Assembly: GCF_006345805.1 (NCBI RefSeq)
Contig: NC_042997.1
Coordinates: 177,630,001 to 177,694,000, forward strand
Direction of reading: 5' to 3'
Length of the DNA stretch: 64,000 nucleotides
DNA from: Octopus sinensis
Lineage: Eukaryota
The notes beneath the pieces are model-generated. The model was not told the DNA's origin. It worked only from the letters and a program-made list of their open reading frames with translations, and ran no database searches. Shown piece by piece: positions 1 through 64,000 of this stretch. The position numbers and the translations under genes were made by a program. The number at the start of each line of letters is the position of its first letter. Within the stretch, counting starts at the first letter, position 1.

Positions 1-311
1 AATCCATTAGCGTGAGGTCTGGGGAACGTGCAGGAAATTCAACGCTTCTTCTCCTCCCACTCCATTTGTTTGGATTTATTGCATCGAGGTAAGCCCGTAC
101 ATTGTTTGTCAAAGAGCGAGTACATCTTTTGGGGACACCCTGTATTTGTGAATCAAAATATGCAAGGGCGCTCACCCAATACCCTCATACACACGCACAT
201 ACATTCTCTGTATATAAATGTTTATATGTTTTCATAAGTGTATGTGTATGTAAGTATGTATGTGTATATTCGAATATGTATTTTGTAGGTTTAATTGTTA
301 CGGATAAACTA

Positions 312-625
312 CAGTTGTGGCCAAAAGTTTGGAACAGTTATTTAAAAAATTAAAATTGTTATGCCCAAGTTCAATCCGATTCAAATATAACTTTGGGCAT
401 TTCGTATAAAAATTCTAATTTTCAGACCTCTAGTCCAAAATTTTGGCCAAGTAATAATATATTGCAAATCAAATATTCGTCACTTTATATGAAAATTCTT
501 ATTTTCAGACCTATGTTACAAATTTTTGGCCAAGTAAAAATGAACTGCAAATTAGATTTAACTTTAGGCATTTAATATGAAATTATAATTTTCATACCTA
601 TGTTCCAAACTTTTGGCCATGATTG
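312..625. mobile_element. Tc1/mariner-type MITE with ~25-bp TIRs and internal ~90-bp tandem repeats
   Basis: TA|CAGTTGTGGCCAAAAGTTTGGAACA ... TGTTCCAAACTTTTGGCCATGATTG|TA; the TIR-like motif ttttcagacct..ttttggcca recurs three times at ~90-bp spacing. Confidence 0.8.
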
Positions 626-729
626 TATATTGCTACGCAGATTTTACACTTTCAATTCTGTATTCTGAGTTAGCAATCTTCCACGTTTCCTAGGAAATTC
701 TCGACCGTTGAGTCACTCTGTTGCTTCTG

Positions 730-732
<3 letters not shown>

Positions 733-784
<52 letters not shown>
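733..784. repeat. (TA)n microsatellite
   Basis: Pure TA dinucleotide run. Confidence 0.95.
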
Positions 785-787
<3 letters not shown>

Positions 788-834
788 GAAGTTTGAAAAC
801 GCCACTCTATAATATAATTTTAATTTCCTGATAG

Positions 835-880
835 ATTTTACGTTTCGGTTGTTCTTGAAAAAACGAACCTTATCAAAAGT
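835..880 (-). ncRNA. Hammerhead ribozyme-like motif, U3:A8 core variant (degenerate stem I)
   Basis: Minus strand: actt TTGATAA ggtt-c-gttttt-tc-aagaac-aacc GAAA cg TA aaat. Confidence 0.4.
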
Positions 881-2459
881 ATTTTTAAAAGTTAAGTGTA
901 ATAAAAAAGTTCATAATTGTTTCTTACTAGTCTCAACAGAGTTCACGTGGTGGTGTTTTGTGTGTGTGTGTGGGGGGAGGGGATAATGGCTGTCTTGTGT
1001 GTTGACTAGAATCGTTGGCTATTTATGCATATATATATATATATATTGGTAAAAACGGTAAGATAACATATATATATATGCACTCATGTTTTGAGTTCGA
1101 CTTTTCCTTTACATCGCGAATCCTATACGTGCACGCACACACACTCACAGACACATACATATATACATACATACATACACATACATATGCATATATACAT
1201 ATGTGCATATACATATACACATGTACACCTATATGCATACACACAAGCACACGTACGTACGTACACTAATGAATATGCAAATTATACCGTTAAAGAAACA
1301 TTTTAAAAAATAAGACGAAAGAAAAGATAGAATAATTTAAACAATTATACAGTTGTATGACATAATGCCTTTTTATAAAGGATGGCATAAAGGAAAGGTG
1401 ATTGAAATAATTTAATGAAACACGTGATGACCCGCAATGGGGAAAAGGCAAGAGAGTTATGAGAACAAGAGTTAAATTGTTACTAAAATAATGCCACATA
1501 ATGCTTCCTGGTAGTAAATGTTACATATGATAATATAGAAAGAGAGGGATATTAATCAGATGTTAGTTATTCGCTGAAATAGCTCTCGGAAATCTAAATA
1601 TTCGTGGCCTGATCGCAAGCTCAAGCACCCAGGTGGAGCCACTGGTAGAAGTTTCGCAGGCTAACTCACTACTGTATATGTGCAGTGGCTTGGAATTTTG
1701 AATAAATGAATACCTTTTCTGATTAGATGCAATATGTCAGGTTTTCTGTGATCTAGCTGATACTATTGTCTATTGATGAGTTCTTCACCTACTCCTAAGT
1801 TATCAATTTCCTCCTTTGTATACGTATGTGACATGCTCATTTCTCATTTTACTGTTTAACAAGTATTGTCTGTGAGATACTTTTTATCTGACCATATACC
1901 GCTGCCCCCTTCTCTATGCCAAGCATAGTTTCTGCTTGCCAGTGTTGAAGTTACCATTGGGGATTAATATCATCTAAGTCATGGTTTCTAAGTTGCAGAT
2001 CTCTACAGGAAATCAAATTTTGATACTAACGGTGGCGTTGCAAAAGCCGTACGATATAAATCTTATTGAATGCGGACTTTCACACCTTCCAAAGTCTGCT
2101 GAAGTATTCTAGTTTTACTCTAACTTTTCTCACTCTAACTTTTCAGGTGTGTAGCATTTGTTACTGGAGAGAGGAGAAATAAGTGGGCCAATGATATCTA
2201 GATTCCTGGTCTGGTCAACAATCTTTTTTCAGTCAAGTACAGAAAAAAATGGACATTTATACTGACCAAACCCTATTTTTATGTTCTCTGTGAATATTTA
2301 TTTGGTACCTGCGTGATACTATGCAACACCCAGAAGGCCGTTTCGACGAACCCTATGCTTTTGCCGCCAGTAATCTCACTAATTAACTTCTTGTTAATTA
2401 GTGCTGTTAAAGTTACCAATGGTAATTTAATATTTTCCTAGTATTTATCTCTAAGTTTC

Positions 2460-2640
2460 AGAGCACCAGCCGTGCGAAAACTTGGAGGAGGGCCTATGAC
2501 GAGTGGCTAGTCTCACTATGAAACGGACTGAAAGGGAGATCACCCAGAGATGTTGCGCACTGTGACTGACAAACCTCAGAGACCATGGACAACGATAGCG
2601 GTGAACAGATATGACGGTAATCATGAGGAAGAGGTTACTA
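2460..2640 (+). mobile_element. Degenerate RTE-like LINE 3' end fragment
   Basis: Translation MLRTVTDKPQRPWTTIAVNRYDG resembles RTE C-termini; followed by a (GAT)n tail. Confidence 0.35.
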
Positions 2641-2996
2641 ATTATAAAATAATGATGGTAATGATGATGATGATGATGATGATGATGGTGACGACCACGG
2701 TGATGATATCGATAATTAAAAGCACAAATTAGAGCCAAATAGTTTAGTACTCGCCACACTGGTAAAAATACGAGGTTGGTAACTGCTCCGCCGAACTGCA
2801 GCGAAAATACGTGCCTGTGGGAGAGAAAAATATATAAAGAATTGAGGTCGCCCTAGAAAATAATTTGTCATATAAAATAAATTAGGCAATTATCTGCTAA
2901 CAGACGTTGGATCAACAAGGTGAAATTTCAAGTTTTAAAAGCTTAAATCTTTCACATTTAAATAAATTTAAAAAAATACATTTAAACACATAAAGC

Positions 2997-3033
2997 TGCA
3001 CTGATGAGGAAGAAATTCAGAAATTTATTTGCA
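2997..3033 (+). ncRNA. Minimal type-I hammerhead ribozyme motif (partly degenerate)
   Basis: tgca CTGATGA ggaa-gaaa-ttca GAAA ttta TT tgca: stem I tgca/tgca, canonical core, one mismatch in stem II. Confidence 0.55.
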
Positions 3034-3381
3034 AATAAATTTTTGAATAAACTTTAAATAAAATTCAGTATCTTTAGCTGTAAATTTTAATTATAACTTT
3101 ATCTCTTCCATTAAGAAAAAGAAAATGTATGCAAATGTGTGTGTATCTATCTACGTACAAATATATGTTTGTATCTAATAAAGCAATTTTATATGTATGT
3201 GTGCATGTGTATATGCACAATATACTAGAATATATATATTAAAATAAATATAGATATTAATATTGATATCTTAATAAAAACAGATATTAGTGTAGATATA
3301 ACAAATGTAATTATTAACAGAGATATAATAACTACAGATTTCAATATAGATATATTAAATGTGTGCGTGTGTATATGTATG

Positions 3382-3384
<3 letters not shown>

Positions 3385-3448
<64 letters not shown>

Positions 3449-3463
3449 ATATATATATATATA

Positions 3464-3532
<69 letters not shown>

Positions 3533-3572
3533 TAGATAGATAGATAGATATATATATATATATATCTATCTA

Positions 3573-3616
<44 letters not shown>
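3385..3616. repeat. Compound (TA)n/(GATA)n microsatellite
   Basis: Direct inspection. Confidence 0.95.
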
Positions 3617-3621
<5 letters not shown>

Positions 3622-4419
3622 GCATATACATATACATACTTACAAGCATACACACACATGTGCATATACATATGATAAATGTAAATGCTAATATAGATAT
3701 AATGAATATAGATATTTAATATAGATATTATACCTGATATAACGATGGACCACGTGCTATTAAAAAAGAAAGGGAAAAAAGCATAATGAATCAGGAAGAG
3801 AGAAAGAAAAAGAAAATAAGTGAGAATTGTAAGCTTTACAAAAAACCTTATTTGTCACCAGTAACTATTACTTTGTCGATACGAAAGGTTTCTAGTATCA
3901 GAAAGTTCCGGAAAAAATTAACTCGCAGATGCAAAGATATGGCTGTATGCCAAAACGATATATTGGTAATATAATGCTGAATTTTCAAGAAGTTCGCTTC
4001 GTATTCATGAGGTCTTAAGAAGCCCGCTTTGCAGCCACGACGTTTCGGGTTTAGTTCCACTACGTGGCACCTCGAACAAGTCTCTTCTACTATATCCTCG
4101 GGTTCACCGACGGCTTGTGATGGAAACTATAAACGATGTGGAAGCTCGCACCAAATTTGGCAGCCGGTGTTAGTTTCTTTACGTCCCTGTTACTTATCTG
4201 TTCGGAAAAAGAATAAGTACCTTACATAAAAAAAACATATAACTTTGTCCAGCTAAAACACTTTAAGTAAGAAAAAATAAGAGAGATAATGCAAACTGTG
4301 TAAGTATGTCGGAAAGATTAAAACAGTAATTGAAGCAACCATTCGACTGGTTACACGAATTTTTCCTGAAAATTACGCTATATCTGGAGAACTTTCACCC
4401 TCTTAAACTATAATTGCTT

Positions 4420-4800
4420 TTTATTTTGGTACAAAGGCAGCTATTTTAGGGGATGGGGTTAGTCGGTTACATTAACCCCAGTGCTCAACTGATACTTAGA
4501 TTAGCGACCCCGAAAGAATGAAAGGTAAAGCTGATCTCGGTGGAACTTGAGCTCAGAACGTAAAAAGCCGGTAAAAATGCCGTTAAGCATTTTATCCGAC
4601 GCGCTAAGGATTCTGCCAGCTTATCATCTCTGACTTACTCTACAATTCTTTCTACTTTAGGCAAAAGGTCTGAAATCCTGGAGAAAGAGGTTGGGTCGTG
4701 ACAGTTGATTACATCAACCCCAGTGTTCGACCGATACCTAGTTTGTCAACCTTGAAAGGATAAAAGGCAAAGTTGACCTCGGCGGGAATTGTGCTCAGAA
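4420..4800 (-). mobile_element. Two adjacent degenerate copies of tRNA-derived SINE family B
   Basis: Matches gacccc(g)aaaggatgaaaggcaaagtcgacctcggcggaatttgaactcagaacg shared with other copies. Confidence 0.8.
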
Positions 4801-5439
4801 CATAAGTGTATGTCAGTGGATGAAAGAGAATAGGAAATTGAAAGACTGAGAAATATATTTCGAAAGATAAAATCAGGTGCGTGCGCGCACACACACACAA
4901 AAACACGCGCGCTCACAAACACATGCGTACACGCACGCACACACACACGTATGCATGTATACATGCATACACGCACACTCACACAAACACATGTAGATAC
5001 ATAGAGAAAATGATACGGGGAGAGAGAGTGAAGAAAGCTAGCAAGCAGAAACATCGAAGTCGCTGTCAACCATTTCTTTGTGAAAGTTTAATTAGCATTT
5101 TGTCTTCTAAATAGTATTGAATAATCTTTTAGCAGAGAGAGAGAGAGAGAGGGGGAGGGAGAAAGAGAAGAAGAGGAGGAAAGAGGAGAGAGGGAAAGTG
5201 TTTGCGCATGCGCACGTATTTGTGTGCACGCGTGTGTGTATGTGAAAGCGATAAAAATAAAGCGAAGGAGAATATAAATGAAAGCATTATACAAAGAAAA
5301 GAAAGGAGAGAGAGATAGAAAACGAGTGAGAAACATCTGGAGAAGGAGAGAAACAATGAACAAAGGAAGAATGAGAGAAGGAAGAGACAAACTCCGAGTA
5401 AGCTTTTTCCAGATTCCAGATGGATAATCTTTCAGTGAT

Positions 5440-5950
5440 GTTGTTGTTTAAACCACTAGTAAGCGCTGATGGAATGGAGCAAAATTGTTCAACGATATTA
5501 CAGCTTCAACAGCTGGTTGAACATATCCTTTTTTAGGTCTTATGTAGCTTAGATTACATTATTCAATTTGTCTTCCCTTCTAATTTTAAGACGATAAAGT
5601 GTCATAAGAAAGCGGTTAGGCTGCTATTTCTAGCAACGACTCAGAGGTTTCCTTGTCTTGTAGTAGTTGATGTACTTCTTTGTGTTTAACCCCAAATCAA
5701 TCCTATTCGAGCAGATTTATGATATATGATCAAAAGTATTTCAGTCGTAGACAAATATAGTGCAGTTAGGACTACATTATTCGAAGCCTTTCTCACATTT
5801 TTTTTGTGGCAGGATATGATATCATAGTAATTAGCTGCTATTTCTAGCAAGACGAGCAACAACATAGAGGTTTCCTTACTGGGTGATCGAGTTATTGTAG
5901 TTGCTGTTTAGCTCCATATTTGCTCTGACCAAACATACATACCTATGATC
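5440..5950. repeat. Tandem degenerate copies of an unclassified interspersed repeat (also near 26400-26470 and 55300-55430)
   Basis: Motifs gattacattattc and gctgctatttctagca..agaggtttcc recur at ~220-bp spacing and elsewhere in the window. Confidence 0.5.
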
Positions 5951-6049
5951 TGTGCAGATGTCTACAGTAGAAGGTTAAATACCAACAAGTAACTCAAAGG
6001 AACATACAATTTTGTAGACTAAGAGCTAAGCAGTAAAGTAGTTGGTGCT

Positions 6050-7560
6050 AGAGAACTAGATGTAATAATCCATGAAATATTAATTAACTAAAATTACAAG
6101 AGGGAATAAGATGGATTTTAAAGTGGAAATAACTAAATATTGGACTCTCAATAGAGAAGTGAAAAGGTGTTCAAGAAACGATAAAAGAAGACTCTCGGAA
6201 ATGAAAGTTGATGAAGTTGATAAATTACTTAATGCAAGAGGCTGTATTGGAATCAGAAAATGTTATGAAATATTAAACAAGATTACTGGCAAAGTAAAGA
6301 GATCAAAAAATCCTACTTGTGTTTAATATTAATGGAGAACTAATAACGTCTGATATAAACATCCAAGAAAGACGGAAAGAACATTTTAATAGTCATGACC
6401 AAGGCGTTTAATTGGAGAAATGCTTTGGTAATTCCTGAACCTCAAGAGGAGCTGGGAGTGTCTGTACATGAAATAACTGTCGAGGAAATAGTTGGAGCTG
6501 TAGAGCAATTAAAAAGAAAAAGATTTGGAGATTAGATGGAATTGAAAGAGACATACTTAAAACCAGGAAGTACGTAACTGCAAGAGCATTATTGAAGCTG
6601 TTTCGTAATGTATGGAAGATCGAACGGATACCTAAATATTTGGAGGTCGGTAACGTGACAGTATATCGGAAAAGGGGACCCCACCTAGAGTATGTTGCAT
6701 TTGTGGATATATAATATTGAATAGCAAAGTACTGAAGAGGGTATGCATTTCATTGGGCAATATACTAAGGGATGAACAAATCGGGTTCCGACGACTGTGA
6801 GATTTTAGTGACTAGATACTAGGAACATTATGCGTTGAATTCAGAGGGACTTTGGTTATGGCTTGTGTTGAAAATGTATTTGATGGTATGTATATGGTCA
6901 TAGTTAAGAAAGTACTACATTGCTATGTTTTGAAGGAAAGGATGTAAATCTAATAGGTCAATACGCTAAAGAAATAACTCTTAAATGAATTAGGAGTGCT
7001 GCAATGAGGTGTTTTATTCCTTCTCCTGTTTACAGTTCTAATAAGCTGCATAATGAAGGAAATGGTTGAAGAAGAAAGAGGGAGAATTCATAGGACTTAT
7101 GGACATGGTTTAGCAGATTTGAATTATGCTGATGGCATTGTTTAGCTTAGAATTAAAACACCAAATTACACATAAATACATACGACCTTGATGATATAGG
7201 GCTTACAATTAAATATCAGTAAAACTGAATCTATGAAGGCCAATCAAACAGATAACAGAAATGTGTCTCTGGATGAGTACATAGTAGAATAGTAAAATAT
7301 GTTTAATTATGCTTGGTACTTTTGTAGAAAGTGATGTCTTTACAGTGTTAATGTAATGAAAAATCTGAAAATGTAAATCAAGCAATGAAAATACTTTCAA
7401 ATGTGTGAACATCACATATACAAGCGATTCATAACAAAATTAACCCGATACGTCACTAGTCGAAAGTGATTTAGTATATGGAAGAGAATCATAGCATGTC
7501 ATTCAAACTATAGCTAATCGTTTACAGGTTTTGAATATAAGTGATAATAAAGAATAGAAA
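6050..7560 (+). pseudogene. Highly decayed RTE-clade LINE reverse transcriptase region
   Basis: Remnant motifs DEQIGFR (~6771) and DLNYADG (~7116, YADD box) with many stops and frameshifts. Confidence 0.6.
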
Positions 7561-7654
7561 TATGTAATATAAACCAGTAAATTCTTCGAATATTTAATAT
7601 CCCTTAGGTGTAAAATACACCTAGCTAAACTGATATATATATATATATATATAT

Positions 7655-8289
7655 GGTTTGGCATCCTTTCTGTCTCGGGAGACAATGGAGTTGCGCATTT
7701 TTTTTTCTTTTTTTTTTTTTTTTCTTTTTTCTAGGTCTAGTCCGGCTGTTATATTTTATTTCCTGTTACATTTCTTGCTGTGGCTGTGTAGTCCTATCCT
7801 GGACAAACACTCCCTCTGGCAGGTACTGCAAATGTAGCGAAGACTGTTCCTGGCTGGTTGTAGTGTCATGGTCTCTTGTTTATGTCTCTTCCTTTCTTTC
7901 CATTTCTCCTCTCTCTTTCTGTCACTCCTCTGTATACCCTCTTTTACTGTACGTCGCCATTCTCCACGGTTGCCGGCGACTGCCTCCCAACCGCTAATGT
8001 TGTTGTTGCAGGCCTTCATATCCCCTTTGCAAACATCCTTGTAACGTAAGATCGGTCTACCCACAGACCTAGTACCCCTAGCAAGCTCTCCGTAGAGTAT
8101 GTCCTTGGGGATTCTGCCATCTTTCATACGGCTAACATGCCCAAGCCATCTCATACGTCTTTGTGTGAGGAGTGCAAACATGCTTGGTATTCCTGCTTGC
8201 CTGAGGACATCTTTGTTGGGGATATGATTCTGCCATTTGATGTGGAGGATTTTTCGGAGGCAGCGCAGGTGAAAGATGTTTAGGCGACG

Positions 8290-8292
<3 letters not shown>
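7655..8292 (-). mobile_element. 5'-truncated RTE-clade LINE (ORF C-terminus with C2H2-like motif and 3' UTR), flanked by (TA)n on both sides
   Basis: [67 protein letters not shown]; stop at 7756. Confidence 0.9.
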
Positions 8293-8332
<40 letters not shown>

Positions 8333-8428
8333 TGTGTGTGTGTGTGTATTTGTGTGTGTGTATGTATAAATATATATTTATATATATATATGTATATATA
8401 TATATATGTGTGTGTATATGTATATATA

Positions 8429-8460
<32 letters not shown>

Positions 8461-8474
8461 CATATATATATGTG

Positions 8475-8512
<38 letters not shown>

Positions 8513-8891
8513 TGTTTGTTATGAGTGGGTTGGCAAGGACGTACTTTACAAGGACGTCTCGCCAAGTCTTTCTCGTACATCACTGATCAAAGATTTCTGT
8601 TAAGACAAGCGGGACAAATGGACGTGATATGACTCTTCAACTGAAGAGGGACGTTTGTCTTTTATGAAATACTAATACTAACCACCAAGAGGGTTGGTCA
8701 AGTTAATGAAGCATGGTAGATAAAAATAACTACTACTGCTCAGATACACAAGGAAAAGCCTGCATTACGTCTGGTAGTTCAATTGAACTGATAGTTCAAT
8801 ATTTCATCCCCCAACCGAAGATTTATATCTATTCAGTAAATCTGAGACATTTGATCGAATAAGGATCCAAATTACTCTTGTGAAATAAGTA

Positions 8892-9087
8892 CGAAGGGTG
8901 CTGAAAATTTACTGGCTTTAAGGGTATCATGAAAGGGCTGGTTGGAAGCCCAACCATCCGGGTTCTTTTACAGGACTTAGAAAAAATGAAGAACTGCTGC
9001 AATAAGTGTTTGAATAAAATCATAATTAACTGATACTCCTGTATTTTCTTTTACCCAAAGCAAAGGAAATTTTCAGTACTCCCCTTG
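8892..9087. mobile_element. Mariner-derived MITE (~200 bp)
   Basis: TA|CGAAGGGTGCTGAAAATT ... AATTTTCAGTACTCCCCTTG|TA; opposite-orientation copy at 29674-29883. Confidence 0.7.
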
Positions 9088-9456
9088 TATGTTCAAATAT
9101 ATATTGAACCATAGGCCTCAGGATAGAAGGGTGATAGGATGGGAGAAACTGTTGAGTACGTGAGTAAATGTACTTTTAATGTACAGCTTTGTTAGTTTAC
9201 GTCTTCAGTTAATATTCTTTTGTGGTCAACTAAACAATTTTCCCTTCGAGACTGAATATTTGCACCAATGAAGTACGGGGGTTGACGGTGTCGCCTACAC
9301 TCCCTCCCTTCAAAATTGCTGACCATGTGACTAAATAATAAATCATTACTTCAAATGTTTTCGGGCAGAGTGTTAGTAAAGCAATGGATTATGGGATTCG
9401 CATGAGCCCCCCACCTCCTCCACGTACACATACACTACAAATATATTTTATTTATC

Positions 9457-9862
9457 CTCTTTACTCTTTTACTTGTTTCAGTCATTTGACTGTGGCCATG
9501 CTGGAGCACCGCCTTTAGTCGGGCAAATCAATCCCAGGACTTATTCTTTGTAAGCCTAATACTTATTCTATCGGTCTCGTTTTGCCGAACCGCTAATATT
9601 ACAGGGATGTAAACACACCAGCATCAGTTGTCAAGCGATGTTGGGGGACAAACACAGACACACACACATATACACACACATACATATATATACATATATA
9701 CGACGGGCTTCTTTCAGTTTCCTTCTACCAAATCCACTCACAAGGCTTTGGTCGGCTCGAGGCTATAGTAGAAGACACTTGCCCAAGGTGCCACGCAGTG
9801 GGACAGAACCCGGAACCATGTGGTTGGTAAGCAAGCTACTTACCACACAGCCACTCCTACGC
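9457..9862 (-). mobile_element. tRNA-derived SINE family A (CORE-like body, internal microsatellite), full length
   Basis: Head with A box TGGCTGTGTGG and B-box-like GGTTC.GTCCC, body ccttgggcaagtgtcttctactatag, (AAAAGAGT)-like tail. Confidence 0.9.
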
Positions 9863-9949
9863 TTTCGTTTACATCTCCATTTTCTTTGTGAAGAAACATA
9901 AACGAATAAGTTTGTTGAACGCCACCCTTAAAAGTTTGATGATTCTTAA

Positions 9950-10315
9950 TCTATATATATATAAAGCTGAAGTTGTCTGTGTGTGTGTGACAGGTTTGGT
10001 AGCCTTCAACTAACACTATCTCCTCCGAGACCTTGCGGCACAAGCTGACCAAAATTGAGAGTATGATAGAAGAAAGCTTGCTCTTCATTCCGTAGAACAA
10101 ATTCAAATCGGACCAGGTGCTTTTTTTCTATGAAAATCCCTATTTTTTACGATTTTTTGACTGCTGTGTCGCCATTTTTCGGTGTATTTCAACCAGAAAA
10201 ATGTTCACTTAAAGAGAATAACAAGCTACATAATGCAAAATTTACTTTGCAAAAATTCCAATTCTAAAGGGTCGAAAAGAGAACAAACCCGAGCAACGCC
10301 GAGCTATACTGCTAG
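9950..10315 (+). mobile_element. Non-autonomous Helitron
   Basis: A|TCTATATATATATAAAGCTG 5' end; subterminal GC-rich hairpin-like cccgagcaacgccgagc; CTAG|T 3' end; A/T insertion site without TSD. Confidence 0.8.
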
Positions 10316-11279
10316 TGTTAAATAAAAATAAAAAAAATTCTTTTTAAGAATATCTCGAAGTGCACACATAAAGCTATAAATTACAGCATGTAAATATTAT
10401 GTAGAAAATCCCTTTTGGATAGTAAAACTCCAACGCTAAAATTATTTTAACTAAACGATAAACGTAAGAACGGTCTGAAAAATATAAGAAAGCCTGATTG
10501 AAATTAAAGAATAATACACACATAGAAAAATCTATTGTTTCAGAAGCGAGATATTAATAGCTGACATAAGTAAAATAAAAGTATACATGGCTCCAGTTTT
10601 CTGTAACATAAATTAGCTATCCAAATAGATCTAAACAAAAGAACATTAATCAATGTATATTAATGTTGACACGTTTAATGAAATAGGAGTTTCGTCAAGA
10701 TTGGTTTGGGTGGTGGTGTACATCAATTATATACGGTTAATAAAACATAGTTTTCTTTGCCAGATATGAAATTCTATTCTACAGCCATCATGTAAATATA
10801 TGAGGCTATATTTCTTCAAGCGAAAACAGAATTGGTTTTAGCCGAAGGGAGGGGTTTGTAAAGGCCAGGTTAAAGAAGAAAAGAACAAAAAAGACCCCTT
10901 CCGCTTTTCTCAGTTTTATAGGCACAGGCGCAGGTGTGTGGTTAACACGCTTGCTTTCCAACTACGTGGTATTGGGTTCAGTCCCACAACGCGACATCTT
11001 GGGCAGATTTGGAGACGGAACCTGAAAGAAGCCTGTCCTATATACGCTTGTGTGTGTGTGTGTGTGTGTGTATACGCGCGCGCCGACTCCGGGCTAGTGA
11101 AAATGCCATTTGCTCAAAACGAACGAAATGGGATCGAACACGAGACCTCATGGCTGCAAAAGAAGCATCTTCGAGCATGATACACACACACACACACACA
11201 CATGCATATACATACATACAGACATCTCTTTTTCTGTTTCTCTATATATGTGTGTGTATCTGTATGTATGTATATACTC

Positions 11280-11493
11280 TTTTCTACTCTAGGCACAAGG
11301 TCCAAAAGTTTTGGGGAGAGGGCCAGTCGATTAGATCGACCGCAGTACGCAACTGGCACTTAATTTATCGACCCCGAAAGGATGAAAAGCAAAGACGATC
11401 TCGGCGGAATTTGAACTGGGAGCAAAGACAAACGAAATACCACTAAGCATTTATCTCGGTGTGCTAACTAACGTTTTCTGCCAGCTCGTCGCC
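11280..11493 (-). mobile_element. SINE family B
   Basis: Reverse complement of ggcgacgagctggcagaaa..gttcaaattccgccgag..ccttgtgcctagagtagaaaa. Confidence 0.85.
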
Positions 11494-11558
11494 TGAAAAT
11501 GGTTGTATATTAACTGGATAGTCTTTCTTTGTATGCACGCCCACACACTGTCTCTTTC

Positions 11559-11559
<1 letters not shown>

Positions 11560-11598
<39 letters not shown>

Positions 11599-11625
11599 TA
11601 CATATATATACATACACACACACAC

Positions 11626-11681
<56 letters not shown>

Positions 11682-11719
11682 ATATATATATACATAAATA
11701 TATATGTATATATATATAT

Positions 11720-11753
<34 letters not shown>

Positions 11754-11886
11754 ACATATATATATATATATATATTATATATACATATATATATATATAT
11801 TACATAAAATATATATATATATACATATATATATTACATAAAATATATATATATATATACATATATTATATATATATATATATAAC

Positions 11887-11932
<46 letters not shown>

Positions 11933-11933
11933 T

Positions 11934-11971
<38 letters not shown>

Positions 11972-12243
11972 CATACACAACCATACAAATACGTATGTCT
12001 GTCTATGTGTGTGCAAGCGTGTAAGTATATGCATGGCCGCAGTCTAGTGACTGAAAGAAGTAAAAGATAAAAGTATAAGATACACATGCATGCATATTCA
12101 GGTGTGTATTTCCATAGATACACAACACACACACACACCACACATACACACACACAAATACACACACATACATAGGGTCATAGCAAATAGTTCTCACATA
12201 TACATATATATATATATATATATACACACGCGCACAAACACAG

Positions 12244-12322
<79 letters not shown>

Positions 12323-12904
12323 GTCTCTGTGTATGTACATGTATGTATGCACATGATAAAATATGCATGAAACAATGCACAAGTTTGTTTGGTGCACGAT
12401 GTTATAAATTCTCATGCATGGAAAGCTATGTTTTAAAGGGTATTTATTTCATTTAAATTCACTTCTGTGTTCTCCTTCATCGTCAATTTTTTTTCCCATC
12501 AGTTCCTTCTGTCAGAATATGTCGATCGTTTTTCATTTCTAATACTTGGTTGTTTGCAGACGATCAATGTCCATCATTTTGCTGGCCGTATTTTCCTTGT
12601 TAATTATATGGTTCTTAGTGGAAATCCGTCTATTAAAATATATATTTCTACAAAGCGTCAGGAAACATGACCCCCTTTTTTTCCCCTTCTATTACTATTA
12701 TCATATCGAATCACCGAATGTTGTTGTTGCAGTAGTTGTTATTGCTATTGTTGTGGCCGCATTTGTTGCTGTTGTTGCATTCGTCATCATCCATCTTGCA
12801 TTCTTTCTCACGCACAACACAAAATCATATGCATCTTGAGTAATAGCTTTGTATTCAATGAAAATGGATTAGCGGATTTTATTTCCCTTTTCTTTTTCCA
12901 TTGC

Positions 12905-12935
<31 letters not shown>

Positions 12936-12936
12936 C

Positions 12937-12972
<36 letters not shown>

Positions 12973-13290
12973 TATATGCATATGCACATGAATGTGTGTA
13001 CGTTTGCACATATACATCTCATATATACACGTGTGCAGACATATACATACATATATTCAAGCTCATATATATGTATATATATATATATATATACAATACA
13101 TATTATAGATAATATATATATGTATATAATATATATATATATAGTATTTTATGTATGTATATATATATGTATATATATATATATATATGAATTATATATA
13201 TATTATATGTATTATATATATATATATATATATACATATTTATACACGCTTACACACACACACACAGTCGCACACATATTATATATATGT

Positions 13291-13326
<36 letters not shown>

Positions 13327-13466
13327 CATATATGTATACATATATATATATATATTTTATATATGTATACATATATATATATTTTATATATGTATATATA
13401 TATATATTATATATATTTATACACGCACTCACACATACACACGCACACACATACGCACACACACAT

Positions 13467-13517
<51 letters not shown>

Positions 13518-13530
13518 AACAAACAAACAA
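11560..13530. repeat. Large low-complexity (CT)n/(TA)n/(CA)n field with short unique spacers
   Basis: Direct inspection; source of many spurious YIYI/THTH ORFs. Confidence 0.9.
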
Positions 13531-13837
13531 TCATACGTTTCCCAGCTTAATCTTAAGAACAGGATTGATGGAAGGGTTATAAGACTGAGAGAGGAAAAGG
13601 GAGCGAGGAATCGATTAAAAAGAAAAGTTTATCACTATACCTCCATGTTATTCAGTCAATATTAACGTCATTATAGTCAACGCCACTATAATCATCACAT
13701 TTGGCATCATTATTATCAACCCTTCAAACATAAACATGACGATTGCAATGATGGTGATGAGGATGATGATCATCATCATCATCATCACCCATATTTTCTT
13801 TTTTCCAGCAACAGTAATATTGTTGTTGATCATAAAG

Positions 13838-13846
13838 ATGATGATG

Positions 13847-13878
<32 letters not shown>

Positions 13879-13939
13879 GGTGGTGGTGGTGGTGGTGGTG
13901 GTGATGATGATGATGGTGATGATGATGGTGGTGGTGACA

Positions 13940-13986
<47 letters not shown>

Positions 13987-14073
13987 ATTGATGATGGGGA
14001 TGAGGATGACGATTATGGTTATGAGGATGATGATGATGTTGATGATGGTGATGATGATGATGAGGCTGTTGAT
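13838..14073. repeat. (GAT)n/(GGT)n trinucleotide microsatellite
   Basis: Direct inspection. Confidence 0.95.
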
Positions 14074-15382
14074 GTAAATTTTTTTAATCCTTTATACTAA
14101 AATTACAAGGACTGAAATCTGTGGAGGGGAGCCAGTCGATTACATGGACTCCAGTGCGCAGATGGTATTTTGAACTCAGAGCGTAAACCGGAAGAAATAG
14201 CGCTTAGCATTTTGACCGGTGAGCTAACGATTATACCATGTGCTGCTTTGCTGCTGCTGCTGCTTCTGCTGCTGTTGATGATGATGATGATGATGATGCG
14301 CATACCTTCCTGGATGGAATTCCACCGGAATAGTTCGTTCTGAACTTCGTTGTCACCGAGAGGACATCTCCAAGATTGTCATGGTTGCACCGGCTGCACT
14401 ATCGAATTGGTAGTGGGCTTTGCAAGCCAGACAACATTCCAGATGAAAGACCGCTTCCCCTCATCTTCTTTTGACCCAGGACTGGAACCCTCTCCATAGG
14501 AGTTTTGCAAAAACGTACTTGACAAATAGTGGCTACACTCTGTCACTATCCGTGAACCGCTGTAGATGTTGCAGCCTTCCAGAACTTAGAAGAACCTCAT
14601 AATTTAAGGAACCTCAAAACCCTAACATTTACTCAACCATAAGATCGGAAATATTCAACAAATGCAAACATTACAATAAGTATTTACTCCAATACTGGAA
14701 ACCACTGCCATGACGACGTCCAGCACTATCGCTGCTACATCCACCGTATCCACTAACTTTATTTGACTAAGCATAGCAATCTACGCCTTAAACTAACACG
14801 AAACACCCCAAGCAGATCTTAATCCTGAATCCTCCAGTAGTGATCTATTCTTTCATGTATTTTTATCGTGATATTTCCTCTCTTACCTTTTCTTCTTCTA
14901 TCTTTATTCTTGAGTTTTGTAGCTTTCCACCTTCTGCCACATTTCCACTATTTTCACTCTCACAATATTTCTTTCATTTTGGTGTGTTTCTATTCACCTG
15001 TGTAAGTGTATAAGTACACATATGTTTGCGTGTGTGAGCATCTGAGTATGCATGCATACATGTAATTTGACTACGAGTCATCTATGTACGTCTCCACTCA
15101 GTATAGATTCATGTATGAGGGGAATGGATATGCAAAAATAGGGGTACAATAATATCTATAGGGTCTGGAGTTGTAACGATGTGTAAGAATGTTATTTCTA
15201 TGCATACAACTGTGTGTGCATGTGTGTATGTGCATGCGTATGCACATTTGTGACATAGAGCTTATACGCGTGCAGAGAGAGCGTGCACCCCCATGGAAAT
15301 ACCTTTACATCTGTTTTCAGAGATACGCATGGACTTGGCTATATGAGCACTTTAAAATATATACAGACATACATATATCTAT

Positions 15383-15950
<568 letters not shown>

Positions 15951-16066
15951 AAGACAGCCTAGTTAAAGTGGATGTGATACATTTTGTATTCTAAATACAA
16001 TAGTGTTTTTGTTTTTGTTCGTGCAAACAACACTATAAATGTACACACACATATGTATATATGTGT

Positions 16067-16296
16067 AGGCGGCGAGCTGGCAGAAACGTTAGCACGCCGG
16101 GCGAAATGCGTATCCGTATTTCGTCTGCCGTTACGTTCTAAGTTCAAATTCCGCCGCGGTCGACTTTGCCTTTCATCCTTTCGGGGTCGATAAATTAAGT
16201 ACCAGTTGCGCACTGGGGTCGATATAATCGACTTAATCTGTTTGTCTGTCCTTGTTTGTCCCCTCTGTGTTTAGCCCCTTGTGGGTAGTAAAGAAG
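16067..16296 (+). mobile_element. SINE family B, full length (long-tail variant)
   Basis: ggcggcgagctggcagaaacgttagc (A box) ... agttcaaattcc (B box) ... gcctttcatcctttcggggtcgataaattaagtacc ... gtagtaaagaa. Confidence 0.9.
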
Positions 16297-16739
16297 TATA
16301 TGTATATATGTGTGTCTGAATGTATGTATGTATGTAAGTATGTATATATATGTGTGTATGTATGAGCATACATATATGCATGTACAAAACCGATGTATTT
16401 ATATATACTCATATAAATACATATGTGTGTGTGTTTACTAGTCTGCTTATGTGTATTTATTTGGATCCCATTTTAATTACTTCCATATGTACAACGTGTA
16501 ATGTTTTTGCCTCATCACTCATCCTTATTGAACTATCTGTTTCCCTACATTTCCTGAAAAACCTTTTTATTTATTTTTTTTGTAGCACTCTTTATTGTGT
16601 GTATGAATGAACCCTAATGAAAAATGAAAAGCAACGATTATTCTTTACCAATCAAGTATCGGGATCGGCAGTATAATCAATGTCTATCGATCTTAGGCTC
16701 TGTCTTCACAGATTCCCAGGCCTTGTGCCTTTGTTAGAA

Positions 16740-17030
16740 CTACTACTACTCATTATCATTGTTCGACCGTGGTCGAGACAATGGAATTTACTATGCTACT
16801 TCACGGTCCATCATAGCATTACGGAGGTCATGTTGCTGAATGCCTGTATCCCTGGAGATTACATCAGGGTAGGAGAGTGTGCGCCCTCTGGTATCGCGAG
16901 TAGATGGCTTCCAGAGGAGAAGAGTAGAAATTGCCTCGTTTTCAGCTCTACAACAATGTCCAGCAAACTGGACTCTCCTACCTTTCACAAGAGATGATAC
17001 AGGTGGTAGTTTCCCATATGTTTGTACTTT
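16740..17030 (-). mobile_element. RTE-clade LINE 3' fragment
   Basis: RRVQFAGHCCRAENEAISTLLLWKP..GRTLSYPDVISRDTG..AMMDRE; short repeat tail. Confidence 0.75.
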
Positions 17031-17048
17031 GGTTGGATGACGCTTCCA

Positions 17049-17086
<38 letters not shown>

Positions 17087-17109
17087 AACAACTACTACTA
17101 CTGCTACCG

Positions 17110-17162
<53 letters not shown>

Positions 17163-17190
17163 GCTACTAACACCACCACCACCACCAACA
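17049..17190. repeat. (TAC)n microsatellite
   Basis: Direct inspection. Confidence 0.95.
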
Positions 17191-18150
17191 TTATTATTGC
17201 AGCTCTATGTGCCTCAGATATGTGCTGTGGTTTGTTTTGATATTAGTTTCATTGTATAGAGAATGTTCTAGGTAAGATGTGTGTGGTGCCCGGCAGTACA
17301 ATTTCCCGTATGTAATAAATATATGTAAGTCCATGGCGGCGAGTTGGCAGAAACGTTAGCACGCCGGGCGAAATGCTTAGCGGCATTTCTTCTGTCTTTA
17401 CGTTCTGACTCCAAATTCCGCCGAGGTCAACTTTGCCTTTCATCCTTTTGGGGTCGATAAATTAAGTACCGGTTGCGATCTGGGGTCGATCTAATCGACT
17501 GGCCCCTTACCCGAAAATTTTGGCCTTGTGCCTAGAGTAGAAAAGAATATTTGTAAGTCCTGAGGCTTGTGTTATGGAATTGTTTCTAAAATTCCCAAAA
17601 CACTTTTTATTAAAGGGATTGTTTTTGTTCACAAGCTCCACATTCGTGTTTTTTTTTTTCTGTTTCCAGATCTTTCTATTTCAATAGTTTCTCTATCCTC
17701 ATTTCTTGGTGGGACTGATATGTCAATTTGGAGGTACATAATTGCTTGGAGGGCCTTATCAGTAATATCTGGTCGATTATCCCTAATCTCTCTGTTTTTA
17801 TGTATTGGCATATCCCAGAGTATGACTGCATTGTAATTTTCTTTGACATTTTCTGGAATAAGCCGACACAATCACTTTTCTGTTGGTATTGCATAATCCA
17901 CATGTCTGTAGATATATAAAAACTGGAAGTTTTATATGTCCACAGAATATATTTTCGTGACCAAGACTGAGTACCCATAAACAATATTTATTGTTTATTT
18001 CCTCTTACCACATATTTTGCAGTTACTTCCGTATTCTGCCTCATTATGTATTATTTCTTTGCCCGCCTCCCTTTTTTTTTTGTTTGGTGATTTCTGGCTT
18101 GATCTACCGCAATTAAGAACCCATCTTAGCTCGTGAAAGTATTTTTCTTT
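17190..18150 (-). mobile_element. Decayed R4/Dong-type (RLE) non-LTR retrotransposon 3' part, interrupted by a SINE B, ending in (AAT)
   Basis: ILWDMPIHKNREIRDNRPDI..IDISVP (RLE PD motif) and C-terminal IVLPGTTHILPRTFSIQ*. Confidence 0.7.
17335..17548 (+). mobile_element. SINE family B with 15-bp target site duplication
   Basis: Full head-to-tail copy; TSD aatatatgtaagtcc (17318-17332) / aatatttgtaagtcc (17546-17560). Confidence 0.9.
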
Positions 18151-18349
18151 TTCTTTGCTCTTTGGTCTTTATCATCATCATCATTATTATTATTATTATT
18201 ATTATCATTATTATTATTATTATCATTATCATCATCAATTTGTTGTTATTATTATTAGGCGGTGAGCTGGCAAAATCGTTAGCGCGCTCGACGAAATGCT
18301 TAGTGGTATTTCACACATCGCTACGTTCTGAGTTCAAATTCCACCGAGG

Positions 18350-19272
18350 TATTGAGCAGAATATTTGCTGTAGCCCATATTTTATACCATAACACTTCCA
18401 ATCAGTTAAGATCAGAAGCCATGAGAGCCACTGTCTGATACTGCATCAGGGCATTTATTATTATAATTATTATTATTATTACACATAGTTATGATGCTCC
18501 CCCACTACCTCCGCCCTTGATCAGACACGCACACATCGTCAGCCACAAAGGGTTAAGGTCGAACAACTGACAAGTATATTTTTGTTATTATTTGCTGTCG
18601 CCCATCTTGTATAACAAGACAAAACATGTAAATGATAACACTTCCAATCAGTTAAGATCAGAAGCCATGAGAGCTAGTGCCTGATACTGCATCAAGGCAT
18701 TCGTATTGCACCAGGACATTTATTATTATTATTAAATGAGAGAGCAGTGCATGCCATCAAAGTGACACTCGGGTAAAATATACGAAGCCCAGTATACCCA
18801 TCATGGCTACCCGTCTGATAAGGATACACCAGGCACATGCATCACAACTATATGTGCGTGACATGGTGATCTTATATCAAGACAAAAAGCGGATGACTTT
18901 GCAGGTGGAGCTAGAATTGTCTTCAGGTCGAGTAGCTCAACCCGCACAAAATGTCCCTGAATAAGGGCTGATTATGGATTTTGAACAAAACACCCATGTT
19001 TCCAGAGGTGAATTATGCAAATCCCAAAGAATTCCCCTCGACACATGGCTATGATGCTTCCCCATTACTTCTGCCCGTGATCTGAATCGCACATATCGTC
19101 AGCCACTAAGAAATATGCTAAACTGATTAAGTTCAAACAACTGACAAGCAAATCTGTGGTATTGAGTAGAATATTTGCTGTAGCTCATTTTTTTTTATAC
19201 CAAGGCAAAATAATGTACTTGATAACACTTTTAGTCAGATAAGATGAGAAGTCATGAGAACCACTGCCTGGT
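18350..19272. mobile_element. Three co-terminal partial copies of an (ATT)n-associated interspersed element
   Basis: ataacacttccaatcagttaagatcagaagccatgagag..ctgcatca.ggcatt recurs at ~18390, ~18635 and ~19222, each followed by ATT repeats; end fragment also at ~45620. Confidence 0.75.
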
Positions 19273-19294
19273 TATTATTATGATGATGATGAAG

Positions 19295-19497
19295 TTAGTG
19301 AGCTGGCAGAATCATTAACGCGCCCAGCAAAATGCTTAGCAGCATTCTTTTCGTCTTTACCTTCTGAAATCAATTTCTACCGAGGTCGGCTTTGCCTTTC
19401 ATCGTTTCAGGGTTGATAAAATAAGCGCCAGATAATCACTAAGGTTGAGTTAATCGACTTCCTCTCTCCTCAAAATCTGCTGGACCCGTGCCAAAAT
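19295..19497 (+). mobile_element. SINE family B (degenerate)
   Basis: gagctggcagaatc..ccgaggtcggctttgcctttcatc..gtgccaaaa. Confidence 0.8.
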
Positions 19498-19760
19498 TCT
19501 TCTTCTTCTTCTTCTTCTTCTTCTTCTTCTTCTTCTTCTTCTTCTTCTTCTTCTTCTTCTTCTTCTTCTTCTTCTTCTTCTTCTTTTCTTCTTCTTCTTC
19601 TTCACCATCATCATCATCATCTTCTTCTTCTTCTTATTCTTATTCTTATTCTCCACCATCATCATCATCATCTTCTTCTCCAACACCATCATCATCATCA
19701 TCTTCTTCTTCATATTATTATTATTGTTGTTGTTGTTATTGTTATTGCTGTTGTTGTTGT
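19497..19760. repeat. (TTC)n/(ATC)n/(GTT)n microsatellite
   Basis: Direct inspection. Confidence 0.95.
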
Positions 19761-20899
19761 TCTTATCTTATAATATTGTACTGTTTTAAGTATACATGCA
19801 CTACTGAAGGTATTGTAAGACTAGGGATAAAAAAAAAAACATGTGTTAGCTCTTCTTTCGCGTATACTTTTCCTCTTTTTTAAATCCCATCGATATATTC
19901 TACAGATTACAAGCGCTTCTTGAAACGACAATTTTCTAAACTTCACACATGGAAAGCTTTCCTGACAGTTTTTCGATTTTTCTATAATTAGAAGGACTGT
20001 TCTATATTTTTTGTGCAAAATTCACATTTTATGATATTTCAATTACTAGGTTTCTGCACAGTTACCAGAATTTTTTTTTTAGGTTTCTCTGTCTTTTTCA
20101 ACATTCTTTGCTAAGAAGTTAAATATATTGGGTATGCCAAATTGACAAGTGTATAAAATTTGGATAACTTGTTTTTATCGTAACATGAATTTGCATAGCA
20201 CTGGGAGTCACATAATTTTCATTCCCTCACAACTTTTTCTCAGGCGAGCTTGTATAACATATAATTGTAAAACATATTATTGGTGCCGGAGATGGGGGCT
20301 TTCGTATTTATTTTCGAATGAAGGTAGTTAACTATCTGAACCTTTTATCTTTCACTTGTTTTAGTCAATGCTGGGGCATTGACTTGAAGAATTTTAGCCG
20401 AACGAATCAACGTCAGTACTTTTTTTTTTGAATAATCCTGGTATTAATTTTATATGTCTCTTTTGCTGAGTTACGGGAACGTAAATACACCAACACCGGT
20501 TGTCAAACTGTACTGGGATCAATCACAAATACAAAGACACATGCACACACATACCAAACGCATACACACACACACAACCACACATGGGCGAATGTAATCG
20601 ACATATCCCCTCCCACCAACTTGCTGGCCTTGTGCCAAAATTTGAAACTGTTATCATTATTATTCCTGTTGTTGCTGTTGTTGCTATTATTTTTATATAT
20701 TTGTTCCAACCTGGATGTAACGCGTTTCACCCTGCTCCATTGGCTTCGAAAATATTTATTGTATATTTTCCCCCTTTCGAGAACTTGTTAATATTAACTT
20801 TTATTCCATATTTTTCTGCCGAAATAACCCAACCCACAACCTAGAAATAGGATGTATTGATTCTCTATTTGTTCGCCTAACTTTCACTGGGGTACGTAC

Positions 20900-20998
<99 letters not shown>

Positions 20999-22109
20999 TA
21001 TCGTAGCATTTTCAAAACTTTAAATGTGGTGTCAAATTTGACATCCAGTTATCAAGGGAGAATAATAAGAAGAAAGACGTGCGGTGAGGGGGGTCTGCTA
21101 TTTTCCTTGGAATTGACTACTTATTTCTGTCAATCAACAATGCAAATACTATTCTCACCACCACTCCCCAAAGACATGATTGAGAAGCAAGGTGCGTTTC
21201 CAGCAACGGCAACAACAAATTGTCGAACGCTGCAGCTGAGAAAAATTTGAACAACGCTACCGAAGCTGAGAAAAATAGAATTATTATCAGCATCAACAAT
21301 AACAACAAACAATGACGAGTGACAGAACAAAATAAAAACAATATCACCGTCACTACCAACTCAATGGTCTACCAGCTTTTGCGGTATTAAGCAACCACAC
21401 CACCACCACCAGCACCACTTCCGTTTTCACAGCTGTAGTAATAGAGTAACAGTAATAAAGACTATAGCTGGTCGATTGCTAAGATTGGCACTTTTGCTTG
21501 GGGCGACAAGAGCGCCATCAAAAAATAATAAGAGCTGTCAGGACGCTTCCAGTGGGGTAGGTTAAGATCTTTCGGCTTTGCGTTCACATTATAACAGAAA
21601 TAAAAGTCTAGCGTTTGGTCATAGCTGTATTTGCGAGAAGGAGGAGGATGTATGAGTTCAAGAGGGGCACAGGCTTCACCAGAAATGATCGGGAACAAGG
21701 ATGGAATTCAAGCAATAAGGGCGGGTCGAATGCATTTCAGGCCTCATCGAGATGCCAGATGGCGCAGAGCAGCGAAACCTTTCTGTGTATATTGTTTTCG
21801 ATGTCCAAGCATTCTTGATCTTTAGGATTATGCCGAACAGCTATTGCAACGAATCTGGTTACGGCCAGTTCCATTGTGAAAATCGCCTACAGCTATGTTT
21901 GGCCATGAAAGAAAGGCAGTTTCTCATCATTAAGGTGGCTATAGATAAAGAGATTCCATCGTGGAAAAGAATAAAAGAACTAAAGAAACAGGCCAATCCT
22001 TTATTCACTTCTTCATGTTCCCCTTGGAGAGGAAAGTGATGATGGAGAAAGAAATGCTGACTTCCAGTGAATATTTGAAAAGTGTTTGAGAATGGCGAAA
22101 ATTACACAT

Positions 22110-22516
22110 ACTCTTTTACTCTTTTACTTGTTTCAGTCATTTGACTGCGGCCATGCTGGAGCACCGCCTTTAATCGAGCAACTCGACCCCGGGACTTATT
22201 CTTTTGTAAGCCCAGTACTTATTCTATCGGTCTCTTTTGCCGAACCGCTAAATAACGGGGACATAAACACACCAGCATCGGTTGTCAAGCGATGTTGGGG
22301 GGGACAAACATACACACAAACACACACACGCACATATATATATATATACATATATACGACGGGCTTCTTTCAGTTTCCGTCTACCAAATCCACTCACAAG
22401 GCTTTGGTCGGCCCGAGGCTATAGTAGAAGACACTTGCCCAAGGTGACACGCAGTGGGACTGAACCTGGAACCATGTGGTTGGTAAATAAGCTACTTACC
22501 ACACAGCCACTCCTGT
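22110..22516 (-). mobile_element. SINE family A, full length
   Basis: Near-identical to copies at 9457, 23160, 36122 and 53021. Confidence 0.92.
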
Positions 22517-23159
22517 GAAATACTTTACAGTCAACATCAGCTTATAGGCCGGAAAAGAGGGTAGTATGAGGGGTACATAAACCTTGGCAGGAAGAAATCT
22601 GTAGGATTTCCTGAATGCAAAAATGGTTAGAGTGAACAACCTTACTCTAAATATGCACCCGTACAGGAGAGAGGAGAGAGAGGGTTTGTGCTTTTGGTGC
22701 TCAAGGTAATCCTGGATCTGTGGAGTTCTTTGATTGGCCCCAGCTGTATAAGGACTGCATCATTCATGTTATCACATACTTTGTATACTGTGTATACTTT
22801 TATTGCATTTCACCTTCTTTTCCATTTCTTCCTTCCTATCCTTTATGTAAATCCCTACACAAATTGCTGTCGGTCCTTCTGATGTCCCCCTCATATACGC
22901 CCCTGTGGCTAATAAATTATTATTATTATTAATAATAATATTATTGCGAGCTGGCAGAATCGTTAGTAAAATTCCACTGAAATCCATTTTACCTTTCATT
23001 CTTTCAGGGCCGATAAAACAAGCTCCAGCTGAGCACTATAATCGACTTACACCGGCCCCCGAAATTTCAAGTCTTGTGCCTATTGGAGAAAGACATTAAC
23101 GCAAAGACGGATGAAATACCGCTAAGCATTTTGCTGACATTTCTACCAGCTCACTGCCT

Positions 23160-23576
23160 TACTCTTTACTCTTTTATTCTTTTACTTGTCTCAGTCATTT
23201 GACTGCGGCCATGCTGGAGCACCGCCTTTTAGTCGAGCAAATCGACCCCGGAACTTATTCTTTGTAAGCCCAGTACTTATTCTATCGGTCTCTTTTGCCG
23301 AACCGCTTAGTAACGGGGACGTAAACACACCAGCATCGGTTGTCAAGCAATGCTAGGGGGACAAACACAGACACACAAACACATACACACACACATATAT
23401 ATATACATATATACGACAGGCTTCTTTCAGTTTCCGTCTGCCAAATCTACTCACAAGGCATTGGTCGGCCCGGGGCTATAGCAGAAGATACTTGCCCAAG
23501 ATGCCACGCAGTGGGACTGAACCCGGAACCATGTGGTTGGTTAGCAAGCTACTTACCACACAGCCACTCCTGCGCC
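23160..23576 (-). mobile_element. SINE family A, full length, abutting SINE B fragments (22945-23160)
   Basis: Head ggcgcaggagtggctgtgtggtaag; tail repeats. Confidence 0.92.
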
Positions 23577-24847
23577 TTGGTAAAGAATAATATTAAAAGA
23601 AGAAGAATATTAACCGGGTTTGCTAACTGGTTGACGATTATTTTCCACTTTGTTTGCAGAGGTTGCCTGAGAAAAAACATTAATGTTATGCAATGTCATT
23701 CTACTACCACCGTCTGCCTCTATCATCCTCCCTTCCATGACCTCTATTATGATTTACATGTCTAATTAAGAACTCATCATGTTGCCTCTTCTTCACAACT
23801 GAAGACATATTTAGAAGATATTTCGATAACTTGCTGCTTAATTATGAACAAAAGTATATATATGTACAGCTACAAAATTACTAAAAACTGCATAAGATGC
23901 ACTACGCAAAATAAATAAGTACTAAAATAAAATAGCTTGAACGAAATAAATGAATTGATAACGAAACAAACTACAAGAATAACAAAAGAAAGAAATCTGC
24001 TGAAACCAATTAAATTTTTAATTTCGTAAATCACTCACGAGTTTTTCCAGGATGGCTGATGGATTAGTGGACCGCTGAGATTACTACTTCCGGTTGCTCA
24101 GACGACTTTAACTCATAACCAGTCAATCGGTGATTAAAAACATTGATACACTGAGATAGAAAGAGAAAAAAACAGAGAAAACAATTAAAAAATGTATATA
24201 TAGTGTGGTTTTTATAGTCATAAAAATTATAAATGAATTCATAAGCGGAAAAATTGTTGCAAATATCAATAAATGGATATATGTAAGAGAGGACAAGCTT
24301 AGAGAAACTATGGAAACAAATAGTAATCAAGAAAAGGAAGAGAAAATGAGCGAGACGTGGGATGAGAATGGATTGGTGAGTTCGTCTATGCAGACAATGT
24401 TTTTTTTTTTTTTCCAATAGTATATGCTGGTCTCCTGCAAGAAAATATGTACTTATAGCCCTGTGTGTGTGTGTGTGTGTGTGTATTACGAGCTTCTTTC
24501 AGTTTCCGTCTAACAAATCCACTCACAACATTTTGGTCGACCCGAGGCTATAGTAGACGACACTTGCCCAAAGTGTTACGCAGTGGGATTGAACCTGGAA
24601 CCATGCGGTTGGGAAATAAGCTTCTTACCACACAGCCACATACATAAGTTTGTATGTGTATAGATCTAAAAGGATGAAGAGTGAATTTAGCATATTTTTG
24701 TTATTATCTCCAATTGATTATAGTGGAATGATACTTTAACAGACTAACACCAAGACTCCTTTCTTACATTATAAAACCTTTTTCGCGTAGAATCATTTAC
24801 GTACATTGACGTTAAAAACAGATTAATACCTAGGCAATTGTAGCTAA

Positions 24848-25437
24848 TAATAATCCTTTCTATTGTAAGTACAAGGCCTGAAATTTTGGGGGAGGGGGAT
24901 AGTCGATTACATCAACCCCAGTACTCAACTGGTACTTAATTTATCGACCCTGAAAGGATGAAAGGTAAAGTCAGTCTCGGTGCAATTTGAACTCAGAACA
25001 TAGAGACGGGCGAAATACCTATTTCTTTACTACACATAAGGGGCTAAACACAGAGAGAACAAACAAGGACAGACAAACGGATTAAGTCGATTATATCGAC
25101 CCTAGTGCGTAACTGGTACTTATTTAATCGACCCCGAAAGGATGAAAGGCAAAGTCGACCTCGGCGGAATTTGAACTCAGAACGTAACGGCAGACGAAAT
25201 AGCTATTTCTTTACTACCCACAAGGGGCTAAACACAGAGGAGACAAACAAGGACAGACAAACGGATTAAGTCGATTATATGGACCCCAGTGCATAACTGG
25301 TCCTTAATTTATCGACCCCGAAAGGATGGATGGCAAAGTCAACTTCGGCGGAATTTGAACTCAGAACGTAGCGGCAGACGAAATACCGCTAAGCATTTCG
25401 CCTGGCGTGCTAACGTTTCTGCCAGCTCGCTGCCTTA
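24848..25437 (-). mobile_element. Head-to-tail trimer of SINE family B
   Basis: One full head at 25437 followed by two ~180-bp units that restart at tatttcg. Confidence 0.88.
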
Positions 25438-25824
25438 CTGCAACTAATAATAATGATATGCTATATAGTCATTCTTCGTGTTCATAATTGTATTGTATGT
25501 TACTCTTCGTAAGAGTTACGTACTTCTTTGACCAGAAAATTACCTGAGGTTTCCACTGGAGTGGACTTTCAATGCTTCCCAAGGTTCTAATTCGAGAGTA
25601 TAGATAGCAAATAGTTTAGGTTAAGTGTTGCATTGGGAGTAACACCGATGTTCTACTCTATCAGACTCACTACTATATATATATATATGCATGGAAAACC
25701 AACTGCATTGATGAGATGGCTGGTAATACCTACATCGATCACGGATACTGCCTCCTGTCTATGACTAGCTTCTAAATTAGAAAGTAATTGTTACTTTTCA
25801 TATATTCTAGATGTACTATAGTTA

Positions 25825-25929
<105 letters not shown>

Positions 25930-26594
25930 GCGTCAGACTTCTCTGACACTTGTCTGTACTGTTAAGATTTAACACCTAAGTCAGCATCAATACAGGTATT
26001 GTACGTTATGTTCTTTTGATATCTCGTTCTTTATTCACTCAGCTTTATTCACTCAAGTTACTATAAACCGCATGTAACTGCATCGACTCAGTACACTTAA
26101 GTACTCTCTTTGAAAAATTTTTTTACGAATTCTGTGTATGTGTGTGTGTGTGTGTGTGTGTGTTGAAAGTGAGCAGTTAATCAATGTTGAAATATACTTT
26201 GTAACTAAGAACATAGTTATGTGTACGTCTGTAAGTGATAAAACTTATGGTAGATATTTTTCTTCTTCCAAATGTCACAAAATTCGTAGGTGTTTAACTG
26301 GTTTACAATACTAATTGTTGCTATTGTTGTCAACGATTCATGTTGTCTTTCATCGAACAGAGCTATGGCATACTTGTAGTCGGCCGAGAGACGGCATGGA
26401 AACAGTTCTCAGCAGATTTAGCTGCTAATTCTAGCAGACCAAACGACCGCCTAGAAGTTACTTCGTTGGCTCGACAATAATGTTTTGAAATCTTAACACG
26501 GTTTGGGAGACATTAAATCATCGAAGACAATATGTGTACTTCTGTATACGATGCCGGCTTAGTTGTGTTCTAAATTACAGGGTAGTTTTGCACC

Positions 26595-26639
<45 letters not shown>

Positions 26640-26737
26640 GTGTGTATGTTAGTGTGTGTGTGTGTGTGTTTGCCTGTCTGATTGTCTAGCTATCATTCTC
26701 TCAGTATCTCTGTCTCTAGGTTTGCCTGTCTTTTCCC

Positions 26738-26770
<33 letters not shown>

Positions 26771-27239
26771 TATATATTCATATGTATGTATGTATTATGT
26801 ATGTATGTATGTATGTATGTATGTATGTATGTATGTGTGTGTGTATGTGTGTAGTAGGTTGAAAAGTAACACACGAATTGATAAGTGTAAGGAAAATAAA
26901 ACAATATAGGAAATGCTAAAGTAATTTTATCATGAAGAACATTTTAGTACCGGTTTCAGCCTTTTTCAACTTGGAATAAAATTATGGAAAAATTAAATGA
27001 AACGTTTATTTTTTAAAATATTTCCATACTCTTCAAATAGGTAGGACATGTTCCTTTTTTTCTGTCTCTCTCACCTTTATTTTTGGGAAGACTCGGTAGG
27101 TAGTAGCTAATCTGAAGAAAATGTTAATATGAGGGTTGATGGTTCTGGAGAGAGACAAAAAAGAGGAAAATATATATATATATGCACATGAATATATGAA
27201 TAGTGTGACAGACTCAAATCTCTTTCTCTATTATTTATA

Positions 27240-27324
<85 letters not shown>

Positions 27325-27421
27325 GCCTGTCTATCTGTCTCTTTCTTCTCTCTCTCCGTCTCTCTCTTACTCTCTCTTTCTATCTCTCTCCTCTCTCTAA
27401 ATATATATATATGAATGTATA

Positions 27422-27459
<38 letters not shown>

Positions 27460-27463
27460 TGTT

Positions 27464-27519
<56 letters not shown>

Positions 27520-27523
27520 TGTT

Positions 27524-27570
<47 letters not shown>

Positions 27571-27657
27571 GTATATATATATGTTATATATATATATATA
27601 TATTATATATATATATATATTATATATATATATATAATATATATATATATGCGTGTA

Positions 27658-27699
<42 letters not shown>

Positions 27700-28089
27700 G
27701 AGAGAGAGAGAGAGAGATAAATAGATATAATACATACATACATACATACATAATGAATACATATAAACGTAGATGAATACTGAGGTTTCGGGCAGGGAGA
27801 TCAGGACTAAACATCTATTTTCATGCAGAAATCTCTATTATCTAATGTATCCCTATTTTGTAAAAATCACAAACTTCTACTTGATGAAGATTAAGATGTT
27901 ATTTCCCGCAGTTCGAGCAACTGAGTAAACCATTATGTCTCAAATTGTGATTTAACAGATTCATGGGGACCTAAAATTCATTTCAATAGCAGCTTAAATT
28001 GAGAAATAAAGTCTGATTCAACACGACCTGCATTCCAATACCACAACGGAGCATCTAAAGAGTGCCAAATAAACAAATAGCTATGAAAC

Positions 28090-28283
28090 ATTTGCGCAGA
28101 AATTCCTATTCTGGTTTGAAAACCATTTTTTCTCTCTCTTTGTTTTTTCTGTGTCCCTTTCTGTAGAAGAGCGTAAGCTCGAAATGTAAAATACTTTTTC
28201 CATTCCTGAGCGTTATACTGATACATCTGCTTGTTTTGTACACCATCTATCTTCGTCTTTTGTTTTTTTCGTAAACTCTCCCT
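28090..28283 (+). mobile_element. Short element with HHR-like A6U variant (same family as 46563-46765)
   Basis: cttt CTGTAGA A gagc-gtaa-gctc GAAA tg TA aaa at 28157-28192; shared tail tcttcgtcttttgttttttt..tctcccc. Confidence 0.55.
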
Positions 28284-28900
28284 TTGAAAACCTTGTTGGA
28301 TAGTTTATTATTTTGTTTTTGCTTTTGGTTTGTTTTGTTTTAGTTTTTTTGTCGACGTGGCCCGCTCCTAGTTTCTTCAAAACCTTGTTAGCTTTTTTTT
28401 CACAAATGATTGGGTGATTAATGGATTGGTTAGTTGATTGATAAACGCACTTAGTATATTAAAGAGAAAAGAAAGTGAGTTGAACATGGATCAAGAAAGC
28501 TAAGGAAGATAATAAAACGGATAAGTTTGTTCTGTCGCTTCCGTTATCTTTAACGTGGGAAGCGAAGAAATGTCATCACATTGCACACCTACACATGCAC
28601 GCGCAAACACACACACTAACAATCACTTACACACATGCACACACGCACACACAAGAAAGCACATAACTATAAATGCATGCATACTTACACACATACACAC
28701 CTGTGTATGTATAAAACAAAAACAAACAAAGGTATTTTAAAAGTACATAAGGTACATTCTTGATACAATGAAACTATCACCGCTCCCAGATTAGCAAATT
28801 AATAGTTTAGTGGCAATTGGGACCAACTCCAAATGTGAAGAGGAGATAATTTCAAGAATCAAAGACAATCAGATTGCCTGATTGCTTGGTGACAATTAGA

Positions 28901-28949
28901 CTGCTGTATATACATGTTTCTACCTCAATAGGCCTCATCAGCACAGCAG
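28901..28949 (-). ncRNA. Minimal type-I hammerhead ribozyme motif
   Basis: Minus strand: ctgctgtg CTGATGA ggcct-attg-aggta GAAA catg TA ta tacagcag; 8-bp stem I, palindromic stem III. Confidence 0.65.
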
Positions 28950-29673
28950 TTTTATTGCCTTACTTCAGTCGGGATTCTTAGATATTTTCAAAAAGGAGAA
29001 CAAATATTTGGCGTAGGTAATTTACAGAAATGAAAGGCACACGAATAAAGAATCTATCTTGTAAAGTATTTAATACACACTTATTCATCTTTGTTGTGAA
29101 AATGCACGCATCTGACCAGTTGTGGAGGCACGTGACTTAATTTTTAGGGTGTTCGGCTCATTATCGTAAGGCCGTGATTTCGATTTTAGGCGGTGTGTTA
29201 TGTCCTTGAGCAACTCAGCTTATTTCACTTTGCTTCTGTCCACTCAAAAGGGAGTTGCTTGGGGTATTCTTATGAAAGCCAGAAATGAAATGAAAGATGA
29301 GCCTGGATCAGTAGCTTTTCATGCCTCGTTCTTTTATTTTTTCCCCTTTTCTATTTGTTTCAGTCATTGGATTGCGGTTAAACTGGAGCATCGCCTTGAA
29401 ATATTTTAGCCGTAAAGATCAACCCCAGTACCTTCTTTTAAAGTCTGGCCCTTATTCTATCGGTCACTTTGCCGAACCTTTAAGTTATAGACACAAAAAC
29501 AGACCAATATCAGTTGTCAAACAATGGAGAGGACAAACATAGACATACACCCACACACATACGACAGTCTTCCACACGGTTTCCGTCTAACAATTTTACT
29601 CTCAATGCATTGGTCGATCCGAAGCTATCATAGAAAAACTTTTCCGCTTTCGTGTAATATTTTAAAACATATA

Positions 29674-29883
29674 TGTAGGGCTGCTGAAACGTTTCTGGTA
29701 AAAGAAAATAGATGTAAATCAGTTTAATTATGATATTATTCAACATATTCCCCTCTCAAATTCACACACGTATTGCAGCGGTCCTCCAATTTTTCTAAGC
29801 CCTGTAAAAGAACTCAGAGATTTTGGCCTCCAACCAGGCCTTTCGTGATTCCCTTAAAACAGGAACTTTTCAGCATCCCCTCG
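29674..29883. mobile_element. Mariner-derived MITE, same family as 8892-9087
   Basis: gggctgctgaaacgttt ... aacttttcagcatcccctcg|TA. Confidence 0.65.
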
Positions 29884-30312
29884 TATTGAAAGAGCATATA
29901 AGTCAAGAGAAACCAGGATCAGTTTATCAGCTGAAAGAGCGGAAACGTGGAACTCAAAATACTGGTGACAATTATGAGCCTTTCAGTTCTATTGCGTTAA
30001 AGATTACATTTACATATTGAGTTTTGTAATTTACCATTTCCTCCTCAATAAACAAATCAATACATACTACATAAATACACACATTCACAGTACATATGCA
30101 TGTATATTGTATATATGTATGTATATATGCAGAGCGAGACTGAACATAATTAAATTTTTAGCACCTACACATAAACTCATTTAATTATTGACGAACCTAC
30201 ATCTTTCTCAACAGGTAATATGATCAGTTAGTATTTTTTAATAAATAATTTTATTAGTCTGGTACGTCTTCAGATTTTACTTTACTCTCCTTTATGTATG
30301 TATGTATGTATG

Positions 30313-30384
<72 letters not shown>

Positions 30385-32245
30385 GTAGGATGTGTGGGTG
30401 GGCATGTGTATATATAATGTTTATATATACATAAAACATGATATAATATAATGTAATATAATATAATATGATATAATGAGTGTATATTACATTGCTTATA
30501 ATGCATATAATGTTGTACAGGGAAACATATATAAATAGTAAAAAGTATTCATATACTTACAGTATTCACACATACTCTTGTACACAATTGTATGCTCATA
30601 CTCATGTATACATATCCATCCATCCATGCATACATGCATACATGCATCCATGCATACATGCATACATACATACATACATACATACATACATACACACACA
30701 CACATGCATATATAGGTTGCATATGTAGGTTCGCTGACGTAATTACTCTCTGCCGTCACCACTATTACAAAACTTTTGCATATTACCATAAATTATTATG
30801 CTCTAACTTGATAACTTTTTGTGGTTGACTCTCCACCATTCGGTCGTATTCTACTTCCCTCTTAACATTCATTGTCTACTGAAAATCAGTTCAACTATTA
30901 TTTTGTATCCATACTCGGTTATGTCATTGGTCTCGAATTTTGGCACATTTTCTCTCCTCTCCGTCCTCGAATTTTGGCACATTTTCTCTCCTCTCCGTCC
31001 TCCGTTTTGGTCCCTCTCCTGTGTCTTGACAACTCAATCCCTCTCCTGTAATTGTGACCCCCCCCCTCCAGCTATACTTCACGTCTTCTCACAAATACAT
31101 CCACTTCTCTTCCCCTTCGCTTTCCTTCTGTCTACCCAACCTACTTCTATACCTTTCTGCTGCATCTATTCTTCATCTCTCTATCTCTCTCATTTTATCG
31201 ACGCAAACGAAATTTATAAACACTATTCTATATACATTCCTCTTTCAGCTGTTCACAGCTATCAAAGTCCCTGCTAATTGATACCTTACTCTGCTTCTAT
31301 GTATACCTAAAATATTGCCTTATATTACACCTTCTTGCTAATATATATCGTTATATCAACCAGCTATCGATCTTGCGAAACAGCTGTAAAGATATGACTT
31401 GATGACTTCATGTAAATTATACTCGCAACTTTTCATTTATATACATACCATATGCCTGTTATCACTAGTTTGTCTTTCTACTTCCTTATCCTCTTGATAG
31501 AGAGTGAAATGAAGAAAAATAAAACCAACATGATTACCACCAGCAACAACGAAAACGAGAAAATTTAAGCTTAAAATCCTGATGAAAATTTATATCTGGT
31601 GTTTACAACTGTTACAAATCCTTAGAAATAGCAGCAAATATTTAGATTTCACCGCCAATGGTTACTATCGTTTAAGAGAAAAGATGAAAGGGTAATGGGT
31701 GCAATATCCAATAAGGACTTATGTGGAACTAAACAATAAAAACTACAACATCCATTTGACGCACGTTAAATTATATTTGTTTGGGAGAGTTTTTGTTGCT
31801 GCTGTTGTTTTCAATTTCCTTTCCGAAACTAGTAGTTCTTATATTGCAGACTAAATTGAATATTGATGAATTCGACTTTACTGATATCAGAATTGGGATG
31901 GTCGTAAAATTATTTTGTTTACAATTAAAGGACTCTGTATTCATCAGACAGTGAACTATATTAGACTAAAGTATTAGACAATATTATTCATAAATGATTC
32001 AATAGGTTAACCTTGGTCAACTTTAAAGTTTTGCTAATAAAACAGAGATAAAAGAAGTAAATGTTAGATAACTTTAAAAAAAATCTATTCCTCTATAGAT
32101 ATTCAATAGTCTATTATTAAATACATATTCAAAACTTTGCTCCTTTGTATACAATTGCTTATACACCGATACGTTTCATAAATTACTATCTTCAGTATAT
32201 TGATGCACACATTCCTTTATATGTATAAACACGTACACACACATG

Positions 32246-32314
<69 letters not shown>

Positions 32315-32989
32315 ATATTTACAATGGAGTGAATATCATTGACAAATCACTCTACACAACAAACGGTGCAGTCTGTATTTACTTGATAAATAAAACATCA
32401 AAAAGAAAAAAAAACATCCCAGTTCCAAACTGAACTGTAAAACCGAGCATATGTCGACTTACAGGCACAGTACGGCATCTTTTGCTCCCTCTTTTCGGTG
32501 GATAAAAATTAAGCATGAAACGAAGGATAAAAAATTAAACATTGATATTTAGCTACATATTGCGTTGATCGAAATCGTTGCAATATGAAGCACGAAGTGG
32601 CAATAGTGTGAAGTTTTAGATTCGATGTATGTCGTTCTTTGAATCAAGGTGTTTTGATGTATTAATAATCAATATATTTATCAGGATATATTAATTAACT
32701 GTCAATGTTTATTTGTAAATTTTAATTTTCAATTTTCATCGCTTATGCAGACGTTAGCGATATGGTCATAGTGTATTTCGGATGTCTTGTTTAAACTGAA
32801 TTACGATTATTGCAACGCTTTAGTTTTTATCGTATAGGTTGATGTTTTGAAAATATTCGTTTAAATATGCTGTATGGTCCAGATGGAATCATACCAAATA
32901 TGAAATATATATTATTTTACTCTTTTACTTATTTCAAATGCGTTATCATCTCTCCTCCATAATATAATTGATATATATATATGTATATA

Positions 32990-33033
<44 letters not shown>

Positions 33034-33132
33034 CTTTCTTTTAAAAATACTCATATTTTGGAGCAGAATATGTTTTCTTTTCTTTTTACGCAAGCTAACA
33101 AATATTTATACACACACACATTTATATACACG

Positions 33133-33169
<37 letters not shown>

Positions 33170-33261
33170 AGTAAGGAAAAAATTTTTTTTAAATGCAGAA
33201 TGCTCAAATGAAAGAAAATTTTAATAAAATGAGAAATTGATAAAATATATAAATATATATT

Positions 33262-33302
33262 TATTCAACCGGTTTTCGTCATTGTATGACTTGTCAAGAA
33301 TA
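33262..33302 (-). ncRNA. Hammerhead ribozyme motif with U3:A8 core
   Basis: Minus strand: tattc TTGACAA gtcat-aca-atgac GAAA accgg TT gaata; perfect 5-bp stems I and II, palindromic AACCGGTT. Confidence 0.65.
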
Positions 33303-33309
33303 TTTATGT

Positions 33310-33341
<32 letters not shown>

Positions 33342-33476
33342 GTATATATATATATATATATGTATGTATACATATATTTACATATATGTATCTATATATT
33401 GTATATGTATAATGTGCCTCCGTATATGCAATATGTGTGTGAATGTGTGAATATATATATATATATATATATATAT

Positions 33477-34735
33477 GATTGATTGATTCTAGTTTCAGCT
33501 TATGAGCTGTGGCCACGCTGGGGCACCGCCATTTGGTGTTGCTACTTGGTTTCACTTCATGGAGGCTTTCTAGCAACTGCTATTTGGTGCAAGAGAGAGT
33601 TCGATGCAGCTGCCCTCATCTGCCCCTCCTGCCGTGAAGTTGGTTCATCTGGGACACCTGACAGGAAGAGATCCAGCTTCATTTTAAAGACATCTGTATC
33701 CACTCCATGCAGGTCTCTCAGGTTCTTCGGGAGGATATTGAAGAGCTGTGGGCCTCGGAAGCCCAGGCTATCACAGAATCTTGTCCTACATCTTGATGGC
33801 AAGTTTGGAGTCCTAGGCACCATGCTGTGGCGCCCAGTTCTGGCATTTGCGTAACTCTCGATGCCAAAGTTCAGGACACTTCCCTCCAGGATCTTCCAGA
33901 TGTATATTATGGCATATCTTTCCCGCCTACGCTCCAGGGAATATAATTTTAATCTCTTGAGTCTTTCCCAGTAGCTTACATTCTGCATAGAGGCTATCTT
34001 CTTCGTGTAGCTTCGTTGGATCGCCTCAAGTTCTGTGATCAACTTGACGCTGGATGGTGACGATAGCTGAGAGCAATAGTCAAAGTGGCTTAGGACAAGT
34101 GTCTTCCAGAGGACCATCATGGTTTCTTGTTCTCTTGTTCTAAAGGTTCTAAGAATCCAGCCAGCCAGCCGTCTGCATTTCATTGTCAGTTTAGCAACAT
34201 GTACATGAAAGGTCGCGTCATCACTCATGTGAATACCCAGGTCACGCACTGATTGTGCCTCTGGGATTGCAATCCCTCCGGGTCCAGTGTATTCATTGGG
34301 TATTGCATTCAGTTTTGCATGCTGATAGTATAAAGCTTGAAACTTTTCAGCATTGAACTGCATGCTATTCTTTTCAGCCCACTTGTATATTTCGTCCAGC
34401 TCATATTGCAGGTGCTTAGTATCTTCAGGGTTCTGTATTGCCTGTGAAACTTTTGTATCATCTGCATAACTTGTGATCGTGGCTCTCCGCGTGGCTGAGG
34501 GCATGTCTGAGAGGGCCATTATGAACAGTAGTGGTCCCAAAACAGTGCCCTGTGGAACACCGCTCACTATTTGGCTGCTACCACCTGACTTCTATTCTTC
34601 AGAAAGTCGTGAAGCCATTCTCCTAGTTTTCCAACTATGCCAAGATCACGCAGTTTGTGACATATCATTCCATGATCGACTTTATCGAAGGCCTTTGCGA
34701 AGTCGAGATATATGACTTCCACATTTGAGTGGTTG
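33477..34735 (-). mobile_element. 5'-truncated CR1-group LINE (RT domain and 3' end), one frameshift near 34567, flanked by TA repeats
   Basis: YLDFAKAFDKVDHG, SGVPQGTVLGPLLF, YADDTK, RDLG, SYWERLKRLKLYSLERRR; stop at 33557; (AATC)n tail. Confidence 0.93.
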
Positions 34736-34779
34736 ATATATATATATAGTATATATTTAATGCTCTTAGCTTTTTTTTC

Positions 34780-34965
34780 CTTGCGGCTGCCCAATTTGGA
34801 GCAATCTGGGTATAACCACCCGAAATTGCCAAGATAATATGGAACTCGACTGAGGAAAGAAAACTCCGAATGACCCGTCCTTATTTTCTTTGTATCGTCT
34901 ATCTGGATGTTTTGTTGTCCCTTTTTTGTATCATCTGTCTGGATGTTTTGCGTTCTTGTCCCAGT
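34780..34965 (+). mobile_element. Short TA-adjacent element, second copy inverted at 59640-59800
   Basis: gaatgacccgtcctt..gtatcgtctatctggatgttttgttgtccc..gttttgcgttcttg present in both copies. Confidence 0.7.
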
Positions 34966-36028
34966 CTATATATATATATATACATATATATACGTTTGCA
35001 TATCCACACACGCATACTTACACACACGTACACATACATACACGCGCGCGCACACACATACACATATATTTATGTGTACATATTGATATCAGACAGGTAA
35101 GATAGTGGATTATAAGGATCAACATCGAATGTAAATCAGTTATGGATATCATATATATTCCCTTAAAGTTCACTAGTATCCATCCAGCCTCTGTAATATC
35201 TGTAGGAAACCAGGGGAAAGGTTTAGCTACATAAGATTACTTTGATTTCCTAGCCGGGCGAAACGATCGACCGTCCACTCATCTCTGTTTCTTTTGTAAT
35301 CAAATCAGATTCGAACGAAAATAATTCACTCCGGTTGAAAGCGAGCAAAGTGGACGGTAGATTCGATTCTAGCCGTGTATCTGTCCATGTACACGCACAT
35401 GTATGCGTGTGACAAGATCATGTATACATAAACATACGCTAGTGGAGCATATGGTAACGATTCAATATTTATATCGGTCGGTAAACATGAGAACAACATC
35501 TATCAAGTAGCTAGCAAGCGATAGAAAGGCGCATGAACATAAGTCGGACAGAAAGACAGATATGGAGATAACTTCAGAGATCGAGAAATAGAGATGTATA
35601 AATAGACGTGGAATGCATTGTATATGCTTATGGACTTATTTATGGAGTTGTGTGTTCGCGTGAGTATGATTATACAATGCTGTCTTCTCTCTATTATCTT
35701 AGAATTTCTAAATGCTCCATAATCTATTATTAAATATCTTGAGGTTTGCCATTTTGAACGAACAGAGGAATATAGAGAATGGCGATATTTATTTATTCCA
35801 TCTCCTTCAATGACAACTCATGCACTGTTTCATTTCTTAGATACTGACCTCCTTCACCAACAGACTGCACCTCTTCCCCCTGGGAATTGTATTTTTCCAT
35901 TTGAGCACAAATACGTGTGCGTGTGTTTCTGTGTGTGCGAGTGTGTGTGCGTGCGTGTATGTGTGCGCAACCAAGTATACATCTACATACACACACATGT
36001 AGATGTGTGTGTGTATATGTGTGTATAG

Positions 36029-36059
<31 letters not shown>

Positions 36060-36121
36060 ACACGCGCGCGTGCGCACATATATCATTCATGTATGTATGT
36101 ATGTATGTATGTTTGTATGTA

Positions 36122-36515
36122 TACTCTTTACTCTTTTACTTGTTTCAGTCATTTGGCTGCGGCCATGCTAGAGCACCGCCTTTAATTGAGCAACTCGACT
36201 CCGGGACTTATTCTTTTGTAAGCCCAGTACTTATTCTATCGGTCTCTTTTGCCGAACCGCTAAGTAACGGGGACTTAAACACACCAGCATCGGTTGTCAA
36301 GCAATGCTAGGGGGACAAACACAGACACACAAACACACACACGCACCACACACACACATATATATATATATATACGACGGGCTTCTTTCAGTTTCCGTCT
36401 ACCAAATCCACTCACAAGGCTTTGGTCGGCCCGAGGCTATAGTAGAAGACACTTGCCCAAGGTGCCACGCAGTGGGACTGAACCCGGGACCATGTGGTTC
36501 GTAAGGAAGCTACTC
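36122..36515 (-). mobile_element. SINE family A, head truncated next to the mariner
   Basis: Matches other copies up to gtaaggaagctact. Confidence 0.9.
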
Positions 36516-36527
36516 TATATATATATA

Positions 36528-37820
36528 TCAGGGCATCCCATAAGTTCTGTCCGAATTTTGAATAAAGAAAAGTGATCAAGTGTTATATTTATTTGAAATT
36601 TAATCATCAATGTACTTTCCCTGATTATCTGACATGACTTCCTTCCATCTATTTACAAGCTTTTTAATCCCATCAATGTAAAACTCTTTTGGTTTCAAAA
36701 CGAAGAACACTGAAATGTCAGTTTCGACCTCCTCCTGGCTTGCGAAAGTTATGTCCCCCAAATGATTCTGTAAACTACGAAACAAATGGTACTCTGAAGG
36801 AGCAGGGTCGAGAGAATAAGGTGGATGAGGAGTTTCTTCCCAACTAAGCACTTCGATCTTCTGTGATGTGATCTTTATAGTGTGGTGTCGCGCATTGTCT
36901 TGATGAAACATCACTCCTTTTCGATTCAATAAAGCGGGTCTGTTTTTTCTTCAAAGCTTGGTTCAAACCTTCTGATTGCTGACTGTAGATTTGAGCATAC
37001 ATTGTTGCATTAGTAGGTGGTAATAATTCAAAGTAAATTACTCCTTTACAATCCCACCAGATAAAGAGAAGAACCTTTTTTTCCATGAAGTTCCCTTCTC
37101 GGTTGTGGTTCAGCTTTTCCTTTTACCAAGCCACTGTTTACGACATTCAACATTTCGATAGAAGATCCATTTTTCGTCACCAATCACAAGCCTATCCAAA
37201 ATGGGTGAAATGAGTTCGTGAGAATGGAGAAAAGAGCAGATGTCAACTCGGGATTTGCGGTTGCTTTCGGACAATTCATGAGTCACCCATTTTCCAAGTT
37301 TAGGAACCTTTGCAAGTTGTTGAAGATGACAATGAACAGTTCTATGGTTTGAACTAAGCTTTATTGCCAATTCTTGAACTGATAATGCAAGATTTTCTTC
37401 AGGTAATGCATCAAGGAGCTTATCATCAAACTCAACTGGACGTGCTGTTTGATCTTCATTTTCAAGGCTGAAATATCCACTTCTGAATTTTCCAAACCAT
37501 CTTCTGCAAGTTCTTTCATCCAAGCATTCTTTCCCATAAACTCAGTGTATGTTTCGAATCGCTTCGGCTGCAGAGTTTACATTTTTGTACTCATAAAGCA
37601 TTATGTGCCTTAAATGCTCTTTGGATACTTCCATGTTAGAAAGGGTTTTAATCAAAGAAATTTAAATTCTATTATTCTGTAAAATAAAATTTAATTAGTT
37701 TGAATGTACACAAATGAATAAAAATAATTTTTTATTCCATTAGACATCCTAAAGTACTATAAAATTTCATTCAATTTTAAAAAAAAGGTAAAATCGGACA
37801 GAACTTATGGGATGACCTGA
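36528..37820 (-). mobile_element. Near full-length mariner (DD34D) transposon, transposase disrupted by frameshifts
   Basis: TIRs TCAGGGCATCCCATAAGTTCTGTCCGA / TCGGACAGAACTTATGGGATGACCTGA with TA flanks; ATG at 37634 (MEVSKEHLRHIMLYEY), WVTHEL, GDEKW, HQDNARHH, HPPYSLDPAPSEYHLF; stop at 36600. Confidence 0.95.
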
Positions 37821-37951
37821 TATATATATGTGTGTGTGTGTGTATGTGTGTGTGTGTTCGTGTGTGTGTGTGTGTATGTGTGTGTGTGTTTGTTTGTGTG
37901 TGTGTGTGTGTGTTTGTGTGTATGTATGTATGATATATATGATGTATACAT

Positions 37952-37991
<40 letters not shown>

Positions 37992-38319
37992 GTGTATATA
38001 TAAGTATATAGATAGATAGACAGACAAATTGATAGGTATGTAGTAAGTACCTTGGGTTATGAGTGACGACAAAAGGTATAACCGTTTTTCCTTTTAATTT
38101 TGTTGTCACAATCCAAGGAACTTCAACATTGTGAAAGTCGCCAAACAATACCTAACAATTCTCCAGCAACCCCCAAAATGAATGCACTCATAAAAGACTC
38201 ACAAATAATACATAGCAACGCCAAGCACCTAATCTAACATAACAAAAGCTGCTCACCAAGGCGAAATTTACGTGTAACATTGAAACAATACAAGTTAAGA
38301 AATGCAGGGACCCTCGATG

Positions 38320-38942
38320 CACCATAATATCTTCAAGAGTTTCAGACCCCACTTCTCTGACTTCTCTATTGATGTTCTCTTTCAGTTGCACCAGGGTCTC
38401 TGGTTTGTTGACCCAAACCTTCTCTTTCAGGCATCCCCACAAGAAAAAATTCGGGGAACGTGAAGGCTAGTTGACATTGCCATAGCGGGAGATTATTCAC
38501 TCTACAAAGCACTGCGGTAGCAACTGCATTGTTTCTCTGGCGGTATGAGCAGTTGCCTCATCTTGCTAGAAACAAAACCCTATTTTGAATGGCCGGTCGC
38601 AAAAAGGTCTCACCCATGGATACCTGAAAGAGAGGGTTTACGCGAACTAACCGGAGACCCTGGTGCAAGTGAAGGAGAACATCCATAGACAAATCAGAGA
38701 AGTGGGGTCTGAAATTCTTGAGGGTGCAATTTTGGAAAGAGCACGGGTGCGCGAAGCCGAAAATGGCTGCCATTTAAGCGATGTCATTTTTAATATGTGA
38801 TGTAGTGGTGTTACAAAATGTGACTCGTGTATATTAATTGCCATTATGTCCTTTATAGTGTATTAAAATTTCATGCATTTATTTGTGAAGTCAAGGAACT
38901 TATTAAAAATTTAAACCCGTCAGTGACTTTTGGGACACCGTG
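38320..38942. mobile_element. Two oppositely oriented fragments of a Tc1/mariner-superfamily (probably DD41D/rosa-like) transposase C-terminus plus one TIR
   Basis: Minus SRSPNFFLWGCLKEKVWVNKPETLVQLKENI; plus GYLKERVYAN*PETLVQVKENI..NGCHLSDVIF; terminus ttttgggacaccgtg|TA. Confidence 0.75.
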
Positions 38943-39279
38943 TATATGAGGTTATCGGAAATAAATTCTCTTAATTATAATTATGCCCCCAGGGAAAATA
39001 TAATTAGAGATAATTGTAATTTATTCTGACAAGTTAGAAATGATGAAGTTAATTTTAATGGTGATATTCAGAGAGAAAGATAAAAACTCTGATCTTAGGC
39101 AGTCTTGGTGCTAACTCTGAATATGTCTTGTTATTGTTGCACCTCATCAGTGAAACATAGTCAAATAATGGCGAGCAAGTTTACAGAAGGCAATTTCTTT
39201 CGTATTAAGATAAGGTAAATTCAAATAATGACATCGGAAATTGTTTTACCAACTGAGCCTTCCGCATGAATAATATATG

Positions 39280-39900
39280 AATATGCTACCATAGTTCACG
39301 TGTCAATCCGAAATCATTTCAAATTATATCGCTAAATGAGAAAAAAACTTTGTTAGTGGTAGCTATAAAAATATGACATATATGAGGGGAGAGAACTTGC
39401 GAAAATTCATTTAGCCTATAAACGAATTTTAATGGCGATTGTGGATCCAATTATTTTCGGCTAACCAACTTAAATATGGACGCTTGAACATGGTTGCATA
39501 TTTTTATGTGAAATTCGTTATGGAGTAATTTCCCAATTTTGTTATGTATGTATGTATGTGTGTATGTATGTATGTATATGATGTTTTGAAAGCCCGCTAC
39601 CGGCATTGATCAATAGAAGATGAGAATTCCTACAGCATGCCAATGCCCCAGCACGCACTGTCTGTGTGACCAAGCGCAAACGTGCGGAACTTGAGGAGAA
39701 ATGTTGACTCACCTTGCCTACATTCCAAATCTTGTACCATCAGATTACTACTACCTTTTACGAGCCGTGGCTCATTTCCTGCACAGACGGACATTCGACA
39801 ATGTGGGTGAGGTTAAAAACGGATACAAGAATCTTTTTGTCTCTAAACCAACCAAATGATGCAAGCGTGGAATTGAGCTTCTGACACAACGATATAGTCG
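39280..39900 (+). pseudogene. Highly decayed mariner transposase remnant
   Basis: LQHANAPA and AYIPNLVPSDYYYLLRAVAHFL..FVSKP..RGIELL resemble HDNA and YSPDLAPSDYHLF motifs. Confidence 0.65.
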
Positions 39901-40019
39901 TATGTATGTATTGTGTATGTATCTGTGTATGTGTGTGTATGTATGTCATTATTGAGTTTATGTCCAATATTTGCTACCCTATATCCAAGGCTCCTTCATT
40001 GGAATTTCAACATTAACAG

Positions 40020-40365
40020 GATATTTTTGCTTGTATGTATGTATGTATGTATTCTCATGCATATAGTTGCATATCAAGACATGCTCATATATATTCAAAT
40101 GATAAACTTCAGGGAAGTTTTACAGATTTTTAAAGTTCCCGTGATGGACTGGGTCTGTAGTCTTCGAATTAGATTTATCCTTTCTGGCTTTAAGAAGTTT
40201 AATTTCTCAAGATTGGTATTTAGGTAGTGTGTTACACATCCCAAGGCCCCAATAATTACAGTTATAAACCTGAACTTGTAATCTTGATAAAGTAACTGTA
40301 CATTTCTCAATAGTTCGACATAGGTGTTCTCTTGTTCGCTGATCTTCAGCTTTATGTTAACATCT
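40020..40365 (-). mobile_element. R4/Dong-type RLE LINE 3' fragment
   Basis: RNVQLLYQDYKFRFITVIIGALGCV..LQTQSITGTLKICK (IIGALG motif of RLE elements). Confidence 0.7.
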
Positions 40366-40504
40366 TAATAGTTCAGCTTTATGCTAATATCCTTATGTAT
40401 GTATGTACGTATCGAAAGCTTCTCTCGTTGTGAATGACGTACGGCGATCAGGAATAACCCTGAAACACCCATAGTCTCAGTTTCTCAATCTTAGATGAAG
40501 GGAC

Positions 40505-40724
40505 AATTCCGAAACGTCCCATGCGTTTCGCCCTTCTCTTCCTCTCTTTTTTATCTCCGTCTCTTTGTTTCCTTCTCTCTCCCCCTCCCACACATAGATG
40601 AAGAAACAACCCTGACACAGCTGTCACTCTCTCATTCTCTTTTTCTCTCCTACTCAATCTCAGAAGAAAGGGCAACGCCGACAGGTCGTACTCACTTTAC
40701 TTTCCTCTCTATCTCTTCCTTTTT
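40505..40724 (+). repeat. ~220-bp direct repeat, second copy at 42875-43092, containing degenerate HHR-like units
   Basis: aattccgaaacgtccc...ctctatctcttcctttt is near-identical in both copies. Confidence 0.85.
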
Positions 40725-41089
40725 GTAAAGTGATAATGAGAGAAATCACGTCTAGAACAGATATCCACACTTCTACACAAAACAGGCAGTACTCATCCAT
40801 TGCCTGTGCAAAACCCGGACTAAGATTTTACATCCTTTGACTTCACTGTCACTAGAGTTTGATTAGACTTTGATGTACTCGCAGTAGGTTTATGCTCAAG
40901 TTACTCCACTCCTTCTCCTCATATTGTGTAATAACCTCACTCACGTCCCAGACATAAGAAAACGTTGACAAATGAAAGTAATGATACAAAACCTAATCAG
41001 ACTTTCTCTGATCTCCCTCTACTATCGTCCACACCACTGATAAGGTTCTGATAGCAGAAGTTTGTTTAAATAAATTTCTGATATAGACT

Positions 41090-41280
41090 CAGTACCAGTA
41101 ATTTTAAAGGGAGAGGATCAGTTGGTTACATACCAGTACTTAACTGGTACTTCTTTTTATCGACCCAGGTAGGATGAAAAGCAAAGTTTACAGTGGTGGG
41201 AGTTGAACTGACAATGTAAAATGCGGGAAGGAATATCGCAAAGCATTTTCCTCCAACACTAATAACTCTAGCAGCCAGTC
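41090..41280 (-). mobile_element. SINE family B (degenerate)
   Basis: actggtactt..atcgaccc..ggatgaaaagcaaag..ttgaact..aagcattt. Confidence 0.7.
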
Positions 41281-41989
41281 CTCTAAAAAGCTTCTATAAA
41301 TAATACCAAAGTTGTTTACGCAGATTACAATTACAAGCTAACATACCCAGCCGCAGTTTACCATCTGAAAAATCAACATTGTGTCATCGGTGTTGACATC
41401 TGCTGGTTTCATGATTCATTTTGATAAGCGGTGCTTTTATCCTGTCGGATTTCTAGCGACACTCCCCGCAAGGCTTGACTGGTGATGGTAGTGGTGGGAT
41501 TCGATTTATTTTCTGAAGTCCTGACATTGTAAAAAGTCGATACACTTAATAATTTCTCAGTGCTATTTGAACTGCTTGTACAAAGATGTCTGTTGTGATG
41601 AGACTGTCGGCATGTGTTACGAGATTGGTCATTATGGCACTGATACCCATCCAAACCCAGTAGAGTCTCTATTAAGATGCTTGACAAATTTAATTAATTC
41701 ACCTTCCCCTCCTCCCAGTCCATCAAGATTATAAGTAAATAATAAACAAATGTTGATCTACATGGTCATAAAAGATCTACATGGTCACATAAGTAAATAA
41801 TAAATGTATGTTGATCTACATGGTCACAAAAGACATCGCTCGTCATCTGCGCCGCAGAGATGCTGAAGAGAATGGAGAGAAGAAAAACTCCTACGGTGGT
41901 ATGGACTTACACTCGAGTGTACCTTGTGTAAGTCCTGTACTGGTTACCCACGCGTAAAGCTATTGAAAATACGAATCGGCTTCTGGACT

Positions 41990-42130
41990 TGCTGAATTTC
42001 TTCATAAGAGTATCGTACCAAACTTTATCAAATACCTTCTTAAAATTTATAAAGACATGGTTTAATTGTATTTGACGCTGAAAGGTTATTACACTAGCGG
42101 AGGCGCTTCTACTTCTATCAGTTACCACTT
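41990..42130 (-). pseudogene. RTE-like RT fragment
   Basis: QLNHVFINFKKVFDKVW (F.DFKKAFD.V motif). Confidence 0.55.
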
Positions 42131-43195
42131 ATTCAAGATAACTCTAAACACAACATTGTATAGTTGTTATTACTAGTTATGCAATAGTCCTGGCTTAGTT
42201 GGAGATTACCTTGTGCGCGATAACTTAGTCAAGAATGTCGGCGATTCATTAGTTTGCCAAATGTTATTCTAAGTAGTCGTAAGTGAATCTGTTGTGAAAC
42301 AAAACGAAGGAACTAACTATTCGATTGTTTCTTCCGTTTGTCGGAGTTCCATGGTTTGAATTTGCAACGGCTTCCCTGCAGAAACTTAACTTGCTGTCTT
42401 CGTATCCACAATGTTACACGCAGCCGTTTATTTGTCCGCGAACATATTGTATGCAAAGACAATGTGCTTAAAACTGCTTCCTACATACAGCGCTGGTTAA
42501 AAATCTATAACATTCTGTAGTATAGAATAAGACACACACACACATACACACAACGTGTGCGTGTATGTGTGTGTGTATGTATTCATATATGTATATATGT
42601 ATGTATGTATAGATATATACATATAATCACATGAATGTGCGTACAAACGTGCATACGTATATATATCGATCTGACAAGTTGTACCTCAAAAGTTATCGAT
42701 TCTGCTCCGCCCTGAGGTGACCTACTTGCAGTCAAAGAGCCATGAGTGACCGAAGCAAGTCAATAACTAAAACATGTAACAGCACAAAACAATTTTGACT
42801 TGTTTACTGTTCAGTAAAATTTACCTACAACTTAATGTATTTGCTCTGTTTTATACTCTGAGACATTATGGTGTAATTCCGAAACGTCCCGTGCGTTTCG
42901 CCCTTCTCTTCCTCTCTTTTCATCTCCCTATCTTTGTTTCCTTCTCTCCCCCCCCCCCACACATAGATGAAGAAACAACCCTGAAACAGCTGTCACTCTC
43001 TAATTCTCTTTTTCTCTCCTACTCAATCTCAGAAGAAAGGGCAACGCCGACAGGTCGTACTCACTTTACTTTCCTCTCTATCTCTTCCTTTTATCACCTT
43101 CTTTATCTTTCTCATAGATGTAGGATGTAGGATTAGTGCTGAAATACCTTCGTTTTATCTCTCCTACTCTTCTCTCTCTTTCTACTCTTTCACCC

Positions 43196-43244
<49 letters not shown>

Positions 43245-43448
43245 TCCTCCCTGTTTTTCTCAATCTCAAATGAAAGAACAATATCGAAACTTCAAACTCC
43301 TTTTCTCTCCATGTTGTATAGAATGATTTAAAGGAAATTCATGGATCTAGGTCAGAAATTTTGACTGAATTTTCAACAGTTCCATCAACTACTCTACGAA
43401 GATCATTGAATTAGAATTTAAGTGGATGAATATCCTACAGGCAAAATA

Positions 43449-43505
<57 letters not shown>

Positions 43506-44070
43506 ATGGATATTTTTATGTATATCTATATATATAGTAAAGATCAGTGAAATTTCCATTTTCAATCCTTTATATACCAAGCAAATTTTCTCTTATCATT
43601 TATCACTGCTTAGCGTTCCACCTCTGTAATTTACTTACGGTGAGCCGCCGCACAGCGCTGCCAGTCGCCGTATGGCAACCTGAAAAGTATAAGAGAGCTA
43701 GTCTCTTCAATCAGCTCGTAGTGCCGCCCGCCCGCCTCCGAATAGAAGATAACTACTCCAAATTGCTTGCATCTCACGGTCTGTGTAGGTGGCGCTATGA
43801 GCTGATCTAGGTGTAAACACACCATTTGTCAACAAATGGGATATATTTTCCGTGACCAAACGCAGTACGTAGCTTGTTCTCCAGTCCGAATGTGCCTCAA
43901 GCAAATTCAGACGGATAATAACATTACTACCACGTACCTATCTACCTATCTGGCTATCAGGTTGTCTATCTGTCTGTCTGTCTATCTGTTTAGGTATCTA
44001 TCTATCTATGTATATTTATCCACTTACCTCTAATTATCTTTCTCTTTTTAGCTATTTATCTGTCTAATCT

Positions 44071-44150
<80 letters not shown>

Positions 44151-45236
44151 CACACACAAATGCATACATTCATGTATATATATATGTACACATATACATA
44201 TATATACATGTATGTATGTATTTATGTGTAAATGCATGTGTGTATGTATATACGAATGAATATAATACCAACCAACATACATACATATACATACATACAC
44301 ACATACAAACATACATACACACATACAAACATACATACATACAAACATACATACATACAAACATACATACAAACATACACATGCACGCATGCATACATAT
44401 ATACATAGATATACATACACAATTACGTACGTACATAATACATACGTACACACAAGGAAGTTGTTTATGTGTTTATACAAACAAATGAAAAGCTCAATAG
44501 GCGCTAATAAAGGTTGTCTGTAGAGATAAGATTTCTCTTTCTACTCCTCCTCAATGGGTGTTTTCTACAGGCTTTACTATCAAAATTAGGCAAACTGATA
44601 CATTAAGTTTATATACGAGCACAAACACCAAAATGAATGAATAAAATAAAATAAAATAAAATAATAAATGAAAACGTCTAAATTCCAATAATGATTTTTT
44701 TACTTTTTCTCTTGCCAACAATACACATATTAACAAAAACACAACATGATCCGCCAAGAAAACAAAATTAATTAGCTTTAGCAACATAACATAACATAGA
44801 ATGAAAAATACTGAAGCAAAAACAAAATAGTTCAATATAAAAAAGAACAAAGCAGGATGAAATAAAAGACTACAACTAGAGTGCCGTTGTTTGATCATAG
44901 CTAGAACGAAGAGCGACCAAATAAAGATATCCTGACCAAGGATCAACAGAACCAATTTAGGTGGGTGGATTGGCGAATTGATAATGCACCGGATAAATAT
45001 AAATAAGCTACATTGGTTGGATATTCGAATCCTGCCAATAGAGCTGCCTTTTATTTCATTTTATTTTATTTATAGCTTCTTTTTTTTTTACATATATATA
45101 TATATATATATTTAATCTTTTCTCTTTTGCTTGTTTCAATAATTAGCTGCGGCCATGGTGAGGCACCGTATGGGATGGATTAGTCAACTGCATTATTTAC
45201 ATTTGACGGATATTTGTACTCATCTTGTTTATTGTT

Positions 45237-45282
45237 AACACAACGTTTCGGCTGGTATACTCTCCAGCCTTCATCAGGTGTC
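45237..45282 (-). ncRNA. Canonical minimal type-I hammerhead ribozyme (Penelope pLTR type) in a ~150-bp element abutting (ATT)n
   Basis: Minus strand: gacac CTGATGA a ggctgg-agagtata-ccagcc GAAA cg TT gtgtt; all stems pair and the core is intact. Confidence 0.85.
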
Positions 45283-45330
45283 TTGGGGAAATTTCGAACC
45301 TGGGTTCTCATTGCTAGGGTATTTTTCGAT

Positions 45331-45720
<390 letters not shown>

Positions 45721-46562
45721 CGAACAAGACATTTCACTGTGTACTTACCGCTGTGATTGGAACAACTTACCGCTGTGATTGAGTTATGATGTGTCGACAT
45801 TTTATAAACAAACTTTGGAAGCGTCGAATGTGTTTGGTATTTTACAGACAAGGAAATAAATTTCGAACGCAATATAGTTGTGAAACCGCAGAAAGGTAGA
45901 GTATTTTACTCTTCTAGTCACCTGCTGGTAACTTAACTTTTTTTCCGTCTTACCCTTATAAGAGTAACATACCTAATCTTCCTGCCTGTTTTCAGTTATA
46001 CTACGTTCGAAATTCACTTTCTTATGATGTGTATATTAGCTTGAAAAATGACTGCATTCTACACAGGCACCGCTTGTTCGCAGATACAAAGCATGAGAAC
46101 AAGTATTTCAGTACTGTTCTTACGGCTCAATTGATTGTGTAACTCCTCATCACCTGGTCAGAAGAAATCAATATCTTCTTTGTCTGTTGTTAAGTGTGAC
46201 CAGTAGAATAAATTGCTTTGACTTCTCATAATTAGAAAAATATTCATTAATGCATGATTAGCCCTATTGACTTCATATCTAGGCCATCATGTGAATCATG
46301 ATGCTACAAATGTGTGAGTATGTCTGTTAGCGTGTGAGTGTACACGCGTGTTTGTGTCTACATGTAATTATATATGCATGTATTTATGTATGTATGTATG
46401 TATGTATGTATGTATGTATGTATGTATGTATGTATGTGTGTATGTATGTATGTATGTTGTATGTATGTATGTATGTGTGTGTATGTTAATATATGTTTGC
46501 GTGCATATGTATGTATATATATGCGTATATAGGTGTGTGAGTGTGTCTGTGTGTGCGCATAT

Positions 46563-46765
46563 ATGGGGAGAATTCACAAAAAAAACAAAAGACGAAGACA
46601 GGTAGTCTAAACAACAAACTGATGCATTAGTACAACGCTCGGGAAGTAAAAAAGCCTTTAATGTTTCGAGCCTACGCTCTTCCACAGAAAGGAACACAGA
46701 AAGAAACAAGTAGAGAAAATAAAGAATGTGTAGTGGCTAGCGATCTATCATAGCGAATGTCTGAT
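46563..46765 (-). mobile_element. Short element with HHR-like A6U variant at 46655-46692
   Basis: Minus strand: ccttt CTGTGGA A gagc-gtag-gctc GAAA ca TT aaagg. Confidence 0.6.
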
Positions 46766-47380
46766 GACAGCAAACAATACAAAACTTCGAAGTCACTGCA
46801 AATATATTCCAACTAAAAATTAATATGTACCCAACAAAATAACATTGAATTATCCTTTAGTTTAATGTTAAACTTTTTATATATAACTTGATTTAAAACT
46901 AACTTTAACGCACACGAACAGCAGCTGGGCGTGCGAAAGCGTGTATATATACATGTAGGTACATATATATGTATGTGGATATATATGTATATGTCTGTGT
47001 ATGTGTATTACTACATTTTAGTATAGCATATGATATATACTGTATTATTTTACAGGATACAATATTATATGATATAGGTTTCTATGACTTTGCGCAAGAC
47101 CACAAACTGCATGAACGTAGTCGATCGAATTTACAACAGTATAATCTTGTTGCTTATAACTTATCTTTTGCCTGTTTGAGTAATTAGGCTGTGGCCATAC
47201 TGGGGCACCGCCTTGAAGAATTTTAAGTCGAATGAATAAAATCCAGTACTTATTTTTTGTTAAGCCTCGTACTTACTCTATGGGTTTCATTTTGCAGAAC
47301 CACTAAGTTACAAGTACGTAAACACAATCACCGGTTGTCAAGCTTCGATGGGAGACAAACACAAAGACACGCACACACAT

Positions 47381-47462
<82 letters not shown>

Positions 47463-47540
47463 AGGGTAGAAATTGATGTTAATCAATTAAAACCAGTGGC
47501 TTAGCATATTTAAAAATCCGAAGATTAAAAATTGTTCTAC

Positions 47541-47782
47541 ATACAAAATTAAGAGGAATGACCACTAAAGTGGACACCCTATATGCTAAACATAAACGTC
47601 AAATCGCCATTACCACGAAGAATGTGTTCTCAAGAAAAAATCTCAGCAAAGCAAATTTTTACCGTTTGGCGTTTTGCTGAGATTTTTTCTTGAGAACACA
47701 TTCTTCGTGGTAATGGCGATTTGACGTCTATGTTTAGCATATAGGGTGTCCACTTTAGTGGTCATTCCTCTTAATTTTGTAT
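47541..47782. repeat. Long hairpin, 110-bp arms with a 22-nt loop
   Basis: 47541-47650 is the reverse complement of 47673-47782 with ~1 mismatch. Confidence 0.92.
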
Positions 47783-47800
47783 ATATACATATATATATAT

Positions 47801-48674
47801 ATATCTAATGAAGGATAAAATATTTTCTAAAAAAATATTCTTTTCCAAAAAAATTTTATCAATGGCCAGCATATCAAAATATACCTTTAAAGGTTAAATC
47901 TATAAACAATTCATAATTAAGGGCAAACGAAAAAGTCATTGTGCTCATGACTTAGTGTTCGCTTCTTCCATGGGTATGAGTAAGTATCTCATTTATATCT
48001 TTTGCCACATGTATCACTGACGAAGGGAGGGCTGTTATAAGCTAACCCTGAAATCGGTCCGATATGGTAATAATGGTATGTTTTAGAAATATCTGTCGAC
48101 CTTTTTTCGAGTAGCGTGCATATTGTGAAAACATTATATGGTTAATGGACAATATGTCCAATTTTTCGGCATATCTGGCATTAGAAATTTTTTCGTTTGC
48201 CCTTAATTATGAATTGTTTATAGATTTAACCTTTAAAGGTATTTTTTGATATGCTGGCCATTGATAAAATTTTTTTGAGAAAAGAATATTTTTTTCGAAA
48301 AAATTTTATCCTTCATTAGATATAAATTTAAGCGTTCACTTCCGGACTCTTTCACTCTGTGAGAGCATTAGTTTAAATCGCACGTGTCTCGAATAGGCTG
48401 GAGTATTTCTATTTTGGATGTATTTGGGGTACTTAATTGTGCTCATGACTTAGTGTTCGTTTCTTCCATGGGTATGAGTAAGTATCTCATTTATTTCTTT
48501 TGCCACATGTATCACTGACGAAGGGAGGGCTGTTATAAGCTAACCCTGAAATCGGTCCGATATGGTAATAATGGTATGTTTTAGAAATTTCTGTCGACCT
48601 TTTTTCGAGTAGCGTGCATACTGTGAAAAAATTATATGGTTAATGGACAATATGTCCAATTTTTCGGCATATCT
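47801..48674 (+). mobile_element. Penelope-pLTR/retrozyme-like element: inverted arm plus partial tandem repeat with two hammerheads
   Basis: IR 47801-47934/48189-48323; DR 47938-48176/48436-48674 (period 498); HHR tgtatca CTGACGA aggg..ccct GAAA tcgg TC cgatatg at 48010-48066 and 48508-48564. Confidence 0.8.
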
Positions 48675-48840
48675 TACATATATATATATATATATGATAT
48701 ACTTCTTTCAGTTTTCGTCTATCAAATCCACTCACAAGGCTTTGATTGGACCGAGGCTGTGGTAGAAAATACTGCCCAAGGTGCAAGGTTCAAAAATATA
48801 CAAATATGAAAGAATAACAAACAGATGTATACATCCATAC

Positions 48841-48873
<33 letters not shown>

Positions 48874-49049
48874 TAGAGAGACAGAGACAGACAGACAATC
48901 AGACAGACAATCAGACAGACAGACAGATAGATAAAAAGTCATGGACACAAAGAACCTCCAGCAATCGAACTCATGACCTTACGATCGTGAGCCGAATACA
49001 CTAACCACTAAGCTAAAAGCCTATATAAAAATGAGTGGCATTGCATTGA

Positions 49050-49260
49050 TTTCAAATTTTAGCACAGGGCCAGCAATTCTGGGGGGCGGGCTAAGTCCAT
49101 TACATCGACCCTAGTGTTCAATAGATACTTATTTTAACGACACCGCAAGGACGAAAAGCAAAGTGGACGACGGCGGAATTTGAACTCAGAATGTAAAGAC
49201 GGACGAAATGCTTCTAAGCATTTTGTGTCGGAGTACTAACGGTTCTGCCATCTCGCCGCT
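49050..49260 (-). mobile_element. SINE family B (degenerate)
   Basis: cggcggaatttgaactcagaatg..ttctgccatctcgccgc. Confidence 0.8.
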
Positions 49261-49524
49261 TTGGAGAGCCATTGCATTAATTAATAGTGGTGCAGAAGGA
49301 CGATGAACGAGCATACGGAGAGCAGGAAAATCATACAAAGGACATTCATCCCTCATCAGTTATCGACCAAATGACATCACAATTTCGGCGTCTTAAGAGT
49401 GTTTCTCAGTGTCTGTGTATGTGACTGTTTGTATCTATATGCATGAATGCGTATGTAAGTATAATTATGTATTCGTATTTATAAATATCTCTATCTATCT
49501 ATATATATATATATATTATATATA

Positions 49525-49565
<41 letters not shown>

Positions 49566-49763
49566 TACATATATACATATATATATATACATGTATTTAT
49601 ATATATATATATGTTTTCGTATATATGTATATATATATATATATATATATACATATATATACATGTATTTATATATATATATGTTCGTATATATATATAT
49701 ATAATGTGAGAGAGAGAGAGAGAAAGATAAGAACGTTGACACGAACAATATATGTGTGTGTAC

Positions 49764-49802
<39 letters not shown>

Positions 49803-50439
49803 TACATTAATATATACATTAATGTGTATATTTCTATGCACGTATCTATCCATACAAACATATATTTACAATAATGAGTATGTATGCATGCATACATGCG
49901 TGTATGCATGTGTGTATATATAAATTTAGGCATGTCTCTTTTCATTTCGGGATAACCAAATATGTATATTATAACAGATACACACACACACCCACTTGCA
50001 TACAAACATGCATAAATACAGGCAGACATACAGGCAGACAGACAGACAGACAGACAGGCACACACACACACCATCACAAACCTAGATCCTTGCATACTTG
50101 TGTAGAAAAGTACTGACATATACTGACATACGTATATGCATGCGCGCATACAAAATTGTACACATACATAAATACATACATACATTCATACACACGCATA
50201 CACACACATTCAAACATACATATATGCTCACATATATACATACATAATACATACATAATACATACATACACAAATACATACGTACATGCATGTATACGTA
50301 CGTACGTACGTACGTTCGTACGTAGAGAAACATCACTTATTTATTGTTTGAAATTCTAATGTTTGTACAGTGGGTTCATTGACATTGGCTGACCGCCAGT
50401 CTAAATGAAGGAAAACAGTAAATCAGTGACGTGTGGGTC

Positions 50440-50617
50440 ATCATTATCATCGTCATCCTCCTCCTCATCACCATCATCATCATTGAAATCATTATCATTA
50501 CGACCACTAGCACCACCACCATCTTCATCATCATCGTCGCCACCACCACCTTCATCATCATCATCAACATTAACCTCCTTATCATTATCATCGTCGTCGT
50601 CGTCGTCGTCATCATCG

Positions 50618-50701
<84 letters not shown>

Positions 50702-50715
50702 TCGTCATCATCATA
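50440..50715. repeat. (ATC)n/(GTC)n microsatellite
   Basis: Direct inspection. Confidence 0.95.
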
Positions 50716-51154
50716 ACAGATAGAAAGTGTAAGTTACCGAATCATTAAAACAAACATAAATTTGTTGCTGAAGTGGTTTGAGTCTAGTGTTGAGATCATT
50801 CTTTCTTCTAGATTTGTGCCAAATCTACTGATCTAGATTTAGGAACGGGTCAAACCAATGAAGCAACAAAGTACTTTGCAGCCTTTTATTTTTTTTTTTA
50901 ACCCTTGAAATACATTGATACTAAAACGAGAGAAACTTTTGTTTTGAAGATCTCTTTGCCGCTTAATTCATCTGAAAGTAATACCGGCAAAATCTACCTA
51001 GAAATGACACCCTAGTGTTTTAGAAAAGAGAGCATTATTCGTTGCTCTAGCCCTAACCTGTTCAGTGGTTATAGCAACACCATAGCATTTAATGGTTATG
51101 TTTAATATGTTTTCGTTCAATGATTATGGAAATACCGTTGGGTATAATACGTTC

Positions 51155-51470
51155 CGTGGAGGCGCAATGACCCAGTGGTTAGCGCAGCGGACTCGCGGTC
51201 GGAGGATCGCGGCTTCGATTACCAGACCGGGCGTTGTGTATGTTTATTGAGCGAAAACACCCCAAGAAAAAAAGGCTCCACGAGAGGTGGGGGCGACCCC
51301 TGTTGTACTCTTTCGCCTCAACTTTCTCTCACTCTTTCTTCCTGTTTCTTGAGTAACGCTGCGATGGACTGGAGTCCCGTCCAACTGGGGGGAACACAAA
51401 CGCCACAGAAACGGGGAAACCGGGCCCATGCGTCTGGCTAGGCTTGAAAAGGGCACATAAATAAATAAAT
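51155..51470 (+). mobile_element. tRNA-derived SINE with V-domain-like segment (third SINE family)
   Basis: tRNA-like head ggcgcaatgacccagtggttagcgcagcggactcgcggtc..ggcttcgattacc; ctgcgatggactggagtcccgtcca (V-SINE-like); (TAAA)n tail. Confidence 0.75.
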
Positions 51471-51539
51471 GAGACGTTCCATCAGGGCTGACCTGCGACC
51501 AAAAAAACAACAACAACAATGGCAGAATGGTATAAATGA

Positions 51540-51810
51540 TTGTGGTTGCGTTACTTAGGGGCTTTCTGAGAAGCGCGCAGAACGACGAAACCGTTTTCCT
51601 TGCATTTATACAATATCTGAGTATTGCTTCTCTGTGGAGGTATGTCGAACAACTATTGATGGAGTCCGAGTCCATCATGAATGTTGCCCCATCGCCTTAC
51701 ACTTTCCTGGAGGAGCAAACTCCTACTGTCTGTTAGTTATGGTGAAAGAGGTCATATAGTGGATTCGATTAACAAAACTGAGGACAGATGATGTTTTTCT
51801 CTTTCGGACA
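51540..51810 (+). pseudogene. Possible L1/Tx1-like LINE C-terminal fragment
   Basis: DETVFLAFIQYLSIASLWRYVEQLL resembles the E(T)..H....C.....W zf-RVT region. Confidence 0.35.
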
Positions 51811-53021
51811 TGCCTTAAAATTTGTTACTTAAGTCCTTCGCTCCCTATGAGACATCGACCACGTATGACTTTTCTCCACTGCTCTCGACCTTGCCTTTTG
51901 CTAAGGTTTCTCTTTTTATGTTCCTATGAGGTAAGGTCTTCCTCTCCCAGGTCTTTTTTTTTTTACTTTGACTTGTCATTGATGAGCCCGTAAATTTGCT
52001 TTTCTCTTGTAGGTAGGGTGTTGATCCTACACAAAGTCATTTTCTACCTCCGGAGAAAAAACTGTTCCATTTTAGTCTCCCCACGACCACCACCACCACC
52101 ACAAATTCATACGATATTTGTTTTGATTCTTAACGTTCTGACTCCAAATCTCGCTTCAGTCTATTTTGTCTTTCAATCCTCCATTGTCGATAAAATACTA
52201 ATAAAAAAAATAAACAGTCAAGGAATGAGTCAGTGACTAATTACCAGCCATCAAATCTGCTGGCCTTGTGCCGAAACCAGGGATAATAATAATATTATTA
52301 TTGTCCTCGTTGTTATGCTTCTTGTTTTAATTGTTCTTGTTTCGGTTTCTTGTCTTGGCAAGACATGCTACGTTTCGGATAATATGCGCAGAACGAATTA
52401 TTTGAGCGAGTGAACTAAGTTCACAGATCGCCAGGCCCATATTAACATTTGCATTTTACCCCGTTTGTAAGAAGAAAAAAAAAACAGCCATTAACTTACC
52501 AGACAAGTACATTTCTAATGTCAGGAGTTTAAAGCAAACAATATACACGCCTCCAGAAATGACAACAAACGATAAGAAACAAGTATTTGTATTTTTGAAA
52601 ATATATACAGGAATATACTGAATTATCTCGCTCCATAACACACATAAAATCAGCCAAAATCCTAACAAAAAACTCATGTAACGATAGCAACAACAACAAC
52701 AACAACAATAGCAAAATTTGTTTAGATTCTCTTGCCAACCATAAAATTTTGAAAATCTAGCGTATCTCAAATATGTTACCAAATGAAATATTTCTTAATG
52801 GAAAGAATTGGAGAGAAAGCTATCTTTCTGCTCCTAAAAGGACAACCAGCCCAGCCTTTTCCATATCCAGGGGAAGGAGGTTTCCACTTGCCTCAGAATA
52901 TTTGAAAGGAATTTTGGCCGGTGTAGGCTGAGTGTAGTTTCCTACGACCATAGTAAAATACTCGGAAATATTTACTTTCACTTCAAGACAGAGCTAGGCG
53001 TATTGTTATAATGTTTCATTA

Positions 53022-53435
53022 GGCGCAGGAGTGGCTGTGTGGTAAGTATCTTGCTTACGAACCACATGATTCCGGGTTCAGTCCCACTGCGTGGCACCTT
53101 GGGCACGTGTCTTCTACTATAGCATCGAGCCGACCAAAGCCTTGCAAGTGGATTTGGTAGACGAAAACTGAAAGAAGCCCGTCGTATATATGTATACATA
53201 TATTTTTGTATGTGTGTTTGCGTGTCTGTGTTTTCCCCCATCCCCACCCCCAACAACGCTTGACAACCGATGCTGGTGTGTTTACGTCCATGTAACTTAG
53301 CGGTCAGGCAAAAGAGACCGACAGAATAAGTACTAAGCTTACAAAGAACAAGTCCTGGGGTCGATTTCCTCGACTAAAGGCGGTGCTCCAGCATGGCCAC
53401 AGTCAAATGACTGAAACATGTAAAAGAGTAAAAGA
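53022..53435 (+). mobile_element. SINE family A, full length with 9-bp TSD
   Basis: gtttcatta flanks both ends (53013-53021 and 53436-53444). Confidence 0.93.
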
Positions 53436-53835
53436 GTTTCATTATGTTAATTATATAGACAATAAGTATGTTGTTTTCTTTAATGGCCAGTCAGCTGTGG
53501 AAGATTTTTTGAATCTTGAGGTAATCTGCCCTTGTCCAGTTGAGTGGAGTTAATCTTAATTGCCGTTTGGCATTTAGGATATATCCTCTAGAGGCGGAAA
53601 TGATTTTAATAAATTGAGAATTTATGTTGTATAGTATTTGTTGTACATATATTTGTTTATGGTGCTCATTGACGCTAAGTTATTTCTTTTTGCTCATATA
53701 TGTTTACACACACAAACACACACATACATGTATGAGACAAAGAGCGAGTGAGAGAGAAAAAGAACGATATATATATATAGATACAAACACACATACACAT
53801 ATATATATAATAATATATAAATATACATACACGTA

Positions 53836-53880
<45 letters not shown>

Positions 53881-54249
53881 GAGAGAGAGTGGGGAGAGAT
53901 AGTACATTACACACGTCACTGTGTATTGCAGTACATACGCAATATAATGGTGACAGTAACGGGCATTTGCTGTGGCTTTAACTGACAGCTTGTTATCACC
54001 TTTATAATATAATCTGGTCTGCTGTTAAACATGGATGTAACGTGAAATGATATGTCATCGGAAGGGGCCAGCAGAGATCTGTTAGTCTGGATGACATCTG
54101 AAGATCGCTGGTAATTTTTGAACTAGGATTCGTTGAAGTTGCAGAAACTAAAGCACTGAAACCAATGGTGCAGAGCTGTTGTTTTATCTAAGCTCCGTGA
54201 AGAGCTGAGAAGCTGTCCTTGACCTCTGTCATATATATATATATATATA

Positions 54250-54680
54250 TATATAAATCAATAAATGGTGGGGTTGTGTTGACCGCACGTGGAGAAATGA
54301 TAGGCAAGGAAAAATTAAAAAGGCAGAATGCTAAATTGAAGGAAAGTTTTAATGAAAATGGATGTATGGAAAATTTTGAGAAAATTAATAAAATATATAT
54401 ATATTAATTCAAACCGGTTTTAATCACAATGTGACTTTTCAAGGTGGAAAGAAAAAAAAATTTTGTTATGTTTGAGGAGGGGCAAAAAAGAAAATTACAT
54501 TGTTTTTTGCAAAAAATAATAAACATGTACAAAAATTAAAAAATAGGTATTCCGATACATTGTAAAGTCTTTGTGTGTATCTCGAGTTTAATGATAGTTC
54601 TTGAAAAAATTACCTTGGAGGATTGAGATCCATGTGATTAAATCCATGTGCTGTTTGATTAATTAAGGATTCTGTTAAGT
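54250..54680 (-). mobile_element. Penelope-like 3' remnant with degenerate U3:A8 HHR (54407-54445); homologous to 33168-33302
   Basis: Shared gcagaatgct..aaattga..ttttaat and ttcaa(a)ccggtttt; minus TTGAAAA gtcac-att-gtgat TAAA accgg TT. Confidence 0.5.
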
Positions 54681-54858
54681 GATATATAGATATATATATA
54701 TAATAATATATATATATATATATATTATATATATCTATATATATATAAATATTACAACATACGATACTTACATATACGAACGTATACATACGCATATGCA
54801 CGTATGCATCAAGGCTAGTTCAAAATTCCCGCCGCTTAATTCCATGTGCTATATGGTA

Positions 54859-54958
54859 NNNNNNNNNNNNNNNNNNNNNNNNNNNNNNNNNNNNNNNNNN
54901 NNNNNNNNNNNNNNNNNNNNNNNNNNNNNNNNNNNNNNNNNNNNNNNNNNNNNNNNNN
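54859..54958. other. Assembly gap (100 N)
   Basis: Run of N. Confidence 1.
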
Positions 54959-55435
54959 GTGATTTTTTTTCTTAATAACAGACTGTATTTTGCAGGATAT
55001 TTGAGTTTTGTCCTGAGAAAAATGATATTCTTGTATGCTCAGACTGAGGGCCTCATCACAGACACTAGTGCAGGGCCTGTATACACCTTGGGGCAGTCTT
55101 CGTACCTACGGGTTAAATAGGCTCTGTGCTTGGAGAATGCAGGTGACTGGCTGAGTATTTTGTAGATAAACTGACAAAAGGCAACGTTAAAAAAAAATGG
55201 TTGTATCTATCCCAGGAAAAATCCTGAATCATCAGCCTTAGCAACAGAGTTTAATGATCGCCGACGATGCACACAAAGCACATGAAGAAAGAGAGATTCG
55301 GCACTTAATTCTAGCAGGTCGAACAACCATGTTGAGAGCTCCTTATTACTCAATATAACCGCGGCTTTACACACCACACTGCTTTTTTTATTGTTATTAT
55401 TTTGTACTATTGTTTAGCCCCAGGTCAACCTTCAT

Positions 55436-55501
55436 TATGCCTCGGGCCAACCAAAGCCTTGTGAGTGGATTTGGTAGACGGAAACTGAAAGAAGCCCGTC
55501 G

Positions 55502-55564
<63 letters not shown>

Positions 55565-55785
55565 TTTTGTGTCTGTGTTTGTCCCCCAACATCACTTAAC
55601 AACCGATGCTGGTGTGCTTACGTCCCCGTAACTTAGTGGTTCGGCAAAAGAGACCGATGGAATAAGCACTAGGCTTCCAAAGAATAAGTCCTGGGGTCGA
55701 TTTGCTCGACTAAAAAGGCGGTGCTCCGGCATGTCCGCAGTCAAATGACTGAAACAAGTAAAAGAGTAAAAGAGAGTAAAGAGTA
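55436..55785 (+). mobile_element. SINE family A, 5' truncated
   Basis: gcctcgggccaaccaaagccttgtgagtgg...gactgaaacaagtaaaagagt. Confidence 0.9.
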
Positions 55786-56207
55786 TTGAGTAATTCAACT
55801 ACATATCCCAGCTTGATCGGTATTCCTTTTAGCTATACAGCTTTTGGTATCTTATTCATTACATTATTGTTTTGAGTTCGATTCAAATCGGCGTCGATTG
55901 TTACCATTACACCAAACGAGTGTCTAAGTAAAATCGATATCAGAAACAAAGCCAATATTGTGATTGGGTCAACATAGACTGTTATGTCTGACCCGTTCAA
56001 AACTGACATCTTGCCAAGGTAAATAAAATAATTATCTTTTTAACAAAGAATCTCCAATGATTATTAGACGTTTCGATTTTAAAGCACGTATACGTCTCCT
56101 TGGTAGTATAAGAATACATAAACATACATCTAAGTGAGCATATATGTGTAATGGAAATAGATAAGTATATAAATATATAAGTATATATATACATATATAA
56201 TATCAAA

Positions 56208-56320
<113 letters not shown>

Positions 56321-56362
56321 AATATATTAATATAAACACATACATAATATATATAAATATAT

Positions 56363-56396
<34 letters not shown>

Positions 56397-56541
56397 TGCA
56401 TATATATATATGTGTGTGTGTGTATGTGTGAAATGTTTGTCTTTATGTTATGATAAACACAATTTTTCATTGAATACAACGATTGCGCAATACATTTGGT
56501 TGAGTACAAATTTATTATTCCTTAGCAAAAATAGTATTGGT

Positions 56542-56582
56542 AGTGACTTCGAAGTTTTGGCCAGCTAACCAATCATCAGACT
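56542..56582 (-). ncRNA. Degenerate hammerhead motif (G12 lost)
   Basis: Minus strand: agt CTGATGA t tggtt-agct-ggcca AAA cttcgaag TC act. Confidence 0.5.
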
Positions 56583-56741
56583 GTGATGCATTTGTGTTCA
56601 TCGTGATTTTATACAGTCTCTGTTAAGTTACAATTTCCTAAGGTAGGTTGGGATCTGTTTAAATGATTATTAGGTTGTATGATAGTTTTGGTTCGCCAGG
56701 TGCTATAGAGAATTTTTATTGATTAAATATAGAGATGTGCT

Positions 56742-57230
56742 TTTTTTACTCTTTTATTCTTTTACTTGTTTCAGTCATTTGAGTGCGGCCATGCTGGAGC
56801 ACCGCCTTTAGTCGAGCAAATCGATCCCAGGACTTATTCTTTGTAAGCCTAGTACTTATTCTATCGGTCTCTTTTGCCGAACCGCTAAGTTACAGGGACA
56901 TAAACACACCAGCATCGGTTGTCAAGTGATGTTGGGGGGACAAATACAGACACGCAAACATATACACACACATATTATATATATATATATCTATATATAT
57001 AGATATATATATATATTATATATATATAATATATAGTATATATATTATATTTATATATAACTATATACGACGGGCTTCTTTCAGTTTCCGTCTACCAATC
57101 CACTCACAAGCTTTGGTCGGCCCGAGGCTATAGTAAAAGACACTTGCCCAAGGTGCCACGCAGTGGGAATGAACCCGGAACCATGTGGCTGGTAAGCAAG
57201 CTACTTACCACACAGCCACTCCTGCGCCTA
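56742..57230 (-). mobile_element. SINE family A, full length
   Basis: Near-identical to other copies; expanded internal TA tract. Confidence 0.92.
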
Positions 57231-58339
57231 TTGTTTAGAAATTAATCTTGTATGTAGGACTTTGAAACCAGATGCGTATATTTAGGCGTGTCATCTTCAG
57301 GTAATAAAGATTCACATAAGGATGTTGGTCAACAGATTGTTGTTGGTTAGACAACAACTAACAACAGTTAGTTGTTGGTCTTGTCTGAATATTAATGAGA
57401 TATTCAAACTTTTGTTTTGAAAATACGAAGATTAAATCTCAGAGCTCAGTCCAGTATTTAAACCGTTGAAATTAGGTGTATTTACTAGTATGTCAGCTTT
57501 TAGGTAACGGGTTTACAAAGGTTCACAGAAGAATAAAGAATAAATTTTAGTTTGTTGGCAGGCTGGTATTATTTAAAGTTTTTTCCCTGTTTGTATTTGG
57601 AGGGCATTGGTTATCACTTAAGCATGTCATAGTGTTATTAGTATTGGAAATGTGTTGATCTAACGTTTTAATGCTTACAAGAGGATGTACGTAGGAGTAG
57701 ATGTTGTCTGTCAGCATATTTGCCTCTGAGAGATCATTGCTCCGAAAATTATTTGTTTACTAGTTAGAAATTTTAACCTTTGTGTTTAGAGAGATATTTT
57801 TAGCAATTGTAGAAACTCTTTTTCCTGCCCTATAAAAGGAAATTGTCTCTCAAGCAATATTATATATAGCGCAACCGTAACCACGAACACTACACGAACA
57901 TATGTAGAGTTTATAGGAGACCGGTTCAAAACATTATACAACTATTTATTTTTGATAAATATTTTTGATAAATATTTCTTCTACTCGATGTCAAGCGTGG
58001 TCATTTTATAATTTATTATCGGGTTATATTAAAATGTGCAAAAAGTGGGGATTATAAAGATGTGCAGGAAATTCTAAGCCAGGTTATTCTTCAATCCTTG
58101 CACATATGTATGTGGGTGTTTGTAGCTATGTGCACTTCATTTAGAAAGTTTTGTGAACTGTTAAAATTTGGGAACTCTTTGATAATTTATGCAGGTCTTG
58201 TTTATTGTAGAGTTGTAATATCAGTTTTTATGTGTATTATGGAGGTTGTTTATGATGATAGAGGATATGGGAGGAGGACGGTGGTGTGGTATTTAGCCGT
58301 TAGAAAAATCTATTGGTTTCAAACATATGAGTGCTTTGA

Positions 58340-58810
58340 AGATTTTGTGTTTGCATGAAAGGTTGTGCAGGTTTGATGGTAATTGGAGTATTTCTGGATT
58401 TCAATGTCCGTATATATTTGGATAGTGAGGTATCATTTTACTGTTTGGATTGCGAGAACTGTGTATAGTTGTATAGTGTTTTGAACCGGTCTCCTGTAAA
58501 TCCTACATATGTTAGTGTAGTGTTCGTGGTTACGGTTGCGCTATATACAATACTGCTTGATAGACAATTTCCTTTTAGAGGGCAAGAAAAAGAGTTTCTA
58601 CAATTGCTAATTGTTATTATTATACATGTGATTTTGATTTTCAGCTTTGACAATTTTTCCGAGGTTGCTGATTGTTGAATATAAGAATTTTATAGTATCT
58701 TTGATTAGTTTATGATATTTGTGATTAGGATGAAAATGTCTTAGAAGTAGTTTTAAAAGTAATTTGATTATCGATGGAGAAAGGTGTACGCTGAACCACA
58801 AAACCACGCA
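58340..58810 (-). pseudogene. Penelope-like element GIY-YIG endonuclease region (decayed); inverted partial copy at 57807-57943
   Basis: RHFHPNHKYHKL, NCRNSFSCPLKGNCLSSSIVYSATV..TYVGFTGDRFK, TSLSKYIRTLK. Confidence 0.8.
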
Positions 58811-58833
58811 CTTTTCCTTTTCCTATTCTTGCG

Positions 58834-58919
<86 letters not shown>

Positions 58920-58922
58920 TTA

Positions 58923-59596
58923 TTAAAGCAGCAGAAAATTCAACAAAATCTGTTACTCTGAGTTTCTCGTTGCCGTTCATCAGACAGTTTTTGCTAGAAT
59001 GGAACCGAATATCAATTCAATCCAGACTCTTACAAACGCTAACCTTTAAAAAAAATGGACTTGTTTGATTGGCCCTTTAGAAATAACGGTCAATCTTCGA
59101 GCGATAAACAAAAAAAGAGCTCAAAAATATATGTATATATATATTAAAAAAATTATAAAAAATTAAAAAATTATAAATTCGAGGAAAAAACCTTACATTG
59201 AATAAAATACATATTGACGTTAATATGTATTTTATTCAATGTAAGGTTTTTTCCTCGAAATTTTTAATTTTATAATTTTTATAATTTTTTTTATATATAT
59301 ATACATATTTTTTTGAGCTCTTTTTTTGTTTATCGCTCGAAGATTGACCGTTATTTCTAAAGGGCCAATCAAACAAGTCCATTTTTTTTTAAAGGTGTAG
59401 CGTTTGTAAGAGTCTGGATTGAATTGATATATCGGTTCCATTCTAGCAAAAACTGTCTGATGAACGGCAACGAGAAACTCAGAGTAACAGATTTTGTTGA
59501 ATTTTCTGCTGCTTTAAATAAAGCATATTACTATACCACTGGTATTTGAGTACTCTTTTTTCCACCTTGTTTCACATTTATGTGTTTACTCCGGTT
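58923..59596. mobile_element. ~595-bp near-perfect palindrome with one hammerhead per arm and an unpaired tail, inside (TA)n
   Basis: Centre at 59218/59219; HHR ctgt CTGATGA acggcaacga GAAA ctcagag TA acag at 59453-59490(+) and 58950-58987(-). Confidence 0.85.
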
Positions 59597-59644
<48 letters not shown>

Positions 59645-60044
59645 CAAAATAGAACAAGAACGCAAAACATCCGGACAACTAGGTAATACAAAAAGGGACA
59701 ACAAAACATCCAGATAGACGATACAAGAAAACAAGGACGGGTCATTCGAAGTTTCTATCTTCAATCAAGAACCAGATTATCCTCGCAATTTCGGCTGATT
59801 TATATGTCTATCAAATCTACTCACAAGATTTTTATTAGCTGGAGGATATAGTAGAAGACACTTGCACAAGGGATCAGGCAGAGGGATTAAACTCGAAACA
59901 ATGTGGTTCGGAAGCAAACATTTTACAACGCAGCCACGCTTGTACCTTTGAGATATATGTGGGCACGTGAGTGTGCGTGTGCGCGCGCGTTGAAATATAT
60001 GTGGATAATTTCATATTTGAAATATATATATATATATATATATT

Positions 60045-60981
60045 AGGGAGTATAGCTCCAAACTTACAGGGAAAAATTCAACTTAGTATTAAATCAAATT
60101 TCACAGTATAAATATATAAAATATGAATTAGAGATAAAACCACTATTAGGCAACTCAAACAGTGATAGACATAAACCAATACATAAATAACAAATAATAT
60201 AAATATGATTAATATAATATATAATATATATATATATATAATTTTTTCCAAAAGGTATAAAAAGAGTGATAAATATAATATAAGTAAAAACACTACGTAC
60301 GTTTCATGGCTATAATTAAATTATAAATAATTATAGAATCAAATTAACAATCAGTAGTTATATAGTATACAATACAATAAAATAAAACTTCTTAAAATAT
60401 CTTTATTGGTGTATATTTTGTGTGTGATTATTTTGTTAAATAATTTGGTAATTAGATATTGGACTATAACTGAGTTAAGGATATTCGTGAATTTATTGTT
60501 TTTAAGCCATATTATATCTTCATAGATAAATACATATTTCTATCTATTTTTTACCTTAAAAATAAATATTTAACATAATAAATGGGTTGTATGACATAAT
60601 CCTAATGTTTTAAGTTTCTAATTTAGATAATGGACTTTTTTATTAGAAAAATTATTATTTTATTTATTTCTTTAAAAATATTGTTTAACTCTATTTGCTT
60701 ATTATTTAACCTGAAGATTGACTATAATTTTAGTTCAAATTTATTTCAATTAAATTTAAACTTAATTGTAATTCGAATTAATTATAGCCATGAAACGTAC
60801 GTAGTGTTTTTACTTATATTATATTTATCACTCTTTTTATATCTTTTGGAAAAAAATTATATATATATTATATATCATATTAATTATATTTATATTATTT
60901 GTTATTTATGTATTGGTTTATGTCTATCGCTGTTTGAGTTGCCTAATAGTGGTTTTATCTCAAATTCATATTTTATATATA
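60045..60981. mobile_element. TA-flanked element with ~205-bp inverted repeats and a long-stem-II hammerhead motif
   Basis: IR 60112-60319/60778-60981; CTGAAGA (60711) ..tgactataatt...aattatagccat GAAA cgtacg TA (60792-60803). Confidence 0.7.
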
Positions 60982-61009
60982 TATATATATATATGTGTGG
61001 TGTGTGTGT

Positions 61010-61043
<34 letters not shown>

Positions 61044-61434
61044 TATAGATAGATACTACAAGTAGTAGTGGTAGTAGTAGTGCAGGTAGTGGCGGGGGAG
61101 GAGGAGGAGAAGCTGATGGTGGTAGTGGTCTTTGATGGTGGTGGGGATGGTGATGACGGTGGTGGTAGTGATGGAAGATTAACTCTATTCTCACTGAAAA
61201 ATTCGACCACCGTAGTAGAAGCTGTCGTCGCTATCGTCGTCGTCGTGATTGTTGTTGTTGTTTTTGTGGTTGTCGTTGCTGTTCAATGCATTCTACAATG
61301 GGCAAAAAAGAAAAATAAAATACAACTAAACAGTAGGCGATACAAGAGAGAGAGTAAAAGGAAAAAAAGAGAGGGTGGAGAGTTGATGGGTCGATTCTTC
61401 AAATCAACAAATAAATATTTTCAAAACGTAAAAG

Positions 61435-61729
61435 ATTCTGTTGTGTCTGGGGAGAGTCATTTTCTTTTTGTGCCTTATAATTTAACACACTCAGCGGTAA
61501 AATTTCCACTTATTCCTTAGTTTTATTTTCCTAAAATTTTCGTTGCGTCTTGCAACATTTTCAATAGTCTTGACTCTGTCCGTTCAAGAGTCATGACTAT
61601 TGAAAAGGTTGCAAGACGCAACGAAAATTTTAGGAAAATAAAAATAAGGAATAAGTGGAAATTTTACCGTTTAGTGTGTTACATTATAAGGCACAAAAAG
61701 AAAATGACTCTCCCAAGACACAACAGAAT
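61435..61729. mobile_element. Long hairpin (143-bp arms, 9-nt loop) with a U3:A8 hammerhead motif in each arm
   Basis: cta TTGAAAA g gttgc-aagac-gcaac GAAA at TT tag at 61597-61633(+); mirror copy at 61531-61567(-). Confidence 0.8.
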
Positions 61730-62085
61730 ATGCTTCAACACACGAACTCATATAAAGAATATTGCAAACCAAATCCAAAAACGAAATGTAAAAGATTAAA
61801 TAACTAAAAACATGACATTGACACAAATATAAAATTAAAAATTCACAACTTGGTCAAGTGTGCAGTATTTGCACCTAAAATTGCAGCGGTGCAACTATAA
61901 TAATAATACTTTAATGAATGCATATAATCCCTTTAAAAGTATGCACATATCTTCAGCTTACATCTGTTTTTGTTTGTGTTTATGTTTGTATTAGGTAGGC
62001 ATATGTGTGTGCGTGTGTGTGTGTGTACGTATGTGTGTGCATGTGTGCAAGTGCGTGTGTGTATGTCTGTACGCATGTATATATA

Positions 62086-62194
<109 letters not shown>

Positions 62195-62340
62195 TACAGG
62201 TGGTGCAATTAAGTTAGACATGGCCTGGACCAATCTTTGGTAACATATCTAAGTTTACCTAAGTTTATATATAATATATATATATAATACATATGATATA
62301 CATATATATAATATAACATACGTAACATGATATATGTATA

Positions 62341-62418
<78 letters not shown>

Positions 62419-62637
62419 CGTGTGTGTGTGTGTAGGGTGAGATTCTGTGCATATACAAATGTGCATGTGTATGTTCGACAGTGCGAGTGTATGTCTAATA
62501 CTGAGAATGCCATCGTGTCTTTGTGTGTATATATATACATAACATATATGCATGCATGTAATATATAAATATATATATATATATGTATGTACCTATATAT
62601 ATTATATATATATATAATATATATGTATGTATGTACA

Positions 62638-62671
<34 letters not shown>

Positions 62672-62984
62672 CATGTATATATATATGCATATATGTATGC
62701 ATATGTGCATGTATGTATGTATGTATGTATGTATGTATGTATGTATGTATGTATGTATGCATGTATATTGGTGCATCTGTTTGTGTCATCCTATCAAACA
62801 TCAAATAGGCTTAAGCTGGCAAAGTTTCAGAATCTTTCATGATTCTTTCTCATTATTTTCATTCTCTCTTTCTCTCCCCATCTCTATCTCTCTGTCTCTA
62901 TGTCTCTCTCTCTCCTTTTTTCTCTATCTCTCTTTCTCTTCCCTTCTTTCCCCCTCTCTCACTGAATATGTATACCCACATTCT

Positions 62985-63064
<80 letters not shown>

Positions 63065-63278
63065 TAAACAAACAGACAGATACAATATATACGGATATAT
63101 ATATATATATATATATATGCGTATGTATATATAATGTATATAATGTGTGTGTGTGTGTGTATATATATATATAATGAAACATTGATCATAGACAAACATG
63201 AAATTCAAGTCAACGACTTTATATATACACCATACCTCCAAACATATAATATATATACATATAATATATAATAGTATA

Positions 63279-63316
<38 letters not shown>

Positions 63317-63422
63317 TGTTTGTTTTTTTGTATGTATGTATATATACATATATATACATACAAAAATATATATGTATGTATATATATAATAATATATACA
63401 TACATACATACATATATATATA

Positions 63423-63468
<46 letters not shown>

Positions 63469-63495
63469 TATATATATATATACACATATATATAT

Positions 63496-63539
<44 letters not shown>

Positions 63540-63555
63540 ATATATATATAATATA

Positions 63556-63687
63556 TGTATGAGTGTGTGTCTGAGTATATGTATATATTTGTGTGTTGTG
63601 TATCTATATGATGTTCTTATGAAAATATATATACCTTTACCCACGAATATATATATATATATATTATATATACACACACACAAACAT

Positions 63688-63741
<54 letters not shown>

Positions 63742-63883
63742 GTATGTATGTTTGTGTGTGTGTATATATATTATATATATATATATTCGTGGGTAAATGT
63801 GTATATTATATTTTCATAAGAACATCTATATAGATACACACACACACACAATATATACATATACTCAGACACACACTCATACA
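63556..63883. repeat. Imperfect palindrome centred on a (TA)n tract
   Basis: tgtatgagtgtgtgtctgagtatatg..tttacccacgaat mirrored by attcgtgggtaaa..catatactcagacacacactcataca. Confidence 0.85.
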
Positions 63884-64000
63884 AACCACATACACATACG
63901 CAGAGACTAGAGCAGTGCATACGAATAAAGTGACAGAGACAGACAGACGAAGACATAGAAATCGCACAAAAACAAACAAAAACAAAATGGAAGAAGAATT

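What the first reader, a model, noticed from the sequence alone, without database searches (positions are those of the whole stretch)
33262..33302. Compensatory U3:A8 hammerhead core recurring in unrelated element families
Seen: the cores read TTGACAA (33262), TTGAAAA (61531, 61597, 54407) and TTGATAA (835) instead of CTGANGA, while GAAA, UH and the stems are kept in the best copies. Established: C3-G8 forms a tertiary Watson-Crick pair in the active HHR fold, so the double change to U3-A8 preserves pairing. Inference: both positions changing together in at least three different flanking contexts suggests selection for activity rather than decay. Standard CUGANGA searches would miss these.
Basis: partly seen in the sequence, partly recalled or inferred. 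Interest (0 to 1): 0.75.

Follow-up and report, generated by a model that had tools for sequence, protein, structure and literature searches.

The report
Penelope hammerheads with known U3:A8 core
These motifs are end pieces of very abundant Penelope-type jumping genes that carry a tiny hammerhead ribozyme fold with a U-A instead of C-G core pair, a swap already in print; they likely cut their RNA weakly as pairs, and a sister repeat in the same genome also spread with that pair mismatched.

Summary
The motif at 33262-33302 is real, on the minus strand (core at 33297-33291). It is the truncated end of a Penelope-like element (RT plus GIY-YIG; at least 1,030 candidate copies, 98-99% alike). A full-length copy elsewhere carries the motif twice, 4.6 kb apart. 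U3:A8 is the family state, not decay: with one fixed 3' tail the genome holds 3,140 U3:A8, 104 C3:G8, 27 U3:G8 and 69 C3:A8 cores (controls 7-14). But the five cited sites are three families, not five. Two sites are one fold-back, two are subfamilies of one element, and a third family is about 53% alike in protein. The variant is published for Penelope hammerheads (PMC4209133) and for natural hammerheads (PMC3088659), and this scan noted it before (66 findings, at least 18 genomes). Side result: a 360-nt retrozyme-like repeat here has amplified C3:G8, U3:A8 and mismatched C3:A8 subfamilies, so the pair is favoured but not strictly needed for spread. Cleavage is untested and cut-site footprints are weak. 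Verdict: new member of a known kind.

The parts
33167..33313 (-). 5'-truncated solo pLTR end of a Penelope-like element (family A), between (TA)n microsatellites
   Evidence: 98-99% alike to dispersed copies; homology starts 47 nt before the predicted cut site
33262..33302 (-). Minimal type I hammerhead motif: stem I 33302-33298 with 33266-33262; core U3-A9 33297-33291; stem II 33290-33286 with 33282-33278; GAAA 33277-33274; extra A 33273; CCGG palindrome; U16.1-U17 33268-33267; predicted cut between 33267 and 33266
   Evidence: sequence; fold and cofold; 32 of 33 family copies held keep TTGACAA
54260..54620 (-). Older subfamily (D) of the same element; this copy's hammerhead (core 54436-54442) is damaged
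   Evidence: 15 of 16 copies U3:A8, the other shifted by a deletion
61435..61577 (-). Inverted arm of a fold-back insertion of family B, core 61558-61564
61585..61785 (+). Direct arm of the same insertion, core 61600-61606; Penelope-like end behaviour, no linked ORF found
   Evidence: 18 of 20 copies U3:A8
785..935 (-). End of a related Penelope-like family (C), core 870-876; helix III palindrome occurs in 4-nt and 6-nt forms in the family
   Evidence: 15 of 16 copies U3:A8
45230..45285 (-). Canonical C3:G8 minimal hammerhead of an abundant family (G), used as decay control
48008..48565 (+). Two canonical C3:G8 hammerhead motifs 498 nt apart (cores 48017 and 48515)

Best explanation
The motifs are minimal type I hammerhead folds in the terminal repeats of Penelope-like retroelements (shown for 33262, 54407 and 835; likely for 61531/61597), with U3:A8 as the inherited family state, and they are predicted to cut the element's RNA only as dimers through their palindromic helix III. 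Shown: location in the terminal repeat about 640 nt after the RT-endonuclease ORF, two direct copies 4.6 kb apart in a full-length element, fixation of U3:A8 while N7 varies, and paired stem changes between subfamilies. Inferred: AT-ward mutation (C to T, G to A) supplies the change and selection on active master elements keeps positions 3 and 8 paired; cleavage would release unit-length RNA from tandem or read-through transcripts. The window's copies are truncated insertion debris and are probably inactive where they lie.
For: PLE identity: RVT_1 above cut-off in family A (L329) and family F1 (L332); GIY-YIG just below cut-off; C-X4-CxxC linker; inverted 5'-truncated copies and (TA)n flanks; full-length copy L329. 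Covariation: 3,140 / 104 / 27 / 69 for U3A8 / C3G8 / U3G8 / C3A8 with controls 14 / 9 / 11 / 7. Decay control: family G 80 C3G8, 6 U3G8, 1 C3A8, 0 U3A8 of 87 listed rows (counted by eye). A versus D: stem I T-A to A-T, stem II T-A to C-G, N7 C/A/T. Cofolding pairs helix III between two molecules (-11.3 kcal/mol for 33262; partly driven by AT flanks). Literature: PMC4209133 (U3-A8 in Cercyon PLE hammerheads; low dimer cleavage for a minimal hammerhead), PMC3088659 (natural U3/A8 covariation, active in vitro).
Against: No cleavage assay. Cut-site footprints are weak: 2 of 17 rows in family A, and 7 of 11 breakpoints compatible with the cut site in family F1 against about 4 expected. Family A, the youngest, has lost a U so helix III is imperfect, yet it amplified. 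A C3:A8 subfamily of the retrozyme-like family E spread to 20 loci. Counts are copies of a few masters (about 77 of the first 100 U3:A8 rows are one family), not independent events. No ORF was found for family B in 25 loci.
Confidence: 0.82

Rival explanations
1. The hammerhead is only weakly needed: U3:A8 was fixed once or a few times by AT-biased drift in ancestral masters and rode along, and elements move with little or no self-cleavage.
For: C3:A8 subfamily of family E amplified: 24 copies at 20 loci, 18 loci with only C3:A8, about 97% alike. Family A's imperfect helix III; weak footprints. All ORF-linked U3:A8 families are related (47-57% amino-acid identity or more). Naiad PLEs spread without canonical hammerheads (PMC8557442, passages).
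Against: Paired states dominate at the family level (A/D, B, C, F1, F2 and two smaller families U3:A8; G, two others and part of E C3:G8; one mismatched subfamily). Stems and the helix III palindrome are kept through paired changes. In E the mismatch sits between two paired states.
Confidence: 0.14
2. The motifs are chance look-alikes or decayed canonical hammerheads in an AT-rich genome.
For: TTGANAA is the commonest of the four heptamers in the window (87); Rfam gives no hammerhead hit; two of the five cited copies are damaged.
Against: 3,140 against 14 in the reversed control; 8 against 0 structure-matched hits in 1.2 Mb of evenly spaced sequence; decay of a canonical family gives no doubles; the motif sits where PLE hammerheads are known to sit.
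Confidence: 0.03

Closest known systems
Minimal hammerheads of metazoan Penelope-like elements, including the U3-A8 variant of Schistosoma mansoni Cercyon (Cervera and de la Pena 2014, PMC4209133; read parts 1-2 of 4; supplements not seen)
   Same: Type I, in the terminal repeats, short stem I, palindromic helix III, G10.1-C11.1, U3-A8 covariation in large numbers, mostly solo truncated copies, opposite-strand pairs.
   Different: Another host, and elements with the Cys linker of the Neptune/Nematis type; family A has one unpaired A in helix III; a genome-wide four-way count of the 3-8 states is given here.
Natural U3/A8 core variants (Perreault et al. 2011, PMC3088659; passages)
   Same: The same covariation, stated there as active in vitro (citing Przybilski and Hammann 2007, which was not held).
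   Different: Those were a few examples; here U3:A8 is the state of several families with thousands of copies.
Animal non-LTR retrozymes (PMC7229834, passages; bioRxiv 10.64898/2026.07.22.740005, abstract and passages)
   Same: Family E: 360-nt non-coding tandem units with a type I hammerhead and Penelope-type insertion ends.
   Different: Family E holds three amplified core states, one of them mismatched; my searches found no paper on that.
Neptune/Nematis EN+ Penelope-like elements (Craig et al. 2021, PMC8557442; passages)
   Same: RT followed by C-X2-5-CxxC linker and GIY-YIG, inverted 5'-truncated copies, microsatellite targets.
   Different: Clade not fixed by a tree here; a separate upstream reading frame precedes the RT in the copies seen.

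Membership tests
EN+ Penelope-like element | RT domain followed by GIY-YIG endonuclease | tested here: met
   RVT_1 above cut-off for families A and F1; GIY-YIG at E 3e-4 to 6e-4, 1-2 bits under cut-off; families D and C by tblastn
EN+ Penelope-like element | Direct terminal repeats around the ORF, inverted 5'-truncated copies | tested here: met
   L329 full-length with two motifs 4,612 nt apart; inversions
EN+ Penelope-like element | Linked ORF for family B (61531/61597) | tested here: inconclusive
   no tblastn hit in 15 + 10 loci; only end behaviour fits
Neptune clade | C-X2-5-CxxC linker | tested here: met
   visible in family A translation; shared with Nematis (PMC8557442)
Neptune clade | Placement in an RT tree with reference PLEs | not tested
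   no reference PLE sequences were on hand
Minimal type I hammerhead | Core N3-UGA-N7-N8-A, GAAA, UH with paired 3-8 | tested here: met
   33262 and family-wide for A, B, C, D; not met in the damaged 54407 copy
Minimal type I hammerhead | Stems I and II with paired changes | tested here: met
   A versus D changes in both stems; few independent events, no formal covariation statistic
Minimal type I hammerhead | Palindromic helix III for dimer formation | tested here: inconclusive
   perfect in B, C, D and F1; family A carries one unpaired A or a G17 register
Minimal type I hammerhead | Site-specific self-cleavage | not testable with these tools
   indirect footprints weak
Rfam hammerhead models | Match at gathering score | tested here: not met
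   no hammerhead family among 5 matches at E up to 10
Non-LTR retrozyme (family E) | Short non-coding tandem units with a type I hammerhead | tested here: met
   360-nt period, no PLE-type ORF in the units
Non-LTR retrozyme (family E) | Circular RNA intermediate | not testable with these tools
   no raw RNA reads were offered

The most novel reading that the evidence does not exclude
This genome records the hammerhead's 3-8 core pair changing through a mismatch: a retrozyme lineage went U3:A8 to C3:A8 to C3:G8, and the mismatched stage still spread. One fold-back insertion joins a U3:A8 retrozyme hammerhead, ending at its own cut site, to a U3:A8 Penelope end starting at its cut site, which would be a fossil of two ribozymes cutting in vivo and their products being ligated and retrotransposed.
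Probability: 0.3. Interest if true: 0.55.

Novelty: new member of a known kind. Interest (0 to 1): 0.3.

Why it matters
Practical: hammerhead censuses that require CUGANGA miss thousands of copies here (3,140 with one tail alone). This is known in principle since 2011-2014. Scientific: whether Penelope elements and retrozymes need their ribozyme is open (PMC8557442). Family E offers a natural series of three amplified core states in a 90-97% identical background, which makes that question testable.

Tried and rejected
Rfam over the window gave microsatellite-driven miRNA hits among the 150 listed of 385, and none for the motif alone. The CR1-like RT frame at 33557-34591 upstream on the same strand is a separate element: it is absent from the other family A loci and is parted from the motif by a SINE piece and (TA)n. 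An evenly spaced 1.2-Mb sample was too sparse for the four-way count: 8 hits (4 C3G8, 1 U3A8, 3 other); that descriptor allowed one extra A after I had seen family A. No RNA holder listed; contigs of four runs showed no other letter at the core but cannot show expression or ends. No PLE ORF within about 3.5 kb of 20 family G copies with the family A protein as query, so no protein tree of C3:G8 against U3:A8 families could be made and the number of origins is open. PDB and NCBIfam gave no match; the Atlas gave no result. The order of states in family E is not settled: rooting at C3:G8 is not rejected (p-AU 0.095), nor U3:A8 as one clade (0.058). Przybilski and Hammann 2007, Lunse 2017 and Seehafer 2011 were not held, so kinetic data on single mutants are not cited first-hand.

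Full report
Observation. The window lies in a 2.72-Gb animal genome of 13,516 contigs; the repeats look like an octopus's, a label I recall and did not test. The cited 33262-33302 reads, on the minus strand, as a minimal type I hammerhead: 5-bp stem I, TTGACAA, 5-bp stem II, GAAA, an extra A, a CCGG palindrome, UU and the second strand of stem I. The other four heptamers exist at 54436-54442(-), 61558-61564(-), 61600-61606(+) and 870-876(-). The 54407 copy has lost C11.1, G12 and one strand of stem I, and the 835 copy keeps 2 bp of stem I. The heptamer alone is common (87 in the window against 36 for CTGANGA), and Rfam does not score the motif.

What the sites belong to. 33262 has 1,030 candidate copies, the best 40 scored at 97-99%. 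In 13 loci (of the 30 fetched) the motif lies 630-670 nt after a frame that ends in an RT C-terminus, a C-X4-CxxC linker and a GIY-YIG-like domain. A full-length copy (L329) has the motif, an upstream frame, RT (Pfam RVT_1, E 2e-8), endonuclease and the motif again 4,612 nt later. Copies are 5'-truncated, often with an inverted arm, and sit in (TA)n. This is an EN+ Penelope-like element of the Neptune/Nematis type (features from PMC8557442, passages; clade not tested by a tree). 54407 is an older subfamily of the same element (1,742 candidates; protein 77-95% alike in six of seven ORF-bearing loci). 835 is a related family (1,187 candidates; 47-56% alike, 1 of 15 loci with the ORF). 61531 and 61597 are two arms of one fold-back of a family with 1,332 candidates and the same end behaviour, but no ORF was found in 25 loci. 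So five sites are three families, at least two of them kin.

Is U3:A8 selected or decayed? Within the copies held it is fixed: 32 of 33 (A), 15 of 16 (D), 18 of 20 (B), 15 of 16 (C); these are the best matches to U3:A8 queries and so lean that way. The whole-genome exact patterns do not lean: with the tail N{12,24}CGAAACCGGT, U3:A8 3,140, C3:G8 104, U3:G8 27, C3:A8 69, reversed controls 14, 9, 11, 7. These are copies, not events: by eye 77 of the first 100 U3:A8 rows are one PLE family (F1, 54% alike to A; RT above cut-off), the rest five other families. With the tail CGAAACGTH there are 8,814 matches (control 942), and 87 of the first 100 are one canonical family, G: 80 C3:G8, 6 U3:G8, 1 C3:A8, 0 U3:A8 (by eye). 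Decay therefore yields singles, not doubles. Between A and D one pair changes on both sides in stem I and one in stem II, N7 varies, and family C keeps helix III palindromic in 4-nt and 6-nt forms. Both changes (C to T, G to A) run with AT-ward mutation, so the data show selection to keep a pair, not an advantage of U:A (inference).

Evidence against strict need. Family E, met in these counts, is a 360-nt non-coding tandem repeat with a fuller type I hammerhead. It has 189 U3:A8 copies, about 87 C3:G8 among 100 listed, 24 C3:A8 at 20 loci, 18 of them with C3:A8 only, and about 4 scattered U3:G8. With positions 3, 7 and 8 masked, 81 of 102 copies were long enough for a tree: all C3 copies lie on one side of a branch with 100% support, 17 C3:A8 copies group (16 at 93%), and C3:G8 forms two groups. 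Midpoint and distant outgroups (U3:G8 at about 69%, C3:G8 at about 59%) root the tree inside U3:A8, which suggests U3:A8 to C3:A8 to C3:G8, but on 31 chosen copies a root at C3:G8 is not rejected (p-AU 0.095). C7-G8 is a CpG, so C3:A8 could also come from C3:G8. Either way the mismatch amplified. Family A itself, the youngest, has one U fewer than D and than intermediate copies, which leaves an unpaired A in helix III or a G17 register (G17 lowers but does not abolish cleavage in stabilised hammerheads; PMC3884650, passages).

Signs of cleavage in vivo. Following a lead from earlier scan notes I listed copies that begin near the predicted cut. Family A: 17 rows, 1 exactly at the site (joined to the end of its own ORF) and 1 compatible; the rest are fold-backs in the TA run or full-length variants. 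Family F1: 14 rows, 13 events, 2 internal deletions dropped; 7 of 11 are compatible with the site, several through 1-3 nt of shared letters, against about 4 if breaks were even over the eight positions (P about 0.07 by hand). That is a hint only. One of them (L318/L319) is a fold-back whose template reads as a family E-like U3:A8 hammerhead up to its own GUC, followed by F1 from its cut site. This fits cut-and-ligate at the RNA level; a template switch over the similar helix III is not excluded.

Mechanism. Most likely (0.82) the terminal repeat is transcribed twice in a full-length or tandem element, the two palindromic helices III pair with each other (cofold), U3:A8 stands in for C3:G8, and slow cleavage after position 17 releases unit RNA for reverse transcription. 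Position, fixation and pairing are shown; dimer cleavage and its role are inferred from PMC4209133 (low activity in vitro) and PMC6765202 (passages). The window's copies are solitary truncated ends and probably do nothing.

Comparison and verdict. U3-A8 in Penelope minimal hammerheads was reported with about 1,300 hits in Schistosoma (PMC4209133), and natural U3/A8 covariation with in vitro activity in PMC3088659. The scan itself holds 66 notes with these words in at least 18 genomes, one of them on a 360-base repeat with mismatched sister lineages. My paper searches found no description for cephalopods and none of an amplified C3:A8 subfamily; supplements and three key papers were not seen. 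The finding is a new member of a known kind, interest 0.3; the family E series and the chimeric junction are its most useful by-products.

Noticed in passing
L206-L275 (family E, e.g. G000:C4:90625833-90626222): 360-nt retrozyme-like repeat with amplified C3:G8, C3:A8 and U3:A8 subfamilies; distant relatives with U3:G8 (L303:65-254) and C3:G8 (L156:2855-3062).
   Followed up: yes
L318:1441-1600 (G000:C15:10706271-10706394): Fold-back insertion joining an E-like hammerhead at its predicted cut site to family F1's downstream piece at its predicted cut site.
   Followed up: partly
L304:1506 and L326:1506: Penelope ORF sequence joined directly to the terminal-repeat piece that starts at the predicted cut site (0-1 shared letters).
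   Followed up: partly
L329:3684-4787 and L332:1219-2016: A reading frame without Pfam match lies upstream of the RT frame in families A and F1; separate ORF or frameshifted N-terminus not resolved.
   Followed up: no
L196, L200, L204, L205: U3:A8 family F2 with a stem II of only 1-2 pairs, about 150 nt after a Penelope ORF 55-57% alike to family A.
   Followed up: partly
window 48008-48565: Two canonical hammerhead motifs 498 nt apart with an imperfect helix III palindrome, inside a repeat with an internal inversion; a relative is in L100.
   Followed up: no
window 45230-45285: Copy of family G, the most abundant canonical minimal hammerhead seen (several thousand copies); no partner ORF found in 20 copies.
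   Followed up: partly
window 33557-34591 (-): 344-aa RT fragment (Pfam RVT_1) of a CR1-like LINE, unrelated to the motif.
   Followed up: partly
window 59045-59392: Perfect fold-back with 174-nt arms and no spacer, possibly another Penelope-type end pair.
   Followed up: no
window 7756-8586 (-), 36600-37541 (-), 16791-17204 (-): Fragments that look like an RTE-type LINE, a mariner-type transposase and another LINE tail (labels recalled, not tested).
   Followed up: no

What the first reader, a model, noticed from the sequence alone, without database searches (positions are those of the whole stretch)
47801..48674. Two identical hammerheads 498 nt apart: predicted excisable, possibly circular, RNA monomer
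Seen: a 239-bp direct repeat with period 498, each copy carrying tgtatca CTGACGA aggg..ccct GAAA tcgg TC cgatatg. It is preceded by a 134-bp inverted copy of an internal segment and bounded by TA repeats, with no ORF in the track. Established: tandem HHRs release unit-length RNA in retrozymes, and minimal HHRs work as dimers through the palindromic stem III. Inference: cleavage after 48059 and 48557 would give a 498-nt monomer. Caveat: both copies have an A.C mismatch at the base of stem I.
Basis: partly seen in the sequence, partly recalled or inferred. Interest (0 to 1): 0.72.

Follow-up and report, generated by a model that had tools for sequence, protein, structure and literature searches.

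The report
Octopus retrozyme copy, cut site corrected
This is one of hundreds of copies of a small protein-free jumping repeat that carries a predicted self-cutting RNA motif; the kind (a retrozyme) is known from other animals, and the shape of its insertions suggests a Penelope-type enzyme copies it from two paired start points, possibly on a circular RNA.

Summary
The repeat geometry is confirmed, but the ribozyme was read in the wrong register. The stretch is one insertion of a non-coding family in a probable octopus genome: 737 exact hammerhead matches, plus 654 for a sister lineage. Copies are 5'-truncated head-to-tail runs of a ~498-nt unit in (TA)n, often with an inverted 5' arm. None of 129 sampled loci is fused to a Penelope ORF. 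Comparison with the sister lineage moves the predicted cut 5 nt, to after A48064 and A48562. That gives a 4-bp stem III, removes the A.C mismatch and leaves the monomer at 498 nt. Copies end at two fixed internal sites, not at the cut. In two-armed insertions one arm starts at each site in 56 of 59 cases. Intact Neptune-type Penelope elements that also end in (TA)n are present as likely helpers, but share no sequence with the unit. Cleavage, expression and circles are untested, and one array argues against a pure monomer circle. Verdict: new member of the animal non-LTR retrozymes. This scan has reported the same kind many times on other DNA, probably this family too.

The parts
47780..47803 (.). 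Left (TA)n tract, target of insertion
   Evidence: sequence; family 3' ends abut TA in 161 of 174 arms that end at the two canonical sites
47804..47934 (-). Inverted 5' arm: unit positions ~252-383, its 3' end at family site B against the TA tract
   Evidence: blastn self-match to 48189-48320, 97%; 81 of 129 loci hold both orientations
47938..48435 (+). One full 498-nt unit, non-coding
48436..48674 (+). Second, partial unit (positions 1-239); its 3' end is short of the two usual family ends and lies 13 nt from where the inverted arm stops
48012..48069 (+). Type I hammerhead 1, corrected register: stem I 48012-48016/48065-48069, core 48017-48023, stem II 48024-48049 with a 2x2 internal loop, GAAA 48050-48053, stem III 48053-48063, predicted cut after A48064
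   Evidence: cleavage not tested
48510..48567 (+). Type I hammerhead 2, identical; predicted cut after A48562
48065..48562 (+). Predicted 498-nt monomer RNA, cut to cut
48211..48222 (+). Family 3' start site A (unit ~274-285), TATA microhomology with the target
   Evidence: 87 of 228 arms end here, 82 against TA; junction letters
48314..48326 (+). Family 3' start site B (unit ~377-389), TATA microhomology with the target
   Evidence: 87 of 228 arms end here, 79 against TA; most of 19 more that the aligner cut short also reach it
48263..48310 (+). AT-rich hairpin between sites A and B
   Evidence: self-match; fold
48675..48697 (.). Right (TA)n tract
   Evidence: sequence

Best explanation
The stretch is one copy of a high-copy, protein-free repeat of head-to-tail 498-nt hammerhead-bearing units inserted in (TA)n, likely a non-LTR retrozyme whose RNA would cut itself after A48064 and A48562 and likely be copied by Penelope-type enzymes from two paired internal start sites. 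Shown: the family, its anatomy, the absence of an attached ORF in the sample, conservation and covariation of the hammerhead in the corrected register, and the A-plus-B pairing of arm ends. Inferred chain: read-through (probably Pol II; six runs of five or more T argue against Pol III) of a copy with two hammerheads gives a 498-nt monomer; a host ligase closes it (RtcB does so in vitro for axolotl and mussel retrozymes, PMC7229834); a Neptune-type reverse transcriptase and GIY-YIG endonuclease cut (TA)n; each DNA end primes by TATA microhomology, one at site A and one at site B; the two cDNAs run on across the ligated cut site and are joined head to head, giving tandem units plus an inverted arm. 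My odds: retrozyme-type element moved by Penelope machinery 0.85; corrected cut site 0.9; family catalytically active when it spread 0.8; circle as the usual template 0.5; this locus still expressed and cut 0.25.
For: Copy number: 737 and 654 exact matches, controls 0. Anatomy in 129 loci: 85 with a head-to-tail junction, 81 with both orientations, 17 with two intact hammerheads in tandem; this matches the partial tandems, inverted 5' copies and (TA)n bias described for Penelope-like elements (PMC8557442, passages). Arms: 56 of 59 pair site A with site B, binomial p 6e-14; 13 of 23 two-armed sister loci read by eye as A+B, none clearly same-site. Template passes the cut site intact: 23 of 233 arms cross it two or more times, 3 arms stop within about 8 nt of it. 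One-unit origin: 9 of 40 tandem loci share a variant seen in no other sampled locus, the window copy among them. Helpers exist: open RT + GIY-YIG frames of 775-781 codons with a CX4CXXC linker ending in (TA)n.
Against: No cleavage or RNA data. The predicted lowest-energy fold pairs the core away: active form about 4-6 kcal/mol above the minimum in the two-hammerhead transcript, median gap 7.0 in this lineage against 3.25 in the sister. RNAalifold alone recovered only stem II. Much covariation is one lineage split counted many times, and column 66 also covaries with column 7 in the other register. The longest array alternates a 28-nt deletion between units, and a second array holds two unit types, which a single monomer circle would not give. 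Only 37 of 65 segments have their nearest neighbour in their own locus; private variants were 14 shared against 77 single and are private only within the sample. No sequence link to any coding Penelope element was found. Only 1 of 9 Xenopus retrozyme dimers cleaved in vitro (10.64898/2026.07.22.740005).
Confidence: 0.6

Rival explanations
1. Same element and helper, but the template is an uncut linear multimer (or two RNA molecules, or a dimer circle); tandems come from read-through of source arrays and template switching, and the hammerhead only trims transcripts occasionally.
For: Alternating 28-nt deletion in the L183 array and two unit types in L184; one arm stops near the other arm's start site in 14 of 81 pairs against 8.1 expected, p 0.012, and never both ways, as in twin priming on a linear RNA; inactive fold favoured; a single hammerhead survived intact in a block duplicated along with a Neptune-type 3' end; Naiads spread with tandems but without canonical hammerheads (PMC8557442).
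Against: Shared private variants in 9 of 40 tandem loci; core conserved while N7 varies; several insertions have both arms running past the other's start site (for example L033, L111, L115, L120, L156), which adjacent-site twin priming on one linear RNA does not explain.
Confidence: 0.3
2. The unit is only the pseudo-LTR of a coding Penelope element, and these are 5'-truncated copies.
For: Penelope pseudo-LTRs carry type I hammerheads (PMC4209133); only 129 loci of at least 737 matches were examined.
Against: 85 of 129 loci run from unit end into unit start rather than into coding sequence; Penelope protein matches occur in 8 of 129 flanks, each at least 180 bp away and not continuous with the unit; the one case of two family hammerheads around an intact ORF proved to be a passenger 480 bp beyond that element's own end, absent from 13 other long-ORF loci.
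Confidence: 0.06
3. One reading: cut after GUC at 48059, dimer-dependent, with an A.C mismatch.
For: GUC is the classic triplet (recalled); the helices of that register are well paired within this lineage.
Against: Fails in all 36 sister copies at A15.1-U16.1 and in 33 of 35 copies of this lineage at 2.1-1.1; those helices belong to the predicted inactive rod; mispairs next to the core were a rejection criterion in PMC3088659 (passage).
Confidence: 0.05

Closest known systems
Animal non-LTR retrozymes (coral, mussel, axolotl; Cervera and de la Pena 2020, PMC7229834; parts 2-4 of 6 read, supplement unreadable)
   Same: Non-coding head-to-tail units with a type I hammerhead, low GC, strongly self-paired monomer, coexisting with Penelope-like elements.
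   Different: Unit of 498 nt against about 170-400 there; mostly dispersed insertions of 1-2 units with inverted arms rather than long arrays; hammerhead predicted to be blocked by self-pairing, which that paper says is unusual for animal retrozymes; circular RNA shown there, untested here.
Vertebrate non-LTR retrozymes as non-autonomous Penelope derivatives (bioRxiv 10.64898/2026.07.22.740005; parts 1-3 of 5 read, supplements closed)
   Same: Meets their working definition (two consecutive units with complete hammerheads); unit size inside their 51-972 bp range; monomers outnumber multimers.
   Different: No cephalopod in their 35 species; they link families to pseudo-LTRs by sequence, which I could not do; they do not analyse insertion ends in the parts read.
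Neptune-type Penelope-like elements (PMC8557442, passages; PMC4209133, parts 1-2 of 4)
   Same: 5' truncation, partial tandems, adjacent inverted 5' copy, (TA)n targets, hammerhead near the 3' region.
   Different: No ORF; two alternative 3' ends used as a pair; hammerhead has a canonical core and 4-bp stem III, whereas the coding elements sampled here carry a U3-A8 type variant.

Membership tests
Type I hammerhead ribozyme | Core C3 U4 G5 A6 N7 G8 A9, G12 A13 A14 A15.1, U16.1 H17 | tested here: met
   48017-48023, 48050-48053, U48063, A48064; H17 = A in 193 of 196 copies that fit my pattern (4 of 36 sister loci did not fit and were left out)
Type I hammerhead ribozyme | Paired bases next to the core in stems I, II, III | tested here: met
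   Corrected register: 2.1-1.1 in 69 of 71, 10.1-11.1 in 68 of 71, 15.1-16.1 in 71 of 71 (the last partly by selection). Window copy has A-U, not the usual G-C, at 10.1-11.1
Type I hammerhead ribozyme | Covariation in the stems | tested here: met
   9 of 18 pairs with double changes, 1 of 500 shuffles as high; related sequences, so not a probability
Type I hammerhead ribozyme | Self-cleavage | not testable with these tools
   needs in vitro transcription
Non-LTR retrozyme | Tandem units each with a type I hammerhead | tested here: met
   window; 21 pairs in 17 of 129 loci
Non-LTR retrozyme | No protein coding, no LTR-type ends | tested here: met
   longest open stretch 54 codons; ends are internal sites in (TA)n; primer-binding site and polypurine tract not searched for specifically
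Non-LTR retrozyme | Highly self-paired monomer | tested here: met
   z = -6.7, 0 of 100 shuffles as low; 65% paired as a circle
Non-LTR retrozyme | Expressed as linear and circular monomer RNA | not testable with these tools
   needs RNA experiments or raw stranded reads
Non-LTR retrozyme | Coexisting autonomous Penelope-like elements | tested here: met
Non-autonomous Penelope derivative | Sequence shared with the pseudo-LTR of a coding element | tested here: not met
   no match in 30 GIY-YIG loci or 13 of 14 long-ORF loci; the 14th is a passenger; only a small share of the genome's Penelope families was sampled
Non-autonomous Penelope derivative | Penelope-type insertion anatomy (partial tandem, inverted 5' copy, microsatellite target) | tested here: met
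Autonomous Penelope-like element | RT plus GIY-YIG ORF between the repeats | tested here: not met

The most novel reading that the evidence does not exclude
A circular 498-nt RNA made by this hammerhead is engaged by a Penelope-type enzyme pair at two fixed internal sites 100 nt apart, one for each end of the cut (TA)n target, and copied round the circle from both. That would be a small non-coding substrate that explains how Penelope-like elements make their tandem and inverted insertions, with a self-pairing switch that keeps the ribozyme off in the circle.
Probability: 0.3. Interest if true: 0.72.

Novelty: new member of a known kind. Interest (0 to 1): 0.4.

Why it matters
Retrozymes are known, and a Penelope partnership is already proposed in print. 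What this family adds is a large set of insertion ends. The near-strict pairing of two start sites bears on how Penelope-type enzymes build tandem and inverted insertions and choose microsatellites, which PMC8557442 names as an open task. A 498-nt unit is a cheap substrate for that test. I found no paper describing an octopus retrozyme or paired-site priming in three searches of the held library; the supplements of the two closest papers could not be read.

Tried and rejected
Rfam: no hammerhead family matched. Expression: no RNA holder listed; contigs of four runs only guessed to be RNA cover most of the stretch but show no start, end or circle-specific joint, and the genome itself holds the junction, so this is no evidence either way. 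Contigs of four further runs of unrecorded kind, under four organism labels, hold the family with the same stem II variants and no listed change in the core; not counted as independent support. Apparent autonomous parent at C1:207.47 Mb: rejected, the unit is a passenger in a 1657-bp duplicated block. Idea that the A.C mismatch came from CpG decay: the G form was found in only 2 copies of this lineage, then made moot by the register change. Idea that the sister lineage has a non-canonical GAC triplet: an artefact of the wrong register, withdrawn; the paper on that rule was not held and is not used. Pile-up of 5' ends at the cut site: none (most passes are forced by how loci were chosen). Core against flank variability (0.8% against 4.2%) mixes subfamily differences with decay and is not relied on. 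A sequence look-up in earlier findings returned nothing.

Full report
Observation. The window holds, between two TA tracts, an inverted arm (47804-47934), one full 498-nt unit (47938-48435) and a partial second unit (48436-48674). The direct repeats are 239 bp with 5 mismatches, the inverted arm matches 48189-48320 at 97%, and no frame is open for more than 54 codons. Both hammerhead motifs are identical. Rfam does not detect them. The genome is 2.72 Gb; that it is an octopus is my inference from recall and from earlier notes of the scan, not a tool result.

Family. A search with the unit gave 2739 first-look candidates, 40 scored. An exact pattern for the ribozyme matched 737 times, control 0. 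A sister lineage about 75% identical matched 654 and 526 times with two other patterns. I examined 129 non-redundant loci of the window's lineage, drawn from the best DNA matches and the first listed pattern matches, with 1.5-2.9 kb of upstream flank. Of these, 85 contain a head-to-tail junction, 81 contain both orientations and 17 hold two intact hammerheads in tandem. The longest run has about four units (L183). Of 228 arms, 87 end near unit position 285 (site A) and 87 near 385 (site B), 161 of these 174 against a TA tract; 19 more were cut short by the aligner and mostly reach B; 35 end elsewhere. Both sites carry a TATA that merges with the target. This is the anatomy described for Penelope-like insertions: partial tandems, an adjacent inverted 5' copy and microsatellite bias (PMC8557442, passages).

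No attached ORF. Penelope protein queries hit 8 of 129 flanks, each at least 180 bp from the unit and not continuous with it. The genome does hold open RT plus GIY-YIG frames of 775-781 codons with a CX4CXXC linker like that described for Neptune, ending in (TA)n. One such ORF lies between two family hammerheads (L093), but that element has its own hammerhead variant and 3' end; the unit lies about 480 bp further on inside a 1657-bp block duplicated at 99.8%, and 13 other long-ORF loci lack it. The unit showed no match in 30 GIY-YIG loci. So the helper is inferred from anatomy and target, not from shared sequence.

Ribozyme register. Folding sister copies showed the solution: stem III is four pairs long, H17 is the A five bases further on, and stem I begins one helix later. 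In the window this means stem III 48053-48056 with 48060-48063, a three-base loop, a cut after A48064, and A48016 paired with U48065. Pair 2.1-1.1 is A-U in 151 of 156 copies of this lineage and G-C in 34 of 40 sister copies (4 of 36 sister loci did not fit my pattern). Limits: much of this is one lineage split; column 66 also covaries with column 7; U16.1 was required by my pattern; RNAalifold unaided found only stem II. Independent of register, 28 of 30 sister loci anchored on the 3' side keep the 5' core while N7 is A 10, G 8, C 7, U 3, the pattern expected of a selected catalytic core.

Activity. Energy models prefer a rod in which the core pairs with the stem III strand: -22.1 against -17.7 kcal/mol locally, and 4-6 kcal/mol per ribozyme in the 47938-48674 transcript. 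The gap is larger in this lineage (median 7.0) than in the sister (3.25). The stem III region is an 11-nt palindrome, and the dimer form scores -37.3 against -23.4 for two active monomers and -43.0 for the best co-fold, so dimer help remains plausible. Tertiary contacts are not modelled. A blocked ribozyme in the circle would suit a stable circular template, but could equally mean slow cleavage; only 1 of 9 Xenopus dimers cleaved in vitro.

How copies are made. Among 81 head-to-head arm pairs (79 loci), 59 have both ends at canonical sites: 56 are A+B, 1 A+A, 2 B+B (p 6e-14). In the sister lineage 13 of 23 two-armed loci read by eye as A+B, none clearly same-site, 10 with an odd or ambiguous end. 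So each end of the target is primed from a different fixed site. The window copy has a B arm and an atypical end at 239, 13 nt from where the B arm stops. Templates cross the cut site intact: 23 of 233 arms do so at least twice and 3 arms stop near it, so they were uncut or religated.

Circle or line. For one-unit templates: tandem units in a locus differ by 2.9% against 8.0% between loci, and 9 of 40 tandem loci share a variant private within the sample, including T at unit position 140 in both window repeats. Against: 77 private variants are single; only 37 of 65 segments have their nearest neighbour in their own locus; L183 alternates a 28-nt deletion and L184 holds two unit types; one arm stops at the other's start in 14 of 81 pairs against 8.1 expected, as twin priming on a linear RNA would give. 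I put the circle at about even odds.

Comparison. The element meets the testable features of animal non-LTR retrozymes (PMC7229834, parts 2-4 read; 10.64898/2026.07.22.740005, parts 1-3 read). It fails, on a limited sample, the test of shared sequence with a coding pseudo-LTR, so I say it works like a non-autonomous Penelope partner without naming its parent. Searches for hammerhead with octopus, retrozyme with cephalopod, and Penelope-like with twin priming found no description (listings only); unread supplements may bear on this. The scan itself has 52 findings with these words in at least 4 genomes.

Verdict. Real feature, known kind, cut site corrected by 5 nt, with a strong paired-start footprint worth a bench test. 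Interest 0.40.

Noticed in passing
window 47538-47785: A foldback with 113-nt arms (98% complementary) directly left of the element; it belongs to another repeat family (1948 first-look candidates), several copies also as inverted pairs.
   Followed up: partly
window 45277 (minus), 28941 (minus), 59457 (plus) and 58983 (minus): Four further type I hammerhead-like motifs of other families; the last two are identical and in opposite orientation next to a (TA)42 tract.
   Followed up: no
L093:184-1837 and 6117-7772: A Neptune-type element with a partial tandem that carries about 1.1 kb of downstream DNA, including one copy of this family and another short repeat; looks like 3' transduction, though a DNA duplication or assembly effect is not excluded.
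   Followed up: partly
L093:1874-3313 and 3232-5577; L097: These Neptune-type elements have a 479-codon upstream frame with no Pfam match overlapping the 781-codon RT/GIY-YIG frame.
   Followed up: no
L093:6545-6590 and L095-L098, L102-L104: The coding elements carry a hammerhead-like motif with the U3-A8 type core change described for schistosome Penelope elements (PMC4209133).
   Followed up: no
L187-L246: Sister lineage with about 470-nt tandem spacing, a more canonical hammerhead (G-C at 2.1-1.1, in part at 10.1-11.1) and a smaller predicted barrier to the active fold; the better candidate for cleavage assays.
   Followed up: partly
L014, L034, L118, L175, L180 and the window copy: Several arms lack sequence between unit positions ~230-270 and ~310-350, or end near 230-250, suggesting recurrent jumps soon after priming.
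   Followed up: no
window 33557-34591 (minus), 7756-8586 (minus), 36600-37541 (minus): Open frames that look like fragments of LINE reverse transcriptases and of a mariner-type transposase; labels recalled, not searched.
   Followed up: no
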